From the IMG/VR virus record IMGVR_UViG_3300031555_002578: a DNA stretch of 64,000 nt; one strand, 5' to 3'. Under the pieces are notes generated by a model that did not search any database, was not told where the DNA came from, and saw only the letters and a list, made by a program, of their open reading frames with translations. Numbering within the stretch: position 1 is the first letter of the stretch; each line of letters begins with the position of its first letter. Both the position numbers and the translations under genes were made by a program. Shown in pieces: positions 1 through 64,000 of this stretch. This stretch comes from a virus (taxonomy: Duplodnaviria; Caudoviricetes).

Positions 1-1759
<1,759 letters not shown>

Positions 1760-2064
1760 TTTAAATCTCTCCTTTTTAATTTAATCCCAAATACCAGTTA
1801 CATTTGTTCCATTGATGCTATGTTCAACAGAAATCGCAATGATATCTCTAGGTGGGGTACTTAATACATATCTTGTATTTTCTTTTGTTTTTGAATTAAT
1901 TTTTGCTAATGCCAATACTACTTTTCCCATTGCTTCTTCATCGTTATTAGCATCAACAAACAAAGTATGGTTAGATGCTTCGTTAGAATAAAACCATTCA
2001 CCATCTGATAATCTTTGTTTTCTGTGTGTAGCCATATACAAACCCATTTATCTCACCTCACAAA

Positions 2065-2787
2065 TCATTTATTAAAAAATTTATTTATAGTAACGCCACT
2101 TTCCATTTTAGTAAATTCTTTTAATGGCATTTTTCCACCATGTTTATATTCGATACTTTTAGTTGTCATGTCATCTGAAATCATGTAGTATGTATTATGT
2201 TCAATTTTTGTAATCAAATATAATTTTCCATTTGGAAGATATGTAATTACATCTCCTTCTTTTACAACACTATAATTTATATAATGCTCATAAATAGAAA
2301 TTGTTTCTTCCATACTATATTGATAAACAATTTGACCAATCAGTTCTTCACGATTCTTAAATCTATCTGATTCATCAAAACCAAACATTTCTAAAATTAC
2401 ATAGTAATCAAGTTTGTGAAGTTCTTCTAATGTATTGTAATATGTAAAATCTGATTTATTATTGTTTGCAGATGTCGTTCTTTTTTCTGGATAAAAAGTG
2501 CATTTAGATTCATTTCCTTCACAATCACATGATTCACGTTCTTTAGTGCCATAGCAAACATCTTTTCCATATTCTTGCTTATAACATGAACATTTCCCTG
2601 TGATATATGGTGATGTACTTGGATAACATTCCCAAGTAGTTACTATTGCTTCTTCTGTACAAGCATAATCATCTCCATATTCACCATTACCTAAGTTAAT
2701 ATCTATAGAATATTGAAATTCTTCTATTTCATTTACGCCAACAACAGTTGCTTCTAATAGTACTCTATCTCCTTTTTTATACTTCAC
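2065..2787 (-). CDS. Hypothetical protein with Cys-rich central insert
   Basis: 240-aa ORF with RBS; motif CSC..C.GTKE...C.C.G....C.FYPEKR. Confidence 0.7.
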   Translation of the reverse strand: MKYKKGDRVLLEATVVGVNEIEEFQYSIDINLGNGEYGDDYACTEEAIVTTWECYPSTSPYITGKCSCYKQEYGKDVCYGTKERESCDCEGNESKCTFYPEKRTTSANNNKSDFTYYNTLEELHKLDYYVILEMFGFDESDRFKNREELIGQIVYQYSMEETISIYEHYINYSVVKEGDVITYLPNGKLYLITKIEHNTYYMISDDMTTKSIEYKHGGKMPLKEFTKMESGVTINKFFNK

Positions 2788-3318
2788 AATATATTTTCCT
2801 TTCTATCTTATGTATTCACTCTATATGTTCCATATTGTTAACTGGAATAAAATGATTACACTCTACTTTTACTACAAGTGTAGATAATCTTTCCATATAT
2901 GTTTTACCATTACAGAATTCCATATTTGCTAAATCATTTCTGAACAATGATACATCAGACTTGATTCCACAAACTTCATAACTAATACATTGTTCACAAT
3001 CTGGTCTTACAAATTTCAAAATAATCACCTCATTTCTTATTTCCTAATTCGATAAACCAATAAAAAAATCTCACTAAATAAACTACTATTGCACAAATTA
3101 AAAATGAAATTATCATAGAAGGTAAAAATATTAAATTTGCCATAATCATTTGTAGTTTGCCAAAAGCATTTTTATTGTTCCATTTATATGTGAAATTAAT
3201 AAAAGTGATTTCTGGAATAAATTTATTATTTTGACAATATATATTTGTAAAAATATCAATGTAATGTCCACAAGCAACAAAAGATAATGTTATATATATA
3301 AATATATATAAAAAATTA

Positions 3319-4368
3319 TTATACAAAACCTTTCACCACTCTCTCGTTAACAGACATTACAAATTCATCAATCGCATTGTAATCTGGTTTTTCTGGTAAA
3401 GAAGTATGTTCTTTTGCGTATTCCAAACGCTTTTCTAATTCATCAACCATTTCATAAAATTCTGAAATAGGTTGTCTATTGTCATCTAAATATTTGCCAT
3501 TTCTTAAATCCATCAATAATTCATGCTCTTTTTCTCTATATGTAATGATTTCTTCTTTTTCAAGAATATCAAAGCACATATAATACAGTCTAACTAAATG
3601 TGCCATATGTTTTCCAAGTTTATCATGAGCAATGGCATTTTGATTTCTTCTTCCGACTTTAGAATATTCCTTCACAATATTATTCATTTCAGACCACATA
3701 GCCTTATAGTCACGCAAAGGATAATGTTTAAGATTAATGTCCATGAAAATTTCTTTATCAAAATCTTCATTAATTGAATCATCTAAATACAATTTGATTT
3801 CATCAGAATCATATGCAAAAAACTTTTCTGGGAACATATATTCTGCATTTTTAATAGAATTCAGAATATGTTGTTCTCGTTCTGCCTGTTCCACTAATCT
3901 TACTGCTTTATTATCCAAACGCCGTAACTGGGAATTTGCATATCCTCCAAAAGAATGAACTGCTTTCTTTGATAAAAACAATCTTTTATTGGATAAAATT
4001 TCCTCTCCAATGGGGTGTAAATACAGATAATGCTCCGATTTTAGCCCCAAAAGTTCACAAGTATTAGGATTTAAGTCACATAATAACTTAATAATTTTGT
4101 TGAAAGAATAAATTACTGTATCAGTATCTTTATGTTCTACTTGTTCAAAATTTTTTCTTGTTAAAATCTCAGATTTTTTATTTAATGCAATACCACGAAT
4201 GTCGATATCAGATTTCCCATCAATATTCATTCCATAAGAATAGCTGCCACCAACACCAAGTAGAATAATGTTATCTCCAAGATGTTCATTTGTTCTAAGA
4301 AAATCATATTCTTTAGATTTAATTACTTCTTTAAAGTTCACATATTTCACTCCCCTACAAGAATCCAA
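3319..4368 (-). CDS. Pol-beta superfamily nucleotidyltransferase (RlaP/YcgL/nrdC.11-like)
   Basis: GGSYSYG..SDIDIRG (GS..DxD) motif, NPN..E motif, C-terminal K.MAHLVRL and SLPEKPD. True start is probably the GTG at VNFKE. Confidence 0.85.
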   Translation of the reverse strand: MDSCRGVKYVNFKEVIKSKEYDFLRTNEHLGDNIILLGVGGSYSYGMNIDGKSDIDIRGIALNKKSEILTRKNFEQVEHKDTDTVIYSFNKIIKLLCDLNPNTCELLGLKSEHYLYLHPIGEEILSNKRLFLSKKAVHSFGGYANSQLRRLDNKAVRLVEQAEREQHILNSIKNAEYMFPEKFFAYDSDEIKLYLDDSINEDFDKEIFMDINLKHYPLRDYKAMWSEMNNIVKEYSKVGRRNQNAIAHDKLGKHMAHLVRLYYMCFDILEKEEIITYREKEHELLMDLRNGKYLDDNRQPISEFYEMVDELEKRLEYAKEHTSLPEKPDYNAIDEFVMSVNERVVKGFV

Positions 4369-4658
4369 ATAGTTCTTTTCTTACTTACTTTGTATTTATC
4401 AATAAACATTGGTCTATCCAATAACATCATTAAATCTTTTCGATTTCTACGAATTTCACTCACTGATGGATATATACCAAGTTCAACTAAAATTTTAGGC
4501 AAAAATCTTTCTTCTGTGAAAAATGTTTTTTCTTTTTCAACATTCTCCCAATCTTCTTCATCTAAAGCGAACATATCTACAGGAGATGCAATAGGTTTTC
4601 CAATTACAATATTTTCAATGTATGCCATAATATCACTCCTTGTCTTTATTAAAAGCAA
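4347..4658 (-). CDS. Hypothetical protein with S4-like segment
   Basis: ILVELGIYPSVSEIRR resembles the S4-like motif at the C-terminus of TyrRS. Confidence 0.5.
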   Translation of the reverse strand: MLLIKTRSDIMAYIENIVIGKPIASPVDMFALDEEDWENVEKEKTFFTEERFLPKILVELGIYPSVSEIRRNRKDLMMLLDRPMFIDKYKVSKKRTIWILVGE

Positions 4659-4942
4659 TTATATTAATACCTTCTATTATTAAAGTAATAGTTGTATACA
4701 ATAACACAAAAATAACTATTATTAACAATGGTGGTAGGAAGAAAAGAGTTATAATAAAAATGATTATATATCCCAATATATTTGCCCTTTTAAATAAATC
4801 ACAATATGTATCAATTAAGTCTTGTAAATCAAATATTTCTAATATAAATGTTACAATTACTCCTGTAAGAGAACTTACAAACAACCATATGATGATTCCA
4901 AGAAATATTATTTCATTCATAAATTTCCCTTCTTTCATAAAA

Positions 4943-4972
4943 ATAGCCCATAGAAAAATACTATGGGCTAAA
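4943..4972 (-). terminator. Intrinsic terminator
   Basis: TAGCCCATAG/CTATGGGCTA hairpin followed by a T-run on the minus strand. Confidence 0.75.
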
Positions 4973-4980
4973 TATCACAC

Positions 4981-5367
4981 TTATTTCAGTCTTGCTTTCA
5001 ACTGTTCAATAGACATATTGTGTAGTTCTTCATCCTCTTTCATTGCAATGATGCTCATAATCTTCTGATTTTCAGCCTTAATTTCTTTTTCTTTTTCTTT
5101 TGCTTCTTTTTCAGCCAATTTAGTAGCAACAATATATTTAATAATAGAAATCTGAACTGTTAGTGCTTCATCTTCTTTTGTTTTTGTTGCCAACAGAGAT
5201 TCTTCTTCTGCTGTTTTTGCCTTTTTATTCAGCACTTTAAAAATAGAATCCAGTTCTGTTACAGACAAATCCCACAGGTCTTCTACAGAGATTGTACCTT
5301 TATAGGGAAATCTCAGTTTATTTCTAACAGCATATTCAAATTTATTTTCCATAATCATATCCTCCAA
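4981..5367 (-). CDS. Conserved large-phage coiled-coil protein
   Basis: FE.A.R.KLRF..KG.ISVEDLWDL motif; directly downstream of the 683-aa gene. Confidence 0.75.
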   Translation of the reverse strand: MEDMIMENKFEYAVRNKLRFPYKGTISVEDLWDLSVTELDSIFKVLNKKAKTAEEESLLATKTKEDEALTVQISIIKYIVATKLAEKEAKEKEKEIKAENQKIMSIIAMKEDEELHNMSIEQLKARLK

Positions 5368-7419
5368 TTAAAATTTAATCTTCATAATGCGTTCAGTTTC
5401 ACCTTTAACTTTTACAACAAGTTCTGCACGTTTTGTAGTAGAGAAACCAAGACCACTCAACTGGTCATCTGTGTCTCTTACAGAACACATTGTTCCCAGT
5501 GCTTCAAGTGCCTGTCTGTGTACATTCCATTCTGCTCCAAGATATTCATTGAACATACCATTAGGATTTTCTGGATTTACGCAATCTTTCAGCATGAAGA
5601 AATAATGTTTATTGCCAATACCTGTCTGTTCATCCCAATAGTTAGGAGAAAGCATCAGCACAGATACAGGAACAAAATTATTTGTATCAATATTCCAAAT
5701 TTTCTGAGAATTATTTACACCTTCTAATTCTCTATCTAAAGAGAATTTACCATCTTTCAGTGTTACCTTTGCTACAGTAACTTTTTCGTTATCTCTTACA
5801 TTTTTACGATGTTCATAAGTATAAATTTCACCATCAAATTCAATTTCTGCTTTGAAACCATCCTTACCACCATTATGAGAAAAGCAATGGACAAACATAT
5901 GATATGTACCACTGTTCATTTTTGTTCTATCTGGATAAATAATGTTTTCTACAGCAGGAACATTCCTTCTAGGATTAATAATATCCACATCCAAAGTACC
6001 TTTAGATGGAGAAGGATGGTTTCTATTACCATAATAGATTTCATAATTCGTAGGTTCAACGCAATGTGCATCATAATCATTTGGATTATATGCATCTAAA
6101 TCATTCCACTGAATAGAGAATCTTAAATCACCATCTACTCTACCACCAGCCGCTTTTACTCTTTCTTTCATAGAACTGTCTGTAATATTGCCAGAGTAAG
6201 CCCAAGAGAAAGGGTTATCCCATTTTAACATAGATTTTGCTTCTGGATTAATAGAAGTAATCAGAGATACAAAATTAGATTTATGTTTGTTTTCAACATA
6301 TGCTTCAATTTCTCTTGCTGTAGGTAGAATTTCAGAAACAAATTTATCGATACTTACTTCTTCTACTTTAGAGAATTTCTTTGTTGTAGATTTAGTGTTC
6401 TTTGCCATCTGAGCAAAAATATCTCCATTTTCAATTCTCTTTGCAGAATCTTTATTAGAGAACAGGATATTGGATACTTTAATATCATCCAAGTTTGCAT
6501 GTCTTCTGGACAAGAATTCCATGAATCCACCTTCAACAATATCTTTTTTCAAAGCATCCAACTGTTTCTGAGTGAACAGACCTTTTGTTCTCTTATAATT
6601 TTCTGGAGCAACAATTCTTTCATACTTAGTTACGGCAACATCCAAAGATTCACCATTACTGATATCTGTCAGTAAAGTACCCATGCTATGATTACGAATT
6701 TTACCTACTGCATCACCAATTTTTGTTGCAGTCAACCATGCCCAGTTTGCTTTTTCATCCTCTGGAACAGTATCATATTCATTTTTATATTTTAAAAATT
6801 CTTCTAAAGCACCTTTCCATTCAGAACCACGATAAATAGAATTTGCATAAATCAATTCAAGAACAACCTTTACACTTTCTGTTGTGATTTCATCCAGAGA
6901 ACGTTTGAATACATTTCTTTTATCTCTAAATGTACCTTTTAGTTCTTCATTAGAATACCTTGTATTGTTAACTACATGTTTTGGCATATCAAAATAAAAG
7001 TGTTCCCATGTAATTGTTTTATCATCGACAACTTCATAGTTCTGTGGTGTACCAATTCTGGATTCTTTTGTATAGTAAATATCAGAAATTACATAAGATT
7101 TTACATATTCTGCCAGTGCATCAAACACAGGCTGATATGTTGTGTCCCCCAGTTCCACATCCCAAATTGTTACTAGTTTATTATCTACAACTGTAACTGC
7201 GTTACCAACACTTTTAATAAAGTGTCGGCAACAAGCACAATCATGTTCTCTGCGTTCCCTAAAAATTTCATTAGTTCCTTCGGGGAAACTGTCAAGATAC
7301 AGTTCCCACATAAATCCTTTGTCCAGATTAATGAAGAACAAAGGTGTATTGTCTTTTGTCATTTCTTTAAAATGCTCCTGCATTTTATCTCTCATTTCAC
7401 CAAAAGTCATATCATTCAC
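5368..7419 (-). CDS. Large conserved phage protein with C-terminal YfaP/DUF2135-like beta domain
   Basis: 683 aa; HDCACCRHF near the N-terminus; DLRFSIQW..DYDAHCVEP..GTLDVDI..VENI motif. Confidence 0.7.
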   Translation of the reverse strand: MNDMTFGEMRDKMQEHFKEMTKDNTPLFFINLDKGFMWELYLDSFPEGTNEIFRERREHDCACCRHFIKSVGNAVTVVDNKLVTIWDVELGDTTYQPVFDALAEYVKSYVISDIYYTKESRIGTPQNYEVVDDKTITWEHFYFDMPKHVVNNTRYSNEELKGTFRDKRNVFKRSLDEITTESVKVVLELIYANSIYRGSEWKGALEEFLKYKNEYDTVPEDEKANWAWLTATKIGDAVGKIRNHSMGTLLTDISNGESLDVAVTKYERIVAPENYKRTKGLFTQKQLDALKKDIVEGGFMEFLSRRHANLDDIKVSNILFSNKDSAKRIENGDIFAQMAKNTKSTTKKFSKVEEVSIDKFVSEILPTAREIEAYVENKHKSNFVSLITSINPEAKSMLKWDNPFSWAYSGNITDSSMKERVKAAGGRVDGDLRFSIQWNDLDAYNPNDYDAHCVEPTNYEIYYGNRNHPSPSKGTLDVDIINPRRNVPAVENIIYPDRTKMNSGTYHMFVHCFSHNGGKDGFKAEIEFDGEIYTYEHRKNVRDNEKVTVAKVTLKDGKFSLDRELEGVNNSQKIWNIDTNNFVPVSVLMLSPNYWDEQTGIGNKHYFFMLKDCVNPENPNGMFNEYLGAEWNVHRQALEALGTMCSVRDTDDQLSGLGFSTTKRAELVVKVKGETERIMKIKF

Positions 7420-7424
7420 GCCCC

Positions 7425-9698
7425 TTAAATATTATTTTCTAAATCATCCATTACCATATTATAATTATGAATCATTGTTTCTGAATCTGCCCCAAATTTC
7501 CATTTATTAATCCATGTTGGCAGATATTCAAGATATTCTTTCTCACTGATATCATCTTCATTATCCATTAAGTAAGCAACGCTACTTACAAGCACTGGAA
7601 TGTTTGATTCACTCAATACTTCTGGATTCTCAATAACTCTATCTGTATAATCAACTAACATATCACAAAGAACAGTAATATATTCCATTGTTTCTTCTTC
7701 AATGAATTCATCTTCAATATATTCCTGCATAGCATCATGACTAATATCTTCTTTTTTATTAATAAGCATCATCGTCTGAATTGCTACTTTAATTAAAGAG
7801 GTTTCATCCATATCAATGCTATTCATTAGTCTTGTTTTTGAAAACTTCTCAACATAATCGCACCAGTTTGAATCTAACACAAAAGTATCTTCGTCATCAC
7901 TATAACCGTCAAAATACATTTTCATTAAAGTTTCCAGATGTTTTACTTTTCTCTGTAATACACTGTTGTCTTTTGTGCTTTTATTTCCGATTGTATTATA
8001 AGTAAATCCGTCAATTTCTGTTTCGCTTAATTCTTCATTAAATGCTTTAATGAATTCTACAAATTGTTCATCAGTAATACCGTATTTACTACATTTATTA
8101 AATAATGCAAACCAAATCTTAGAATGAGTAGAATTAAATACCTTTTCTGTTTCCTCATTTGCAACTTTACTAATTCTTTCAACTAAAGAAATAAAGTTAG
8201 CGTAGGTATCTTCTCTCACTTCTTCTGCAAAATTTTTGCAAGTCACACCGAATTCTTTATTATATTTATCGGGGAAATATGTAAGCATAATACTATCAGT
8301 AACGATTCTACGCATTTCACCTTTCAACTTATTGTTGTTGGTGTAATTAGAACCGACAAAATCTGTTTTAAAAAACTGCATTTCATCAATAATTCTATCG
8401 ATATAAAATGCACAACTTTCATCCATCTCTGTCCAACCATTCTGAGATTTATTCATTGGTCTAGCCCTGTTGAATCTTGCGATATCATAGGCAATCTCAA
8501 TTCTGTCACAGTTCAGATTCATTAATACTGGAATAGGATAATCAAGAATACTTTCCTGTAACTCCTGTGGCAACTGAAAGAATTTTTTACCTCTTACATC
8601 AAAAGTTTTTTCTTCATAAACAGGATTTCCATATTCATCACAACAAATTTCTCCATCTTTTGTCTTTTTTGTAGTCTGATATACAATAAATGGACGCTGA
8701 ACTTTTTTGCTAATAGCAAAATCACCCGCACAGAAAGAATCAATATTATTGCATCTCTGTTTGCCATCAATTAGCCAACGATAAATTAATCCATCTCTGA
8801 TTTCCTCAGACACAATAATCTGAGTAAGTGCTTTGCCCCACATCATATCTACCATTAATTCACTTTTTTCAAAACTATTCCACATGCCAGAATATCTCTG
8901 TAATAAATGGTCATCTCTCCATTCTCTGTTTTTTAATTTTTTTCGCATAGAAGATACAGAGATATTAGTGTCTTTAGTTTTTTCTGATGTGTTCGGTAAA
9001 CTGCTCATGATATCATCTCCTTTTTTCGTACTAAATCCAGAACCATTTCTGCGTAAAATTTTTAATCGTTCATAGGATTTAATTTCCTTTAACTGTAGTT
9101 CATATTGTTTTCTTGTAATTCCTAAAGCATCTTGAATTTCTTGTCCAGTCATGTCTTCCATTTTCATTCTTAGAATTTTATTCTGCAAATCAGATAAACT
9201 AGATAGAAACTTTTCAATATGTTCATCTAGGAATTGATTATTTAATTCTGACGATTCAAAGAAATCTAAACCATCAGATTGATTACATAAAAAATCTCCG
9301 ATTGTAAAAGATTCATCTTCGCCAATCGGAGTTTCTATAGATACTGTTTGGAGATAGTGTACATCCCCATTGTCATCTACAATGCGAGAACTTCGTTTCT
9401 CTGCATTCCTGTACTTGATATTATCTATAATAGCAAGTTTGATTGCACGATAAATGTAACCTTCAAAATTACCTTTTGTTTTATCATATGTAGGTCTGTC
9501 AGCCCTTGGATTTTTAATGGAATCTAAAATGTCTGAAATAGTGTCACCTGCGATAGAGTAAAAATCATCTCTATCTTTTCCAGATATTCCACCATATTTT
9601 GCAATCATTTTGTCAACCATTCGTTGCAATTTGTAGGCATTATCTTTATATAATTCATATATATAATTTTGCATACCTACATCTATTACTCCATCCAT
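7425..9698 (-). CDS. Sigma-70-family factor fused in frame to a DUF262/ParB-like domain
   Basis: N-terminal region-2-like YDKTKGNFEGYIYRAI and region-4 HTH (LSDLQNKILRM..GQEIQDALGIT). C-terminal LQR..W, LIDGKQR and FN..PM motifs. Internal AAGGAG RBS before ATG at 9008. Confidence 0.75.
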   Translation of the reverse strand: MDGVIDVGMQNYIYELYKDNAYKLQRMVDKMIAKYGGISGKDRDDFYSIAGDTISDILDSIKNPRADRPTYDKTKGNFEGYIYRAIKLAIIDNIKYRNAEKRSSRIVDDNGDVHYLQTVSIETPIGEDESFTIGDFLCNQSDGLDFFESSELNNQFLDEHIEKFLSSLSDLQNKILRMKMEDMTGQEIQDALGITRKQYELQLKEIKSYERLKILRRNGSGFSTKKGDDIMSSLPNTSEKTKDTNISVSSMRKKLKNREWRDDHLLQRYSGMWNSFEKSELMVDMMWGKALTQIIVSEEIRDGLIYRWLIDGKQRCNNIDSFCAGDFAISKKVQRPFIVYQTTKKTKDGEICCDEYGNPVYEEKTFDVRGKKFFQLPQELQESILDYPIPVLMNLNCDRIEIAYDIARFNRARPMNKSQNGWTEMDESCAFYIDRIIDEMQFFKTDFVGSNYTNNNKLKGEMRRIVTDSIMLTYFPDKYNKEFGVTCKNFAEEVREDTYANFISLVERISKVANEETEKVFNSTHSKIWFALFNKCSKYGITDEQFVEFIKAFNEELSETEIDGFTYNTIGNKSTKDNSVLQRKVKHLETLMKMYFDGYSDDEDTFVLDSNWCDYVEKFSKTRLMNSIDMDETSLIKVAIQTMMLINKKEDISHDAMQEYIEDEFIEEETMEYITVLCDMLVDYTDRVIENPEVLSESNIPVLVSSVAYLMDNEDDISEKEYLEYLPTWINKWKFGADSETMIHNYNMVMDDLENNI

Positions 9699-9712
9699 CG
9701 GCTTAACCCCCT

Positions 9713-10342
9713 TTATATGTTAAACAACTCTGCCTTTTGTCTTGGGTTATACTTTCTTTTATCTAAAGCAGAAATTTGTTTTTTAATATCCTCAGAAACA
9801 ACTTTTCCTACTTCTTTATCTAAGATAATATTTAATACAGTTAGTTCGTTTTTAATGGAACGTCTTTTAATCATAATCTTTTTAAGTCTTGCATATGCTT
9901 GGTATCCTTGATAAGCATTACAGTTCACAAGTTCAATATAGTGTTCTTCGTCAGATTTCTCTTGGTCTATAACACTTAATTGTTTTCTTAATTCTTCTCT
10001 ACGTTTACTTGCTTCATCAGCCAATCCATTTAGTTCTTCTAACTTGGTTAGCCATTGAGAAACATAATCCGTTTCCATTACCTTTTCAGTATTTTCATTT
10101 AACTGTTCATTAGTTAATGCTTTTACTTCTTTGGGGTCTGCAACAATTACTTGCTGTACTCTAAATATCTTTTTTAAAGGTTTTGGCAAACAGTTTTTAA
10201 GAATATTTTCTGCTTGAACTTTTGTGTAATGTTCTGCCATAGATTCCCCATATGAGGGAACATATTTTCCTTGATGATTACGAAATATAAAACGTTGACC
10301 ATCTGTTAGTATGTAATTTTTTATTTGCGTAATGATAACCAC
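9713..10342 (-). CDS. Hypothetical coiled-coil protein
   Basis: 209 aa; D.EHYIE..NAYQGY..RR.IKNE motif. Confidence 0.7.
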   Translation of the reverse strand: MVIITQIKNYILTDGQRFIFRNHQGKYVPSYGESMAEHYTKVQAENILKNCLPKPLKKIFRVQQVIVADPKEVKALTNEQLNENTEKVMETDYVSQWLTKLEELNGLADEASKRREELRKQLSVIDQEKSDEEHYIELVNCNAYQGYQAYARLKKIMIKRRSIKNELTVLNIILDKEVGKVVSEDIKKQISALDKRKYNPRQKAELFNI

Positions 10343-10367
10343 ATCCTATCTTCCTGTAATTAAGGAG

Positions 10368-10449
10368 TGGAGAAAGAACGACTTGAACGCTCAACTTGGC
10401 AACATATAATCTTCCAAACGCCATGTTTTACCAGTTAAACTACTTCCCC
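10368..10449 (-). tRNA. tRNA-Pro(TGG)-like with about 10-nt insertion in the anticodon loop
   Basis: GGGGAAG/TTTCTCC acceptor, GTTT/AAAC D-stem, TGGCG/TGCCA stem enclosing the 17-nt loop TTTGGAAGATTATATGT, GAGCG-TTCAAGT-CGTTC T-arm. Confidence 0.75.
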
Positions 10450-10550
10450 ATATTGGGCAGATTCTACTGCCCAAAGACTACAGAAAGGAACTACTAGATG
10501 AAAAACAAGAGATTTTACCTAGTATTTTATCGGGTCATCACTCCGACAAA

Positions 10551-10722
10551 GGCAAGATGCATGGAATTGAACCATTCTTAGTGTTTGTGGGCAACCATGT
10601 TTTCTTCAAAATATTGAGCCTACCCTAAAGAAAAGAAGGTTCACACCTCTCTTTCTTAATGGTAGATAAATAATTTAAATACTATTGATTCACTAAGAGC
10701 CTACCGTACAAGGCACATTTGC
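10551..10722 (-). ncRNA. tRNA-capped RNA A (D-arm, T-arm, about 107-nt cargo in place of the anticodon loop)
   Basis: GCAAATG/CAT(C)TTGC acceptor, GCCT/AGGC D-stem, TCTTAGTG/CACTAAGA helix, ATGG-TTCAATT-CCAT T-arm, internal GTGA-tetraloop hairpin. Confidence 0.65.
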
Positions 10723-10933
10723 TTAGTTTATGCCAACCAATCCTCACAGACATAAACATGACCACCTTCTATACACTGTGGTCTTCCCCATCCGTGTTTC
10801 CAAAAAAGAATATAAATGACATTTCCATACAGAAACATCGTATCACCTCAACACATGACGGAATTGAAGTGTTGAGATTTTCAACTGTGGCTAACAGTTG
10901 TTGCATAGATGCCGACAAAACATCTGTGCGTAA

Positions 10934-11006
10934 AGTCGGTAACGAGGGTCGAACTCGCAATCCCCAGAGTGGAAGTCTGGTGTGTTAACCATTACACTAT
11001 ACCGAC
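10934..11006 (-). tRNA. tRNA-Gly(TCC)
   Basis: Full cloverleaf: GTCGGTA/TACCGAC acceptor, CCAGA-CTTCCAC-TCTGG anticodon arm, GTTCGAC T-loop; CCA not encoded. Confidence 0.92.
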
Positions 11007-11274
11007 TTAGAGATAGCGGAGAGAACAAAACCAACACTGTCCTCTCCAAGAATCAATACAAATGATAAGAGGTTAGGTTATTAAAAATAGAAACCGTAAT
11101 AACCTATTAAGGAATTTAAAATTTTAGATTAACAATTAGACTTTGGGCTTACACTGTGCTGACCAGTGTGGATAGTAACCGTACTCAGCCCATGTTACTG
11201 ACGGGGCAGATACCGTCAGTATAAAATAAAAGGATTGAAACAAGAAAGTTAATTAGGCAACACTTTCTGTTTAA

Positions 11275-11357
11275 GGGGCAGTCCTTGAATCGAACAAAGG
11301 TTAAGCCATATATACATTCGTGGTAGTTGTGGTGGAAATGTATACTTTCTTCTGCCC
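11275..11357 (-). ncRNA. tRNA-capped RNA B (no D-arm)
   Basis: GGGCAG/CTGCCC acceptor, TATACATT/AATGTATA helix with 18-nt C/A-rich loop, CTTTG-TTCGATT-CAAGG T-arm. Confidence 0.65.
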
Positions 11358-11441
11358 ATAATGTGATAATCTTTTACACCAAAGACTATCACAAACATTT
11401 TAGAGGAACTACAATGAATTTCATTTAGAATCCGTTGTATA

Positions 11442-11603
11442 GGCATAGTGAAGGAATCGAACCTTCTTAATAGGATAAACACTAAAACGAGGTTTTTATT
11501 TCTAAAGGAATGATATGTACAAAATGCTAAATCATAAAGGAAAGATGATTTTATTCAGTGTGAGTAATAGTGATTTATGCATTTATCCTACTCCATTCTA
11601 TGC
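11442..11603 (-). ncRNA. tRNA-capped RNA C (no D-arm, about 100-nt cargo)
   Basis: GCATAG/CTATGC acceptor, TAGGATAAA/TTTATCCTA helix, GAAGG-TTCGATT-CCTTC T-arm. Confidence 0.7.
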
Positions 11604-11721
11604 ATATTATATAGAATAGGCTGAAAGATTAATTGCCGTTGTAATATATTTGCAGATACATTACGAATCCAACAACCTATTCTATATGGAAGGGGTACAA
11701 TCATGAAATGACTTCCGATGA

Positions 11722-11865
11722 TGAGAAGTTGGGGAATCGAACCCCAAATAAAACAAATTTTCACGATGTTTGCCTACAATGTGGAGTACATTATCCAGAA
11801 TCAGATTAACGAGGATGTACTTAGACGGGTATTGCAGATTGTTTTTATTTTCCTACATACTTCTC
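11722..11865 (-). ncRNA. tRNA-capped RNA D (no D-arm, structured cargo)
   Basis: GAGAAGT/ACTTCTC-A acceptor, AATAAAAACAA/TTGTTTTATT helix, TGGGG-TTCGATT-CCCCA T-arm, inner AGTACAT/ATGTACT helix. Confidence 0.7.
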
Positions 11866-11878
11866 ATATTATATAAGT

Positions 11879-12339
11879 TACCCACCGTTTATCAGCCTTG
11901 CAGATGCTTACGGACAATATCATTACTCCAAACTGTAACTCAAGGATTTTGTAAAACGTTTTTCTTTATCGGGACTATAAGAAACCAACATCATCATAAA
12001 TTGAGTACATACTATATTCCAAATTAAATCATTAAACAATCTTTTAATAGAATATAAGTCCCTTCTTTGCACTTTTAACTTTATTATTTAGAACTGAACT
12101 TTGAGCATTGAACTTTAATTCTTTAAACCTTGAACATTGAACTTTACAGTGCATTAGAATCCGTTTCTATAACGGGAATATAATTTCATCTTGTAAAATA
12201 TGTAATATGTTTTTAAGAATAATGCCTTAACAGGGCAGTTCTTGATAATATCGGATTTTATTTATCTTTTTACATTGGTCTACTTTCCGATTAAAAGACA
12301 AATGAATGATAGTTAAAAGTTTCCGATAAACGATGGATA
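11879..12339 (-). ncRNA. About 460-nt structured RNA with heptamer repeats (ARRPOF-like, from recollection)
   Basis: 15-bp terminal helix TATCCATCGTTTATC/GATAAACGGTGGGTA with G-U pairs, GGGACT/AGTCCC and CCTTG/CAAGG helices, central AAAGTTC repeats; no ORF. Confidence 0.7.
12065..12145 (-). repeat. About 11 imperfect 7-nt tandem repeats (consensus AAAGTTC)
   Basis: AAAGTTC AATGTTC AAGGTTT AAAGAATT AAAGTTC AATGCTC AAAGTTC AGTTCT AAATAAT AAAGTTA AAAGTGC AAAG. Confidence 0.85.
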
Positions 12340-12363
12340 TTTTTATTTAGTTAGAAACACTTA

Positions 12364-13017
12364 TCAATAAGTAAATTCGATTTCTGTCAGAGAATTGCTC
12401 ACAGACAGAGCAGAATCAATTTCAACGAGGAAATCATTGATTTTTGTTTCCAGTTCTCTAATTTTATCAACGATTTTAATTTCATCAATAAAATCATAAG
12501 AATTCTGTTCAATGTATTCTTTTTTAGCCAGAGAAGCATTTTCGCCTTTCTTAGCATCTTCATTAGAACCATACATTTCTACAATGTATTTTTCTGCTTT
12601 TCTTTCCAGTTCATCACCATTTCTCATAGTGATAGTATTCTGTTCTTTATGATACTGTTTTTTCAGTTCTGCCAGAAGGTACTGGTCATACTCAACGCCA
12701 TGATTTTTCATCTCAATGGCTTCTGCAACAGTACATTCAATATCATTGATTTTTACCATTGTAACTGCATTGGACAGAACCAGTGCTTTTTTCATGGCAT
12801 TTCTTCTTTTGATTAGAGAAGTTGCTCTGTCATAATCACCTTGCATTTTTGCTCTGTAATCTGTCAGAGTAATGCCAGAAATCTTCATATTAGAATGTTT
12901 GTTTGCAATACAGTATTTACCTGTATCGATTGCATCAATGATTCTTTTATCCATTGTTTTCAGTTCCGCTAAACATTTGTGTACGGACATTCTTTCAGTT
13001 GTAGCCATAATTAACAT
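12364..13017 (-). CDS. Coiled-coil protein, DIP1984/DUF6847 (septicolysin-annotated)-like
   Basis: M(S)VHKCLAELK.MDKRI..LI.RR..MK.A...SNA.T.V....TVAEAI..EID.ALS.SN..T.IE. Probable start at 13008 after AGGAG. Confidence 0.75.
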   Translation of the reverse strand: MLIMATTERMSVHKCLAELKTMDKRIIDAIDTGKYCIANKHSNMKISGITLTDYRAKMQGDYDRATSLIKRRNAMKKALVLSNAVTMVKINDIECTVAEAIEMKNHGVEYDQYLLAELKKQYHKEQNTITMRNGDELERKAEKYIVEMYGSNEDAKKGENASLAKKEYIEQNSYDFIDEIKIVDKIRELETKINDFLVEIDSALSVSNSLTEIEFTY

Positions 13018-13051
13018 CTCCTTTTAAATTTTGATTTTTGAATTTTAATGA

Positions 13052-13126
13052 AAAATCGTACTGGGAATCGAACCCAGTGTTCCTGCTGTGAAAAGAGCAG
13101 AGCCTTTACCTCTTGGCTAACGATTA
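13052..13126 (-). tRNA. tRNA-Glu-like with 8-nt anticodon loop (CT-TTTC-AC)
   Basis: GCC-AAGAGGTAAA-GGC D-arm, CTGCT-CTTTTCAC-AGCAG anticodon arm, CTGGG-TTCGATT-CCCAG T-arm, 6-bp acceptor AATCGT/ACGATT. Confidence 0.7.
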
Positions 13127-13129
13127 CTT

Positions 13130-13757
13130 TGCCATCGTCATGGCTATCTCAGTTCCCACACTGAGATATTTTACAGGCATAAGTCTATCATTTGAGTGAT
13201 AGTTATGTATGTTGTTGTAAACAGATTATTCAGTACCTTCAACTGTGGTTACATGACTATGTATGAACCAGAATCTAAAAACCAACAACCAGAAATCGTT
13301 TCTACATTTAAGGTGACAGCCTATATAATATACTTCGATTTCCATTTTCGCTTTCACCTCTGTCACGATGAAAACTGAACGACTGTAATAATGTTAATAT
13401 CTTGAATCTCAAATAGGCAGAAAAAATACAAGATATTTAGATTACAGTATGATAGTTCAATAAAAGAGAATAGCATATATTGCACTATCGTTGTTTGTAC
13501 CAACCATCCACACAGATACAAACTTGTCCATCTTCCATAATTATGGACTTCCCACATTGTTAAAGTACGCTTAATCGGTTTTGACTTGGCTGAAAACAAT
13601 TCAGAACGATAAGCCAGAATCTAATGTGTGCTTGTGGTATAAGTATGACACATCAGATGTTGTGCAATTAAAACCACACAAACTTCATTGCACTTGTCTT
13701 ACGCATTTATGATGTTATTTACAACAGAGCAATGGGATTATAAGACATTCCACCCAA
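13130..13757 (-). ncRNA. About 600-nt multi-helix RNA candidate (ROOL/GOLLD size class)
   Basis: Long-range TGTTGTAAA/TTTACAACA pairing (13718-13726 with 13213-13221), many nested helices, no credible ORF, flanked by tRNAs. Confidence 0.55.
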
Positions 13758-13761
13758 GTAG

Positions 13762-13855
13762 CGGCAACGGAGGGATTTGAACCCCCATGTCGGATGCAAA
13801 GCCGACACAACTGATTTCAAGTCAGTGCCGTTATAACCAATTTCGGTACGTTGCC
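13762..13855 (-). tRNA. tRNA-Ser(TGA)
   Basis: GGCAACG/CGTTGCC-G acceptor, ACTGA-CTTGAAA-TCAGT anticodon arm, long variable arm. Confidence 0.93.
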
Positions 13856-13865
13856 ATTATAAATT

Positions 13866-13933
13866 TGGAGAACTGTGGATTTGAACCACTCTACCCCGTA
13901 AAGGGTGTGCTAACCGTTACACTAACGCTCTCC
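13866..13933 (-). tRNA. Aberrant tRNA with shortened anticodon arm (TAC in the loop)
   Basis: GGAGAGC/GTTCTCC acceptor, GTGT/GCAC D-stem, ACCC-TTTACG-GGGT mini-arm, GTGG-TTCAAAT-CCAC T-arm. Confidence 0.65.
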
Positions 13934-14071
13934 AGATTGTGACTGATTTCTCAGTCACGATACATAGCAACTCTATAACCCTTTATGAACCTAGAAAGGA
14001 ACGTGTAGATATCAATTTAAACCAATTTGTTTACCAGACAAATTTTCGACCAGTATTAAATTGATATCTGA

Positions 14072-14153
14072 TTGGGAAGGAAGGATTTGAACCTTCACAC
14101 ATGTAACCATGCTAGGGTGCTACCCTATGCGTCTGCCATTTCGCCACTTCCCT
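14072..14153 (-). tRNA. tRNA-Leu-type body with collapsed 3-5-nt anticodon loop
   Basis: GCG-AAATGGCAGA-CGC D-arm, TAGGG-TAGCA-CCCTA anticodon arm, CATG/CATG variable arm, GAAGG-TTCAAAT-CCTTC T-arm. Confidence 0.75.
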
Positions 14154-14195
14154 AGATTGTGGCTGAAAATATCAACCACATGTCCTAAGACTAAA

Positions 14196-14278
14196 TCGGG
14201 CTAACGGGAGTTGAACCCGTACTGCTCAAAGCAAATGGATTTTAAGTCCATCGTGTCTGCCTGTTCCACCATAGCCCG
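14196..14278 (-). tRNA. tRNA-Leu(TAA)
   Basis: CGGGCTA/TAGCCCG-A acceptor, ATGGA-CTTAAAA-TCCAT anticodon arm, long variable arm. Confidence 0.93.
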
Positions 14279-14285
14279 TTATTGC

Positions 14286-14429
14286 ATGATGATTTACTAA
14301 TCTAACTTCCCGTAAAAATGAATGCTTTTGTATGTAAAAAACAAAAATCACATTTTAGATGAAAAGTTATGTATTATGTTTAAAAATTTTGAAAGACGTT
14401 TTGCAGAAGTTTAATCAGCAAATCATCAT
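14286..14429 (-). ncRNA. Rod-shaped RNA candidate between two tRNAs
   Basis: ATGATGATTTGCTGAT/ATTAGTAAATCATCAT (16 bp, G-U pairs on the minus strand) plus AACTTC/GAAGTT. Confidence 0.55.
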
Positions 14430-14435
14430 ACTAAA

Positions 14436-14509
14436 TGGGTCTTGAAGGACTTGAACCTTCGACCGACCGCTTATGAGGCGGTTGCTCTGACCATCTAAGC
14501 TAAAGACCC
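14436..14509 (-). tRNA. tRNA with CAT anticodon (Ile2-like or Met)
   Basis: GGGTCTT/AAGACCC-A acceptor, ACCGC-CTCATAA-GCGGT anticodon arm; lacks initiator features. Confidence 0.92.
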
Positions 14510-14512
14510 TTA

Positions 14513-14845
14513 TGGGGTGATAGTTTTACCAAGATAGTTACAGATTGCTACTCTCCTAACTATCCGTTACTCCAACTAACAAGGATGCACATTATATGTA
14601 TAACCCCACGCAGGACAGCATTTCCCTACTTCCACACTTTCGCAGTGGCATTGCGTCTAGCATCTGATAACTTTCAATCACTTTCAAACTACTTACGTTC
14701 TCCTTGGTTCGTTTGATTGTAATTACAAACATGGCAGTCAACATAACCATTACTAGATTAAAGCGTTATCCTTTCGGACGAGTGAACTACCCACTCCTAT
14801 GAACCTAGCCGTTAGTTCTTTCCTAACAGTCAGAGGATATACATT
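14513..14845 (-). ncRNA. GNRA-rich structured RNA candidate at the 5' end of the RNA island
   Basis: TCC-GAAA-GGA, CCAC..GAAA..GTGG, CTGTTAG/CTAACGG, GAGTG/CACTC, GATAGTTA/TAACTATC and TGGGGT/ACCCCA helices; no ORF. Confidence 0.5.
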
Positions 14846-14895
14846 TTATTAAGTTTTTGTTATTTAAATAAGGAATTTTTGTGGAAAACACCACA

Positions 14896-14924
14896 TTGAC
14901 ATGAGAAGAAAAAATATGTAAAAT
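14896..14924 (+). promoter_or_regulatory. Sigma-A promoter for an antisense sRNA
   Basis: TTGACA-17 nt-TAAAAT, with TG immediately upstream of the -10. Confidence 0.75.
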
Positions 14925-14928
14925 AAAA

Positions 14929-15033
14929 GAGCAGGTGTATCCTGTATATTATAAGATTCTTTTCAGTGTCTTGTAATGTTTTTGGTTTCGACCTCACTAC
15001 AAACTTTGCCGAGCCAGTAGTGAGGTCTTTTCT
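14929..15033 (+). ncRNA. About 100-nt sRNA ending in a terminator (skipping-rope-like loop ACTTTGCCGAG)
   Basis: Own promoter; GACCTCACTAC/GTAGTGAGGTC hairpin followed by TTTTCTT. Confidence 0.6.
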
Positions 15034-15046
15034 TATTTACATCCTT

Positions 15047-15075
15047 ATTATACCAAACATACATTCGTTTGTCAA
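15047..15075 (-). promoter_or_regulatory. Consensus sigma-A promoter driving the RNA island, overlapped by a LexA-like box
   Basis: TTGACA-17 nt-TATAAT; CGAATGTATGTTTG in the spacer; CGAACATTTGTTTG at 15096-15109. Confidence 0.8.
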
Positions 15076-15118
15076 GTATTTTTTTGGATTTTTTACGAAC
15101 ATTTGTTTGTTTTCCATT

Positions 15119-15448
15119 TTATTCATCTATTGCTTCTTTTTGTGCAAAAGTAATACAGTGAATAAAATTCGGTTCTTTCAAAACATTCATAAGTTCCATT
15201 CTTCCAAAAAAGGAATGGTTTTCGTAATCAATGGATTTCGCTTTTTCAATCAGTTTATATCCATCAAACTTTTTCATCCATTCTGTATTCCCACTGGTAT
15301 GTGTTTCTACATTAATAATAGTTACACAAATATTATCAGAAGGGGATTCATCTATTAACCTTTTTGCTTCTTTTTTAGAAACATACTTGGTAACGACTGT
15401 ACGATTGTATTTTCTTTTGCTTTCTCTCATCGTAACACTTCCTTCCAA
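15119..15448 (-). CDS. Hypothetical protein coupled to the MazF-like gene
   Basis: 109-aa ORF overlapping the stop of 15427-15810. Confidence 0.65.
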   Translation of the reverse strand: MEGSVTMRESKRKYNRTVVTKYVSKKEAKRLIDESPSDNICVTIINVETHTSGNTEWMKKFDGYKLIEKAKSIDYENHSFFGRMELMNVLKEPNFIHCITFAQKEAIDE

Positions 15449-15810
15449 TTAATTTTTTCACCATAGAAGAACGATAAATAACATACTTTATTTACTTTAT
15501 TTTTCTGATTTGGGTTTGTAATTACTCCCAATTTTCTTACAACTTCACTTTTGCATATAGTAGTTAGTTGTTCACCAAGAAGCATCGAATAGTATTCTAG
15601 CCCATTTTCTGTCTCTACATCAAGACATTCATGTGTTGGTAAATATTCTTTTTTAATGACATGAGTTAGAGGAACTACTGTTACTACTTCTGCACTTGAA
15701 GTACCACGTTCATTACTTACAATTATACATGGTCTTCTTTTGCTTTGCACAGAACCAGTGGCATTTCTATTTTCAACTTCTATTACATCGTATCTATGAA
15801 ACTCCATCAT
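15427..15810 (-). CDS. PemK/MazF-family endoribonuclease
   Basis: RYDVIEV..GSVQSKRRPCIIVSNE..VVPLT..LPTH..EQLTTI motifs. Confidence 0.85.
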   Translation of the reverse strand: MMEFHRYDVIEVENRNATGSVQSKRRPCIIVSNERGTSSAEVVTVVPLTHVIKKEYLPTHECLDVETENGLEYYSMLLGEQLTTICKSEVVRKLGVITNPNQKNKVNKVCYLSFFYGEKINWKEVLR

Positions 15811-16002
15811 ACTGTTCCCCCTTCCCTATACAATTTTCTTGCTGGCTAATAAGTAACTGCTTAGTCACTTATCATCTGTCTATATAATACCATATTTACC
15901 ATAATAATGCAAGTTTTATTTTATATTTTTCAGGTAAATTTTATACAAAAAATCAAATACAAACTTGATTAAAACTATTAAAAATGATATAATTCAAATA
16001 TA

Positions 16003-16269
16003 GTGAGTGGAAATGAATTCCAAGGAGGTGTTTCTGTGAAGTTTACCAACGCAGAAGAACTTTATATTTATTTCAGACAGATTATGCTCTATGAAAGAAT
16101 AACTGTCAAAGACCTTGCCAACAGAATGAATAAGTCTCAAAGTGCTGTATCTATGGCTTTTAAGCAAAAGAATTGCACCACAGATACATTGCGTGAAATG
16201 GCAGAAGCCATTGGTTATGACCTTATTATTGATTTTGTTCCAAAGCAAGATAAGGAGAAAACTGGTTAA
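16003..16269 (+). CDS. XRE-family HTH regulator, divergent from the MazF-like gene
   Basis: ITVKDLANRMNKSQSAVS..TLREMAEAIGYDLIIDF; promoter TTGATT-17-TATAAT at 15965-15993. Confidence 0.8.
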   Translation: MSGNEFQGGVSVKFTNAEELYIYFRQIMLYERITVKDLANRMNKSQSAVSMAFKQKNCTTDTLREMAEAIGYDLIIDFVPKQDKEKTG

Positions 16270-18961
16270 TCCAGTTTCTCTTACATAATATACTTCGATA
16301 TAATCTCCTACATTTCTCTCTATATTATAAAAGGACTGATAATCAAATCAGTCCTTTTTATATTTTCCTATTAAATATTGTGTTATTAAATTTATATATT
16401 CATCAAACTCTAAGTGACCATCAAATAAATCAGAATGTTCAGTTCTGTGATATCCATTCCAACAATGTTCTGCACCACAATTTTCAAAACAGAACTTATC
16501 TCCATTGTTTAAATTACAACAACGCATACAATCTGGTTCTTCATGGTCTGCATTATATATAATTAATCCCATAATTATTCACCTACAATTATATCAATGC
16601 AGTTATTCCAACCATCCTCATAATCTCCCCATTGAAGTTTAATAGAAAGGTTTCCCTCCATCTTTTTGGGAAGTTCTCTTAAAGGACATCTATCCATTTT
16701 TCTTTCTCGTGTTCTAAAATTATAGCCTCTAACTTCTTGTGTAAAACGGCACATAGGATAGTCTCCACTATCATCTAACATAAAACATTTATCACAGCAT
16801 TCAGGCATATCCATAACTAAAACTGCTTTCATCTGTATCACCTACTCAAAACTGATTAATAAACTCTTTAAACTGTTCAAATTCTTCTTTATTCATAATA
16901 AGTTCAGAATAATAATAATCTTTACCTCTTAAAATATGCCAAATTTTCTTTAATCTCCAAAACAAACCATACTGATTAATATTCCACTGAGTATCCATAA
17001 GATGTTCAAAACAATAAAAATCTTCATCTTCTTTGTCAATATGGATAGATACTCCTTCCATACAACCACAACCACAAGTAATTACACATTCATTCTTTTC
17101 TTTATTTAAAAATATCATAATTCATCCTTCTCTCTACCACACATATATACACCATAAACAAAATCTATTAATAAAGATATACTAACATTAATAGTCAATA
17201 CAATTAAAACGATTAAAATTGGCACATGCCATAATGGAACTGTTGTATTTTCATATCTAATAGTAATACATATCATGTATAATATCATTAAAAAAGGAAC
17301 AAATATTAATATTTTATTTATCATAAATATCACTTACCTTTTCCCATCAATATATTGCTGAAATGTAATATTTTTTGTATTTTCAATTATATCACTTCTT
17401 CCTGCCACAAAATTTCCTAATTCTGTAATAAAGTGATTAATCCACCACAAATTCATTCTATATTTGGTATTGCACACACAATATAAAATATAATGGTTAG
17501 CATCATAAATTCCTTCACGATAAGAAGATTCTTTTATTAAATCAATTTCATTTTTAGTTAATTCATATACTTTTTGTGTTGTCGTAATATCTATTTCTTT
17601 TTCTTTCATAAATTATCCTCGATTTAATTGCTTAACTTTTTCTCTACATTCCAACATTCGTTCAAAACTAAAAGCATCGATATGACCATACTGGCATAAA
17701 TCTTTACACATAATCAAATCTGCATATAATGCGTAAAATCTTGCTTTCACATCTTTTTCTTTTTGTGCTTCATAAAAAATGTTGGAAAGTTCAACAAGTT
17801 CAGATGAATTTAATGTAACAACAACTTCTTGCGTTGTTTTGTCGATTCTTAATACTTCCATTTAATCACCTCTTATATTCAATCCATTTATCTGAATCTT
17901 TAAATTTTACTCTAATCTTTAAAGGCAATCCATCTTGTACACTATTAATTGATTTATAAACTCCAACAATAGTTGCAGTTTCCAATACTTTGTGTTTATG
18001 TTCACACTCTAATGCCTTTTCTTTATCTGCATAATCTGTATTACAATATTCACAAGTATATAAAGTTTTTTGTTTCATAATATCAACTCCAACCAAATGA
18101 CACTTTTATTGGCATTTTAAAACCATTTCAAACCCCAAATTACGCCAAAAACTTTTTGACTTTTCGATAAATTCACTTAATGTAATTTCGTGATATTCAT
18201 AATCATAACGAGAAATTGCAATCATTTCTGGATAAGTGTCAATTTTATGTTTGAATCTTCCAATATGAATACCATAATAATTACATATCTTTTCTAATTC
18301 TTCCTCATTATTTACTCTATACCATGTTGTAGTTGTCTCATCTTCAATTTCTTCAATGTCATCAACAATATAAGGTGGAAATACATTTCCTGCCACTTTC
18401 AATTTATCAACTTCTACTTTTTTACGATTACGTTCCAAATCTCTTTCATATTGTTTACATGAACCTTCATGAGTAAATTCCTTACCATCTTCCGCAATAT
18501 AAATAGTCATCTCTTTTGTAACCGTTTCTGTTCTTGTTTTCATATAATCACCTTCACATTTATTTCATAAACCAACGTTCTTTTTCGTTGTCTTTCATTG
18601 TCAACACAGAATCTTCTTTTATATCTTCGTTCCACTGTAATAATTCTAACATATCACCATTTTGTTCAATGTTATTTGCCTGTTCCAAATGATTAATAAT
18701 AAAATCAATTTGAGCATCAGTTAATAAATTAACTTCTCTTGTTCCATCCTGATTAATTAAAAAGAATCTATATCGTGCATTTCTGGCATAGAAAATAACA
18801 TATCCTTTTTCATACAGAAAATCTTCTGCGAAAATGCCATTGAAAAATTCTTCTCCATAAACTTCAAGAACTATATCCAACGCACATTCCGTATGAGCAA
18901 ACATTGGACATGATGTATATGTACCATCAGGTGCTAAAAATCCACAAAGCATATTATCACC

Positions 18962-19228
18962 TCATTTATCTACATATAAACTTCCATCTACATTTAATCT
19001 AGGAGTAATTGTGACACCCCCACCATGAAATACATCGTTATTAACAACAATATAATGAACACCAGTATCTTCATCTAAAAGAACCATTGTTTCAACTGTT
19101 CCATAATCGTTTTTATCCCATAATGTAAAAGGATATTTTTTCTGTTCCGCAATTACTTCACTCACTGGAGAACACGCACCTACCATAAATGCCAGTGCCA
19201 AAGCACTTGCTGTTAAAAATTTCTTCAT
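18962..19228 (-). CDS. Putative lipoprotein, DUF6440-like
   Basis: Signal peptide with VGAC lipobox; D.DTGVHYI..GGGVTITPRLN.DG motif. Confidence 0.7.
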   Translation of the reverse strand: MKKFLTASALALAFMVGACSPVSEVIAEQKKYPFTLWDKNDYGTVETMVLLDEDTGVHYIVVNNDVFHGGGVTITPRLNVDGSLYVDK

Positions 19229-20142
19229 ATAATCACCTCTACTATCATTCTTACCAAAATCTAAGTGTTGCCTTGTCTTTATGGCTCATCATTCCCTCCA
19301 TAGTAATTAAATTATCAACAATCCAGAAATCTCTCCCATCACCATAGTTATTTTGTTTGAGATGTTCAATAAGTTCCCTTACTTCTTTTTTAGTTAAATC
19401 ATAAGAGGAATTTTCACATGGAGTAGCATTTAATTTATGAATAAGAAAGATAATAATATAATCAAAAAAATAACATGCTGTAAATTTATACTGTTTTGTT
19501 TCAATTGTTAAATCCACAATATCACTTCCTCATAAATCACGAATTTCATCAATACAACTTCCTTCCACAAGTGGGACAATAATACACAGTGAATTCATCT
19601 TTGTGATTATCGTCCACACCAAGTTTCCAATTCTTTCCTGTAGTGTCGCAACGCAGAACCATTTTACCTACGCCAATTCTACCTTCCAGTTTTGCAGTTC
19701 CGTTAACCAGAACAGTTTCAAATTTTTTATGATTACATGTGCTACACATTATTCTTCCACCTTCTCAATCTTAGGTAACTCTCCATACACTGCAAACGGT
19801 TTCCGTTCATCATTTCCAACATAATACCTTAACACCTGATGGATATTCCATGCCATGTTAGATTCTGTATCATGACCAATTCCATAAGTGTGTAATTTTC
19901 CTTGCAATTTAGGAAAGATAAATTCTCTTGCTTCGTACATTTTATTTTCCGCTTTATCTCTACGGTCTAACCAATCATGAAATTCTTCATCAGACATTTT
20001 CTCTGTTCTTCCGATAAATTCCTTATCCATACAGAATTCCACAATTCTATCAAACTGTCCAAGTCCAATCCTACAATATAAATCACAAGCGTTAGATACG
20101 AGTTTTGCCTGTTCTTCTGTAAGTTCCAGTTTGTATTTCATT

Positions 20143-20838
20143 TCAACACCATTCCTTTAACTTTTGAAATAATTCAATTCCAATATCACACAAATCATAA
20201 GCAGAAGTTTCTCCATATTTTTTAATTACAAACTTACAAGATGTTGCTCTACTATCTAATTCTGTACATACATTAAACAATTCCTCAATTATATGATTAG
20301 GTCTTAATTTAATATATTTTGTAGGTACATAATCTGTTAGCCATACACCATTTTCAGACTGATAGAACTCATATCCATCATCGTACATTTCTTCTGCTTT
20401 AACAGAATAAATACAAGCATCTCCATGTCTTTCTCCCACTGTCATAGCCTGTACAATTCCAGTAGACAAATGAACAAACTGTCTTTCCATTTTCATGATT
20501 CCTTTTTCATTAATAGAATCAATATTTTTAGTTGCAGTTCCATGATATAGAATCATTGGTGGTTTCTGACTTTCAAATCCCATATCTACATCAATAGAAT
20601 GACCTTGATTTGCTCTAATTCTGGTCTTGTCTGCATTAAAGGAATATCTTTTCTTTGCATCTGTATTTACAATTTCTTCCAGAATTTCCATGTCAATGTA
20701 AAATCCATTCTTGTTAACACCTTCAATTAGTTTTTTGACACTCACCCATCCACCTTTTGCCATATTTACATAGGCTTCTTCTGGTTTATGTCTTAAAATA
20801 TAACTTAGATAAATACTCAATTTATCATACTGTCCCAT
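20143..20838 (-). CDS. kptA: RNA 2'-phosphotransferase (KptA/Tpt1)
   Basis: LSYILRH, KKRY, IRANQGHS, LYHGT, M.RQFVHLS, NGVWLT motifs. Confidence 0.95.
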   Translation of the reverse strand: MGQYDKLSIYLSYILRHKPEEAYVNMAKGGWVSVKKLIEGVNKNGFYIDMEILEEIVNTDAKKRYSFNADKTRIRANQGHSIDVDMGFESQKPPMILYHGTATKNIDSINEKGIMKMERQFVHLSTGIVQAMTVGERHGDACIYSVKAEEMYDDGYEFYQSENGVWLTDYVPTKYIKLRPNHIIEELFNVCTELDSRATSCKFVIKKYGETSAYDLCDIGIELFQKLKEWC

Positions 20839-21635
20839 TATTCATCACCTTTAAACCATTTACTAATAAATTCAATCTCTGTATCTGTGTAATTATAATC
20901 TTTCTGGAAAGTTCCTTCATTCCAAAGTTTTTCACTGCTATCTACACCATAACCAAATACACATTCATACTTTTTGCCATTGTATTCCCAAGTAGTAAGT
21001 TGCTTTCCATTATATCTAAGCATGGATTTATCTTTTAGATTTCTTCTATGTTTTTTAATCCATCTGTCTTTCAGCAATCTTGCTTTTCTGATTCCATAGC
21101 GTTCTGTCCACCATTCAAATTCCCAATCTTCAACAGCATTATCTTCAATCAACCATTTAGGCATATACATTTTCTTATCAATATGCTCTACTGTAATAGT
21201 AGGGAATCCATCAAATATCATCGTTTCCTTTGCAAAATTTGTTATCCTATGAATACCAAGATACACTCCCTTACTAATCACAGCAAAAGATTCTTTATAA
21301 AATACAACAAGAAAATTATCATCACCTGCATAAACATAATAATTTCCATCAATGTCATACCATTTATCTGTTTCTGGATAATACGCTTTTTCACATACAT
21401 ATCCAGTATCGGAACACTCCATAAACAGTTCTTCTTTATTTACAATCTTTCCATCTACTCTAAGAATAGCACCATAATCAATCATTGCCATTATCTTTCA
21501 CCTCGTTTAATTTGATTACTAATTTTCAAAGCAATACTTTCCAACTGACTTTTCTGTTTGCCAGTCAAACTAAGTTCCTCATAATGCTTCATAATTTCTT
21601 CCAGAACCATTAAATATAATCCTCTGTCCATTAAA

Positions 21636-22619
21636 TCACACCATTCTTTTCTCTGCAAAACTAATCATTTCATTTAATCCATCAAATTTATCAGTTCCAT
21701 TCTTTGCCATATCCCAAGTCCTACTCAAAATTTCTCTGAAATCTTCTGCTTTAAATCTTACTGTTGGTCTATGGTCAAATTCCATCTTTTTGCCATTTCT
21801 CATTCCAATCATGTAATTAGAATAATCTTCATTATATTTATCAATCTTTCTATCAATCTCACCAATGTAAATCTTAGTGATTTCCTCTGATGAATGACCT
21901 AAAATTGTCTGAATTACTTTTAAATTATCTACATCATCTGGATGAAGTTTATAAAGTGTATTTGCATAAAATTTGCGGAAACTATGAGTACTAATGTCAC
22001 CTCTGATTTTTGTTTCCATCACTGCTTCTTTTAATGCTTTTCTAAGTGCAGCATCACCTGTATCGAATATGTTTCTATTGTAGTTTTCCAATACATTGAT
22101 TCCAAAATGTTCAATATATTCATTTACTACAGACTGTGCCAGTGCATTGATTCTTACACCAAGGATTTTGCCTGTTTTTTCTTCCTTTAATGTATTCATT
22201 CTATTCTTATAACTTCCATTTTTATTAAACAAGTCACTCCATCTTAGAGATAATGTATCCCCTACTCGTCTACCTAAAGAAGTACAAAGCCAACCTGCTA
22301 ACCAATGATGCCAAAAATCTTTTTCTTTAAAGTAATTTAAAACTTTCTCTAAATCTTCATATGATTCAAATTCATCTACTTTTGTTTTTTCATCTTTCTT
22401 CTTTGTAACAGAACGCAATCTTGTAACAACTAAGTTATTTTCTTCATTTGGTTCTGTATCAATCCAAATTTCCCTTTTATAATTTGTAAAACGAATAACA
22501 TCAGAATCATCTGTTTCCATCAGATAATATCCAACACCATTCATATAATTTTCCAATTCAGTATAAGATAAAGGTTCTTTCATTAAATCTGCTCTATATT
22601 TATCAATCAGTTTTCCCAT
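21636..22619 (-). CDS. Tyrosine recombinase/integrase
   Basis: Catalytic set R (GRRVGDTL), K (EEKTGK), HSFRK, LGH, Y (TKIYI). Confidence 0.92.
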   Translation of the reverse strand: MGKLIDKYRADLMKEPLSYTELENYMNGVGYYLMETDDSDVIRFTNYKREIWIDTEPNEENNLVVTRLRSVTKKKDEKTKVDEFESYEDLEKVLNYFKEKDFWHHWLAGWLCTSLGRRVGDTLSLRWSDLFNKNGSYKNRMNTLKEEKTGKILGVRINALAQSVVNEYIEHFGINVLENYNRNIFDTGDAALRKALKEAVMETKIRGDISTHSFRKFYANTLYKLHPDDVDNLKVIQTILGHSSEEITKIYIGEIDRKIDKYNEDYSNYMIGMRNGKKMEFDHRPTVRFKAEDFREILSRTWDMAKNGTDKFDGLNEMISFAEKRMV

Positions 22620-24493
22620 GTGCGTTCACCTACTTTTATCCTTCTATTCGATTTTCAACTAAAAAAGACACCTAATCCAGTGTCTTAATTCCATCCATCT
22701 TTACTCCAGAAAATACTTCCTGTATTATTATATCTCAATTCAATTCCTCTGTCAGAAAAATAACTTTCTAATACTTTATAAAAACTTTCATTTACATTGA
22801 TAATTGAACTTTTAATAAATAAATCGTTAGATGGTACAATTTCACAACTCGGATTCTTTTCTCTTGCGTTAATATGTATTTTAAAACTACAATTCAAATT
22901 CTTTAATGTTTGGTTAAATTCTTCTACCATTGATTCTGTTATCTTCACTTATACCACTTCCAATCAACTTTTTCTATGTGTTTCACAATATTCAGAAATT
23001 GCAATACCACATCTGATTTGTGCATTTGACAGTGCTTGTTTTGCTTTTTTAACATCGTCTTCTAATCTGTATAGGTCATACTTTAACATAAAATAATCTT
23101 CAATATATGTACTACCAAACAAAGAATACATATATTCTAAATATCGTTCCATTGCATCTGCTTTCAAATCATTGCATCTATGCCATTTATGTAATGAATA
23201 ATTGGAAAAAGCAAATTCAAAATTTTTTCCATAAACCTCAATCAACTCTGGTGTTGACAAAATCATTTCTACATCTGATTTATTAAAACATAAATCAACA
23301 ATATGTAAAATCTGTTCCACTGTCAATTTCCTAATATATTTATTCCAAAAGTTTTCTGGTATATCTTTATAGCCACTATATTCCATTTAATCACCTTTTT
23401 CATTTTCCAACTTAGCAATAAATCCTTCTAATGTAGACAACGCAGAAATATAACCAGTATAATAATCTGTATTCGTACTACTTTGATTCTTTTTTAATTT
23501 TCCAATTTCTTTTTTTAATTCCATTGCAAACTTTTTGATTTCTTCATCTACAATAGCAGAAATTGCAAAATCTAAACTCTTATTGTTCTCCATAAATCTT
23601 CCCATTATATATCACTTCCACTCTATACTTATTGATTTGTCTTCTAAAATAATCAATTATATCCTGCTCTGTGCAAAATTCCAAAGGAAATGAGAACCAA
23701 AACCCATTCCATTGATTAGTCGTTCTCTGCATACCATCTACACAATTAACTCTCTTTCGGTATCCATTATCCTTCTCAATAAAATATGCCACATCATATT
23801 TATCCAACTTCATATAATCACTTTCTTTCTAATACTACAGTATTACTTATTATAATTTTTTATCCAATCAATAAAAATCCATTCTCCAAACTCCACTTAG
23901 TAGCCTGTTTCGTATATTCCATCAAATATTTATCCAGTGCAGGATAACCATTCTCAGATTCAATAGCATCAATGTACTTCTCTACACCATCAAAAATATA
24001 CATTACATAATAATCCGCATCTTCTCTATCTTCAAAATTTGTTGTATATATAGTAGGGTCTACTACCGTATTATTTTCATCTAAGATAAAACAATGTCTT
24101 GCAAGTAAATTATGAATTGAAGAAATATAACCATATGCAATTTTCCACTTACCACTTTTCACATTTTCCATGTGATTACATACTGCACGAAATACATTGA
24201 TATAACATTCCTTCATTTGATAAGCATTTTTGTCTTTATTATAAACATATTTACTTGCTTCTGCATTAAGTTTATATTTCTCCATCATAATTATTTCTCC
24301 TTATTTACCCACATTTCAAACATCAGAAGTCCTTTTGTGTCTGTTCTTACTCGTACACATCTAATATTTGTGTATCCACATTTCCTTGCTCTTTCAAATG
24401 CAGTATCAATAACAGTTTCTTTATTCTTTTCTTCTGCATAAAAGGTATCAAACAATCTAAGACCTTCTGCGATAAATCTTTCATATTGTTTCA

Positions 24494-24820
24494 TTAAAAC
24501 ACTTCCTTCCAACCATTCCTACGAATGATTCTTCTCATATTTTCCACACCTACAGGATTCATAGAGTGGATACGGATAGGGTAATTACGACCAGTTTCTT
24601 CTAACCAATCCAGAATACGAATGTAATCTCCCCCATACATATAGTAATCACCAGAATCATGGTCTAAGTCTATCAATTCAATAGGGTCAATATCTTCAAT
24701 ATCTCCAAATTCTTTAATCTCATATTCTCTTAACTGAATTTCTTTTATTACTCTGGAAACACTATGACACCATTTATATCCTTCTGGTGCAGGTCTTTCA
24801 TCATCTACCCAAAGTTTCAT
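24494..24820 (-). CDS. Cyclic-phosphate-processing receiver-domain protein
   Basis: LWVDDERP, IDLDHD, IHSMNPVG motifs. Confidence 0.8.
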   Translation of the reverse strand: MKLWVDDERPAPEGYKWCHSVSRVIKEIQLREYEIKEFGDIEDIDPIELIDLDHDSGDYYMYGGDYIRILDWLEETGRNYPIRIHSMNPVGVENMRRIIRRNGWKEVF

Positions 24821-26433
24821 TATTTCACCTTCTCACACATTTCATCTGCGATTTCCATACAAATTTCTCTTGCTTTATCCCAAGTCATCCATTCAACTTT
24901 CAGTTTTTCATATTCCTTCTCTAATTCTTCTGCTTTTCTACACATTCTTCTGTATTCTGCATAAGAAATAGTTTCTTTTTCATTTGCTAATTTTTCTTGT
25001 AACTGATTAAATTCATGCCAAACTTCATTTCTTCTTTTAGAACATTCTACATAAGCATCAGACATAGCCTGTCTAACTCTTGTATTGTATCTGTTTAAAT
25101 CCATCAAATCACCCACTTGATTAACTTCTTCTTTTAAGCCATTTTACTGTTTCTTTACTAATTTCTCCAAACATTTTATTTGCTTCTTTATTTGGTACAG
25201 ATTTAGAATAATCAACAGACAAAGAAACATCATTTGTAAACACATTATTAAACAGATATACAATATGAAAATTTGTGTATTCATATTTATCTTCAAATGT
25301 TACAAAGAATCCTTTTGCACCATATTCATCAGAATAAATTTCTGTAATATCACTTTCTTTACAGCCAAACCAATCCATAACCTGTTCAATATATCTATCC
25401 ATATTACCCCTCATTTCCTACTATAAAACTATGATTTTATCAGTACCATTATCTCTCTACTTTTCTTACTTCAAAGCAAACACCATTTACAAATCCTCTA
25501 TCCATTTCAAATCTGTCTGGGAAGATAAAACCAATCTCCATATCAATAAAACTTTCTTCTTCTGTTTCATAGATATTTTCACCTTCACCAACGTACAGGA
25601 TTTCAATTTCTTCTTTATCGTGATGGTATGTTTGCACTTTTACATTGCCCTGAATTTCAACACCCTGTTCCAGTAAATCTCTCATTGTAATCATATAATC
25701 ACCTCTTAGAATACAACTGCAACTTTCATTTCCTGTGTATCTACAATAATATCTTTTACATCATTATTGATATATTTGCCTACCATCTTAGAAACCTCAT
25801 TATCTTCCATTTCATGTTCATCCTTTGCAGAATAGAACCATTCTGTACCTGTAAATTCAATATCAAAGAAACCATTACTTGCTTCTCTAACAATATCTCT
25901 ATATTCTTCCCAAGTAAAAACCATTACATTATAAACTGTTTTCAACATATTAAAACTCCTTTATTCTAACTAAATTATACTCCTTAAAAAGATTATCCCA
26001 TATAATTGAGTATGTAAAATCATGAATCCTTTCTACTACTTCTTTACTGTTCTTATTGACTTGAACATCAATATCGTTTTCTGCATACATTAGACTAATA
26101 TCATCAATAGCCATTGTAGTTGCAACTTTCTTCCATTTATTAGGAAGTTCTTCAAATTTCATTCAATCACCACCAAGTAAATCTTTCATTGCATCCATTC
26201 TACATTTTTCCACAAATGCAATTTGTTTTCTCAGTTCATTTATTTCCTCTATACCTTCTGTATCAAATCTATTCAATGTCTTCTTTCTTTCTTCAATTTT
26301 CTTTTCAAGTTTTTCAATAAGAATTTCAAGACAGAGAATTGCTTCATATTTTTCCTCATAATCATCTTCATCAATATCATATGTAGGAATATTATTTTCT
26401 ATTGGTTTAAATGGGATTACTACACCCATGCTA

Positions 26434-26619
26434 TCACTCCTTCATAACTGCAATAATCTTGCTATTGTTTACGAGTCTAAGTTCCACCATATCATTTACA
26501 TATGCTCTCATAAAAGATTCAATTAGCATAGACTGGCTAACATCTTTTTCTTTACATTTTGCTTTGAACACTTCTAATGTTTCAACATCAATAGTTGCAG
26601 AATATGTTTTCTTTGCCAT
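26434..26619 (-). CDS. Ribbon-helix-helix protein
   Basis: KKTYSATID.ETLE.FKAKC...VSQSMLIE.FM pattern. Confidence 0.65.
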   Translation of the reverse strand: MAKKTYSATIDVETLEVFKAKCKEKDVSQSMLIESFMRAYVNDMVELRLVNNSKIIAVMKE

Positions 26620-26631
26620 AATTATCTCTCC

Positions 26632-27051
26632 TTAATCTTTCTTTCTCCAATAGTTGCCGATACATCCATCTGTGCTATCCCATGTATCATATACTTTACA
26701 TTTTACCACAGCAACAATATGATTACCACCAATATTTGCTACATAATTTTCATCATATCTGGCTCTTTCACAAAACTCTTTTCCAGTATACTTTGTGTTG
26801 TTTGCTTTTCTAGGCTGTTTGTGTTTCTCCCAACCTTTAGATTCCAGATATTTCTCTACACACTTTTTGTCTGTGTATTCATATCCTGTTTTAATAGAAA
26901 TCTCAAACATTTCCTTTAACACTTTTTCGTAAGGCTCATTTAATGCTGTGCAAATTGCTCTTACAACACAATCACAAGTAAGTTTACCTTTTGGATTAGC
27001 ATTATAATAATGAAATGTTTTTGTGTCTGGATATTTTTCATGTCTTTTCAT
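26632..27051 (-). CDS. Conserved phage protein (possible papain-like Cys-His-Asp)
   Basis: NANPKG..DCVVRAI..HIVAV..DTWDS. Confidence 0.6.
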   Translation of the reverse strand: MKRHEKYPDTKTFHYYNANPKGKLTCDCVVRAICTALNEPYEKVLKEMFEISIKTGYEYTDKKCVEKYLESKGWEKHKQPRKANNTKYTGKEFCERARYDENYVANIGGNHIVAVVKCKVYDTWDSTDGCIGNYWRKKD

Positions 27052-30000
27052 ATTGTCACTCCTATCGTTTTGTCATATAACACTTCCTTTATCTACTATT
27101 ATTATATCACAAAGCAATAAGTTTGTCAATCACTTTTTATAAGATTTATAATCTTATTTTTACGATATATAGCCACTAGATAATAACCTAGTGGCTATTA
27201 TATTTTATCGTTTATCATATTTACCATTCACCATATTTCTTCCAACCTGTTTATCGGATAGATTATTATTTACTTTATCGTTTAGCATCTTGATACTATC
27301 TGTCTTTGTATAATCATAATTATCAATTCTATGTTCTAAAATACCACTTGCAAATTTATAATAGATAATAAATCCAATAACCAAAAATACAGTTGCGATA
27401 CCTTCCATAACAACACCTCACCTAATCATAATCCAGTTTTCATGTTTGCTTTCTTCAAACAATTCTCTTGCCTTTTCCATAAAAGCCTGTACTCCAATAC
27501 CATAATCTTCCAGTTTCATATTAATGATTTCTTTTACAGTATCAGTATCCATTTTTTTTGTCTGAATAGAAGGACTACGGTTTCCGTCCTCGTTTCTCCA
27601 ACCTACAACTTCCATACCAATTTTCATAACCGATAAACCTTTTCTTCCATACATATTATTCATATCAATATGAACGGATTTACCACGATGTTTAACAACA
27701 AGACTTCCACCAAGTACCTTTCCGTCATGAGCAATGTATGTTTCACCAATTAAAGGTCTATATAAATCGTATGCACCATTCATCATATACATATAAGCAT
27801 AGACTGCACCAACATTAGAAAGCGAACCATCCAACTGTCTATGCTTTTCATATTCTTTCCCGTCCCAACAAACTAAAGGAATATCACCATAGTTACACGC
27901 AACAATATCATGTTTTTCTTCATTCCAACTGGTATAATATTTGTCAAATAGTTCTTCTCTTGTCATTCTCATAATTATTCTCCTTATTCAAAAGTAACTT
28001 CATTTTTCAGAAAGTCTACATAATAATCTGCTTCATTTTCACAACCTTTTACAGAACAGCATCCAGAACCATCTGAAACTCTATCATCAAGAATATTTTT
28101 AAATTTATTAAAACATTCTTGACACATACCACCCCAATAGTCCCCATATTCTTCTGTTTTAGTCCAGTCATCAAATACAATACTCACACCATTATGTGCT
28201 ACGAATTTCATATTTTTTCTCATTTGCCTTTCACTTCCTTCACACAAGCACTTTCATAACCTCTGCCAAATTCACGATAGATTCTATAATGAACATCCAG
28301 TACATTATTTTCTTCCACCTGACCAACAGCCATTGTGCCATCTAAAAAAGTAACTACATACATAAATTTTTTCATATTAACACTTCCTATCAATATATGC
28401 TGTCATTTCTGCCTGAATTGGTGTAACTTCTAATCCATTGGCAAGACCATTCAATCTACATTCCTCAAGGTCTACTACAATATTAAGGTAATAATCATTA
28501 TCTGCTAAAACATTTTCATACAAACTTGCATCAACTTTCATATGAATATGATTTGTATAAAGAAAACACTCACCAAATTCTACATCTTCAATTTTTCTTG
28601 CTGTTTCATACTGTTTATTAATCTTCATTTATTTCACCTCTCAACATCTTTCTGGATACAGTTTACAAAATGCATCAATCATAAATTTTGTGATACCTAC
28701 TGCACGATAAAGTTGATAAAGTTTTTCTTTATCTTCTTCCCAATAAGTTCCATCTAAATCTTCCCACATTACAATACCATCATATAATGTCATTGCCTGT
28801 GCTTCATTAAAACATCCATGTTTAACGCAGTAATCAAGAAAATCACTAAATCCATCATTGATAATAATGTCAATACATTCTGTTTTATCTTCTACTTTTA
28901 ATTTTTGTACTAAGTGCATCACTCTATCAAAACAAGTATATTTACAATCCATAATTTCACCTCAATTTTCATCAATATATTTTTGAATTACTTTTTCTGC
29001 ATCTTTCATAGATACAACTTCTGTAATACTATTACTATCACGAATACCATTTGTTTCAAACAAACATTCTGCAATAATCTGGTTCATATCTTCTCCGTAA
29101 ATTTCTTCTAAAGATTCTGTTGTATAATCATAAAAATAAATCGTACAATCAATATCTTCTTTATCATATGTTTCCAAGTCAATCCAATCTGTGCAAACAA
29201 CATAATTATCGGATTCATCTTCTCTGTTCTCTGCTTTTGGGTCATAACCACAAGTGTCAAACCAAATTGCTTCAACAAACTGATAGTTATTTTCATCTAT
29301 CTTTTTACAATACTGCATATCATCAGTAGCAAACCATCCATTTCTTTCTACTACCATAAATCCACCTCAACTTATAAATACTTTTTCAAAATTCTTTCAA
29401 TCTTATTTGCAAATTCAGCACTTGTTAATGTTGGAGTGCCACACAATACGTTCATAACAATTTCAATTTCTTTCTGCGTAAGTTTTTCATCCATAATTTA
29501 TACCTTTCAAATATCAGTTTTATCAGTATCTTAACTCAACAAAACATCCTGTTTTCTTAGCATAGTTACTAAGATTATCCCAAAACTTTTGACTGTTCAT
29601 TATCCCATTAAATTCTTTGCTTGTAAATGTAACTCCATTTACAACTCCATTGATTATTTTTACAGGTGCAAAACAACTTCCACTACTTGCAAAAAGTTTA
29701 CTCATACAATTCACTCCTTACATACATAGCAAACCTGCGATATGATTACAATGTTCTTCCATTTCATGCACAAGACTATAATGTTCATCTTTATAAATAT
29801 CTGTTTCACAGAAATCCATAAAGTTCATATAACCTGTTTTCTTACAAAGTTTAAAATAATCAATCATCAAATCCATGATATATTTTTTATCTTTATCCAT
29901 TTTTGCCATTGTATCAACTCCTTTATTTCTTTTACATCTTAATTATATCATATATAACTGATACTGTCAATAACTTTTCCTTAATTTTTTAAGATTTTTC

Positions 30001-30658
30001 TTAATTTATTTTCCAAAAAAAATTATACCTTTTCAGTAACCCCTACTGGCATAAGTCTAAGCCAAGTTACGTTTCCTTTAATAAGGTTTTTTACAAAGTC
30101 AATACAAATTCTTTCCGTATCATCACGAATAATATCTACTCCAATACTATTATCATACAGACACCAATCTTTTGTATTAGGACACCTCCATATAGTAAAT
30201 CTATTTTCATAATAACAACTAATAGCATCGTCAATCCATTCCTGTGCAAGTTCGTCAGTTCTTGCATCATCATCACGATACTCCAACATCATATTATTCA
30301 GATTTAGTGTAGCAATTACTTTTCCTTCTTCATTATCATCATCAGTCAAATATCCATCAAAGTACATGATATTATTACTATCCACAAAATCATTTCTAAT
30401 TTCAGACCACTTACTCATTCATTTCACCATCCATTATCATAATTCCAATACTAATTACAATGTGTTCAACATACCCACGAATAGGATAGCCAAACATCTT
30501 ATTAAAACTTTCCACATTATGATTATATTTTCTTACTTCATATTCTGTTTCGCATACACAAGTAGGCACTTTGCCTTTATGTATTCTTTTATATCGTTCC
30601 AATACCTTTTCTGCATAAGTTTCACAATTATTTAATTCCTGCCAAGAAATATCTCTCA

Positions 30659-31018
30659 TTATACTACCTCTTTATAGAAAAATTCTTCATATGTCATACC
30701 AGTATAATTAAGTAACTTATCAATAGTAGTCTTGCTTGGGTTTTGTTCTCCATAAAGAACTTTGTGCAGAGAATTATGATAAAGACCAGTTTCTTTACAC
30801 ATTCTTCTAAGAGAAATCTTGTTTTCCTTCATAAACTTATTTACATTAGGATAAATATAACAAAACTCCCATTTCTTATGCCTTGCTCTTTTAGAAGAAG
30901 ATGGAAACAACGCATGGATTCTCTGTCTGGAAACACCAAATCGTTCTCCTACTTCTTTGTATGTACTACCATTGTCAAGCATTTCTTTCGCAATTCTTTT
31001 CTGTTCATTCGTCAACAT
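30659..31018 (-). CDS. Double-HTH DNA-binding protein
   Basis: STYKEVGERFGVSRQRIH and ISLRRMCKETGL..NPSKTTIDKLL. Confidence 0.75.
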   Translation of the reverse strand: MLTNEQKRIAKEMLDNGSTYKEVGERFGVSRQRIHALFPSSSKRARHKKWEFCYIYPNVNKFMKENKISLRRMCKETGLYHNSLHKVLYGEQNPSKTTIDKLLNYTGMTYEEFFYKEVV

Positions 31019-32998
31019 TTAATCACCCTCTATAACTTTCAGAAACTTCTTCATCTTTATTGTAATAATTAGCCTTGTTTAATTTCTTTTCATATTTAGT
31101 TGTTCTCATAGGAAGAACATAACCATAACCAACGCTAGATTCAATTCTCATTGGAGAAAATTCTCTATCTTCATCAATAGTAATTGTAAAATCATTGCCA
31201 TCATCCAGAATAGAAACAACTTTATCAATTAAACAAATTTTAAATACATGATTTTTGTATAGCAAACGGGGTTCGTCACCTTTTTTATTCATACCATGAT
31301 TCGTGTAACCATAATCTTTTGCCCACTTAAACATTTTTTTAAAGTTTGTTTTAATCTTCTTTGTACCTCTGGAATTAAAAAATGCAATACTTGTTTCAAC
31401 ATTAAACTTTTCTACATCAAAAAATTTGTTTTCGTCACCACTATAATATTCAATTTCACCAATATCTTCTTTTGTCATTACGATTGTATAGCCATCTACA
31501 AAAGCATTGTATTCTCCAATTTTCTTTGGTTTCCTCATTTCTTCTTTGCAACTATAATGCCAATCAAAATATCTTTTCATTCCTGCATATCTGTTTCTCT
31601 TGCTCATTCATCTTCACCCCAGTTACTATACTTAACTGCTTTTTTCTTTTTCTTAGTCCATTTATCAAAATCAACATTGATTTTATATTTTGTGCAAATT
31701 TCACGCATAAGATAAATGCTTTCTTCATCTATATCGGCAGTAGTTAAATTTTTTTCTACATCAATAACTGCACTAATCATCATAGAAGTTTTAAGGCTAA
31801 TATCATAACCAAATAAAGTATTTAACCAAGCATAATCATCTGCTTCATGAAAACTATATCCTTCATCTTTAACCTTTTTATGGAATACAAAGAAATCATC
31901 TTCATATTCAGTAAAATCATCGTCAATACAACCACAGAACCAAAGTCTAATTTCTTCTTTTAACTCTGCTGTTACTGGATACTCACCCATATAAATGTAT
32001 TCTTTCAGTTCAGTTTCACTATAGTCATTAGTATAATCGTATGTTTCACCCATACATGGAATATAAGCAATTCCTTCTCTGTCTACTGCTTTACAAATAA
32101 TATCTCTAATTTCCTCAATAGTAATTTTAGATTCATCCAAAACAATATCAATGCCAAAAGACTTGTATCTTACATCCCTTCTTTTTACTTTTTCTTTGCA
32201 GTTGTCATTAGAAGGACAAATTTCATTTTCTCCACTATAAGTACAACTACCATATTCTCTTAATTCACAATCTTCATTAGTGCAAACAATTCTCATAGAC
32301 ACCCTTCTTTCTTATTACCAAAGATTCTCTCCAAGCACAGAGAAGTTACAACCTCTACTGTTCCCATCAATAGGAATCCATCTTTCAGTTCTTCCACCCA
32401 CACAAAGTACCATATATTCTCTAATATCAGTGGGATGTGCTTTATAACTCATTACTTTGTATTCAACTTTATCCCAACCACAATTAGCCATTACAACTGC
32501 ATCAGAAAGAACATCAATATATTTCTTTTGTTCAAACATTCTACTTGTCCAGTCACTTTCTGGTACTTCATTAAAGTGTTCACGAATTTCAAAATTGTAA
32601 TTGTAATTCTTCATTATCATTCTCCTTTTAAAAGTTCAATCTTTCTATTATCAAACCAATTCTGCTTTACGCAAATTGTAATAAATGTTTCTTCTTTCTT
32701 TTCATCATACATTCTATAGTTTCTAAATGTTTCAATATCTTTTTTACATTTTTCAAGTGTTTCTCTTGTGGCTCTTAATTTAAAGATACCATCATCACCT
32801 ACACTTTCTAAAATCCAAGTAGAAATTAATCCTAGTCTATCTACCGCTTTAAACTCCTGTCCGATATTCATTTATATCTCCTTTCTTATCTTAATTATAT
32901 CACTTATAACTGATATTGTCAACTGTTTTTCCTTAATTTTTTAAGATTTTCCTTAACTTTATTTTCTAAAGATAAGCACTGTCATGGACAATGCTTTC

Positions 32999-33223
32999 TT
33001 ATTCTACTTTATTTCCGTCTGGAAAATAGAATCCAGAACGATATTCACAACCACAAGCCTTTGCAATCTTTTCAAAATCATCGTCAGAAAATTTACCTGT
33101 TTTCATACGCTGATTCCATGCTTGGGGAGTAGTGCCAATTTTCTTTGCTAGTTCAGACTGTGTAAGTCCTGCGATAGCACACGCCATATCAATTTTAAAC
33201 TGAATCCTAATTATAGTATTCAC
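32999..33223 (-). CDS. XRE-family HTH protein
   Basis: LTQSELAKKIGTTPQAWNQRMKTGKF..IAKACGCEY. Confidence 0.8.
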   Translation of the reverse strand: MNTIIRIQFKIDMACAIAGLTQSELAKKIGTTPQAWNQRMKTGKFSDDDFEKIAKACGCEYRSGFYFPDGNKVE

Positions 33224-34649
33224 CCTCTTTCAATAATTTACCTTTATTATAACACTAATTTATTTGTTATACAAGTGATAATTTTCTCTATACCATTCAT
33301 CATTCTGCAATCTTTTATTATGAGTATCCATACTTCTTGTATATTTTTCTGCTTTTTTATACGTTTCTTCTTTAGAAATTAGATAAAAATTTAATCCACT
33401 TGTTCCCCACATATCTGCAACTTCTTTGTTATGACAAATCTTTACTACATTATATGGGATATGTAAGCACCAATCATTATTATAATCAGTACCAATAATG
33501 ACTTTGATACCATATTTATTTACAATCTCTTTTACTTGATGAAAGCCAAGTTCTTCAAATTGCTTCATATATATCACTCGCCTTTATGCCATTTCAAACC
33601 TCTAACATCATAAAGTGGAATCCAATGACTTTCATAAAAATCATATCCTGCACCATCAATGCCAAAGAAATAACCAAACTCATAAGATTCGTAAATTCTA
33701 AACCCACATTCAGCCATCTTATCCAGATTGTTTTCAATCCACCAATCATCACAACTATCGTCAAACTGCCACAGAGTTCCCCACATAGGAAGAAAATCAC
33801 TCTTTCATGGCTATTTCTACCAGTTGTGTTTCTTTTTAAGTGCTTCCCATTCCAACCAATTAATGTCATTTTCTTCTTCGTAAGATGGAAACCAATAATT
33901 CATCTTTTCGTCATAATAAGTTTGTTCATCTTCTTTCCACTCTCTCACATAAATGCAACACTCATTAATCATTATATCCCAAGAATCTATTTGTTCATCT
34001 GTGGGGTGTGGCACTCCGTCTTTATCAACTTCCCAAGTATATTGTTCATCACATATCCACTCTACCAATGTATTAATTGCATCATCTTTGGCATCTTCAA
34101 AATTATCAAATTCATTTACACCATCAGAACATCCAAAATCATAAACCACTTGATATCTCTTATGTGTAATAATTGGTTCTGGTTGCTCATTACCAATAGA
34201 CTGAAGTTCAGCAGCAATTACCCAAACAGGAAAAGGGAAAGTACATTTGTTATCTGCTTTATACCTTTCTAAATCTTCACAAGCATCCTTATAACCATTG
34301 TTACTTAAACAATTACTATCTTTATAGCAATCTAATTTACAACCACAACTATCAAGCAATTGTATAGCCCATTCTCTCAACGTATATTCACAAGGTTTCA
34401 TTTCTTTTACAACCCATGTAATTCCATATTCTCTCCATAGAAATTTTTTCTCACTTCCATTGGATGTATATGTATGAATACTTAACTGTGTATGGGTTTT
34501 ATATCTAAAATCTTCTGTTTTGGTTTTACTTCTGTATATCCTTTCTATTGTCCAAATTTCGTCATCGTGACTACCATATAATTTTCTAATATCTAACCCT
34601 TTCATATCTAAAAACCTCCTTATAGAATCGTCATTTTATTATATCATTT

Positions 34650-35213
34650 TTAACAATCCCATTCTTCAAAACTCCAACCCATATTGCTTTCAATATCTTC
34701 AACATCGTTTTCCATCCATCTTCTATAGAAACCAATATGTTTCATTGATACATGGGTATCTGTGTAGTTAAGAAAATAATCCATATCGTCTTCTGGATTT
34801 AAAATACCACTATCAAGCAATTCTAAATCTGCAATAAGTTCTTTATGTTCTTCACAATCTTCCAATTCTTCAATAGTCATTTCGCCACTATCAACAAATT
34901 CTGTTTTTTCATTTTCCAGTGCTTCTAAAATATTATCTCTAATATCATCTTTCTGCTCTGTAAATGCGTAAGATAAATTTCTTGCACCTGTATAAAATAC
35001 ACCACGGAAGATACTGTTTAAACTTAAATCATTATTATCAATACAATCTTGAATAATATCATCCAAATCATATTTAATATCTTCTAACAACTCAAGGTCG
35101 CAATAACCACAATTTAAAATTTTAGTCAATACTGCCTGTTGTGTTGTCATAATTTCCACCTCGTTTTCCTCATGAAATTGTGCTATTTTTATTTCTATTG
35201 ATTCCTTCATCAA
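34650..35213 (-). CDS. Acidic hypothetical protein, paralogue of 35468-35851
   Basis: ILNCGYCDLE and NYTDTHV versus ILSCGVWDIE and NCCLDTHI. Confidence 0.7.
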   Translation of the reverse strand: MMKESIEIKIAQFHEENEVEIMTTQQAVLTKILNCGYCDLELLEDIKYDLDDIIQDCIDNNDLSLNSIFRGVFYTGARNLSYAFTEQKDDIRDNILEALENEKTEFVDSGEMTIEELEDCEEHKELIADLELLDSGILNPEDDMDYFLNYTDTHVSMKHIGFYRRWMENDVEDIESNMGWSFEEWDC

Positions 35214-35467
35214 TTACTTCTTTTGCCATTTTTAATGTTCTGGCATAACCAAATGAATCATCTTTTGCGATAATCCAAGAAGATTTCTTCTTTTTAGTTA
35301 AGGTATAACCTTTATATTCAATAACTGTTCCATTTTTAATATGTCCCACTACCTTTCACCTCATTTTCTAACTTCCTTTACCTACTTATATTATACAGTA
35401 TTTTCTTTATTTTGTCAAGGTTTTCCTTAATTATTTTTACAAAAAAATATTTCACTCTAACCAACTA

Positions 35468-35851
35468 TTAAAATTCGTCAACACATTTATTGAAAAGAAT
35501 TGCCATTTCTTCAATAATACTTTCGTCTAAACCTTCTCTTGCGTAAATATGAGTGTCAAGACAACAGTTAGTATAAATATCTACATCAACACCAACTTCT
35601 AAATTATGTTTACTTGCAAAGATAAACATTGCTTCTCTATATACATTATTCCAATCTGGCAAATTACCAAATTCTTCAACCCACATTTTAATAATTTCAC
35701 CAACTTCAATATTGTTTTCAGAATCAAACATTTCTTCAATGTCCCATACACCACAACTTAGAATGTCAGACAACACATTTACCATTGCATTATATCTGGA
35801 TTCCATTTCTGTGAATTTATCTCTATCTCTTAATCCGTACATAACTTTCAC
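35468..35851 (-). CDS. Acidic hypothetical protein, paralogue of 34650-35213
   Basis: Shares the IL.CG..D.E and N...DTH motifs with 34650-35213. Confidence 0.7.
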   Translation of the reverse strand: MKVMYGLRDRDKFTEMESRYNAMVNVLSDILSCGVWDIEEMFDSENNIEVGEIIKMWVEEFGNLPDWNNVYREAMFIFASKHNLEVGVDVDIYTNCCLDTHIYAREGLDESIIEEMAILFNKCVDEF

Positions 35852-37077
35852 CTCATTAAATCGTTTTCATTTTATTAAAATTCATTGTCATTTTCAATAT
35901 CACTGTGGTACATAGCAATCAATTCTTCACTTTCTAACAAACTATACATATATTCTTTATCATGATATTCCATCTCGCAAAATTCTTCATAACATACATA
36001 CAACGTACCACTATAGCCATTATCCCAAATCCATTCTTCAAATGCATCAATCTCAAAATCGTTATCAATACATTCTTTTCTATATTCAAGGTATTCTCTT
36101 TTTGTTTTTACTCTTTGGTATGTTGTTGTATATTTTCCAATCCAATCTTCTTTATATAATTCATAAGCAATTTCACTAATATCCATTTCACTAATACCAA
36201 GTTCAATATTTGTCATATTTATCACCTCATAAAATTATTCTTGCAGATTTTCTTTTACAAAGTCTACATCAAGAGTTGGTCTATTTTCACCATTACATTT
36301 TAGGATAACTTCATCACCCCAATTTAATCTTCCATAGTAATTCAAAGGCTGATTACAAAGGATTGCTGTAATCTTGCCAGTATAATTATCATCATGATAT
36401 TTTTCATAATCTTCTGGAGTAACCCAACCCCAAACACCTTCACCATTTTTAGAGTAAATATCTTCTTCGTCTGGAATATTAAATTTAATTGTACCTGCAT
36501 TAAACTGTTTTTCATCCAGAGATTCAATAAACTTCCCTTTGTTAATGATTTTGCCCATATTCAGCACTCCTTTTATATCTCTTTTACTTACTTATATTAT
36601 ACAGGATTTCCTTTATTTTGTCAAGGGTTTTCTTTAATCTTTTTCAAAAAATTATTTAATAAAAACAAAATAGTTTCTACCAAAATAATATTCCTTATTA
36701 TTTTCCCAATCATAGTTTGTAATTGGTGTAATAGACCAAGCACAATCATATCCATTTTCTTTCATATCATTTTCTAAAAATACATCCATTTCTTCTAAAG
36801 AAGGATACACATTAGATATTACAACTACGATACAAAATTGTTCATAGTCTGGAAGTCTTTCCTCTTTATGCATCCTTCCATATTCTATTTCATACGCATT
36901 AAATTCTTTAAATTTATTCATATTAAAATTCCTTTCTAATTGTTACCACCAATCCCAATATTCATCAAAAAGATAGAATGTATCTTCATAACATTCACAA
37001 GCATATTCACAATATAAACACCATTCATCATATTCATCAAAACATCCATAGCATCTTGGCATAAACTTCACCTCTTA

Positions 37078-37422
37078 TTACATCCGACTAATTACATCCA
37101 TGTCAATTTGTTTCTGCAAATAACTTTCAAATTCTTCCAGTTCCTTTTTACACTTACAACAATCAGAATCACAGTATTCATGAATACTATCAAAATACTC
37201 CTGTTCATCATCATAGTACCAGTCTACCCATTCTCCATCCTCATAGACTTCCAGACCACCTGTATTCACATAGTCTGGTTTCACCTTATTCTGCAACTGG
37301 AACAAATCATAGTACGCCAGTACATCCATTACCTTTTTTCCTTCTTCTGGACTGTTTACAGGCACATAAAATGTCTGTTTGATTCCTAACTGTGGAATCC
37401 ACCATACTCTATATTTACTCAT
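37078..37422 (-). CDS. P22 gp17-like protein (escape from superinfection exclusion)
   Basis: RVWWIPQ..FYVPV.SPEEG..VMD.LA.YDLFQ..N.VKPDY.N.GGL matches the family pattern. Confidence 0.7.
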   Translation of the reverse strand: MSKYRVWWIPQLGIKQTFYVPVNSPEEGKKVMDVLAYYDLFQLQNKVKPDYVNTGGLEVYEDGEWVDWYYDDEQEYFDSIHEYCDSDCCKCKKELEEFESYLQKQIDMDVISRM

Positions 37423-38745
37423 TCAAATCATTCTCCTTATTAGCCACATTCATGTTCTACAAATGTAATTGTCTTAAAATTGTGTTCATTCAGTTCAATT
37501 TCTTTTGCAAATTCATTATCAAATCTAACTTTAATAGTTTTAGGAAAATACTCAAATTCCTGCTCTTTTTCCCATTCAAGACATTTTTTAAAAGATTCCC
37601 AATCATGATTTTCAATAATTTTATCAATCTCATTCATTCTATAACGAATTTCTGGATGTATATGATGAAACCATACATAAGAAATTTCCATGTTATCAAC
37701 AGTATCAATCAAATCATAGTAAGAACAATCCCAAGTATATCCATCACTATATTCTTTAACAATTACAATGTCGTGTTCTTCATTGTCTGTGTAAATATAA
37801 TATCTATTCCAATAATTTTCTGCAATTTCATGTTCATATCTATTCGCTTCGTTAAGTTCATTCAAAGCAAATTCATACATCCTTTTCATTACATCAGTTT
37901 TAAGGCTATATTTTTTTTCACAATAGATAATTTTTTCTGTAAATCCATTAACTGTGTGGTCTGTCTTTTTAATTTTCCACATATAACCATTCTCCTTTAA
38001 ACACTTGCTTTTCTTTCTTTGATTCGTCTATAATTCTTAGGATTATCAAAATACTCAACAAGACTTTCATTGATTTCAAAAATATGGTCAACAACATCTT
38101 CAAAAGAATCTTCAACATAAAATTCTCTATATGCTTTATCAAAATAATCATATACTTCATCATCCACACTAGTATAATCATCTTTGATTTTTACAACAAC
38201 AAGAATACTTGCAATATCTTCATTTGAATATGTATTTACTTTATAAAAGAAATCTCCTTCTTCATTGTAATTGACTACTCCATTTTCATAATCAATCTTT
38301 CCTTCGTCAATGTTTTCATCAACTAAATTCTGATACAAATAATCAATGAAAAATTTATTAAGTTTAATTCCCATATTCATTCTCCTTTAACAAGCGTGTC
38401 TATCTGTATACTCAATAATATTGTTCATAGCATTTTCAATATCTTCAATTTCTGTTTCCAATTCATAAATCATATCAGCATATTTATCCCATCTTACTTC
38501 TTCCGTAGGTGTCATATCCCTACCCTGTTCGTCTGCGTGTTCTTCAATTTTTTCCTGTTTTTCTTCCAGTTCTTCAATTTTATCTTTCAATTTTTCAACT
38601 ACATTTTCTAAACTTTCAAACTGTCTATTTAATTTAATCATGGCATTTCTCCTTTCTTGCATTGCCTTATCTTCACTTATAGTATATCATATTATAATCT
38701 TATTGTCAATGCCTTTTCTTTAATTTATTTAAGGTTTTACTTTAT

Positions 38746-39195
38746 TCAATCCTTTCTGTATCTATCTCGTCTATCCAGACACTCCTGCAACCTTACTTCT
38801 TTACCTTTACGCATTGTATTATCACCTTTTTGGATTCTTGTATTTTTTCCTGCTTCAATTAACTGCTTATCCATACCATTTTTATAGGCTAAATCCTTCA
38901 TCATTTTATGGTATGTTTGAGAAGTAGTCCTTGCATTTGCACACAAACCAAACTTCTTCTTATACTGTTCCATACTCATTTTATGTGATTCTTTTACATG
39001 ACTACCAAGCCTTTTATATGCTCTGCCACAAATATGACATACAACATATCCTCTTTCGTCTGTTGCAATTCTGCCCTTCTTAGGCAATGGATTGTCTGTA
39101 CCCCCATCACGATAATATTTAAAACAACCTTGACACATTCCTTTGTATCTCTTATCGTGAATGGTGAGTTCTTTACCACATTTACTGCAATACAT
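38746..39195 (-). CDS. Zinc-finger protein with Ros/MucR-like domain
   Basis: CSKC..CQGC and VCHICGRAYKRLGSHV..HKMS.EQYKKKFGL. Confidence 0.7.
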   Translation of the reverse strand: MYCSKCGKELTIHDKRYKGMCQGCFKYYRDGGTDNPLPKKGRIATDERGYVVCHICGRAYKRLGSHVKESHKMSMEQYKKKFGLCANARTTSQTYHKMMKDLAYKNGMDKQLIEAGKNTRIQKGDNTMRKGKEVRLQECLDRRDRYRKD

Positions 39196-39652
39196 TACAT
39201 CACCTCAATATCTATATAAACCTCTACTGTCCCTGTCTGCATCTACAATAGATACAATTCTTCTCATTGTTTCCATTGCACTATATTTACCAAAACAATA
39301 TCTGCCATAAATATTGTTGATTTCTCTTTTTGTTTCTTTTGTTAAGTCTGCTTTCATCATATCATTCGCAAATTCTTTCACATATCTCTTATTCATTCTT
39401 TCACCTCATTATACTCTGCCAATCTGTTTTTCTTTTCTACTATTACTTCTATACTTTGGTTCTGCTTCACTCAAACATCTATCACAATAATATCTCTGTC
39501 CACAATAGTCTACAATGTTCGCACAATCATGGAATTTATAATACACCTCTTTGATTCCATGAGTATATCTTCCATTGGGGATTGCCCATCCGATAATTTT
39601 ATTGCACTCAATACATCTAATTGCTTTACTACCTACCTTCATATATGACACC

Positions 39653-39958
39653 TCAATCCAATACATCAATATAAAATCTAAGTTCTGCACCTTTCAGATT
39701 ATCGTATGCCCATTCATGTGTTGTTCTCCACAATTCATCATACAGTTCTGTATATTTATCATTTCCCTTCTCATAATGTTCCCAAATCTTGTGATTCAGT
39801 ACCATTACCAGTTCCGTCAGATATTTATAATCAGATTTCCATTCATTGAAAGCACGATTATAAATGTCTTTAATTGCATCTACCCCAAACAAATCTGCAA
39901 TAGTAAAGTCCTGCCAAAATGTTGTTGTTACTCTTTCACCTTCATAATACATTCCCAT
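39653..39958 (-). CDS. Conserved phage hypothetical protein
   Basis: TTFWQDFTIAD.FG..YLTELVMVLNHKIW; own promoter and RBS. Confidence 0.7.
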   Translation of the reverse strand: MGMYYEGERVTTTFWQDFTIADLFGVDAIKDIYNRAFNEWKSDYKYLTELVMVLNHKIWEHYEKGNDKYTELYDELWRTTHEWAYDNLKGAELRFYIDVLD

Positions 39959-40108
39959 ATTTACATTCTCCTTTCCTGTGGTTCATTACCTTATCTTTAA
40001 TTATATTATACAGGAAAACCTTTAAAATGTCAATACCTTTTTTGTGTTTTTTAAAAATTTTCCTTTATAATATAAGGGGATACTGTGTATACAATATCCC
40101 CTATTCCA

Positions 40109-41008
40109 TTACTGTGCTTTAGCCATACCAAATACAGGCTTTACAATCTTTCCATTTTCTTTGCACATATCTGTGAAAAGTTTAACAAGTCTTTCATTTC
40201 TGCTCATATCTCTATAAGAAATAATTGCTGTTGCGGATACATCTTCTGGATTATTATGTTTCAAAAAATCTACCAGATTATTTTCCAGTTCTTTCAGATT
40301 ATTTTTATTCTGATTATACAGTACCTTAAATGCGTTCATAAACTGATAGGAATATGCCTGATAATAAATATTCCAATCACTCTTTTCAATTACTTCAAAC
40401 ACCCATTCCAGACACTCTCTGCCATACTGTCTTACAATATCTCTAGCAACTGTTACAGACTGTAAATGATTCTTGTTCATTTTCTTTTCAACTTTTACAT
40501 TGTGTTTATCACATACATCTTTAATAATTGTATCTGTTTCCTCTCCCCTACAAATATTAGCCTTAAACGTATCATGTGGATTAGGCTTACTACTGTTTGT
40601 ATTACCGTCTACAAAGATTTCTGCTTCTTCTTTTACAGTCAGACCAACATATACTACACAAATCAGAGTGTCAATGCCACGCATAATACACGCTTCTCTA
40701 CGGTGCTGTCCATCAATCACATAGAAATAACCATCATTTCTGTAGTTTACTTTAATTGCATCACATTTGTTTTCATCCCAGTTTCTTGCGATTGCTCTAG
40801 CGTGTTTCATAATGGGTCGCTGATACATTTCTGTATCTACTTTCATCATATTTACAGGAATTTCCAGATAGATTTTATTACCAATCTTCTGTGCATTTTT
40901 GAAAAGTGTAACTGCCAATGCTTTATTTTCTTTATTCAGACTATTTTCTGCGTTCATTTCAACCATTCTGTCCAGTAATGCTTCTTTAGTTCTATTCTTC
41001 ATCATCAT
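40109..41008 (-). CDS. ParB/Srx-like protein (DUF6551-like)
   Basis: YQR, YVIDGQHR, EEAEIF motifs. Confidence 0.75.
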   Translation of the reverse strand: MMMKNRTKEALLDRMVEMNAENSLNKENKALAVTLFKNAQKIGNKIYLEIPVNMMKVDTEMYQRPIMKHARAIARNWDENKCDAIKVNYRNDGYFYVIDGQHRREACIMRGIDTLICVVYVGLTVKEEAEIFVDGNTNSSKPNPHDTFKANICRGEETDTIIKDVCDKHNVKVEKKMNKNHLQSVTVARDIVRQYGRECLEWVFEVIEKSDWNIYYQAYSYQFMNAFKVLYNQNKNNLKELENNLVDFLKHNNPEDVSATAIISYRDMSRNERLVKLFTDMCKENGKIVKPVFGMAKAQ

Positions 41009-44000
41009 AATTGTATCTCCCTTTCAAATCGTTAAACTATACCTACTTAATATGTTTTATTCTTCATCTTCAAAATCTTCATTATCATCATAGTAACCTT
41101 CATAATCAACAACACCAATCTGGCTACCTTCTGTAATTACTACTGCTTTATAATCATCACCATAATATGCTCTGATACCATATTCATCAACATCATTCTC
41201 AATACTGATATTCATAGCAAAATCACTACCATATCTCTGCTTCATGCCAATTACAACTTTTGTATCATCATCAAAACATTCAAGCCTATCAATCAGTTCT
41301 CTTACTGTCATAAAATAACCTCTCTTTCAAATTCTCATTTCATCTATTATTATTCCAAGTTACAAAATCCTTACCAAACTTACAAGCAAGTTCATTTCTG
41401 CCATCATATCTACCTTCATCGTACATTTCTGCACATTTTTCAAGCCAAGAAATACATAATTCTGTAAATTCACTCTGCAAATATCTATGCTCTTTACTCA
41501 TTTCTTCACAAAATTTATCTTTCTTAAAACCAAATGCGTTCATTTCATCAGAAACAACTTTTACCAAATTTTCTTCTCTTGTATTTTCCTTCATAATCCA
41601 TTCTCCTTAAATTGTGATTCTCCATCCAATGCCTTTCTGTTTTACATTAAATCCACAATCTGCAAACACATCTACTACATTTGCAAGAATTGTTTCTGTT
41701 GCATCATATTTCAGAATGTTATGGTAACAATTTCTGATTTCACTGATTTCAAGTGGTGCAAACTCCTTTCTCTTACCTTCATGCAAATCCTCTACTACAT
41801 GGTGGATTCGCAACAACATAACCTGCTGTTTGTGTGTGTACTTCATCAAATCATCCTTCCTTTTATACTGCTTTTGTGTATCCAAGTTTCTTGCCAAAGT
41901 GGGGCAAACTTGTCATAAAGTTACTATTCCACATTGTATCATGCAATTCACTATCAAACTTTTCGTACTCATTATTTCTGTAGTATTCCATACCTTTATC
42001 TGATACTCTTTTCATTTCTGCAAAGTTTGTTCCGTCATGGTGACTGCACTTTACATAGAAATGTCCGTTCTGCTCATAGAATTTGAAATAATCACAATCG
42101 CATCCAAATCCTCTTACAATATCTTCTACTGTTTCTACAAATGTTCCACCTTCTGCTCTGCCATTCCATCTACCTACTGTTCCACAAAGCAGATATGTTG
42201 CATCCTGCATACATTCATTGATTTCTCTCTTAAAATCATTCCATGCAAATTCTTCTTCTAGTCTGATTCTATCCCACACTTTATCGTCTGGAATATCATC
42301 CTTGCTTTCATATTCTTCATAATCATTTTCAAGTTCCATAATGATTTCTCTTGCATCATCTTCGGTACAGAAAAAATCTGTATCATAATTGTCAAAAAAT
42401 CTAATTACATCTTTCTTTCCCATATTGTTTCTCCTTCCTTGTGTTGCCGTTTGTGTTGTACTTCCTTTATCTATTATTAATATATCACAACCTTTTTGTT
42501 TTGTCAACATATTTTATAAGATTTTTTAACATATTTTTCAATAAACTTTTATTACAATACACCATACATATAATATAGTGTACTGTAATAAAGGCTTATT
42601 AAGCCTTTATCGTTTCCAGAAACGCTTTTTAGCCTTTGCCCTTGCTTCTCTCTTAGCCTGTCTTTCCTGCTTGTATGCAAGGCTCTGTGCGGTCAGAAAA
42701 CGTATTGTTCGTCTGATATTATTACTGTCCAGATATACTTCATCGGGACAAATTACTTCCGTACCATCCTGCGTGATTACAATACACATACTCATTCCCC
42801 TTCCTTATTCAGTTTAGATTTCATTCGTCTGCATCCCTGCACGCAACCCCACAACCATCCATCAAGGTTCTCAATGCTGTGGCAATAGTTGATAGGTGAA
42901 TTATCATTTTTCAAATAGATAAAATATCCGTCTGCATCATCATATTCAATTTTAGGTTCACCAAAATTATTGATAAAAGGAATTAGAGAATCTTCAATAT
43001 AATCATATTCTTCCTGTGTAAATACATCCTTATATTTATCATACATTATGTCAACCTTCTCTCCACACTTCAAAATTTGTTCTACTATATCTGTTTTCAT
43101 GTAGTATATCAATCAATTTATTTACATCTTTACTTTTGATTTCAACTGCATTATCTGGTGGTTGAATACTAGGATTATCACTTGTAAATAGTTTTCTTTC
43201 TGTATCAATAAATAGATACTTTCTATATCCATAAGTATTTCTTTTTGTCATAAAATAAAGTTTCAATTAAACCACTCCTTAGATAATACTATAAGAATCT
43301 TTATGAATATGCAGATTTTCAATACCATCAACTGTCATAAGATTAAATTCTGCATACGCATTTTCAAGTTCTTTTTTCTTTGCCTGTGCATTTCTATATG
43401 CACTCAACATATTATGAATGTGCATATCAACATTCTCAATGTATTTTTTTTCCGTATGAAAATCATCCATTGTAATATGCTGAATCACATTATCAATTCT
43501 CATTTTATGGTCATATTTTAGATATGCTTTTACTTCATAAGAATTTCCAAAACAATAATCTTTATGATTGATAGCAATAGTATCATAATTATATCCTGTT
43601 AAATAAATTCTACAGTTTGTTTTTTCATAAATTTCATTACGAATTTTATCAAATGTTTTTTCGCCACATCTTTTACCTTCATATTTATTCCATACCTCAA
43701 TGATAATAGGCAATGTTTCATTAAATAATGATGTTTTGGCATTATTCTGCATAATTTTCATTTTCAGTTTTCTAAATGTTTCTACATCTTTCAAATGCTC
43801 AATTTCTAAATCATGTTCTTCTTTTTTCTGTTTAAATTTATCATCTGCTTTTTCATGTTCGACCTTTTCTCTTAAACTTTTGCCATAAAAATATTCATTA
43901 GCAAACTTTCTAAAATTTTCTCTTTCTGTTTTAATTTCATTCTGTGTGTTTTTCAGTTTATCAGACAAAACTTTAATTTCATTTACGATTTCTTCAAATT

Positions 44001-44336
44001 TCTTCATTGTATCCCTCTTTTCAGTCAATCCATCTTTTCTGTTTTACATTGTAAATAGCACCATTACCATCTTGATATTCTTCATTTTTAGAGTAAGTAA
44101 ATCTGTAACACTTTTCTCCATTGATATACATAGGCTGTGGTTTGCCATGTTCCATAGCAAATCTTTCCCTATAACCACCTAGCATAAATGCTTCTCTGTA
44201 TGTATATTCTTTCATATCACTTTCCTTTCTGCTGTGTGGTACTCTGTATCTTACTTCTATTACATTGTACCACACAACCTTTTCATTGTCAATGCTTTTT
44301 ATTGTTTTTGTTAAGGATTTTCTAACATTTTATGTA

Positions 44337-44885
44337 TTAAAAAACTTTTTCAAATTCACCACCACAACATCCACATTTGTAACTTTTAGGATTTCTAGTG
44401 AATTTACTTGCTCTCATCTGTCTTACCATTTGACCACAACCCTTGCATTTGAATACATATTTATATTCGTATGTTTCATCAAGTGGCTTTACACCTTTTT
44501 CATCTGCATCAGAACATCTTTTAATGTTGTATCCGTATTTCTTATTTACTTTATCTGCAACGGATTTCCAAGGCTGTCCATGATTCATGCAGTTTGGACA
44601 AGTATGGAGAGGTTCATGAATGATAGTATTTTTCAAACCATCTTTATTCTCCAGAAGTCTATCAGAAATATTGATATGGTATACACTACCAACCTTTTTG
44701 CACTGTCCCCATCTTCTTTTTGCTCTTGTGTTAATGGATACTTCTCTTACCTTACCATAAGGAATATTGAGTGCATCCAGTTCACGCATACATTCAACTG
44801 TTACTTCCCACAAGTACTGCTGTTCCTTGTTTACTGCCATACCATTGATTACTGTGCTAGTTCTAGTTGCTTTTGTCATTCCCAT
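44337..44885 (-). CDS. SprT-like zinc metalloprotease
   Basis: RRWGQC, TIIHEPLH (HExxH), HG..WK, C-terminal CxxC..CxxC. Confidence 0.85.
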   Translation of the reverse strand: MGMTKATRTSTVINGMAVNKEQQYLWEVTVECMRELDALNIPYGKVREVSINTRAKRRWGQCKKVGSVYHINISDRLLENKDGLKNTIIHEPLHTCPNCMNHGQPWKSVADKVNKKYGYNIKRCSDADEKGVKPLDETYEYKYVFKCKGCGQMVRQMRASKFTRNPKSYKCGCCGGEFEKVF

Positions 44886-45049
44886 AAATCATTACTCCTT
44901 TTCGTCTTGTGTGTTTTGGTTTCTTTATCTTATCTTTAATATAAGTATATCACAACTAAAACGGAAAGTCAATACTTTTTTGTAAATTTTATAAAGTTTT
45001 TTCTTAATATTTTAAGTTGACAATAAGCATTATTAAATAATAATGCTTA

Positions 45050-45274
45050 TCAATAAATCTTATTACCATTAGGAAACTCAAAATAGGAATGATACTCACA
45101 ACCTAAGATTTCAGCCATTTGATACATTTCTTCCTTTGTGAATTTACCATTAGAAAGCCTTTTAGAAATAGACTGTTGGCTCATGCCCATGCCTTTCCCT
45201 AATCGTGTCATGCTGATTCCAGACAACTTACAAGCAGTTTGTACTTGCTCTTTTAATGTACTTCTTTTCAACAT
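45050..45274 (-). CDS. XRE-family HTH protein, paralogue of 32999-33223
   Basis: ISMTRLGKGMGMSQQSISKRLSNGKF..MAEILGCEY.S.F.FP.GNKI. Confidence 0.8.
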   Translation of the reverse strand: MLKRSTLKEQVQTACKLSGISMTRLGKGMGMSQQSISKRLSNGKFTKEEMYQMAEILGCEYHSYFEFPNGNKIY

Positions 45275-48200
45275 ATCACCACCATTTTATTTTTGTTTAT
45301 TACAATTTTTTCCTATTATATCACAACCATAACAGAATGTCAATGCCTTTATTCAGCCTTTACAGACCATTTTAAGATACTTCCAGATTGCTTACCATTG
45401 TCCAGTACACCCATAAAAGAATACGCTTCTAACAGGCTATAAACAACCTTATAGAATACCTTACCATGCTTGTCTGTATATGTAAATCTAATCATTAAAT
45501 CAACTCCATAAATGCTGTATATCTTCAAATGATGTTTTATATTTCTTTTTGCTTTCATGTTTCGTATAACGCATGAACATTTCTTTTGCTTTCAGTCTAT
45601 CACTAGACCAACATACTAATCTCCATGATTCCACTTTATTCCCATTTTCATAGTAGGAATACTTCTCTTGAATTTCATATCTTAACTGTGAATGTGTACC
45701 ATAACACCGCACAAGTCTGTATTTCTCATTTGCATCATATACTATCATAAAATCACCCTTTATGTTTGTTTACATAATATTTACATCTTTTAATAATCAT
45801 ATAATCACTTTTGTCTGAATGTCTTAAACAATATTTAACCAAATCCAATAACATATCATTTGATAAGGATACAAAATCTTTTTCAAACTGTCTTGTGGCT
45901 CTGCCAGTCATTATGTATCTGTTGACTGCATACAATACCCAATCAGCACAATTATCTGTTTCTTTATATCTGTTGCATACCTTTTGTAATTCCCATAGTT
46001 TATTTTCAATATCCAATCAAATCATCCTTTCATTTCTTTTAACCATCCATTTTCATACGGTTTACGATGTTTTCCCATATTGAAAATATACATAATTGCA
46101 TCACAAATTTGTTTTGCATACTGCATATCGATAATATGTTTATCAATATTTGATGCTTTAATATAATTTCTACTAAGTTTTACTTCTGTATATTGTGGAT
46201 AGAAAATATCTATTGTTTCATTACATTCAACATAGATTTTCAATCCTGCTTCTTTTAATTTTTCATTTGATTCAACAGATACAAAACTGATTGTGCCACT
46301 TGTATTTTGGTCAAAACGCAATTTTATACCATTTATATCATACACATATACTGTGTATTCACCAAGAATATCTCTGTCAATTTTATTTTCTTTTTCTAAC
46401 ACAATAAACATTTTATCCATATCATCAATCCTCCTTGCATTGTGTGTCATACCTTATCTTCTCTTATAGTATAACACACAATGTTTTCGTTGTCAATACC
46501 TTTTTAGAAATTTGTTTAAGGATTTTCTGGATTATTCGTACCAATCATCATCCTCATCATAATCATCATCCTGTTCCCAACCTTGATTCGGGTCACTTTC
46601 ACTCGGAGAAACATACTCATAGTTCATTTCTTTTGTAGTGATTTTGATAGGATATTCAAGTGCAGAATTATCATCATCATAACAAGCCATCATGATACCC
46701 AACCAACGCAGTTCACAACTAATAGGTTCATCATTATAATAGTGCATCAGATTTTCATGGTCTGTTTCATTCCCTGTGCAATGCCATGTTCCCTTTTTCA
46801 TTCTTCTAACGATTTCTGGAATCATGCCTTTATTCCACTCTGGAATAAGGTCATACACATCGTATCCACCAAACATTCCATAACCATCATAACAACCTTC
46901 ATAAATTGCCTTGCCATACTTATGCTGAAATTCTTTTGGTACAAGCAAATAGGTATCTGCCTTTTTTCCATCGATTACCTGTCTTTCTGTATCAGAATAA
47001 ATCCAACTAAACTGTCCCATAATATATCTCCTTTCATGTGTTACTTTATCTTATCTTCTCTTATAATATACCATATATCCTCTTTATTGTCAATACTTTT
47101 TCAGAAATTTATTTAAGGATTTTCTTTATCTTTTAACATCTTTGTATACAGGATTGTTTTTACCTTCAATATAAATTGAATATGTTGTCACTCTACCACT
47201 TTCATCCCTATGAAGATATATTTTTTTAATTTGAGATTTTCTACAAGATTTATAACCATTTCTTTTATTGACAATATTGATAATTTTATTTGCATCAAAA
47301 TTATTTAATTCATTTGCACCAATTTCATATCGTTTATTTCTTCTTCTGCTATCTCTTTTCTTACTACTATTGATTGCAATATCATAATCCATTGTATAAA
47401 GAAGTGTTTTATTTTCTTTATCATCCCATCTGTTAAAGTTCAGACCATAATATTTCAATTCAATTTTATTAACATTTGCTTTATATGTTCCGTATGGTTT
47501 ATCACTTTCCTCAACTACCAGATTCACATTATATACAATACAAAATTTGACTTCATCAATAATACTTTCTTCATTTGTAATATAAATCATAATGTGTTTT
47601 CTATTTTCTTCTGCATTAGGATTATACAGTTTCACAAAACCATTTTTATCACTATACATAACTCTGGATTCTTTTGTATTAAAGATATAACCTTCATTGA
47701 TATACTTCATCATGATATAGGTCATTGTACCTTCAATATGTTGCATTGTGATGCCTGTTGTTGCTTTTGTAACTTCCTGCATTGTCCATGTATTCATAAC
47801 TTTTCTCCTTTCATGTGTTGCTTTATCTTATCTTTACTATAGTATATCACATCTTTTTCATTGTGTCAATATCTTTTTTATGTTTTTATAAAGTTTTTCC
47901 TAATTTATTTTAGGAAGGAAGGGAGTGGATTTCTCCACCCCTTATCTAATTTCATATCCACAAGGGAACATTTCTCCAATTTCTTTATAGTTTGTATAAA
48001 TCTTACAACCAGATTTTACATAGTTTTCAATATTGTTTCTAAAAATATGTACGATTGCATCCAGATTGTATCTACTGTTTTCAAACTGTTTCATGCACAT
48101 CATTGTAAATTCCTGTGTTACTTCACTTCGCTGAATACCAGTAGTGCATCTATTGTACCATCGTTTAATTGTATCACCCATAGAAAACGCAAAGTTATAA

Positions 48201-50625
48201 GCCAACATTTGTTCAGCAGTACATACCTGCTTATCTACATTTCTGATTTTATGCTGTTTGCTGATATATTCGTTATAAGGTTTTTTCATAGTGTCTACTT
48301 CCTTTCGTGTTGTGTGCTTTTGTCTTACTTCTCCTTTATTGTATCACAACCTTTTCGGAATGTCAACACCTTTTTAGAAATTTTATAAGATTTTTTATCT
48401 TATCTTTCATTGCTGAAATAATGAGCATTGATATATTTTCTCCATTTATACAGATTATGTACCAGTTCGTCAATGCCTGTAGCATATTCAATTCTAGGAT
48501 AGAATGGAGAATTTGTATTGTATCTTACATACATTTTGTATTCGCCATTCATTCTTTCAAATGTCCATTCAGTATTGTCTACACTTCTTCCGTCAATGAT
48601 TCTAAAAGAATAGTTTTTATTCACAATACCTTTTTCCAAAAATCTCTTGCAGTCTGCCTTGCTAGTAATTTTGAAAGGTTTTCTACCTTTATACATTCCT
48701 GCATCCCACATCATCATTTCATTGTTCAGTACATCATTATAGATTCTTACCATAATACCATTCCTTTCATTGTCTACACTTGTTTGTGGTTTCGTTTATC
48801 TTTATATACATATTACCACAAAAACATTGTGCTGTCAACACCTTTTCGGAAAGTTTTTTAAGGAATTTATAATTTAGTTTCTAAAATCATAATTGTTCAT
48901 ATTATGGTATTACTACCTTCTTATATCCACTTTATAGCCCCTGTATCAGTCAGATGCTATAAACTGGATACAAGTATCCAGTCATAAGATAAACGCACAC
49001 ACAAGCCAAGGAAAGGCTCAAAATATAGTCTATATATCCGATAGGATATATGGATTATCAAAATTCATAGTCATAATAATATTCTGCTATACCAAAGGAT
49101 ACATTTGCCCTATGGTATTTTGTAATTTTACCCTTTGTCTTTAATTTATCAATATCAATACTGTTTTGTGCAAGGAATAATTGCACATGAATATCATCAA
49201 TCTCATTGAGAATATCTTTCGTTACAATAATTGTCCAATACCAGTATTTACCTCTTTTTGTCATAATTCTAATAGGTTTATCTGGATTACTAAACAGTTC
49301 CCAAGTATTAGTCATAGGTTCACCAATACTCTTATGGTCAAGTTCACGCACTTTAATATGCTTTTGGTCTGTCACTTCCACAACTTCGTATGGATGCCTG
49401 TCAGACCAAGAATATTCTGTCATTCCTGTACCTACTTTGATTTCGTCACAAAACATTCTATTTTCTTCCAGTCTATTACTCAGACTTCCATACCAAGTTT
49501 TGCTCATAAATTCCACCCCTTATTCTTCAATCAAATGGTAAACATCAATCTTCCATACAATAGGATAAACTTCATCCATTGTCCCCATAGACACATCCCA
49601 GTCAAACCATTCTGCACAATTATCAAGTCCGTCAATGATATGTCTTGCAACACCCATATCATCCTCTTTGATAAAATGAATTGCCATATCTTTCATGCTT
49701 TCTCTATCATGGATACAGTTTTCTTCTTCATTTAACTGTATCATAAGTTCATTAAAAGATTTATTATCATAGTCCTGTCTTGTCATAGATAAAACCCTTC
49801 TTTCATCTAAATATCAACTTCCTTACTGTATCTCTTTACTATAATATATCATACTTTATATGTTTTGTCAACATATTTTTTCAAATTTTATTCTGATTTT
49901 CCATATCCTCTAGGCAATAACATTTTCCCTAATTTAATAGCCAACTTATCAATTTCTGTTGGTCTGATAGGTTCATATCCTAATGCCTGTTCATATGTAA
50001 TGTCAAGCACTTCTCCTGTATTCTTATCCATTGCTTTCCATTTACCTTTGCCATTTTCAATCTTACGATATAAGTCATAATTATTGATATAGGATACATA
50101 ATCATATCCATTTAATTTATCATTCATATTGCACATCCTTCCATGTTCCATCTGCTTTTCTCTGTCTTACTTCCAGATTGATTATTTCTGCCCACGCAGA
50201 CTGTATATCCATATAAAAAGCAATATCTTTATTGTATGGTCTATACCCAATAATTTCTACATTTTCATTGTATACACAATACAGACCATCAAAAAATTTA
50301 TAGGATACTTCCCACATATCACCAAGTTCTTTATTGCTTAACAGTTTCAGACCAAGTGCGTCTGTTACCAGTTCAATATGTTCCATCTTTACAAATCCTT
50401 TGTTGATTTCATTTCTGTGCTGTGCATATTTTCTAAAGGCAAGTTCTACAATACCTCTCATCCCTTCCAATGTCATGTGTTTTTCTCCTTCCTTATATCC
50501 TTTACTTTATCTTCTCCTTTATTATACACCCTTTTCATTGTGTTGTCAATAGGTTTTTCTTAATTTGCACAACTTTTTTTATAAGGATATGAGCAAGTAT
50601 TTCTCCTGCCCATATCCTCTTTTGT

Positions 50626-51858
50626 TTAGTCTAATGTAAAGCGTTTAACCTTAACTCTGCACTTAGTAACTTCTGTCTGTTTTTCTCCTTTATATTCTTT
50701 ATGTTCTTTAACTGTCGCAGTCAGTACAATGTCTTTTCTATCAAGGATTGTAGTAGTTTTCCAAGTCAAAACATTATCATTTGTATCTGTGATTTTATAA
50801 ACTCTTACATAACCATAGATTGTTTCCCAACCTGTAATTACTTCAAAATCTTTCACATCAACTGTGATTCTTTCTCCTACTTCACCGATATGATTACTTT
50901 TTGCCCTCTGTTCTGCTCTTTCCTTCTGTTCTTTTGCATATTCCGTTTCTCTTTGGATATGTTTGTAATAACAAGGAATGATGCTCACCAGAATACCTAA
51001 ATCCTTAAATCTAGTGTATTCACCCTTTGCAACTGTCTGTGCATTGTGCAGATAATTGTTTGTTGCTTCTACATTCTGCATCCACTCCAATGCTTTCTGT
51101 GCTGTTTCCTTTACTTCTTCTGCTTCAATGTTGAAATTTTCATTTTCCAATTTCTTAATTGTTTCTTCAATGAATTTATCTTTATATCTGATTCCACCAT
51201 ATACAAAGTATTCAATAGCAATGTGCGTTCTGTTTGCTGTGGAATAAATTTCTCCATAAGTATTCTTCTTTTCATATCCAAAAACTCTGATTACTTCAAC
51301 TGCTGTTTCCAGTGCAGAAATTGTTTTGCACATCGGCTCATATCTTTCAAATGTATTAGGCTGTTCCCCTTCAATGATTTCATCAACCATATCAAGCATT
51401 TTAGCAATCAGTTCTGCATCCATACCGTTTGTATAGTCTTTTAGACAAGACTTGCCAACTTGTTTAAATTCGCCTGTAACAATGTTCTGCACAAGATATG
51501 TATTTTTTCTTCTGCGTTTTGTATTACAGTGTTCACATACTGTATTTGTGTTATAATATCTTTCTGGTACTTCAATTCCAGATACACCTCTAAAGATATT
51601 GCCATGTTCTGTATGATTGATTTCGCAAACAAACTGCCAATTATTGATTACTGCTTTTCCTTCTGCTTCAACTACAATATAATTCATCGGTACTTTATGT
51701 TCTGCCACTGTACCTTTATGGATTGTAGTTTCAATTACTTCTTCACCCACTCTTTCATAGTGAAAGTGTGTCCCATACTTATTGCATTTGTTCTGGATTC
51801 TTTTGATTTTCTTTTCCAGTTTTTCAATGTTTCCTTCCAAGATTCTGTATGTTCCCAT
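50626..51858 (-). CDS. Conserved phage protein with Zn-binding motif and C-terminal OB-fold-like domain
   Basis: CEHCNTKRRRK..QVGKSCL; HIGEVGERI..YG..WKT..TVKEH.EYKGEKQT. Confidence 0.7.
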   Translation of the reverse strand: MGTYRILEGNIEKLEKKIKRIQNKCNKYGTHFHYERVGEEVIETTIHKGTVAEHKVPMNYIVVEAEGKAVINNWQFVCEINHTEHGNIFRGVSGIEVPERYYNTNTVCEHCNTKRRRKNTYLVQNIVTGEFKQVGKSCLKDYTNGMDAELIAKMLDMVDEIIEGEQPNTFERYEPMCKTISALETAVEVIRVFGYEKKNTYGEIYSTANRTHIAIEYFVYGGIRYKDKFIEETIKKLENENFNIEAEEVKETAQKALEWMQNVEATNNYLHNAQTVAKGEYTRFKDLGILVSIIPCYYKHIQRETEYAKEQKERAEQRAKSNHIGEVGERITVDVKDFEVITGWETIYGYVRVYKITDTNDNVLTWKTTTILDRKDIVLTATVKEHKEYKGEKQTEVTKCRVKVKRFTLD

Positions 51859-54800
51859 AATCTTCTTCCTTCCTGTGTGTTTGTGTGTGTTTTTGGTTTA
51901 TCTTTACTTCTCTTATAGAATACCACAACTATTACGTTGTGTCAATACTTTTTCGTAAATTTTATAAAGTTTTTTCTTTCCGTTTACTGCCACAAAATAG
52001 AATACAGACACCTTGTATTAGCCTGTATTCCGTTTTCTAACAGTATTTCCATTCCTATAATGGTATTCCATTACCTTCTTATTAAATGCCCTGTAATAGC
52101 CTGTCAGACCTTCAAATTAGGACACAAACCTAGTCCACCATCGACTTGTGGTACTCGTCTATAAGCACCCATGTGGATACATTTTTCCCTTTCACAATTA
52201 GGACAATAACACTTTTTATATTCTTCGTATGTCATTTTCCAGTTCGTCCGTGTTTCAAATTCTTCCTTAGTCAACATAATATCATACTCCTTTCCTGTCA
52301 GTCGATAATATCACAATAGATATAGTCTGCATCCTTATATCTCATTACAACTGTACTCTTTTCGTCTGTATGCACCAGACCAACTACCAGAAAACAGTTT
52401 TCCTTAAAATTGTCAAACAAATCTGTAGGAATTTTCACCATATTGTTTTCCACTTCCAGTTCACCTTCTTCAAAGTAAATGTCTGGAAGTTCATAATGCT
52501 CTTTCAGATTTTCCGCAACATCCTGTCTGATAATATCCTTTTCAGTTTCCATAAGCATAGATGCACTATGAATAGCATAGTCAAATTCTGCAATGATTCT
52601 GATTAATTCAGACTTATCCATACTGTATCCATTGGTCAAAATCCAGTCATAGGCTCTGTTATCTTTTACTGCTTCGATAAACTGTTTCATTTTTTCCATA
52701 ATGATTCCCCTTCCGTTATCTGATTTCCATTCCTACGATTTCCCATTCGTCCTCTGCAACTTCTTTATAAATAGGACGAATATCATATTTTTTATTTGCA
52801 TTTATAACTCCAAAACCTGCATTATCAAAAGTTTCCCAAGATTCTGTATAGGATTCTCCGTTCCATCCATGTAAACAATACAGTTTTCCGTCAATTTCCC
52901 ATACTTCAATATCTGGTTTATTCCAAAATCTGCCTACCTTTTTACTCATTGTATCCTTCCTTCCTGTTGTTTGTTTTGTCTTACTTCTCTTATAGAGTAC
53001 CACAACTTTTTTACTGTGTCAATACTTTTTTTGTTTCCTTTTAGGATTTTCTGTATCTCTGATTGATACAAATTCTAGCACATAATTATGTGCTAGGCTT
53101 TCTGTCAATCAAAACTCTCTCAGAATAGTGAATTTTCCATTTGCAAGTTTGATACAAGCAAACACATCTTCTCCACTCTCCTTGTGTGCTTCACTCATAT
53201 AAAAATGCAGTTCTCCGTTTGAATACCAATAGTCCTCTACCATTTCTGGATAGATAGATTTTACATAATTGATATATTCCTGTTTATTTGCTTTCATATT
53301 TTCCACTCCTTACCAAGTATAACTTTCTTCGATTACTTCCAGACTTGCTTTTGTTTCCAGTTCATCAAGTTCTTTCAGTTCTTCTTCCGTCAGTTCGTAT
53401 GCACTTTCTTTCTGATATAGATAGTTCAAACGATTATATTCATATCCTGTCAACATTACTGATTCACTTCCTTTTCCAAAATATACATATCTCCTGTATC
53501 TGTATACAATGTCAGTACCATTGTATCATCTTCCATATCCGTTTCCCAACTTGTTACTGTATTCAAGTCAAGATTATCTTTTGCTGTTTCCATCGGCATA
53601 GGCTGTGCCATAGATGCAATAATTGCTATAATCATAAATACTTTCATTATGTTTCTCCTTCCTGTGTGTGTCTTATCTTCTCTTATAGAATATCACATTT
53701 CCGTTCCTCTGTCAACTCCTTTTCGTTGTTTTTGTAAAGTTTTTTCTTTTCCGTTGTACCTCTAATTAGTAGTACGGAAAACTCCGCACTACCTCAAAAA
53801 GCACACATAAGAAAAAAGATTTTTATTAGTCAATATTGAAACAGATTCCACCACCCATAATTTTATGGGATACTCCGTTCCAAGTATTGATTTCTACACC
53901 TTCATATTCGTCTGGAATATCATCAGACCATCCACTCCAAACCACATCACCTGTTTTAGCAGACCAGATTTCTACATACTGGCTATCCATTGCATAATAA
54001 ATAAAATCGTTAATTGTCATATTGATTCCACCTTCCTTATACCTCTACATCCTCAATATAGTATTCTCTATCGTTGCTATCATAATATTCTTTTCCATAT
54101 CCTCTGAATACTACTCTGCCTGTTGGTATCCATCCGTTCCATCGTTCAATTTCAAACAATGCTTCTTCTCCGTACTGTAACCAAGTCTGGCAATATTCCT
54201 CTGGAGTACCTTCATAATATGTTGTGGAATTATAGTTATATTCACCTTTATCGTTCTGAAATTCAAAACTCCATCCACAACATAAACCATCAATTTGTCC
54301 TTTATATTCCTTGTCTGGAATATTAAAACCAGCATAACTTTCGCTGTTCTTAATGATTTCGTATGTCATATTCAATTCCCCTTCCTCTGTTATCTGAAAA
54401 AATCTCCTTTTGCAAAACTGATTGCACTTGAACAAATCATACCAAAAATGTATGTATACTCATCACTTGTGATTTCATCCAGTAGCACCATCTGATTCAA
54501 TTCTACTTCAATATCTCTTGCACTGGAACACCATAAGTACTCTGTTGTTTTTGTGTTCCCATCATTATCCTTGATTTCACAAAACTTCATGTGCTTTTTT
54601 CTCATCAAGTCATAAACTGCCTTGCATTTCCGTTTTCTCATGCTTAATTCCCCTTCCTCTGTGCTTTCCATTCTGCATACAGTTCCTTGATTTCCTCTTT
54701 TGCATCCATATCAGATACAGGAATATCAAGATATGTTTCATGGAAATTATCTGTTCCAAAACCATAAGATTCATAGCCATGTTTTCTAAGATATGATTCA

Positions 54801-56510
54801 AAATCATCCAGAATTGCATTGTGTTCCTGTTCAGACTTCGCACCAGATACCATAAATTCGTATCCTCTGGACTTTACAAAAGATACCATTTTATCTTTCT
54901 GATAGTCATATCGTTCCTCTTTCAGAACACTATATTTAAGGCTTGTTCTCATGCTTTCCACTTCCTTCCTTCTCCTATAGGATACCACATTTCCTGTATC
55001 CTGTCAACACCTTTTTTGTGTTTATTTTAAGATTTTCCTGTGGTGAATTGCCACAAGGAAAGAATGGAAAGATTTTCCATTCAAACCTTCTATCAACTCA
55101 ACTCCACTGTGCATCCTCTGTGTATTCATCATCCAGTTCCACTTCCCAAGCGTTGAGAATAGTTCCATCATGCTTCGCCTTGATATTTCCATCCTTCTGC
55201 ACTTCATAACAGATACATTCCTTTGTATCCTGTGATACGATAGGATAGCAACCATATTCACAAGGGACTGCCCTTCCAGACTTGACCCAACTAGGATTCG
55301 TTGCATCTGTTCCAAGTTCATTGATTTCCTTATCAAGCATATATACTCTGCGATATCTTCCATCCATCAGAATATAATTTCCTTCCAAGATTTCCTGTCC
55401 GTACTTATCAAAATAATGATACTTACCAGATGTTCTGTCACATTTAATCATACTGATTCCTTCCTTCCTTTATTCACTTGTAAATGTTCGTTCCATGCTT
55501 ATATTATAGCAAATGTCCTCTGCTATGTCAAGCACTTTTTATTGTTTTGATTCAGATTTTCCTTTTCCATCTGCAATCAAATGGTGGGACACTTAATGTC
55601 CCATCAGTTCATTCCAGATTAGAGAACACTTATTCTTTCCGCAACTGCCCAAAATTTTCCGTCAATGTATACTATGTTCGTTTTTTTCTCAATTCTGTAT
55701 ACATAACCATATAATTCTGATTCAGCATAGATGCTTCTGCTTGTTTCTTTTATCCATTTAAGATAGTATGCAAATTTTCCTGCACCACATTCAATGTTTA
55801 CATAATCATGTTCCATGTCCATTCCCCTTTCTGTATGTAAGATAGGATATTCCCACCTTTTTAGTGGGAACATCCTTCTGCTCTGTTATCTTCTAAACCA
55901 TCTGCGAAAACCTTTTTTCCATTCCTTCTGTTCATCCTCTGTCAGATGTTCCAGTTCTACCATTTCAGTGCAGAATGGACTGATTCTCTTTCCGACTTTC
56001 ATTACCAATACCCAACAGGTTTTTGTTTCTGGATTATCCAGAACAATTACAACCTTCTGTTCTGCTCTAAGAATAGGACTATTCGCATTTTTATACATTT
56101 CCATTACATCCCTATATCCAAAGGAATTATGGATTCCAGTACAACCACCGCTAATATAGAATTTACCATCATTCAGATATAGTTTTCCTTCCTTGTGCAT
56201 TGTCCCATAGGATTCACTTGTAAATTCCACTCTACAAGTATCACCACAAGGATAGAATGTACTTCCTTCGCTGTATGGTTTGCTCATATCCATCTTTAAT
56301 ACTGGAAACTGTGTGCTGTTCATTGCATAGGCAATGTGGTGTCTGTCTGTTAAATACATCATGTTTCATTCCTCTTTTCTGTGTGTGCTGTGTGTTTTTG
56401 ATTTCCTCTGTATTGTATCACAAAGTTTTCCCTGTGTCAATACAGTTTTTCCTATCTGTTGATAGAAAAATCAAAGTCCACAAGTTTCCTCATGGACTTT
56501 AGTTCGCCTA

Positions 56511-56864
56511 TCATACAAAGTACATTTCGCCATTGATTTCCATTGCTACTGCATCCTGTTTCAGTCTGTCCCTCAATTCCTCTGCTTTTTCAATCACTCT
56601 GTCGATATTTTTCATCAAGTCTGATTCCTTGCAGTATGCGAATACTGTTGTGGACTTCTCTTTTACCAGACCCATTGTAGGACTATTCCAATAGCCTAAA
56701 GTCTGAGTAGCAGTAGCACCGCCAAAACATTCGGAAAACAGTGTTGCGACTTCCTCTACATACTGCGTATTGTCAATTTCCTCATTGATATTGATTGTCG
56801 CAGGAACAATGATTGTTACTTTGCTGTTCAATTTGAAAAGGTTTTCCAGTTTTGCATTTTTCAT
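56511..56864 (-). CDS. DUF3574-like protein
   Basis: VPAT..FGGAT....GYW..LVKE..LKQDAVAME motif. Confidence 0.55.
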   Translation of the reverse strand: MKNAKLENLFKLNSKVTIIVPATININEEIDNTQYVEEVATLFSECFGGATATQTLGYWNSPTMGLVKEKSTTVFAYCKESDLMKNIDRVIEKAEELRDRLKQDAVAMEINGEMYFV

Positions 56865-57984
56865 AGTTTTACTTCCTTCCTTCTGTGTCCTTGTTTTTAG
56901 TTTCTATATACATACTATCACAACGAAAATGCTGTGTCAATATGTTTTTTTCAAATTTCCATCGGAAACTTGTAAAAGCCTACAAAAACCATCTGCTTTT
57001 ATAGGCTTTAGCAATCATCCGATTTATTCCCAAAACAGAATACAGTCTTTTTCTGCATCCATCACATCATCAGTTCTGATAATGCGTTCTAAATCAGATA
57101 AATAGATTTCAAGGAAAGTACCATAATCACTTTCCATTCCTAAGTAAGTGTCATGTTTTTCCTGTAAATCATCTGTATATTTAACAGTGTTCCATGCCCT
57201 TTTAACTGTGAAATTGAAAAGTCTAGGCAATGGACTAGATTTAGACACTACAAAAAAAGAATATCTTTTCCCTGTCATTTCATGTGGTACTTCCTCTGTT
57301 GTATCATCATCATACATTCCTTCATAATAATCATTATCAACTGGATATGTTTCCCAAAATCCATCATCCATACAAATCCCACCAAAACCCTCTGGATAGC
57401 GTTCTGTCAAGTCTGGAATATAAGTCATGATTCATTCCCCTTCCTCTGTGCATTTGATTATGTCAACTATGATTTACTCTGATAGTAAATCGACAAAAGG
57501 GAACAAGCGTTTCCCTGTTCCCCTTTAGCAATTCGCCTATCTGTTATGGTCTGATAATTAAATTTGTATAAATTGCATAAAAATCAATATTTTCTGTAAC
57601 TTCAAAAGTTTCTTTTCCACCATATTCATCGTATGTTACAATATAATTTTTCCCATTTTCATGATAGATTACAATTCTGCATCCGTTGAACATTGTCTTG
57701 TCAAACATCCAGTTTTTTTCTGGTTCTTTCAGCATTTTTTCTACTGCATTTTCAATAGCAATTCTCCATTTTTTCGCTAATTGCCATTCTTTGCGAAATT
57801 CATTGATTCTTTTTTCCTCTGCTATATCTTTTTTTGTTTTTTTCTGTCTGCCTAACCAATAAAGTTCACTACAAGTTCCCATAATCATTCCCCTTCCATT
57901 TTTTTGTTCATGCTCTGCGGACTTGTGACCGCCATCGGTAGCATTAAAGCGGGACTTTTTGTGTCCCACTCCACTCTGCTTTTA

Positions 57985-58263
57985 TTATCCAATATTTCTC
58001 CATCCAATATTGTCGCAGTACCAATAATTCCCTTTGTAGTATACCACATCAGATACACTCATGGAATGTCCTTTGAAGTCATGTGGTCTGTCCAGATTGA
58101 ATATTTCAAAAATTCCATCAAGACTGATTCCTTCTCTGACTTTTCCTGTCCATTTCAGTTCATAGATTGAAAAATCAAATCTGTCCTTTACTCTGTCCCA
58201 ACTGCGGAAAATATGTCCTTCTGTATCCCAATCAATATTAATCTGATAAATTTTAATAATCAT
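57985..58263 (-). CDS. YodL-domain protein
   Basis: IYQI..LDGIFEIFNLDRPHDFKGHSMSVSDVV..YCDNIGW. Confidence 0.8.
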   Translation of the reverse strand: MIIKIYQINIDWDTEGHIFRSWDRVKDRFDFSIYELKWTGKVREGISLDGIFEIFNLDRPHDFKGHSMSVSDVVYYKGNYWYCDNIGWRNIG

Positions 58264-58632
58264 TTTTCATTCCCCTTCCCATCAGATAGCACAACCCTGT
58301 GCATACATAAATTCTCTGTATTCTGCATCTGTATCCAGTTCCGCAGATTTTCCAGATTTTCCCATCAGTTTCCATAAAATTTTTCTCATTTTGTTTCTTC
58401 CTTCCTTCCTTGTCTTGTGCTTTTGGTTTCCTCTGTGTTTAAGAACACAATCGGATAGCAAGGGAACATCCGTTCCCTTCCTATCTCTATCTGTTCTCAA
58501 AATAACTGCATCAGACTGTCGTATCCCATTAGATGCAAAAATCCAATCGCATAGAAACAACCAACGATTGCAGTAAATCCAATGAATGTCAAGATATTTT
58601 CAACTGCTTTTCTCATACTCTGCAACCCCTTT

Positions 58633-58914
58633 TCAAATATTTTCATATCCAACGTCCATGACTGTATCTGTGTCACAATCCCACTGCTTTTTATTGATTT
58701 CAGAAAATCCAAAAAGGACACGAAAAGCGTTTACATGACGCAATGTTGTAGGACTGTATCCTTCCCAAGTACGGAAAAAGTGTCCGTCTGCATCAATTAC
58801 GGCAACTACAGTGCTATAAGACTGTAAAAATGTGCATCCATTATCAAAAAAATAGTGTGCTTTTTTGTAAAAAGATTTTTGACCTCTGTGTGGTTTCAGT
58901 TCAAATTTTTTCAT
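58633..58914 (-). CDS. Conserved phage hypothetical protein
   Basis: KSFY.KA..LQSYSTVVA..YS.TT.RHV motif. Confidence 0.65.
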   Translation of the reverse strand: MKKFELKPHRGQKSFYKKAHYFFDNGCTFLQSYSTVVAVIDADGHFFRTWEGYSPTTLRHVNAFRVLFGFSEINKKQWDCDTDTVMDVGYENI

Positions 58915-59012
58915 AAATCATACCTCTTTTCTGTGTTTTGTGTGCTTTTGGTTTCTAGTGTGAATACACCATAAAAGACACGAATTTTTGTTCGTGTCCT
59001 TCCTTGCTATAT

Positions 59013-59507
59013 TCAACCTTTGATATACATTCTGGTTTTTGTGTCAACTTTTTCAGACCCATTTTTTTCTCTGATTTCTTCAAAGTTTTTAGAATAGGAC
59101 TTGTGTTTTTTCTCTGTGTTTTCAATGCCAGAAAACCAGTACCATTTTTTATATTTTCCGCTAAACTGAAAACCAGCATTTTTCAGTGTTTCTTTATGTG
59201 TGTAAGTGTTACCAGATACCCACACCCAAGACCCACAAATTTCGATATCCAGACCTTCACAGAAAATAATTTTTTCCAGAATTTCCACAAACATTTCAGC
59301 GGTTTCAGAAGTCTGTTTTTTGCCTTCTGCTTTTGCTTTTGCGTTATCGGATTTTTTCAGCACTTCAAACATTGCCTTGTATTCTGTGATAATTTCGCCC
59401 ATTGTGGCATTATCACCGCCGTTGTCTGGATGGTACTTTTTGCAAAGTTCCTTGTATGCCTTTTTCAGTTCTTCCAGATTTTTACAGTTTGCAAAATATT
59501 TTTTCAT
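59013..59507 (-). CDS. J-domain (DnaJ-like) protein
   Basis: LKKAYKELCKKYHPDNGG (HPD motif); C-terminal EICGSWVWV..K.WYW domain. Confidence 0.85.
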   Translation of the reverse strand: MKKYFANCKNLEELKKAYKELCKKYHPDNGGDNATMGEIITEYKAMFEVLKKSDNAKAKAEGKKQTSETAEMFVEILEKIIFCEGLDIEICGSWVWVSGNTYTHKETLKNAGFQFSGKYKKWYWFSGIENTEKKHKSYSKNFEEIREKNGSEKVDTKTRMYIKG

Positions 59508-60723
59508 AAAATAACCTTCTTTCGTTTTTGTGTGCTTTTTTACCTTCTCAAAATACCGAAAGCCTTGATTTTTCGGTACTTTGAGAAAATAAAAGGCGGT
59601 TTGTTTACCGCCTTATTTTCATTCAATAATTTCAAAATTTGTGATGCAAATATCAGCAAGGTAGCACATACAATTCTCAATATCCAAATAGAATTTTGCG
59701 TGTTTTTCGTTGCTATGTTCTACAATGTTTTTTGCAATTTCAAAAATATCATTCGTTGTGATGTTTTCTTGTTTTGCAAATTTTCTTGCGATTCTGTTAT
59801 TCCCAAAAAGCAAATTTTCATAATCCGCATTGTTTCCGCTTGTATACAAGTTATACTTGATACAAAAATTTCTTAAATCATAAGCGTTGATTCTTCTTGT
59901 TTCCTTAATTTTCATAGTAAAACCTCTTTTCTGTATACTCTTTTTCCCATTGTAAAAACCTTGAATTTTCCGTATTTTTCAAGGCTTTTTCATAGGAAAA
60001 AAGGGGTTTTGCAACCCCTGTATTTTCTATGATAAAATCAGACCAAAATGGATTTTTAAGCATAAATCCGTAAAACTGCCGACTTACTTTTTCAGTCGCT
60101 TTTTTTGCTCTTGCCTGCCTGCCCCTGCCGACACCCTTCAAAGTTACTTTGAAGCCGTCATTCACTCACAGCCATTCTACAGGGACAAGTCAACCTGTAG
60201 TCGGTACTGATAAGGGATACCATTCCCGTAAGGGACTGCCCCTTACACTTGATATGTTACTACAAGTCACAACGAAAAACAAGTACTTTTTAAGGATTTC
60301 ATTTATGTTTGTGCAAAATTACTTGAAATTCATTGTTTTTATATGTTTTTTGACCGTATTTTATACAATTTGCACAAAAACAGACTGAAATATATTTCAG
60401 TAAATGAACAAAAAAGTTTTGTATTTCTAAACTTTTTGTTTAATATATTAAAATCAGACCATAAAAAAGCCAAAAAACGGGAACACTTGTTTGCTTAATG
60501 CGAAAAAATATTCGTATAAATTAGCGAAAATTTTACATTGTGTTCGCTTTTGTTCGCCTTTTTTGAGTGAAAAAATGCTTAAATGAATAAAATTTTATTT
60601 ATTTATTGAAATATATTTTATTATCATTTTTGAGAATACGAATATATGTTCTTTTTTTGCTGAAAATACCTCTTTTGTACTTGTATCACGCACATTTGTC
60701 TATGTATGGAAATACACCCTTCT

Positions 60724-60752
60724 CAGGCGTTTACAGGCGTTTACAGGCGTTT
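60724..60752 (+). repeat. 10-bp tandem repeat x3 (CAGGCGTTTA)
   Basis: Directly visible in the sequence. Confidence 0.9.
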
Positions 60753-61779
60753 TTCGTATCTATGATAGAATAAATCAAGTTATGGTATAAATACGCTTAA
60801 ATAGGCGTATACGGCTTTATAACGGTATTCTATGCTTTTTTCTGTATTATCTGCGGAAAATAGGCAAGGCAAGGAAACTGAAAAATAATTCACTCTTTTT
60901 TATGTTAGAATGAAATATATTTTAGTATATTACTTGAATAAACAATATTTTATTGATTGAATTATAATTCAGTCGCAGGTCGTACACTTTAGCGGAATAA
61001 AGTAACATATAAAACATATAGGAATTTAATACTTTGCAGTGATAAAGTAACCTACTTTGCAAATAGGATTTATTGTATTTTACTTGAGTAAAGTATCCTA
61101 GTGTTTTAGTATGTTATACAAATTGCACAAAACATACTACCCTACTATGTTTTTGTTTATTTTGTATAGAATTTCAAATAAAATTGATATATATAAGGTA
61201 AAACTGAAATATTGCACAATTTATCATTTTTGAGAATTTTTTATAGTGCATATTGCATAATAACTTTACACTATTTTTTGTGCATATTGCAATATAGCAA
61301 CGGAAATTGTGCCTAATTTTAGACTGATTTTTGCCCTATTTTTTGACGCCCCTTTGTACGGCGTTTTCTAAACTTATTTGATATGTTTATCAATCATATA
61401 AAAAAACGCTTAGACGGGCGTATACGGGCTTGTGGGGCGTGTGGTTTACCATAATTTTATATTTTACGGATATTCTCATTTTTGAGAAAATAAAGGAAAA
61501 TACTGTATACATGATAGAATTTTGATGCATCATGTGGTATTTGATACTATGTTATATGATATAATAATATGTGATATAGTTTTGAATACTACATATATGC
61601 TACTATTCATATTATTTTAATAGGATTATATCATTGTATTCATATTCTAATTATAGGAATTGATAGTATAGTTTTCTGATAGGATTTATAATGAATAGTA
61701 AAATTGTAGGATATAAAAATAAAGCCTATCGGAATTATAGGCATTGAGAAGTATTCATAGATGCATTGTAGGAGTTAAC

Positions 61780-61844
61780 TGTGGATAACTTTTATACCCT
61801 ACTGTATTTATAGGAATACTAGCCTGTGGATAAATTGTGGATAA
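61780..61844 (-). promoter_or_regulatory. Three perfect DnaA boxes
   Basis: TGTGGATAA (reverse complement TTATCCACA) at 61780-61788, 61825-61833 and 61836-61844. Confidence 0.8.
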
Positions 61845-62580
61845 CTTTATTCATAGTAGAATTGTGGGGAATTATCATTTTTGAGAATAATTTGATTTTC
61901 AAATTTATGTCGAAAATCTATCAATTAGCAGAAAATATAAATTTTATCTATAGATTTTTGCCCCTGTTTTTGTCCTTGTGTTATATACAGATGTGTTTAT
62001 ACAGAGGACACAAAACGGGGTCTGGTATAATCCCCACTATTTTAATAGGATATAATATACCAGAAATCTAGTGTCCTTGCCACAAAAACAAATGTCCACA
62101 GGTTGCACTTTCCCCAGAATTGCAATTACTTTGACACTGTATCACTTTACTTGACTAAAGCATGGGGGTACTTTAACATTTTAACGCACTAAAGCGTGTC
62201 CCACGGCACACAGAGCAACTCTATCTACACACCAAAGAAATTTTTACCTTAAATTTTTCACCACACGAATCTATTCACGATTTACTCCCCTATCCCCTAC
62301 TCCAAAAATGAAAATTTTATTTCAAAATACTCCCCTACTCTCCATTGGGTTTTCAATTTACTCCCAAAAACACCCCTCCCCTATCGTAAATTTAACGATA
62401 ATATTGTAATATTTTTTATAAAAAAATTCAATTTAATACAAATAAATCCTATTTTAAATCAAAAATGTAAAAATTTTATCTATTCTATATTTTTTAAATC
62501 TGCGTTCCTAAAACCAAAATATCAACTTGCCAAAACCCCTCCCCTACCCTATAATATACATTAAGAAAGGAGATGTTTTT

Positions 62581-63321
62581 ATGGAAATATACGATTATAT
62601 TTATTGGGGAGACTATAATAAACGTATGGATGAATTGGCAACTTTAACTAATGAAGAATGGAATTATGGCACACGCACAGATAATCATATTTTAAAAAAA
62701 TATATGAGACACACATATTGGAAATTAGAAGAAGAAGGTAAAGTAATTCGCACTGATTCTTATACTATTTTTAACACAGGTCTTTTCACTTCAATTTATG
62801 AACCAATTTATGTTTTAGCAAATAAAGCATCAGAAGGATATACAAGTGATTGGATATTTGCAGGATTTTATACTGAGTATGAACTTGGACATATTGGTAT
62901 TTATGAACTACCAGAAAGAGCAAATTATTTCCAAGACCCTTCCCTTCTTATTTTTGACCCAAATTGCAAAATTAACGTTCAATATAAACATATCCTTGAA
63001 GATGAAGATAATAAACGTAGACTAGAAGAAATTTTAGGAGAAAATCAAAATATTATCTCTTTGCTTCGTGGAGAAATAGAAATGATGAAGTTAAAAGTTT
63101 CTGCAAATTATAAATTAGCAGTGCCACAATATTTTAATGGCAAGATTCAACTTCTTCTTCCTCTTTGTTTAAATGATGGTGTTACACCAGACCTTGCTCT
63201 TGTAGTAACAAAAAATGATAGTGGTAATTTTTATCAAGGACATACTTGTTTAACTATTGACATGGCTTATAGTAATGCAAGATTAATAGCCAAACCTACA
63301 ACTAATTGGCTATTATTATAA
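62581..63321 (+). CDS. DUF3825-domain protein
   Basis: FNTGL, AVPQYFNGKIQLLLPL, T.LT..MAY.NARLI motifs; start moved to the ATG at 62581 after AAAGGAG. Confidence 0.8.
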   Translation: MEIYDYIYWGDYNKRMDELATLTNEEWNYGTRTDNHILKKYMRHTYWKLEEEGKVIRTDSYTIFNTGLFTSIYEPIYVLANKASEGYTSDWIFAGFYTEYELGHIGIYELPERANYFQDPSLLIFDPNCKINVQYKHILEDEDNKRRLEEILGENQNIISLLRGEIEMMKLKVSANYKLAVPQYFNGKIQLLLPLCLNDGVTPDLALVVTKNDSGNFYQGHTCLTIDMAYSNARLIAKPTTNWLLL

Positions 63322-63359
63322 CTGCAACAACAAAAAAAATAAAATTTAATATTTAGATG

Positions 63360-63390
63360 AAAAAGTGCTGTCGCAAGATGGCACTTTTTT
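63360..63390 (+). terminator. Intrinsic terminator (possibly bidirectional)
   Basis: AAAAAGTGCTGTC-GCAA-GATGGCACTTTTTT. Confidence 0.8.
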
Positions 63391-63463
63391 CATCTCCTAA
63401 TTAGGTGCAAATTTTTATAAAAAGTAGAAATATAAAAGAAAAAATATTTAAGGAGTTGTTAAT

Positions 63464-63922
63464 ATGATTTATGTTTCTAAATATGCCCTTGGAGATGAAT
63501 TTACAATAGAACATCTTAAATTGACAGGGTATGATTACATTCCAGAAAATATTAAATGTTATGTATCTCACATTGTTGCACTAGAAACCAATTATATAAT
63601 TCAATTATCTGTAGCAAAAGATTATCTTGAATATAAAAAAGATGATTTTTTAATGCACATTTATTATTGTATAGAAGATTATTATAAAGAGCCAGAATTT
63701 GCACAAACTTATCCTACTTATTTAGAGATACAAGATGTAATTGTAGATTCTTTTACTAAGCGTTGGTTTAAATTAGAATCAATAGAAGTTGATTATAAAA
63801 ATGGTATTAAATATTGGTTTAAATCTTCTGATGAAAAAGAAATAGAATATAAAGAAGAAAAAATAAAATTTTATATAAAAAATGGAATATTCAAATTAAT
63901 AAGATTTAAAAATGAAAAATAA
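63464..63922 (+). CDS. Hypothetical protein
   Basis: 152-aa ORF with AAGGAG RBS. Confidence 0.7.
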   Translation: MIYVSKYALGDEFTIEHLKLTGYDYIPENIKCYVSHIVALETNYIIQLSVAKDYLEYKKDDFLMHIYYCIEDYYKEPEFAQTYPTYLEIQDVIVDSFTKRWFKLESIEVDYKNGIKYWFKSSDEKEIEYKEEKIKFYIKNGIFKLIRFKNEK

Positions 63923-64000
63923 AAAACAAAAATAAAGGAAAAACTTAATTTTGCATCAAAATCGTATATATATTATATTTTATCTTTTATAGGTGTCTAT

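Follow-up and report, generated by a model that had tools for sequence, protein, structure and literature searches.

Clusters of tRNA genes in phages are usually read as helpers of codon usage, or as spares against anticodon nucleases. The tRNA cluster of T4 also yields a stable RNA, known for 50 years, whose role is unknown, species 1 RNA, encoded by rnaC (PMC3014915). The T4 record annotates rnaC as a small stable RNA; when folded here, it shows pairing of its two termini and a canonical T-arm (loop UUCGAAU) adjoining the 3' terminus, and about 100 nt of hairpins stand at the position of the D and anticodon arms. According to two brief remarks in the literature, 'enigmatic introns' occur in tRNAs of Lak megaphages, one of them possibly encoding a tRNA (Devoto 2019, PMC6784885), and jumbo phages carry tRNA introns that 'could encode another tRNA' (PMC13037316). 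Here, we describe a phage locus in which four tRNA-like units resemble the T4 RNA, and two of them likely also the inserts of the large phages.

The window analysed, a stretch of 64,000 nt, is part of a 97-kb IMG/VR phage contig of which the completeness is estimated at 57%, and whose genes include GroEL, an RlaP-type nucleotidyltransferase and an integrase. Among cultured phages, one of Clostridioides and some of Bacillus come nearest, with 52-55% protein identity and about 153-166 kb, and the genome size in the lineage is about 150-170 kb. A 217-aa gene that flanks the locus has relatives in Blautia, Flavonifractor, Pseudobutyrivibrio and Oscillospiraceae (MAGs or genomes), and in one MAG labelled Phocaeicola; prophage-like relatives lie in an isolate assembly of Flavonifractor sp. 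An82 and in MAGs of Clostridia, Blautia among them. Because relatives of the phage and of this gene sit in such genomes and MAGs, we take a member of the Clostridia living in the gut to be the most likely host. The genetic code is standard, the longest ORFs being unchanged under codes 4 or 15; stop-codon recoding, which would require a tRNA with a UCA anticodon, was ruled out on this ground.

The locus is an RNA island on the minus strand (10368-14509), in which tRNAs lie with further structured RNAs in a dense, single-strand array, with structured spacers and recurrent leader hairpins. Six to eight tRNAs are called there by ARAGORN and Rfam, and several of them are odd: in one, position 37 is followed by an insert of 10 nt and the acceptor has G3-U70, one has an anticodon loop of 8 nt, and one, of class II, has a loop able to close completely. 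CCA is not encoded in the stand-alone tRNAs of the window. A promoter scan of the island was uninformative, with a count equal to that of shuffles. Directly upstream of one of the units described below, element D, lies a conserved 89-nt block, itself preceded by a RAGATH-27-like element.

Four elements of the island, A to D, had been singled out in an earlier note, in which their coordinates and minus-strand orientation were correctly given. The MFE folds of all four contain an acceptor helix and a T-stem of 4-5 bp with a 7-nt TTCRATT loop adjoining the 3' strand, in agreement with the canonical T-arm and acceptor that the note ascribed to them, and the 3' strand pairs with a 5' strand situated 83-172 nt upstream. 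A 5-bp anticodon stem with a 7-nt loop (U33) is absent from these folds, where loops measure 16-107 nt. The fold z-scores are modest, ranging from -1.9 to -3.1. As read from the sequence, pair 3-70 is A-U in A, G-C in B, A-U in C and G-C in D, and never G3-U70. A U stands directly 3' of the discriminator in all four elements, as it does in five of the seven called island tRNAs; the RNase Z of Bacillota has a preference for U at this place.

Element A (10551..10722, minus strand, 172 nt; MFE fold, z = -3.1) is the one that has a true D-arm (10714-10699). Its acceptor (10722-10715 / 10560-10552) consists of 8 bp with one bulge, a closing helix of 8 bp (10698-10691 / 10583-10576) surrounds 107 nt, and the T-arm (10575-10561) has a 4-bp T-stem and the loop TTCAATT; the discriminator is C (10551), followed by T. 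Element B (11275..11357, minus strand, 83 nt), seen in its MFE fold and in a regex search with shuffle test, has no D-arm, and the linker AGAAAG takes its place. The acceptor (11357-11352 / 11281-11276) has 6 bp and an A-A mismatch at pair 7, a hairpin of 8-10 bp (11344-11311) carries a CCA-rich loop of 16-18 nt, and the T-arm (11299-11283, TTCGATT) leads to a discriminator C at 11275. Element C (11442..11603, minus strand, 162 nt; MFE and centroid folds, shuffle test) also lacks a D-arm and has no CCA inside. It has again a 6-bp acceptor (11603-11598 / 11448-11443) with an A-A mismatch at pair 7, then a linker of 5 nt containing GG (AUGGA), a helix of 13-14 bp (11592-11579 / 11482-11469) enclosing about 96 nt, a T-arm (11466-11450, TTCGATT) and a discriminator C at 11442. 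Element D (11722..11865, minus strand, 144 nt; MFE fold, regex search and shuffle test) has a perfect acceptor of 7 bp (11865-11859 / 11729-11723), a hairpin of 5 bp with a 15-nt loop at the D-arm position (11857-11833), a 5-bp stem GUCUA/UAGGC (11826-11822 / 11776-11772), and a T-arm (11746-11730) with a 5-bp T-stem and the loop TTCGATT; its discriminator is A (11722).

The single plan of acceptor, closing helix and T-arm that had been proposed for the four elements is found in A, B and C; in D, the proposed closing helix is weak, composed of A/U pairs only, and unused by the MFE fold. Elements B and C have a common plan of their own: a short, purine-rich linker instead of the D-arm, one long helix, the T-loop UUCGAUU and a discriminator C. 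The likeness of these two that was noted earlier is correct for the A-A mismatch and the discriminator, and the 6-nt linker is right for B and wrong for C.

Could such units be due to chance? In the 97-kb genome, the 10 copies of a strict T-arm pattern on the island strand all fall within 4.1 kb, and three more are present elsewhere; dinucleotide shuffles give 3.5 such patterns per 194 kb, that is, about 0.07 expected in the island. Beyond the T-arm, the acceptors of B, C and D each have an uninterrupted run of 6-7 Watson-Crick pairs, in tRNA register. Elements A to D are not chance matches.

No family known to Rfam or ARAGORN accounts for them. ARAGORN calls neither a tRNA nor a tmRNA in A-D, also when introns are allowed, and the tRNA model RF00005 has no match on them even at E <= 10 (4.5-kb search). 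On their minus strand, no Rfam family reaches its gathering score or E <= 10, except for a miRNA model matching element A at chance level (18.7 bits versus a gathering score of 88, E = 7); on the plus strand of A, a viral pseudoknot model is likewise at chance level (23.8 bits versus 65). Rfam and ARAGORN thus yield nothing meaningful for A-D, and the statement that they are not tmRNA holds, given the lack of G3-U70, of a tmRNA call and of an Rfam match. We also considered tRNAs interrupted by a single intron, and ran every deletion leaving 66-100 nt through ARAGORN: A, B and C were never called, and D gave only 17 calls, mutually inconsistent. Homologues of A-D were sought by blastn (word size 7) in 160 related loci, and by acceptor-stem matching, and none was found; the exact T-arm/acceptor patterns of C and D have no match in IMG/VR. 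The closest relatives, from IMG/VR and metagenomes, have only 58% identity in the flanking 217-aa protein.

In both A and D, the interior contains a nested unit ending with CCA. In element A, this is a 100-nt insert (10588..10687, minus strand) whose terminal helix has 6 of 7 pairs, followed by C and then CCA. The insert is 3 nt and 4 nt away from the closing helix, so that its removal leaves a 7-nt loop, AAU|CAAA. Only 235 of 200,000 shuffled cargos pass this insert plus 7-nt-loop criterion (p ~0.001), and in element D a strict nested-hairpin test is passed by 39 of 20,000 shuffles, with the reservation that the criteria for both were chosen after the pattern had been seen in relatives; a looser criterion, which 13-24% of shuffles pass, was replaced by these stricter tests. 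When the insert of A is folded alone, its terminal helix is unused in the MFE structure. Without the insert, element A gives a cloverleaf of 72 nt, in which position 33 is an A and a variable loop is missing; ARAGORN calls it (anticodon TCA) only at a threshold lowered to 90%. The insert of element D is a 40-nt hairpin (11782..11821, minus strand) with 7 Watson-Crick closing pairs and CCA directly after, hence without a discriminator, or alternatively with 6 bp, U and CCA. It sits in the 5-bp stem GUCUA/UAGGC, and its removal leaves a loop of 5-6 nt; what remains looks like a tRNA of class II, its variable arm being long, and is not called by ARAGORN. No nested CCA-ended unit is present in B or C, the latter being devoid of any CCA. 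The cargo is thus more than simply 'unrelated', the term of the earlier description. The inserts of A and D likely belong with the nested, CCA-ended, 'tRNA-shaped' type that we found in relatives.

Relatives of the island were collected via its 217-aa gene, which gave 169 loci from IMG/VR, metagenomes and genomes, at an identity of at most 58%. Sequence homologues of A-D are absent from these loci. They contain 62 unique elements with acceptor and T-arm that are not called as tRNAs (a few of which may be spurious long-range closures), versus 280 unique ordinary tRNAs. Three families among the uncalled elements are alignable. In a mini tRNA-like family, the acceptor, D and T stems are paired in 99.3% of cells, 4 pairs have changed on both sides, and the anticodon arm, of 10-21 nt, is not alignable. 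Family b is tRNA-like with a 6-nt loop, which contains a hairpin of about 52 nt in 7 relatives and none in 2; here, changes on both sides affect 3 acceptor pairs and 1 pair of the closing helix of the insert. Family a, of 147 nt, has no D-arm, and its cargo hairpin differs between members only through GU/AU/GC exchanges. From these compensatory changes in families a, b and mini, we infer that non-decoding tRNA mimics are kept by selection in the lineage: to judge from the alignments, the RNAs analogous to A-D in relatives are under structural selection. For A-D themselves, the support that this lends is indirect at most. The plan of B and C is encountered again, with an unrelated sequence, in a 65-nt element of one related locus (L122:2808-2872), which has 6 bp and A-A at pair 7, a GG linker and a long hairpin.

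In these relatives, the anticodon region is a hot spot of insertion, and is found hypervariable, shrunken or hairpin-bearing. Six clean cases of nested tRNAs were observed, in which the outer tRNA is Lys-UUU (two cases), Gln-UUG (two cases), Ile-UAU or a tRNA with anticodon UAA. The anticodon loop is broken after position 34, 35 or 36, and the insert begins precisely at the first base of a helix of 7 bp and ends with N-CCA; it is a tRNA-Asn, an amber-suppressor tRNA or a tRNA-like hairpin of 48-85 nt. In all six cases, removal of the insert gives back a perfect cloverleaf. Two relatives have different inserts in the same Gln tRNA, one position apart, and the insertions are therefore independent. 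An RNA ligase is encoded in 2 of the 3 searchable relatives with nested tRNAs, and a 99%-complete relative with a nested tRNA has none of the three ligase families sought. A restored loop is evidence of insertion, not of splicing.

The question is then what elements A to D are. With some reserve, we lean towards seeing them as genuine tRNA-derived genes, which encode processed, stable and non-decoding tRNA mimics. Their folds agree with the earlier view of tRNA-derived units that keep the acceptor and T-arm and have lost a usable anticodon arm. The same folds may be looked at as recent wrecks, that is, functionless and decaying copies of fast-turnover tRNA genes hit by small mobile hairpins or CCA-minihelices, whose top half would still look intact for no other reason than that these events are recent. 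The elements are indeed orphans, without a conserved homologue in any locus or collection that was searched, the outer loops of A (A33, no variable loop) and D (5-6 nt) are non-canonical, several other tRNAs of the island look damaged, and inserts present in some relatives are missing in others. However, useless DNA is quickly deleted from phage genomes, and decay should be uniform, which it is not: B, C and D have 6-7 perfect acceptor pairs and perfect T-arms next to D and anticodon arms that are unrecognisable. Since, moreover, the analogous anticodon-less RNAs of relatives appear to be under structural selection, we find it unlikely that A-D are mere wrecks. Somewhat less probable still is that the top halves serve as punctuation only, as RNase P/Z cleavage signals that free the neighbouring spacer RNAs, whatever lies in the interior. 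There are precedents in mitochondrial tRNA punctuation, in plant t-elements and in mascRNA, and the dense one-strand array, with its structured spacers and recurrent leader hairpins, would fit, as would the conserved 89-nt block and the RAGATH-27-like element upstream of D. But a minimal cleavage signal has no need of internal hairpins of 18-107 nt, and those of families a and b hold their pairing through changes.

A working tRNA might also be produced, if RNase P cut at the 5' end of the insert, another cut were made after its CCA and the halves were ligated, a route that has been proposed for the nested tRNAs of other phages. Such intron-bearing tRNAs are suggested by the perfect Lys, Gln and Ile cloverleaves that are restored in relatives upon removal of CCA-ended inserts, by the ligase genes of two of those three searchable relatives, and by element A, which regains a 7-nt loop and is called, with anticodon TCA, at a lowered ARAGORN threshold. 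This reading is conceivable for A only, and doubtfully for D, which regains only a 5-6-nt loop; B and C lack a D-arm as well as an anticodon stem-loop, and neither contains a nested CCA-ended hairpin. At the normal threshold, A, B and C are uncallable after any single deletion, the genome gives no sign that a reader of UGA is needed, and no ligase was found (PF09414, PF09511, RtcB) in the 97-kb contig, which covers 57% of the genome. Moreover, as said above, a restored loop speaks for insertion and not for splicing, and we therefore judge splicing quite improbable. A last possibility is that A-D are chance matches, or tRNA 3' fragments of the attP type used by the phage integrase. An integrase is indeed encoded, and attP cores often copy the T-arm and the 3' acceptor strand of a tRNA. 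Yet every T-arm of the four has a complementary 5' strand in tRNA register, the units lie together within 1.3 kb inside a tRNA island, at a distance of about 10 kb to the integrase, and shuffle tests exclude chance, so that we give this idea hardly any credit.

If elements A to D are indeed non-decoding mimics, their biogenesis may be sketched as follows. The island would be transcribed as one or a few precursors. The acceptor/T-arm module is the part of a tRNA that is read by RNase P, RNase Z and the CCA-adding enzyme. RNase P would cut at the 5' end of every acceptor and RNase Z after the discriminator, where no CCA is encoded and a U follows in all four elements; CCA would then be added, giving discrete, stable RNAs of about 83-172 nt, as in the case of T4 species 1 RNA. 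The acceptor/T-arm minihelix would stabilise the RNA, protect its ends, and display hairpins in place of the D/anticodon half. These hairpins most likely came in as inserts in the anticodon region, those of A and D being probably of the CCA-ended, 'tRNA-shaped' type. As to the role of the cargo, our guess is that it may act as a mimic or sponge for tRNA-binding host factors, or that the units may be carriers of structured hairpins. A 'battery of small RNAs' of a regulatory kind finds no support in the data: the duplex energies of A-D with 253 putative phage translation start regions equal those of shuffled controls, and the two strong values correspond to spurious opposite-strand ORFs that overlap A and D themselves. 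More speculatively, it is possible that the lineage keeps under selection a diverse set of non-decoding mimics, in which the top half is a scaffold and the anticodon a plug-in site for mobile hairpins and CCA minihelices, with products that act in the infected cell and might, for instance, serve as decoys or sponges, be it for defence enzymes that target tRNAs or for other factors that bind them; we put this forward as a proposal rather than a probable outcome.

In this lineage, about 1 in 6 of the unique tRNA-shaped genes is unable to decode, and several of these hold their fold via compensatory changes, which suggests that phages put the tRNA shape to a second use, outside translation. As the units are short, in vitro work with RNase P, RNase Z and the CCA-adding enzyme should be simple. 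Should the cargo prove functional, such RNAs would be ready-made natural scaffolds for RNA expression in Gram-positive bacteria.

It remains to compare A-D with known RNAs. Bacterial Y RNA YrlA is a tRNA mimic without an anticodon, and some YrlA RNAs are phage-encoded. Its topology is permuted, so that the 5' and 3' ends form the Ro-binding stem, unlike in A-D; A-D have no YrlA match in Rfam, and no TROVE domain is encoded in the 97-kb contig (57% of the genome). In two dimensions, elements B and C copy the tRNA-like domain of tmRNA, which presents the same succession of acceptor, single-stranded linker for the D-arm, long helix, short linker, T-arm and acceptor 3' strand; what distinguishes A-D from tmRNA is the lack of G3-U70, of a tag reading frame and of pseudoknots. 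Ponchon and Dardel are said to have engineered a tRNA scaffold in which a cargo RNA stands in place of the anticodon arm, and which owes its RNase P/Z processing and its stability to the tRNA body; it is the functional analogy behind the natural scaffold of the earlier note. That scaffold is man-made and retains the D-arm, and A-D may work by the same principle.

Compared with the tRNA-shaped inserts of large phages, the hairpins of A and D have a comparable putative terminal helix of 6-7 bp, an (N)CCA end, and a nested location at the anticodon-arm position; the difference is that the outer parts of A and D are non-canonical after removal of the insert, and that B and C contain no insert at all. 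The likeness to T4 rnaC concerns all four elements, since each combines a location in a tRNA cluster, a T-arm by the 3' end, closure of the 5' and 3' ends, and hairpins replacing the arms. In contrast, there is no sequence similarity between rnaC and A-D, the terminal helix of the T4 RNA is imperfect, and rnaD, the neighbour of rnaC, folds without such a plan. T4, whose host is E. coli, has one such RNA, whereas the present island, in a phage most likely of Clostridia, has at least four. The earlier note did not recognise a described class in these elements; given that rnaC folds on the same plan, and that their CCA-ended hairpins likely tie A and D to the tRNA-shaped inserts of large phages, this view has to be abandoned, as the class is already described, though unexplained. 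The island thereby links three loose ends, namely T4 species 1 RNA, the 'enigmatic' tRNA-shaped inserts of megaphages and the tRNA body as a natural scaffold. If a set of mimics is truly maintained by selection in this lineage, T4 species 1 RNA gains a class to which it may belong.

Among the related loci gathered through the 217-aa protein gene of the tRNA island (L-numbers), tRNAs of lysine, glutamine and isoleucine harbor other RNAs after position 34, 35 or 36 (L074:9447-9594, L066:10122-10269, L143:2601-2749, L143:3637-3792, L137:8058-8176 and L062:7320-7464). The nested inserts are either whole CCA-ended tRNAs (Asn-GUU, or an amber suppressor) or tRNA-like hairpins of 48 to 85 nt, and once they are taken out, the outer tRNAs regain perfect cloverleaves. 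In two relatives, the same Gln tRNA contains different inserts, at sites one position apart. Presence or absence of an insert also varies in one tRNA-like RNA (L034:8118-8190 and L122:3136-3208 versus L032:7843-7964 and others): its anticodon loop of 6 nt holds a hairpin of about 52 nt in some relatives and lacks it in others. In the relative L118 the insert is strongly diverged, with its closing helix retained.

Other unusual tRNAs lie on the minus strand of the window. The tRNA with anticodon UGG (10368-10449; Rfam, 46.9 bits), called by ARAGORN only when introns are allowed, has 10 additional nt past position 37 and an alanine-type acceptor (G3-U70/A73). An uncalled tRNA-like element of 68 nt (13868-13935) combines good acceptor, D- and T-arms (T loop UUCAAAU) with an anticodon arm reduced to a 3-4-bp stem and a 5-nt loop. 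The anticodon loop of a further tRNA (13053-13125) is 8 nt long (CUUUUCAC), and in a class-II tRNA (14072-14153) the anticodon stem can extend to 6 bp, leaving a loop of 3 nt. Several tRNA-like units are immediately preceded by a recurrent minus-strand leader (14154-14180, 13936-13960, 11358-11392 and 11604-11690), namely a hairpin, often GUG...CAC, followed by 5 nt (AAUCU, AUUAU or AAUAU); UAUAUAAUAU precedes both C and D, two of the four top-half tRNA elements.

Immediately upstream of element D, an 89-nt block (11869-11955, minus strand) has no match in Rfam; over 30 relatives carry a counterpart of it, with 73 to 78% identity, some 400 nt downstream of their homologous gene. The region that immediately follows the 217-aa gene (12250-12337, minus strand), conserved in part among relatives, gives a full-length match to RAGATH-27, with a score just below the gathering score (72.5 versus 76.1 bits). 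A type-P5 twister ribozyme at 57917-57980 (minus strand) exceeds its gathering score, with 55.6 bits.

Follow-up and report, generated by a model that had tools for sequence, protein, structure and literature searches.

A gene for a 214-residue protein and the 461-nt structured RNA behind it form a fixed module, whose two parts co-occur near-obligately in both directions in a wide range of phages. The RNA displays a track of heptamers, and heptamers of the same kind recur in the leader of the gene, where they run into its SD. The best explanation, to which we give about even credence, is an RNP module made of the repeat RNA and the protein, with feedback at the gene's own SD. Slightly less than even is our confidence in the broader statement that this is a widespread and undescribed class of phage RNP, whose helical protein of ~210 residues polymerises, with one copy per heptamer, on a pseudoknotted and helix-clamped RNA of its own transcript and limits its own production by means of the heptamers at its ribosome binding site. 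The starting point was the window, i. e. the whole analysed stretch of 64,000 nucleotides from a Caudoviricetes virus (IMG/VR record IMGVR_UViG_3300031555_002578). Its relevant features are as follows.

13053-13125, minus strand: tRNA-like gene upstream, whose anticodon loop has 8 nt (ARAGORN, 4-base anticodon tttc; Rfam tRNA, 37.2 bits).
13019-13049, minus strand: leader heptamer run AUUAAAA UUCAAAA AUCAAAA UUUAAAA, leading into the SD (sequence and matrix); proposed operator.
13024-13018, minus strand: SD AAAGGAG (direct reading).
13008-12364, minus strand: protein gene, 214 aa, start ATG at 13008.
12339-11879, minus strand: entire structured RNA, 461 nt, closed by P1 (fold and alignment).
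12323-12339, minus strand: 5' arm of P1, pairing with 11879-11895.
12250-12337, minus strand: 5' domain, which matches RAGATH-27 and holds an H-type pseudoknot (Rfam RF03100 and covariation).
12322-12312, minus strand: unpaired conserved segment CG(A/G)AAACYUUAAC within the 5' domain.
12304-12297 with 12280-12273, minus strand: pseudoknot stem S1 (both sides changed in 7 of 8 pairs).
12291-12286 with 12255-12250, minus strand: pseudoknot stem S2, identical with the hairpin annotated in Rfam.
12150-12249, minus strand: variable region with hairpins that differ by lineage; not alignable in the A2 alignment.
12065-12149, minus strand: heptamer track, consisting of the anchor CUGUAAAG and subsequent N-U-Y-A-A-R-G units (matrix and alignment).
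11971-12062, minus strand: optional hairpin within the track (GGGACU 12062-12057 paired with AGUCCC 11976-11971).
11957-11970, minus strand: final two heptamer units, GAUAAAG AAAAACG.
11896-11956, minus strand: conserved 3' domain, in which UUUUACAAAAUCC is followed by P2 around a small covarying stem.
11945-11941 (CCUUG) with 11900-11896 (CAAGG), minus strand: P2 (both sides changed in 4 of 5 pairs; 100% of cells paired).
11879-11895, minus strand: 3' arm of P1, preceded by the invariant GGCUG (pairing and covariation).

The open reading frame of the gene spans positions 13017-12364, and its first ATG (13017) directly touches the SD. At 13008, 9 nt 3' of the SD, there is another ATG, which agrees with the N-termini of the aligned homologues; based on these two criteria, the start was set at 13008 and not at 13017. 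The original prediction, which had been made by reading the letters of the window, had the gene extend from 12364 to 13017; its stop end stands, its start had to be moved. The prediction further comprised an RNA of about 460 nt located 25 nt past the gene and closed by a 15-bp helix. Length and closing helix were borne out; the gap is 24 nt, and P1 consists of 17 bp if G-U pairs are counted. The leader heptamers, which had been given as AAAATTC AAAAATC AAAATTT AAAAGGA(G) at 13046-13019, were confirmed by direct reading. The tRNA-like gene ends 3 nt before the run as delimited by the matrix (13049) and 6 nt before this earlier register (13046), and the 5' end of the leader is probably set through processing of the tRNA-like gene. 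No promoter or terminator signal above chance was found between gene and RNA; leader, gene, and RNA appear to share one transcript. The module is located within a tRNA cluster. A MazF-like gene is found at a distance of 2.4 kb, i. e. toxin-type genes are present in this island.

The original prediction had called for the co-occurrence of gene, RNA, and leader heptamers in related loci, and this is what a comparison of homologues gave. Among viral loci collected by means of the gene, 80 of 80 possess the RNA. A gene-blind search using only the 3' RNA motif identified 48 RNAs, 46 of which have the gene directly upstream; both exceptions belong to a single lineage with a truncated RNA. The RNA is thus kept by the homologues, and most of their leaders keep the heptamers (28 of 41; see below). 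The protein is encoded in 719 phage records, and its relatives fall into about 2000 representative clusters. In ten out of ten inspected phages, the gene is followed by an unannotated gap of 340-1230 nt, which in each case contains a heptamer track. The pair occurs in Bf23, a relative of T5 whose copy of the gene is found at 39086-39724 of OR083247.1, and in phages of Bacillus, Pseudomonas, Vibrio, Klebsiella, Erwinia, and Clostridium. A P1 helix of 16-21 bp was determined automatically for Bf23, D-1873, phiCD211, VPT02, Hena1, and KPP-1. For Deep Blue, phiPsa374, and Salmonella phage 7-11, P1 was read by eye, as the automatic detection had chosen wrong helices in these three and in Aeromonas phage 4_4572, where P2 and the track are clear and P1 is not. 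The length of the RNA varies between 320 and 465 nt.

The RNA of the window contains about 12-13 heptamers (12149-12065 plus 11970-11957), the upper value being the count obtained with a weight matrix built on other loci. About 11 single-stranded repeats of the type AAAGTTC had been predicted; the array as such is real, and its units are unpaired in the consensus fold. Folding of single sequences is not decisive, with mean pairing probabilities of roughly 0.5-0.6 inside and 0.6 outside the track, so that the units are to be regarded as putatively single-stranded. According to the matrix, A4 (98%), A5 (96%), Y3 (94%), and U2 (79%) are the most conserved positions of the unit. In most lineages, the invariant CUGUAAAG is followed by 7 (sometimes 8) units in register, a short spacer, and 4-5 further units; in the lineage of the window, one-base register slips occur among the units. 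An insert equivalent to the optional hairpin (GAGGGC...GCCC) exists in L039, L062, L063, L075, and L078. The sequence comparison supports conservation of the track across the relatives: the core UYA(A/G)R is retained in phages of Enterobacteria, Pseudomonas, Vibrio, Aeromonas, Bacillus, and Clostridia.

Scanning the 97-kb contig for runs of three heptamers assigned the highest score (22.8) to the array of the RNA and the second highest (18.9) to the leader of the gene; there are no other high scores. Note that a chance run scoring at least 18 is expected about 0.12 times per simulated AT-rich genome of 97 kb; the significance of the leader run therefore follows from its position and its recurrence in homologues, and not from the score alone. 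The above-mentioned 28 of 41 distinct homologous leaders reach at least 9.6, whereas 174 other SD-led leaders from the same loci, which served as a control, have a maximum of 8.6 and a 99th percentile of 4.0. In 28 of the 29 strong leaders, the heptamer run overlaps the SD. Among more distant phages, Deep Blue, Bf23, KPP-1, and phiPsa374 have leader scores of 6.8-10.4. About one third of the leaders from gut phages have weak heptamers or none, and so do five of the ten distant phages (D-1873, phiCD211, VPT02, 7-11, and 4_4572); thus, feedback in the form of leader heptamers cannot be universal. For the window, we propose that the run acts as an operator for autogenous translational repression. 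The notion that leader sites are weaker than track sites was rejected: the mean matrix score is 4.7 for the leader and 3.2 for the track, a comparison in which selection bias favours the leader. As leader sites are no weaker by matrix score, a simple affinity hierarchy is not evident.

The protein was characterized by means of an AlphaFold2 model (pLDDT 87), which predicts a helical bundle and a small β-sheet of four short strands. Conserved residues are H10, K17, R22, N80, and N205, together with two SNAxT motifs. The match to PHROG 1491 is strong (E 3.6e-48); the label "tail fiber" of this group is annotation only and unsupported. The model is a helical bundle of 214 residues, and the gene is located among tRNA or early-region genes. 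Pfam contains no family for the window protein at E ≤ 1 and NCBIfam no relevant one; altogether, searches of Pfam, NCBIfam, PADLOC, and PDB sequences with the single protein and with a profile yielded nothing usable. A match to a known RNA-binding or DNA-binding family was not found. The best solved fold is 3kdq, a protein of Corynebacterium diphtheriae, which reaches a Z-score of 9.9 (next best: 6.9) with 151 of 152 residues aligned, where for helical bundles a Z-score below about 13 may reflect merely a common helical arrangement. The sequence identity is 13%, the RMSD-value 7.1 Å, and the Foldseek E-value 0.015; the window protein is about 60 residues longer. The closest Atlas clusters that bear a Pfam assignment belong to DUF6847 (one of them with TM values of 0.56/0.66), and a search of ten distant homologues for DUF6847 (PF20935) gave a single hit of 14.6 bits, compared to a cut-off of 27. 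Hence, the protein, which had been described as DIP1984/DUF6847-like, bears at most a remote fold resemblance to these proteins and is not a member of the family according to Pfam and NCBIfam. No function is known for 3kdq or DUF6847, so that the likeness offers no explanation so far.

A protein without a recognizable RNA-binding domain raises the question of whether it is the partner of the heptamers at all. Alternatively, the track could serve as a sponge or decoy that captures a conserved factor of the host; candidates are the ribosome or S1, RNA chaperones, RNases, and enzymes that handle tRNAs. The neighbouring protein would then have another task, e. g. to fold, protect, or process the RNA, and the leader heptamers would place the gene under the control of the host factor. 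The location of the module in tRNA clusters and the tRNA-like inserts in the variable region of some relatives (L085, L089) are in line with this reading, and the unit UUCAAAG weakly recalls the 7-nt T-loop of tRNAs. Genuine T-loop mimicry was discarded, as C56 has no match and heptamer position 3 is U in 44% of the units. A host factor is difficult to reconcile with the constancy of the UYA(A/G)R core, because the RNA-binding regulators of the hosts differ and the co-encoded protein is the constant element; given hosts so diverse, this protein is the simplest common partner. Moreover, the only strong extra site in the phage is the gene's own leader, which fits better to self-regulation. Within one host, a comparison of Salmonella phage 7-11 and T5-like phages revealed no clear change of the heptamer tracking the divergence of the protein; the track of 7-11 is a degenerate form of the common core. 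Taken together, we regard a host factor as the actual target as unlikely, and the co-encoded protein is our candidate for the partner that would bind the heptamers of RNA and leader.

The architecture of the RNA was assessed with an alignment of 24 sequences, in which compensatory changes occur in 27 of the 32 tested pairs. For P1, 13 of the 16 pairs in the alignment changed on both sides. Over P1, S1, P2, and the small stem, 95.3% of the cells are paired; the corresponding values are 73% for shuffled sequences and 34-45% if one strand is slid out of register. These findings identify it as a genuine structured RNA. A further helix that would join the conserved CGAAAACUUUAAAC on the 5' side to AAAGUUUUA on the 3' side was considered and dropped, as it is lost in the GC-richer loci L037, L060, and L072 (inspection by eye). 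The putative 3' end of the RNA is defined by P1 and the next terminator or tRNA: in Deep Blue, phiPsa374, VPT02, Hena1, KPP-1, and several loci of gut phages, only a few nucleotides separate P1 from an intrinsic terminator or the next tRNA. This arrangement, the lack of a detectable promoter or terminator between gene and RNA, and a terminal clamp helix that would shield the 3' end could also be expected for a cis-acting 3' UTR or processing element of the mRNA or of the tRNA-cluster transcript, which provides stability, RNase entry, or punctuation and has no dedicated protein partner; the repeats would then be degenerate spacer or RNase-site sequence. However, an RNA of 320-460 nt with a covarying pseudoknot, P1, and P2 exceeds the needs of a stabiliser, and a 7-nt register maintained over 7-8 units after an invariant anchor is likewise excessive. 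In addition, the recurrence of the heptamer at the SD of the gene is left unexplained. We consider this role improbable.

The invariant G-U pairs of P1 can be formed on the RNA strand only, which makes the fold strand-specific. This observation bears on the idea that the repeats act on the level of DNA, as an operator, an iteron, or a centromere-like array of 7-bp sites, the leader copies being a transcriptional operator. Direct 7-bp repeats upstream of a gene in combination with a separate array are an architecture known for the heptads bound by the omega repressor of plasmid pSM19035. Here, however, the array is embedded in covarying helices, whose invariant G-U pairs would be A-C mismatches on the opposite strand; all units have the same orientation and occur on the transcribed strand only. 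In L039-41, L062-66, and phiPsa374, where promoters were recognized by eye, the leader copies come 3' of the -10 box, within the part of the leader that is transcribed, and are fused with the SD. As the protein also matches no DNA-binding family, we judge DNA sites to be very improbable. A pair resembling type III toxin-antitoxin systems, in which the repeat RNA neutralises a toxic protein, had been hinted at by the original prediction and is suggested by a repeat RNA adjoining a protein gene and by the MazF-like gene nearby, but is hardly credible: type III antitoxin repeats are about 36 nt long and precede the gene of an endoribonuclease toxin, whereas the 7-nt units found here follow the gene and are embedded in a long folded RNA, PADLOC gave no match, and the model resembles no nuclease above the generic helical-bundle background.

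Part of the RNA is already catalogued. Its first 88 or so nucleotides cover the 86 positions of the model RAGATH-27 (RF03100) over the full length (1-86) at 72.5 bits (E 4.8e-9), the gathering score of 76.1 not being reached; among 20 homologous loci, seven have scores of 78.5-97.4 bits at this position. The copy of the window is a RAGATH-27 homologue just under the cut-off. The conserved 5' positions are nearly identical and are followed by the annotated hairpin, which has one non-canonical closing pair in the window. In Rfam, RAGATH-27 is an orphan sRNA of 86 positions with one hairpin; here, it is the 5' domain of a 320-465-nt RNA, and its "unstructured" 5' flank corresponds to the P1 arm and a pseudoknot stem. 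The Rfam entry contains neither a heptamer track nor a 3' domain, a protein partner, or leader repeats, and Rfam detected nothing in the module copies of T5-like, Bacillus, Pseudomonas, Vibrio, and other phages. The motif presumably originates from the candidate-RNA survey of Weinberg et al. 2017; the word RAGATH is absent from the main text of this article (PMC5737381). A description of the module was not found in the literature on RAGATH motifs, T5 non-coding RNA, heptamer-repeat phage RNA, or DIP1984/DUF6847/septicolysin/3KDQ. The resemblance to ARRPOF, which had been suggested in the original prediction, did not hold: there was no match on either strand of positions 10300-15000 at E ≤ 10 with permissive filters and none at gathering score in the whole window. 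Beyond being repeat-containing RNAs, the two have nothing testable in common.

Two Bacillus subtilis regulators read short RNA words at fixed spacing with identical subunits. TRAP reads 11 triplets in the trp leader, and HutP recognizes NAG triplets with 4-nt spacers in the hut leader, which results in a 7-nt period; both are β-rich rings that control other genes by transcription attenuation. The module shares evenly spaced short RNA repeats with them, as a functional analogy only: the window protein is predicted to be a helical bundle and has no sequence match to MtrB or HutP, the core is UYAA instead of AG, and the repeats belong to a long folded RNA that stands by itself and to the leader of the protein's gene. 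The proposed regulatory logic corresponds to that of ribosomal proteins, T4 gp32, RegA, and CsrA/CsrB, whose primary target is a multi-site or lattice RNA and which have a copy of the site over their own SD, where surplus protein turns off its own synthesis. The operator of gp32, for example, contains both a pseudoknot and an unstructured A/U-rich stretch, and each monomer covers about 7 nt. By analogy, the leader heptamers would be a binding-site mimic in the own mRNA, a mechanism of autogenous control that we infer here. None of these proteins is homologous to the window protein and, in contrast to these systems, target RNA and gene appear to be on one transcript.

Our preferred reading, a protein-RNA particle with feedback, can be outlined as follows. 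The RNA is clamped by P1 and has the 5' pseudoknot and the 3' P2, with the heptamers displayed evenly spaced in between. Copies of the protein would bind side by side, presumably one per heptamer, giving a particle of defined stoichiometry. Once the track is filled, surplus protein would bind to the three or four heptamers of the leader and block the SD, such that translation of the gene stops. The analysis establishes the fold of the RNA, the repeat track, the linkage of gene and RNA, and the leader repeats together with their overlap of the SD; the protein as the binder, the stoichiometry, the feedback loop, and the common transcript are well-motivated inferences.

If this mechanism is correct, the module represents a novel type of protein-RNA particle of viruses, present in hundreds of sequenced phage genomes, T5 relatives included, and in thousands of metagenomic ones. 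It has been overlooked so far because the RNA falls into "empty" gaps of the genomes; the catalogued portion is limited to the first 86 bases, listed as an orphan motif. For RAGATH-27, this would add the structure of the complete RNA, a protein as candidate partner, and a regulatory loop that can be tested. Both Bf23 and T5 can be propagated on laboratory E. coli, which opens the question to direct testing. With its fixed register of 7 nt and its near-constant layout of 7-8 plus 4-5 units, the track promises a defined architecture for cryo-EM and may provide a simple, programmable code for the recognition of RNA by protein. The module extends from phages of gut Clostridia to T5-like, Bacillus, Pseudomonas, and Vibrio phages and usually lies in or beside tRNA clusters; this spread and setting suggest a function in translation or in tRNA biology in the infected cell, and the association may be relevant to the question of why large phages possess tRNA clusters.

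The module consists of a protein gene, a structured RNA downstream of it and heptamers in the leader of the gene (coordinates refer to the window):

13125-13053, minus strand: tRNA-like gene, 8-nt anticodon loop CUUUUCAC flanked by perfect 5-bp stems; ARAGORN reports a 4-base anticodon, tttc
from 13049, minus strand: heptamer leader (weight-matrix run), 3 nt after the tRNA-like gene; 13046-13019 in the register of the original prediction
13024-13018, minus strand: Shine-Dalgarno (SD) sequence AAAGGAG
13008-12364, minus strand: protein gene, 214 aa
12339-11879, minus strand: structured RNA, 461 nt, starting 24 nt after the stop codon; 17-bp helix of 12339-12323 with 11895-11879

The gene had been placed at 12364-13017. 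It is real and its stop codon was kept, but the longest ORF begins at 13017, where the ATG is directly adjacent to the SD. The start codon at 13008, 9 nt past the SD, agrees with the N-termini of all homologues in the alignment, and the gene was therefore assigned to 13008-12364. As a rule the module lies within a tRNA cluster or borders on one; in phage Deep Blue, for example, it follows 19 tRNAs. The tRNA-like gene at 13125-13053 could be a +1 frameshift suppressor or merely a processing signal 5' of the heptamer leader. At the edge of the tRNA/RNA island lies a MazF-like growth-inhibitor gene (15427-15810, minus strand; PHROG 1936, E 2.2e-18), which is overlapped and followed by a 109-aa ORF (15119-15448). 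A 757-aa protein (7425-9698, minus strand) gives a weak match to a phage sigma-factor PHROG over its N-terminal ~200 residues (E 1.7e-4); in C. difficile phage phiCD211, genes for a sigma factor and HU immediately precede the module copy.

At gathering thresholds, Rfam reports only tRNAs for the RNA region. With E-value reporting, RAGATH-27 (RF03100) matches 12337-12250 over the whole model with 72.5 bits (E 4.8e-9), which is below the gathering score of 76.1. ARRPOF, which the layout had been said to resemble, is absent from the search even at E ≤ 10, so that this likeness was dropped. The RNA was compared in representatives of 80 viral loci gathered through the protein. All representatives pair the stretch immediately 5' of a conserved CGAAAAC with one that lies 320-465 nt further downstream, after an invariant GGCUG; the arms of this terminal closing helix, P1, vary in sequence between lineages, and their complementarity is kept. 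RNAalifold, applied to an alignment of 24 diverse RNAs, gave four helices: P1; S1, which joins the "5' flank" of RAGATH-27 to the loop of its annotated hairpin and constitutes with this hairpin an H-type pseudoknot; P2, a 5-bp helix of the 3' domain (CCUUG with CAAGG in the window); and a 3-bp stem inside P2. Standard pairs make up 95.3% of these helices, compared with 73.1% after shuffling of columns (none of 500 shuffles reached the observed value) and 34-45% when the 3' partners were slid by 1-3 columns. Changes on both sides occur in 27 of the 32 pairs. Two P1 pairs are G-U, one in 20 of the 24 sequences and the other in all 24; as these would be A-C on the opposite strand, the structure belongs to the minus-strand RNA. 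MFE folds of 16 single sequences pair both termini across most of the length of P1, in agreement with its formation. The 3' end is delimited in other phages: Deep Blue, phiPsa374 and VPT02 have an intrinsic terminator immediately behind P1, and in Hena1, KPP-1 and three further loci (L001, L030, L037) the next tRNA begins a few to some tens of nt past the RNA. The window shows no above-chance promoter or terminator signal between gene and RNA; on the simplest reading, both would be co-transcribed within the tRNA-cluster transcript. The RNA is thus real and larger than the catalogued RAGATH-27 motif. Its predicted size (about 460 nt) was accurate, whereas the spacing (25 nt) and the closing helix (15 bp) were corrected to 24 nt and 17 bp.

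RAGATH motifs were found near twister and hammerhead ribozymes; a twister-P5 ribozyme (Type-P5) at 57917-57980 of the window (minus strand; 55.6 bits, gathering score 37.6) fits this origin. RAGATH-36 matches 14629-14799 (minus strand) weakly (30.5 bits, gathering score 70, E 0.002). Two other loci (L060, L072) carry full-scoring RAGATH-36 copies ~1-1.5 kb upstream of the homologous gene, and a divergent copy may therefore exist at this site. Further orphan Rfam motifs are clustered in these phage tRNA islands, namely drum, skipping-rope, RAGATH-18 and FuFi-1; their sites are L195 3904-4011, L062 24-134, L039 4574-4653, L067 1912-1985 and L038 2155-2327.

The heptamer track begins after an invariant CUGUAAAG. 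In most lineages the 7-nt register is kept for 7 (sometimes 8) units; a short U-rich spacer and 4-5 more units follow, the last of which merges into UUUUAYAAAAUCC, a conserved element of the 3' domain. The lineage of the window shows one-base slips, yet about 13 units can be counted, where about 11 AAAGTTC-type repeats had been noted. Here, as in several other lineages, a hairpin (12062-11971) is inserted between units. A position matrix was derived from 91 heptamers of 13 other loci (A4 98%, A5 96%, C/U at position 3 94%, U2 79%, A/G at 6 90%, G/A at 7 90%). The track is unpaired in the RNAalifold consensus fold; single-sequence folding of this AU-rich RNA is uninformative on pairing.

The leader reads AAAAUUC AAAAAUC AAAAUUU AAAAGGA(G) at 13046-13019 (minus strand), exactly as the original prediction had it, and runs into the SD. 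The same matrix served to score leaders: for each, the highest-scoring run of three heptamers in phase was taken from the 50 nt upstream of the start codon. The window leader scores 18.9, and 28 of 41 distinct homologous leaders reach at least 9.6; among 174 further SD-led leaders, taken as a control from these loci and the window, the maximum is 8.6 and the 99th percentile 4.0. Of the 29 leaders with scores above 9, 28 have the SD either within the run or sharing 1-4 nt with its final heptamer. The context further upstream is wholly different among lineages (tRNA, promoter or coding region). In the 97-kb source contig, the top two scores are the RNA track (22.8) and the gene's own leader (18.9); the remaining runs score 10-12, which is chance level. 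As a run scoring at least 18 arises ~0.12 times per 97 kb in simulated AT-rich genomes, it is position and recurrence in homologues, rather than score, that give the leader run its weight. Two weak runs within chance expectation, at 22795-22815 of the window (minus strand; 12.1) and at 27260-27280 of contig G000:C1 (minus strand; 10.1), the second fused with an SD-like GGAG, could be minor extra sites. The leaders of Deep Blue, Bf23, Hena1 and KPP-1 (L193, L196, L199, L200) end with a common AAAYUUCAUR just before the SD, which may be the form of the leader element outside the gut-phage group.

Gene and RNA are closely linked, as the proposed check of co-occurrence confirmed; most homologues also keep the leader heptamers. 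The RNA is present in all 80 gene-anchored loci, including one with a different start codon (L064) and two with a small inserted ORF (L076, L079). For the reverse direction, viral contigs were searched blind to the gene with a pattern from the RNA 3' domain only, and matches were counted if they had a genuine heptamer track and were preceded by 1.4 kb of DNA or more; the gene lies directly upstream in 46 of 48. The two exceptions (L083, L168) are identical copies of one lineage, in which endonuclease-like ORFs replace the gene and the RNA 5' half; mobile endonuclease genes seem to have broken up the module there. These copies keep the 3' half alone (some of the track, P2 and P1's 3' arm). It is immediately preceded by a 471-aa ORF in which a Vsr/DUF559-like endonuclease motif can be made out by eye; neither the partner gene nor the 5' arm was found within 3.5 kb upstream. 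The protein family comprises more than 1,700 proteins at 90% clustering and ~2,000 representative clusters at 50% clustering. The protein is encoded in 719 phage records, among them T5-like phages of Escherichia and Salmonella (including Bf23), Bacillus Bastillevirinae, Pseudomonas Otagovirus, and phages of Vibrio, Klebsiella, Erwinia, Aeromonas and Clostridium. All ten inspected records have an unannotated gap of 340-1230 nt with a heptamer track after the gene; Rfam gave no match in the five gaps scanned. P1 (16-21 bp) was detected automatically in six of the ten and read by eye in Deep Blue, phiPsa374 and Salmonella 7-11; in Aeromonas 4_4572 the clear features are P2 and the track alone.

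AlphaFold2, using a 28-sequence alignment, confidently models the protein as a bundle of long helices (pLDDT 87) with four short strands, to which both termini and a hairpin at residues 84-93 contribute. Foldseek against BFVD matched only uncharacterised phage proteins. The best solved structure is 3kdq (Corynebacterium diphtheriae, function unknown; Foldseek E 0.015; VIA-align Z 9.9, next row 6.9, rmsd 7.1 Å over 151 aligned residues). The closest Pfam-bearing Atlas clusters carry DUF6847, which also has a sub-threshold match in one distant homologue. The label "DIP1984/DUF6847-like" is therefore fair as a remote resemblance of fold, but does not signify membership and brings no function. The PHROG label "tail fiber protein" was rejected, being unsupported by fold or gene position. 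Among 54 representatives (32-49% identity), L13, N80 and N205 are invariant; H10, K17, R22 and G45, and likewise a pair of similar S-N-A-x-T motifs (79-83, 204-208), show at least 90% conservation. One may speculate that these are candidate base-reading residues.

What has to be explained is that protein gene and RNA occur together, that the largest conserved unpaired feature of the RNA is a strict 7-nt track, that the same words stand over the gene's own SD and, in the 97-kb contig, nowhere else as a strong site, and that this arrangement is kept across hosts with widely differing RNA-binding regulators. Taken together, these points are most economically explained by multimeric binding of the protein to the heptamers. 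The particle on the RNA would have about a dozen subunits; protein in excess would occupy the leader and keep the ribosome off. We consider it rather probable that the co-encoded protein is the heptamer binder; for an autoregulatory loop via the leader the chances are about even, and the same balance holds for binder and feedback combined. The feedback logic is that of ribosomal proteins, T4 gp32 and CsrA; the spacing resembles the 7-nt period of HutP and the multi-site reading that of TRAP, with homology to neither.

Among the rival explanations, the track might be a sponge for a host factor, a reading to be weighed against the breadth of hosts. The RNA might also be a cis-acting 3'-UTR or processing element. 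Alternatively, the repeats might be heptad operators at the DNA level; against this, in loci with a sigma-70-type promoter that can be recognised by eye (L039-41, L062-66, phiPsa374), the heptamers of the leader come after the -10 box and thus within the transcribed part. Lastly, gene and RNA might constitute a toxin-antitoxin pair.

A literature search found no paper describing this gene-plus-RNA module. In a sub-family of the RNA (L085, L089), whose partner protein is 33-39% identical to that of the window, an apparently complete tRNA-shaped insert, seen by eye, occupies the variable region between pseudoknot and track, ~250-330 nt after the gene. The steady link to tRNA clusters, together with the tRNA-like inserts that some variable regions carry, points towards a role of the proposed particle in translation or tRNA handling.
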